Assembly: GCF_964059055.1 (NCBI RefSeq)
Contig: NZ_OZ060387.1
Location: 1-6,037, forward strand
Origin: Buchnera aphidicola (Neophyllaphis podocarpi)
Lineage (GTDB): Bacteria; Pseudomonadota; Gammaproteobacteria; Enterobacterales; Enterobacteriaceae
Direction of reading: 5' to 3'
Length of the DNA stretch: 6,037 nucleotides
This document shows positions 1 through 6,037 of this stretch, one piece after another (the first letter of the stretch is position 1; each line of letters begins with the position of its first letter). Both the position numbers and the translations under genes were made by a program. Below the pieces are notes generated by a model. That model had not been told where the DNA came from. It saw only the letters and a list, made by a program, of their open reading frames with translations, and searched no databases.

Positions 1-10
1 ATATATGCAA
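1..10. repeat. Distal 10 nt of the right arm of the junction-spanning palindrome
   Basis: atatatgcaa is the exact reverse complement of ttgcatatat at 5933-5942. That is precisely the position expected if base 6037 is joined to base 1. Confidence 0.85.
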
Positions 11-85
11 GTTATTATTTTAGATAAATGCTTTCTATATAATAGATGCAAAATTACATTAATCAAAAAAAAAAGTAAAAAAAAA

Positions 86-115
86 TAGACATAATTCTTT
101 AAATAACTATATACT
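86..115 (+). promoter_or_regulatory. Candidate sigma70-like promoter for the leu operon
   Basis: A TAGACA (86-91) -35-like hexamer precedes two possible -10 hexamers: TATATA (108-113, 16-nt spacer) or TATACT (110-115, 18-nt spacer). It lies ~50 nt upstream of the leuA ATG. -10-like hexamers are abundant by chance in DNA this AT-rich, so support is weak. Confidence 0.2.
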
Positions 116-165
116 TTTAATAAAATTTATATTAAATTGTATTAAAAACAAAAAAACAAAAGAAA

Positions 166-1731
166 ATGAAAAATAGAATCATAATTTTAGATACAACTTT
201 AAGAGATGGAGAACAATCTTTAAAATCAAGTCTAAATACAAAAGAAAAAATTGAGATAGCATTATCATTAGAAAAATTAGGTATAGATATATTAGAATTA
301 GGGTTTCCGATATCCTCACCTCAAGAATTCAATTCAATAAAAGAAATATCAAAAATAATAAAAAATTCTACTATATGTAGTTTAGCAAGATGTGTAGAAA
401 AAGACATAGATATAGCTGCAAAAGCTATGAAATCATCAAATAATTTTAGAATTCATATCTTTTTAGCAACATCTTATTTACATATAAAATCAAAACTACA
501 AAAAACTTTTGAAGAAATAGTTCAGTTATCTATAAATGCTATAAAGATAGCAAAAAAATATACAGATGATATTGAATTTTCATGCGAAGATGCAGGAAGA
601 ACAAGTATAGATAATTTATGTTATATAGTTGAAAAGTTAATAAATGAAGGTGTAAAAACAATTAATATTCCAGACACGGTAGGATTTACTATACCTAGTC
701 AATTTGGTGATATAATAAAAAATTTATTTAATAGAGTTCCTAACATAGACAAAGCAATTATCTCTGTACATTGTCATAACGATCTTGGTATGGCTGTTGC
801 AAATTCAATAGCAGCAATTCAAAATGGAGCAAAACAAATTGAAGGGACTATATTAGGTATTGGAGAAAGAGCTGGAAATACGTCAATAGAAGAAGTATGT
901 ATGGCTATAAAAATAAGAAAGGATTTATTAAAATTTAAAACAAATATAAATCATAAGTATATATATAGAACTAGCAAGTTAGTAAGTAAAATATGTAAAA
1001 TAAAAATTCCTTCAAACAAAGCTATAATTGGAAATAATGCATTCTCACATTCTTCAGGAATACATCAGGATGGAATAATAAAAAATCGAAAAAATTATGA
1101 AATAATTAATCCTGAAAGTATAGGGATAGAAACAAATAGGTTAAATTTAACTTCAAGGTCGGGAAGAGCTGCTATTAAATATAAAATGAAAGAAATGGGT
1201 TATAAAAAAGAGGATTATGATTTAAATCAACTTTATGATTTATTTATTAAATTGGCAGACAAAAAAGGACAAATTTTCGATTATGATCTTGAAAATCTAG
1301 CTTTTTTAACCAAAGAGGAAAATGAAAGTCATTTTTATAAATTAATTAACTATGAAATAAACTTTATCTATTCAAATAAATCTAAATTTTTAATAAAATT
1401 TAAACAAGGAAAAAAAACAAAAAAAATTGAATTAGAATTCTCGAATAATTTTATATATTCTCTAATAAAATTATTTAATAGAACAATGAATATTAATATT
1501 AAAATTTGTAATTATGAAATGAATATAAAGAACAAAGAAAAAAAAGAAATATGTTCAATAAATATTAAAGTAGAATATGAAAGCCAAAAATTCTATGAAA
1601 TTATTGAGGGATATGATATGTGGGAAATCTCAATAAAATCTATATTTAATATTCTTAACAATATTAAAAAAAAAGAAAGATTAAAAAAAATAAAATTAAG
1701 TAAGGTTAATCTAAATGACAAACGAATATAG
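166..1731 (+). CDS. leuA: 2-isopropylmalate synthase (LeuA)
   Basis: Full-length 521-aa ORF. The N-terminus [17 protein letters not shown] is collinear with E. coli LeuA ([17 protein letters not shown], recalled from memory). Catalytic-domain motifs [36 protein letters not shown] and HSSGIHQDG are present. Length is close to the ~523 aa of E. coli. The last ~130 aa (regulatory domain) are collinear but strongly diverged. Confidence 0.97.
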
Positions 1732-2806
1732 AATATCTGTTCTTCCCGGCGACGGAATAGGACCAGAAGTTATGTTTGAAGCAAAAAAGATATTAAAATT
1801 AATTTCAAAAAAATTTAATTTAAATATAAAAATTAAAGAATATGAAGTTGGAGGAAAATCTATTGAAAAATATGGTACTCCTTTGACTAAAAAAACAATA
1901 ATAGGTTGTGAAAAATCTGATGCAATACTTTTTGGTTCAGTAGGAGGACCAAAATGGGATTCATTGCCTATTGATAAAAGACCTGAAAGAGGTTCTCTTT
2001 TAAAATTAAGACAAAAGTTTAATTTATTTGCAAATTTACGCCCATCAATTTTATATCCTGAGTTAGTTGATTTTTGTCCTTTAAAAAGAAATATTTCTAA
2101 TCTGGGCTTTGATATTTTATGTGTAAGAGAATTAACTGGAGGAATTTATTTTGGAAAACCTAGAGGAACTAAATTTAATGAAAAAAAAGAGGAATATGCT
2201 TTTGATACTGAAATATATTTCGCTTCAGAAATACAAAGAATTGCAAATTTAGCATTTAAATTATCAACAAAAAGAAAAAAGAAATTGACATTAATCGATA
2301 AAGCTAATGTTTTAGAAAGTTCTATTTTATGGAGAAAAATTGTAAAAAAAACATCTAAAGATTATCCGGACGTAAAATTATCATATCTTTATATTGATAA
2401 TGCTGTTATGAAAATCATAAAAGAACCAAACAAATTTGATGTAATACTTACATCAAATTTGTTTGGAGATATAATTTCAGATGAATGCGCGGCAATAAGT
2501 GGATCAATAGGTATGCTTCCTTCCGCTAGTTTGAATGAAAAAAAATTTGGTTTATATGAACCTTCAGGAGGATCTGCTCCAGATATAGCTGGTAAAAATA
2601 TATCTAATCCTATATCACAAATATTATCTCTATCAATGTTATTTAGATATAGTTTAAATCTAACATATATATCAGATTTGATAAACAAATCTATAAAAAA
2701 TGCATTAAAACAAGGTTATAGAACCAAAGATATATCAGATGGAAGTAATTATGTAAGTACTCAAGAAATGGGAGATAAAATTTTGTTCGAGATTAATAAC
2801 AACTGA
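1715..2806 (+). CDS. leuB: 3-isopropylmalate dehydrogenase (LeuB)
   Basis: 363-aa ORF. The N-terminus [20 protein letters not shown] matches the LeuB N-terminus (E. coli [20 protein letters not shown], recalled). Family motifs [21 protein letters not shown] and GSAPDIAGK are present. An SD-like AAGG lies at 1702-1705, 9 nt before the ATG. The start overlaps the leuA 3' end by 17 nt. Confidence 0.97.
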
Positions 2807-4221
2807 TGGATTATAAAATGAAAAGAACTTTATATCAAAAAATATACGAGTCACACATAGTAAGAAAAAATAAAAATTTAAATAATGCATTAATATATAT
2901 AGATTTACATTTAATTCATGAAGTTACTTCTCCTCAAGCTTTTAATTCTATTAAAATTAAGAATAGAAGAGTAAGAAATCCAGAAAAAACCTTTGCTACA
3001 ATGGATCACAATGTTCCAACAGATAGTAGAAATATAAAAGATTCAGGTATAATGGCACAAAAACAAATGAATGAATTGATTGATAACTGTAAAAAATTTA
3101 ATATTAAATTATATGACTTAAAACATAAAAATCAAGGTATTGTTCATATCATAGGTCCTGAAAATGGAATGACGCTTCCAGGAATGACAATAGTTTGCGG
3201 TGACTCTCATACTTCTACTCATGGAGCATTTGGTTCTTTAGCTTTTGGTATAGGAACTTATGAAGTAGAACATGTTTTATCTACTCAAACTTTAAACCAA
3301 AAATACTATAAAAATATGAAAATTGAAATAACAGGAAATATTCCAAAAAATATTTCTGCAAAAGATATTGTCTTATATATAATAGGAAAAATGAGTTCTT
3401 CTGGATGTAATGGATATATTATAGAATTTTGCGGAGAAGTAGTTTCAAATTTAAGTATGGAAGGTAGAATGACTATTTGTAATATGTCTATCGAAATGGG
3501 AGCTAAATCAGGAATAATTGCCCCAGATGAAATAACATACAAATATTTAAAAAATAGAAAATATTCACCTAAAGGAGAAAATTGGGAAAAAAGTTTGAAA
3601 TATTGGAATAATTTAAAATCAGATGAAAATGCTTTATTTGATAAAATAGTTCGATTTAATATAAGTAACATTGAACCTCAAATTACCTGGGGAACAAATC
3701 CAGGACAAGTAATTTCAATAAATGAAAAAATACCTGAAATAAGTGATTTTAAAGATCCAATAGAAAAAAAATCAGCAATAAAATCTTTAGAATATATGAA
3801 CATTAAACCAGGTCAGAGTCTTAAAAATTTATCAATTAATAAAGTTTTTATAGGATCTTGTACTAATGGAAGAATTGAAGATTTAAGAGATGCTGCAATT
3901 GTCGCAAAAGGTAATAAAATCGCTAAAAATGTAGAATGTTTAGTAGTTCCAGGATCTCAAAAAGTTAAGATTCAAGCTGAAAAAGAAGGATTAGATAAAA
4001 TATTTTTAGAAGCAGGTTTTGAATGGAGATTACCAGGTTGTTCTCTTTGTTTGGCAATGAATAAAGATATATTAAAACCAAAAGAAAGATGTGCTTCTAC
4101 CAGTAATAGAAATTTTGAAGGAAGACAAGGTAATAATAGCATGACTCATTTAGTTAGTCCGTCAATGGCTGCAGCGGCCGCAATAACAGGATATTTTATA
4201 GACTTTAGAGATATAATATAG
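2806..4221 (+). CDS. leuC: 3-isopropylmalate dehydratase large subunit (LeuC)
   Basis: Aconitase-family ORF with [21 protein letters not shown], the Fe-S ligand motifs GSCTNGR and [10 protein letters not shown], and [10 protein letters not shown]. The ORF-track start at 2806 forms a TGATG overlap with the leuB stop. Homology instead favours the ATG at 2818: [10 protein letters not shown] aligns with E. coli MAKTLYEKLF (recalled), and a GGA lies 7 nt upstream. The true start is 2806 or 2818. Confidence 0.96.
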
Positions 4222-4230
4222 AATAAAAAT

Positions 4231-4848
4231 ATGATAAAATTTACAGTGCATAAAGGTATTATATTACCTTTAGATATAAGTAATATAGATACTGATATTA
4301 TAATACCTAAACAATTTCTAAAAAAAATCACAAGAAGTAATTTTTCTAAAAATTTATTTCATAATTGGAGATTTATTGATGAAAAAGGTTTAAAACCTAA
4401 TCCTTCGTTTATTTTAAATAATAAACTTTATAAAAATGCAAGTATATTAGTTACTAGAGAAAATTTTGGTTGTGGTTCTTCAAGAGAACATGCTGTTTGG
4501 GCTTTGCAAGATTATGGATTTAGAGTAATAATTTCTTCAGGTTTTGCTGATATATTTTATAATAACAGTTTAAACAATAACCTTTTGCTCATTATATTAA
4601 AAGAAGATAAAATAAATGAGATAATGAATCTTATAAAAAATAATAAAATTAACTATGCAGAAATCAATTTAAAATATAATTATTTAAAAATCATAAATAA
4701 AAAATATTCATTTCATATCGACAAATATTTTAAACTAAAAATAATTAAAGGAATTGATGATATTGATATAACTATGAATGATTTTGAAAAAATATGTGCT
4801 TATGAAAGCAAGATACCAAATTTCTTACAAAGAAATTTTAGTCAATAA
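4231..4848 (+). CDS. leuD: 3-isopropylmalate dehydratase small subunit (LeuD)
   Basis: 205-aa ORF with DTDIIIPKQFL, RENFGCGSSREHAVWAL and GFADIFYNNS (aconitase swivel domain). It is collinear with E. coli LeuD (~201 aa, recalled) and starts 9 nt after the leuC stop. Confidence 0.95.
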   Translation: MIKFTVHKGIILPLDISNIDTDIIIPKQFLKKITRSNFSKNLFHNWRFIDEKGLKPNPSFILNNKLYKNASILVTRENFGCGSSREHAVWALQDYGFRVIISSGFADIFYNNSLNNNLLLIILKEDKINEIMNLIKNNKINYAEINLKYNYLKIINKKYSFHIDKYFKLKIIKGIDDIDITMNDFEKICAYESKIPNFLQRNFSQ

Positions 4849-4916
4849 TTTTTAATATTTATTAATCAATATTAAGTCTGATTTTATTTTTTAATTACTT
4901 ATTTTATTTAATAGAT

Positions 4917-4952
4917 TTTAGTTATTTATTTTTGAAAAAATAAATAACTAAA
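4917..4952. repeat. 17-bp-stem inverted repeat downstream of leuD, a possible weak leu-operon terminator or part of the repA control region
   Basis: tttagttatttattttt (4917-4933) and aaaaataaataactaaa (4936-4952) are perfect reverse complements around a central GA. The repeat lies 69 nt after the leuD stop. Only one G:C pair is present and no U-tract follows on the + strand, so it is not a canonical intrinsic terminator. Confidence 0.6.
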
Positions 4953-4957
4953 TATAA

Positions 4958-4992
4958 ACCAACTGATATTGAATTCATAATAATTAGTTGGT
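4958..4992. other. G/C-containing hairpin 27 nt upstream of the repA start, a candidate repA leader or antisense-control structure
   Basis: accaact (4958-4964) pairs with agttggt (4986-4992). The stem extends through G4965·T4985, A4966:T4984 and T4967:A4983, leaving a 15-nt loop attgaattcataata. The stem holds 3 G:C pairs in a spacer that otherwise has almost no G/C. The functional call is speculative. Confidence 0.35.
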
Positions 4993-4997
4993 AAAAA
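4969..4997 (+). promoter_or_regulatory. Candidate repA promoter with an extended -10
   Basis: TTGAAT (4969-4974) is followed by a 17-nt spacer and TGgTAAAAA (4989-4997), which resembles an extended -10. It overlaps the 4958-4992 hairpin. It would leave a very short leader before the ATG at 5019. Weak, composition-prone evidence. Confidence 0.15.
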
Positions 4998-5018
4998 TCT
5001 AAGAGAATTTTTAAAACA

Positions 5019-5864
5019 ATGAAAAGAAAAAGATATATATATAATCCTAATCCTATTTTTGTTAAACCATTAAATCAAAAAAAAAGACCAGCTTTCATAA
5101 GATATGCAATGAAATGTGCAAAAGATATAGATGTAGCTAGAAGTGAAATTAATTATGTAATAAAACCTAAAAATCCAAGAACAGGAAACAAAATAGTAAG
5201 ATTTAGACGTCTTAATGAGCATAGAGCACGTGCAATGAGAGCAATTGTACAAGCAATGTTATATCACTATAATATTGCTTCTGAATTGGTTTTAGCATCA
5301 GTAGAACAATTGTCAGATGAATGTGGACTATCCACTGTTTCTTTAGCTGGAAATAAGTCTATTACAAGAGCTTCTCGTTTAATAACAGATTTTATGGAAC
5401 CCATGGGTTTTGTTGTTTGTGAAAAAATTTGGGATAATATAATAAAAACTTATATTCCTAAAATGATAACTATAACTCCATTGTTTTTTATGTTATTTGG
5501 TATATCTAAATTTAAATTAGATAATGCTAGAAGACAACATTTAGGTTGGATTAATAGTTGTTTAAAAGAGAAAGGTGAACCTTCTATAACTGTAATAGAA
5601 GCTAAAAGAATAGCAAAAGATATACATATAAAGAATGCTTTTAAACATAGAAAATCTATTTATATTTTTAATAAACAAAGAAATCAAGCAAAAAAGTTAA
5701 TAGAACTTGATGAAAAATCAGCAAAACAAAAAATATTACAAGATTTAGTAAAAAGGTATTCAATTGGTGAATTAGTTGATATGGGTGTTAATGGTTTAAA
5801 AAAACAGGTTAGTATGGAATACTTTAGGATAAAAAAGATAGCAGGTAATATATTTTTTAGATAG
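5019..5864 (+). CDS. repA: Plasmid replication initiator, IncFII/RepFIIA RepA family (the repA1 type of Buchnera leucine plasmids)
   Basis: 281-aa ORF. It is collinear with RepA1 of R1/R100 (~285 aa, recalled) through NPNPIF near the N-terminus (R1: NPNPVF), ECGLSTVSLAGNKSITRASR (R1: ECGLATESGAGKLSITRATR) and YIPKMITITPLFF (R1: YIPTDITFTLALF). The C-terminus is basic. There is no other ATG anywhere in the 170-nt upstream spacer. Confidence 0.9.
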   Translation: MKRKRYIYNPNPIFVKPLNQKKRPAFIRYAMKCAKDIDVARSEINYVIKPKNPRTGNKIVRFRRLNEHRARAMRAIVQAMLYHYNIASELVLASVEQLSDECGLSTVSLAGNKSITRASRLITDFMEPMGFVVCEKIWDNIIKTYIPKMITITPLFFMLFGISKFKLDNARRQHLGWINSCLKEKGEPSITVIEAKRIAKDIHIKNAFKHRKSIYIFNKQRNQAKKLIELDEKSAKQKILQDLVKRYSIGELVDMGVNGLKKQVSMEYFRIKKIAGNIFFR

Positions 5865-5932
5865 ATTATTTTTTAAATAAAAATATTATTTAAATGCGAT
5901 TTTTTTTTCGTATCTTTATCTTTTTCTAAAAT
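5865..5932. other. Candidate replication-origin/CIS region between the repA stop and the palindrome
   Basis: In IncFII replicons the origin lies shortly downstream of repA, and RepA acts in cis. This segment is almost pure A/T. It contains a T9 run (5900-5908) flanked by GCGA/CG and a tandem TATCTT TATCTT (5911-5922). The assignment is positional inference only. Confidence 0.3.
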
Positions 5933-6037
5933 TTGCATATATGTAAAAAATAAATTTAAAAAGAATAAAAATATATTATATTTTGAAAAAATTTCAAAAT
6001 ATAATATATTTTTATTCTTTTTAAATTTATTTTTTAC
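5933..6037. repeat. Perfect long palindrome. Left arm 5933-5988, loop AAA 5989-5991, right arm 5992-6037 continuing into window bases 1-10
   Basis: Checked base by base. The reverse complement of 5933-5988 (ttgcatatatgtaaaaaataaatttaaaaagaataaaaatatattatattttgaaa) equals 5992-6037 followed by 1-10 (…tttattttttac + atatatgcaa). Within the window alone, the arms 5943-5988 and 5992-6037 give 46/46 perfect pairs. The structure is certain; its function (terminator, origin or recombination element) is unknown. Confidence 0.97.

Follow-up and report, generated by a model that had tools for sequence, protein, structure and literature searches.

A 115-bp AT-rich palindrome with mirrored arm evolution at the replication origin border of the leucine plasmid of Buchnera aphidicola from Neophyllaphis podocarpi

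The stretch of DNA analysed here (the window, 6,037 nucleotides) is the circular pLeu plasmid of Buchnera aphidicola from the aphid Neophyllaphis podocarpi. Through its plasmids Buchnera amplifies the synthesis of leucine for its host, and regulators are nearly absent from the genome. The window encodes leuA (166-1731), leuB (1715-2806), leuC (2806-4221), leuD (4231-4848) and the replication gene repA (5019-5864), and all five genes lie on the + strand, i.e. they are co-directional on the circle, as the first-pass annotation of this DNA had stated. The product of repA belongs to the IncFII RepA family and is of the RepA1 type (PF02387, E = 1.6e-133); it is identical to CAL4326051.1, annotated as 'RepA1 (plasmid)', and the origin lies just downstream of its gene. 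Within the plasmid collection NZ_CP135040.1 comes closest; it is the pLeu of Buchnera from N. podocarpi strain Neopo25 (6052 bp, 94% identical). A third Neophyllaphis lineage, about 1% away from the window, was found in the Logan assembly of SRR29340286 and probably corresponds to the N. varicolor sample described in the same data paper. Exact look-up of the window RepA and LeuD in the contig index gave no match (the look-ups of relatives' RepA did match), and a scan of genome contigs with the window RepA revealed at least one extra locus.

The region between repA and leuA contains a perfect palindrome. On the circularised window positions 5933-5988 are, base by base, the exact reverse complement of 5992-6037 continued by 1-10, which gives two arms of 56 nt around a central AAA loop (5989-5991), 115 bp in total with 8.7% G+C; the first pair beyond the arms, T at 5932 and G at 11, is a mismatch. 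A repeat finder run on the linear window fitted only 46 nt of arm with the rest across the circular junction: the first 46 nt of the right arm occupy 5992-6037 and its last 10 nt (ATATATGCAA) occupy 1-10. The palindrome starts 68 nt past the repA stop (5864) and ends 155 nt ahead of the leuA ATG (166), and the right arm is followed on the + strand by a U/T-rich tail, GTTATTATTTTA, at 11-22. The first-pass annotation had given the same arms, loop, T-rich tract and distances to both genes, and all of them proved exact. Not one of 200 dinucleotide shuffles of the spacer came near the palindrome score of 56 (mean 6). The palindrome folds as a DNA hairpin with -51 kcal/mol (z = -17.5), and the RNA fold of the palindrome region reaches -83 kcal/mol (z = -14.9); the shuffles and the fold z-scores together rule out a chance origin.

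Several other readings of the same letters were tried and brought little. Symmetric TTGAAA-N16-TATATT sites at the palindrome centre would read as promoters on both strands; promoter-like sites are no commoner there than in shuffles, and the sister plasmid differs in the -35 spacing. A 76-codon open reading frame on the - strand runs across the palindrome, and it was rejected, as 11 nt of indels in the sister plasmid destroy its frame. A search with the covariance models of Rfam 15 gave no relevant match at E <= 1 in the linear window, where the palindrome is split by the junction.

The DNA located 3′ of repA1 was compared among 17 Buchnera plasmids and a Fukatsuia plasmid (RepA 65% identical), and the comparison was extended to 24 loci. 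The layout is fixed: the repA stop is followed by a small hairpin, three ATGC repeats and an A-rich tract, and in the window the palindrome occupies the spacer between the small family-wide hairpin and the origin core. Across the family the small hairpin with its T-run is found about 30-50 nt past the repA stop; in the window it reads ATGCGA-T9-TCGTAT (5894-5913, -5.3 kcal/mol) and with its T-rich tail spans 5894-5925 of the + strand, and its position and shape are kept across the pLeu plasmids and in Fukatsuia, which has the version TACGC...GCGTA. From these comparisons the small hairpin is a likelier family-wide 3′ element of repA1 than the palindrome; Vinuelas et al. have placed the repA1 terminator near the origin (PMC3229713). 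The conserved origin core (1-90, + strand) comprises ATGC at 5-8, 28-31 and 46-49 and an A-rich tract at 61-85, after which the family has ATAAACAT/ATAGACAT (the latter at 83-90 in the window), and it is 95% identical to the core of the sister plasmid. Origin repeat 1, the three ATGC repeats and the A-rich tract are kept in 22 of the 24 plasmids scanned, including the non-Buchnera relative, and distant blastn matches of the window spacer fall just 3′ of repA1 in Diuraphis and many other pLeu plasmids. By likeness to R1, the ATGC repeats and the A-rich tract are candidate RepA-binding or opening DNA.

The last 10 nt of the right arm are origin repeat 1, and therefore the left arm ends, at its outer side, in an inverted extra copy of this repeat (TTGCATATAT). 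The suggestion that the palindrome lies at or near the origin was thus borne out, and the edge of the conserved origin is precisely marked by the palindrome. The Fukatsuia plasmid has a consensus DnaA box (TTATCCACA) right in front of repeat 1. The window repA-leuA spacer, palindrome arms included, has no match to this box at <=1 mismatch, and so a DnaA box hidden in a palindrome arm was rejected; the DnaA-box position has been overwritten in the Neophyllaphis lineage. Plasmid R1 has its DnaA box immediately upstream of the DNA to which RepA binds; R1 replicates unidirectionally, and its RepA is able to act independently of DnaA (PMC5883639).

That the window starts within the right arm is due to the submitter, who rotated the circular record so that it opens 4 nt before the first origin repeat; three sister records of this group, those of Thelaxes, Eriosoma and Tetraneura, open at the same origin motif. 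An assembly break at the circular junction was rejected on the ground of this deliberate rotation. In the sister record NZ_CP135040.1, produced in another laboratory with another pipeline (MEGAHIT/NOVOPlasty/Pilon), the same palindrome stands unbroken at 5908-6043, with 63 perfect pairs per arm (65/66 counting the centre), which confirms both the circularity and the junction sequence. The Logan k=31 contigs of SRR29340286 and SRR29340287 are both 5976 nt long, and each breaks off within both arms, its two ends being inverted copies of each other over exactly 30 nt (k-1); such a pattern is expected from a true inverted repeat of at least 31 nt and supports the palindrome. The central ~59 nt (5960-6018) fall outside the Logan contigs and are therefore backed by the two finished assemblies only. 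Confirmation at the level of reads, which the first-pass annotation had called for, has accordingly come for the arms, through the contigs of two SRA runs, and not for the centre.

We consider it very improbable that the palindrome is a fold-back chimera or a mis-resolved repeat of short-read assembly, although every available assembly is short-read, De Bruijn contigs break at the palindrome, the central 59 nt are without Logan contig support and some published pLeu records seem to have collapsed palindromes at the circular junction. Two laboratories using two pipelines obtained the same arms with different centres from lineages 6% apart. The two flanks are unlike each other and each is homologous to conserved elements, and therefore this is no simple snap-back chimera; the k-1 terminal identity in two runs fits a true inverted repeat, and Sanger-era pLeu records (A. 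pisum, Diuraphis, Schizaphis) also hold long perfect palindromes.

In about 30 other pLeu-type plasmids the same spot is occupied by unrelated palindromes, tandem repeats, homopolymers or nothing. Palindromes unrelated to that of the window were found in A. pisum (21/21 paired, ending 3 nt before repeat 1), Diuraphis (29/32, ending 5 nt before repeat 1), C. fornacula (26/27), Brevicoryne (28/28), Myzus (17/18) and Muscaphis (14). Nippolachnus has a T-run facing an A-run and a 10-nt tandem repeat in 13 copies, and tandem repeats are also present in Kurisakia (19 nt x6) and Ceratoglyphina (42 nt x4). The spacer palindrome was not significant in Mindarus, C. cedri, Pseudoregma, Thelaxes and the Eriosomatinae (Baizongia, Eriosoma, Tetraneura), nor in Aphis, Schizaphis, A. 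kondoi, Uroleucon, Sitobion, Hyadaphis and Fukatsuia. Congeners disagree, as A. pisum has a spacer palindrome and A. kondoi has none. The homology of the window palindrome to other plasmids is limited to the outer right arm; inner-arm homology to the spacers of Mindarus and other lineages, seen by eye, proved to be at chance level. Since congeners differ and the inner arms match at chance level only, the palindrome is specific to Neophyllaphis. Judged from the spacers compared, it is the largest of several short-lived palindromes born at the origin border and is not a conserved, required part of pLeu. An orthologue comparison had been proposed as a check, with arms staying complementary while their sequence drifts; complementarity is kept in the sister plasmid, and most other pLeu plasmids have an unrelated palindrome or none.

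Two to three Neophyllaphis lineages are available for comparing the arms. From the window to Neopo25 the coding DNA is 93-95.5% identical, the leuD-repA spacer 82% and the segment 5865-5932, which precedes the palindrome, 80%, and the palindrome arms show 0 substitutions in 2x56 nt. The sole arm difference from this 6%-diverged relative is A6 to A7 in the left arm, mirrored by T6 to T7 in the right arm. At the centre the window has AAA, whereas the centre of Neopo25 is larger by 9 nt and imperfect, with one mismatch. At the outer boundary, position 5932 is T in the window but C in both relatives, in which it pairs with G11, and in Neopo25 ATAAC pairs with the constrained GTTAT so that the pairing is extended; the edges of the palindrome therefore both shrink and grow. 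The first-pass annotation had argued that perfect arms imply active maintenance, and the mirrored changes between sister lineages bear this out.

A second perfect palindrome (41 nt, 19-nt arms) lies inside leuB at 2426-2466. All 19 pairs are formed in each of the three Neophyllaphis lineages, and 9-12 of 19 in 20 other Buchnera. AAC...GTT of the window corresponds to AAT...ATT in Neopo25, two synonymous changes that mirror each other; a simple count puts the probability that two substitutions hit one mirrored pair and have a complementary outcome at about 0.01-0.02. The better-sampled repA2-leuA palindrome of the Aphidinae (89-107 nt, perfect, present in all Aphidinae pLeu) behaves alike: its outer 37 pairs are 98.6% paired, 11 pairs have changed on both sides and 0 on one side only. 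G.U intermediates are missing from it, which indicates symmetry at the DNA level and not selection on RNA pairing. Compensatory selection on pairing could be an alternative source of mirrored changes. Imperfect inverted repeats are known to become perfect through template switching, whereby the nascent strand takes its own other arm as template (PMC7202029).

The reading we prefer, and to which we give roughly an even chance (about 0.5), is that the origin flank was duplicated in inverted orientation and that the resulting palindrome has been kept perfect by hairpin-templated copying (template switching). The outer right arm would be ancestral, as it comprises the first RepA-type origin repeat and the position of the relatives' DnaA box, and the left arm would carry the inverted copy, created by replication template switching in the Neophyllaphis lineage. 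Intramolecular template switching during replication may since then have held the two arms identical at the DNA level. By analogy with R1, the spacer is where a unidirectional fork of the IncFII type would end its round, against the origin, with both the direction of replication and the arrival of the fork taken from R1 and not from Buchnera data; such fork arrival would explain why palindromes, tandem repeats and homopolymers have arisen repeatedly at this spot in different aphid lineages. As likely side effects, the duplication would have left an easily melted or extruded AT-rich structure beside the initiator sites in the DNA and, in the RNA, a hairpin of -63 kcal/mol ending any repA read-through transcript.

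The arms carry 0 substitutions while the adjacent non-coding DNA has diverged by 5-20% between the window and Neopo25. Conversion by itself would not make lineages diverge more slowly, so that substitution-free arms may point to sequence constraint and hence to function; the test is weak, with the probability of at most one event about 0.2 at a local rate of 5% and about 0.02 at 10% (Poisson, the indel counted as one event). One function that might be served is at the origin itself: the AT-rich palindrome would replace the lost DnaA box, extruding or melting to help RepA open the origin or load the helicase, or would offer RepA an inverted pair of repeat 1. We hold this for rather unlikely. 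The palindrome does sit at the DnaA-box position and includes repeat 1, no DnaA box is left in the spacer, and palindromes of other lineages end within 3-8 nt of repeat 1 (3 in A. pisum, 5 in Diuraphis; C. fornacula was read from the sequence). Extrusion, computed for a 6-kb circle, is thermodynamically favoured beyond a sigma of about -0.02 to -0.027. Between sister lineages the conservation of the arms equals or exceeds that of the origin core, and RepA of R1 can initiate without DnaA (PMC5883639). The loss of the DnaA box raises the copy number of R1 (PMC5883639). However, most pLeu and related small plasmids replicate with the same core and lack the palindrome, which is therefore not required for the origin; close relatives differ (A. 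pisum with, A. kondoi without), the palindromes of different lineages are unrelated in sequence, and cruciforms in Buchnera are without experimental support. The further proposal that the palindrome is a resolution site found no support.

A bolder combination of these ideas would make the left border of the IncFII-type origin in Buchnera plasmids a 'palindrome nursery', in which forks of a replicon copied in one direction stall at the RepA-bound origin and, through self-templated synthesis, repeatedly create, enlarge and re-perfect AT-rich palindromes. The 115-bp version would have been co-opted as a DNA-opening or fork-arrest element replacing the DnaA box and the Tus/ter system, which we take to be missing in this Buchnera, and would be kept free of substitutions via selection among plasmid copies within cells. 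Taken jointly, these steps are improbable, somewhat more so than the aid to the origin described above.

The first-pass annotation had seen in the palindrome a terminator of repA and an insulator of leuA. In its developed form this reading makes the palindrome a selected transcription barrier, whose RNA hairpin and U-rich tail would end repA transcripts and shield the origin and leuA from round-the-circle transcription, and whose 56-bp duplex RNA, if read through, could serve as an RNase III site separating the repA and leu messages. IncFII plasmids require termination between repA and oriR (the CIS region in R1), every gene of the window is co-directional, and the small conserved hairpin is weak in the window (-5.3 kcal/mol), while the RNA hairpin of the palindrome reaches -62.9 kcal/mol and has GUUAUUAUUUU (6 U in 8) behind it. 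Each of the three largest palindromes of pLeu (Neophyllaphis, Tuberolachnus and the Aphidinae repA2-leuA one) is located at or just past a repA stop and ahead of a co-directional leu gene, which makes a barrier plausible as a side effect.

As the selected role of the palindrome, a transcription barrier is nevertheless unlikely in our view, if less so than an aid to the origin. The stem, of 56 bp and 8.7% G+C (91% A+T), is not that of a canonical intrinsic terminator, which is G+C-rich and of about 5-14 bp, and a terminator scan over the intact sister palindrome called 0 sites. The tail that follows the stem has 6 T in 8 on the + strand (GTTATTATTTT) and 4 in 8 on the - strand (ATTTTAGA), but the U-rich tail lies within the conserved origin core, which offers another reason for its being conserved. 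A long palindrome is missing from the co-directional repA-origin-leuB plasmids of Mindarus, C. cedri, Hormaphidinae and Thelaxes, and the lack of G.U pairs in the better-sampled Aphidinae analogue speaks against selection at the RNA level. In the Aphidinae, repA1 and leuD converge on the origin region, and for that reason the origin-side palindromes there are not needed as insulators. The terminator and insulator roles are thus left without comparative support: a small conserved hairpin already stands 3′ of repA, and many pLeu of the same layout have no palindrome.

The annotation had mentioned long inverted repeats as already noted in leucine plasmids, and this is correct: a 'strikingly well-conserved' 97-nt stem-loop between repA2 and leuA has been described in A. 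pisum (PMC3229713), and an inverted repeat at repA1 in the pLeu of Tuberolachnus salignus and Cinara cedri (Manzano-Marin et al. 2016, PMC4898801). The window palindrome is therefore a new, larger pLeu stem-loop at a different junction and no new class of element. What is added here is the overlap with origin repeat 1 at the DnaA-box position, the repeated births of brief palindromes at this border and the mirrored change of the arms; these additions may in part already stand in the earliest pLeu papers. Together with the leuB palindrome and the Aphidinae stem-loop, the arms provide sequence-level evidence for a concerted evolution of inverted repeats that would be templated by hairpins at the DNA level, in the setting of recombination-poor symbiont genomes. 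It follows that 'conserved stem-loops' of symbionts need not be RNA regulators. The arm lengths seen here are informative about the size of palindrome that is tolerable in a reduced genome, and the breaking or collapse of short-read assemblers at long palindromes affects the quality of assemblies.

Among the known systems, the repA2-leuA stem-loop of the Aphidinae (Vinuelas et al. 2011) resembles the window palindrome in form, being a perfect AT-rich palindrome of ~90-107 nt at a repA-leuA junction with mirrored arm changes. It differs in position, since it directly follows repA2 and stands about 45 nt ahead of leuA, away from the origin core, whereas in the window the neighbour is a RepA1-type gene, the distance to leuA is 155 nt and the origin core lies between. 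It differs in its history too, as it is kept across the whole subfamily and the window palindrome is known only in Neophyllaphis. It may be asked whether both descend from an ancient element upstream of leuA, retained together with the leuABCD order, which would make the window palindrome orthologous to the 89-107-nt Aphidinae one. Both lie between a repA and leuA next to the leuABCD order, both are perfect with mirrored change, and the outer arm of the Aphidinae (ATTTATACAATAAAAATTTCATAAGACA) shares with the window two blocks of 14 and 9 nt, TAAAAAATAAATTT and AATAAAAAT, at a shuffle p of 0.006-0.13 depending on the species, a range that is not robust. Such similarity is marginal for sequence of 91% A+T, fails multiple testing and is matched by comparable chance scores against other spacers. 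The conserved Aphidinae arm core TTTCATAAGACA is not found in the window, the Aphidinae element stands away from the mapped origin core while the core separates the window palindrome from leuA, and the adjoining repA genes are different paralogues, RepA1 in the window vs RepA2 in the Aphidinae. Orthology of the two palindromes is accordingly hardly probable.

The repeat of Tuberolachnus and C. cedri is likewise a long perfect palindrome (96 bp in L006) beside repA1 and ahead of the origin in a co-directional plasmid. One arm of the Tuberolachnus palindrome is, however, formed by the last 34 nt of the repA coding sequence; this palindrome ends 126 nt before origin repeat 1, and its sequence is unrelated to that of the window palindrome. 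Genuine intrinsic terminators of pLeu, such as the conserved leuD terminator of the Aphidinae (an A-run, a TAGCGAA stem and a T-run), share with the window a hairpin followed by a U-rich tail in the + direction only, but they possess a G+C core, in contrast to the window stem of 56 bp with 9% G+C that is not called by the consensus scan.

The oriR of R1 and other IncFII plasmids has an initiator of the same family (PF02387), an origin just 3′ of repA, a hairpin or terminator element between repA and the origin, repeated motifs and an A+T-rich tract, all of which recur in the window. R1 and Fukatsuia have a DnaA box where the window has the right arm of the palindrome, and the R1 origin as described has no long palindrome. 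The process which would keep the arms perfect has its counterpart in the quasipalindrome template switching of the Ripley model, demonstrated with thyA and lacZ reporters in E. coli (PMC7202029), which predicts mirrored substitutions and indels of the kind seen in the window. The reporters record single events in short repeats (10-20 nt), whereas for Buchnera we infer the process over evolutionary time and in arms of 19-56 nt.

Among the pLeu plasmids compared with the window (L002-L034), the co-directional order repA1-origin-leuA-leuB-leuC-leuD was found in Neophyllaphis only. Most other subfamilies have the order repA1-origin-leuBCD-leuA, and in Aphidinae leuABCD is convergent with repA1. 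The spacer after repA1, which in the window contains the 115-bp palindrome, is filled by tandem repeats in Nippolachnus (L009; 10 nt, 13 copies), Kurisakia (L013; 19 nt, 6 copies) and Ceratoglyphina (L011; 42 nt, 4 copies), and the small plasmid of Eriosoma grossulariae (L024) has the whole origin core in three tandem copies with a period of 238 nt (at 5, 243 and 481).

Perfect palindromes have also been located in other pLeu plasmids. In Tuberolachnus salignus (L006) the coding sequence of repA supplies, with its final 34 nt, the left arm of a 96-bp palindrome without a loop (5202-5297), and a downstream inverted copy forms the right arm. The repA2-leuA spacer of all Aphidinae pLeu plasmids harbors a perfect palindrome of 89-107 nt (L004, L005, L014, L015, L027-L029, L033), whose outer 28 nt are conserved and whose inner part varies among genera with self-complementarity kept: 11 pair changes involved both sides and 0 one side only. 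In the records of Sitobion, Macrosiphum, Muscaphis and Hyadaphis (L030, L031, L032 and L034) this palindrome consists of just 22-nt arms without a loop and straddles the circular junction of the record; its inner part appears to have dropped out at contig circularisation.

At the left edge of the window's own palindrome, position 5932 is T, and both Neophyllaphis relatives have C there, pairing with G11; this lineage-specific C to T change leaves a perfect arm of 56 nt instead of 59. Two mirror-image promoter-like sites, TTGAAA-N16-TATATT, point outward from the palindrome centre (5983-6010 on the + strand and 5997-5970 on the - strand). Such sites showed no excess over shuffled sequences, and the spacing of this pair is not retained in the sister plasmid of strain Neopo25. 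A 76-codon open frame on the - strand runs through the entire palindrome, from 66 back over the junction to 5873, and a fragment of it has also been called by Logan's gene caller. Since the sister plasmid carries 11 nt of indels within this frame, it is unlikely to be a gene.

The coding sequence of leuB contains a perfect 41-nt palindrome (2426-2466; 19-nt arms, 3-nt loop) with 19/19 pairs in the three Neophyllaphis lineages, whereas only 9-12/19 are found in 20 other Buchnera. Relative to the sister lineage, the window carries two synonymous substitutions here that mirror each other. Read on the - strand, the element has a terminator-like appearance.

The pLeu plasmids of two samples both labelled Neophyllaphis podocarpi are 6% apart (window versus L001 and L019), and the window is ~1% from the plasmid in SRR29340286, which is probably the N. 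varicolor sample; these distances suggest cryptic species or host misidentification.

The leuD-repA spacer contains two hairpins shortly upstream of repA: first a perfect AT hairpin of 17 bp (TTTAGTTATTTATTTTT / AAAAATAAATAACTAAA; 4917-4952) and then one of 7 bp, ACCAACT...AGTTGGT (4958-4992). No Rfam match was obtained for these hairpins. The antisense copy-control RNA of IncFII plasmids is encoded at the matching position.
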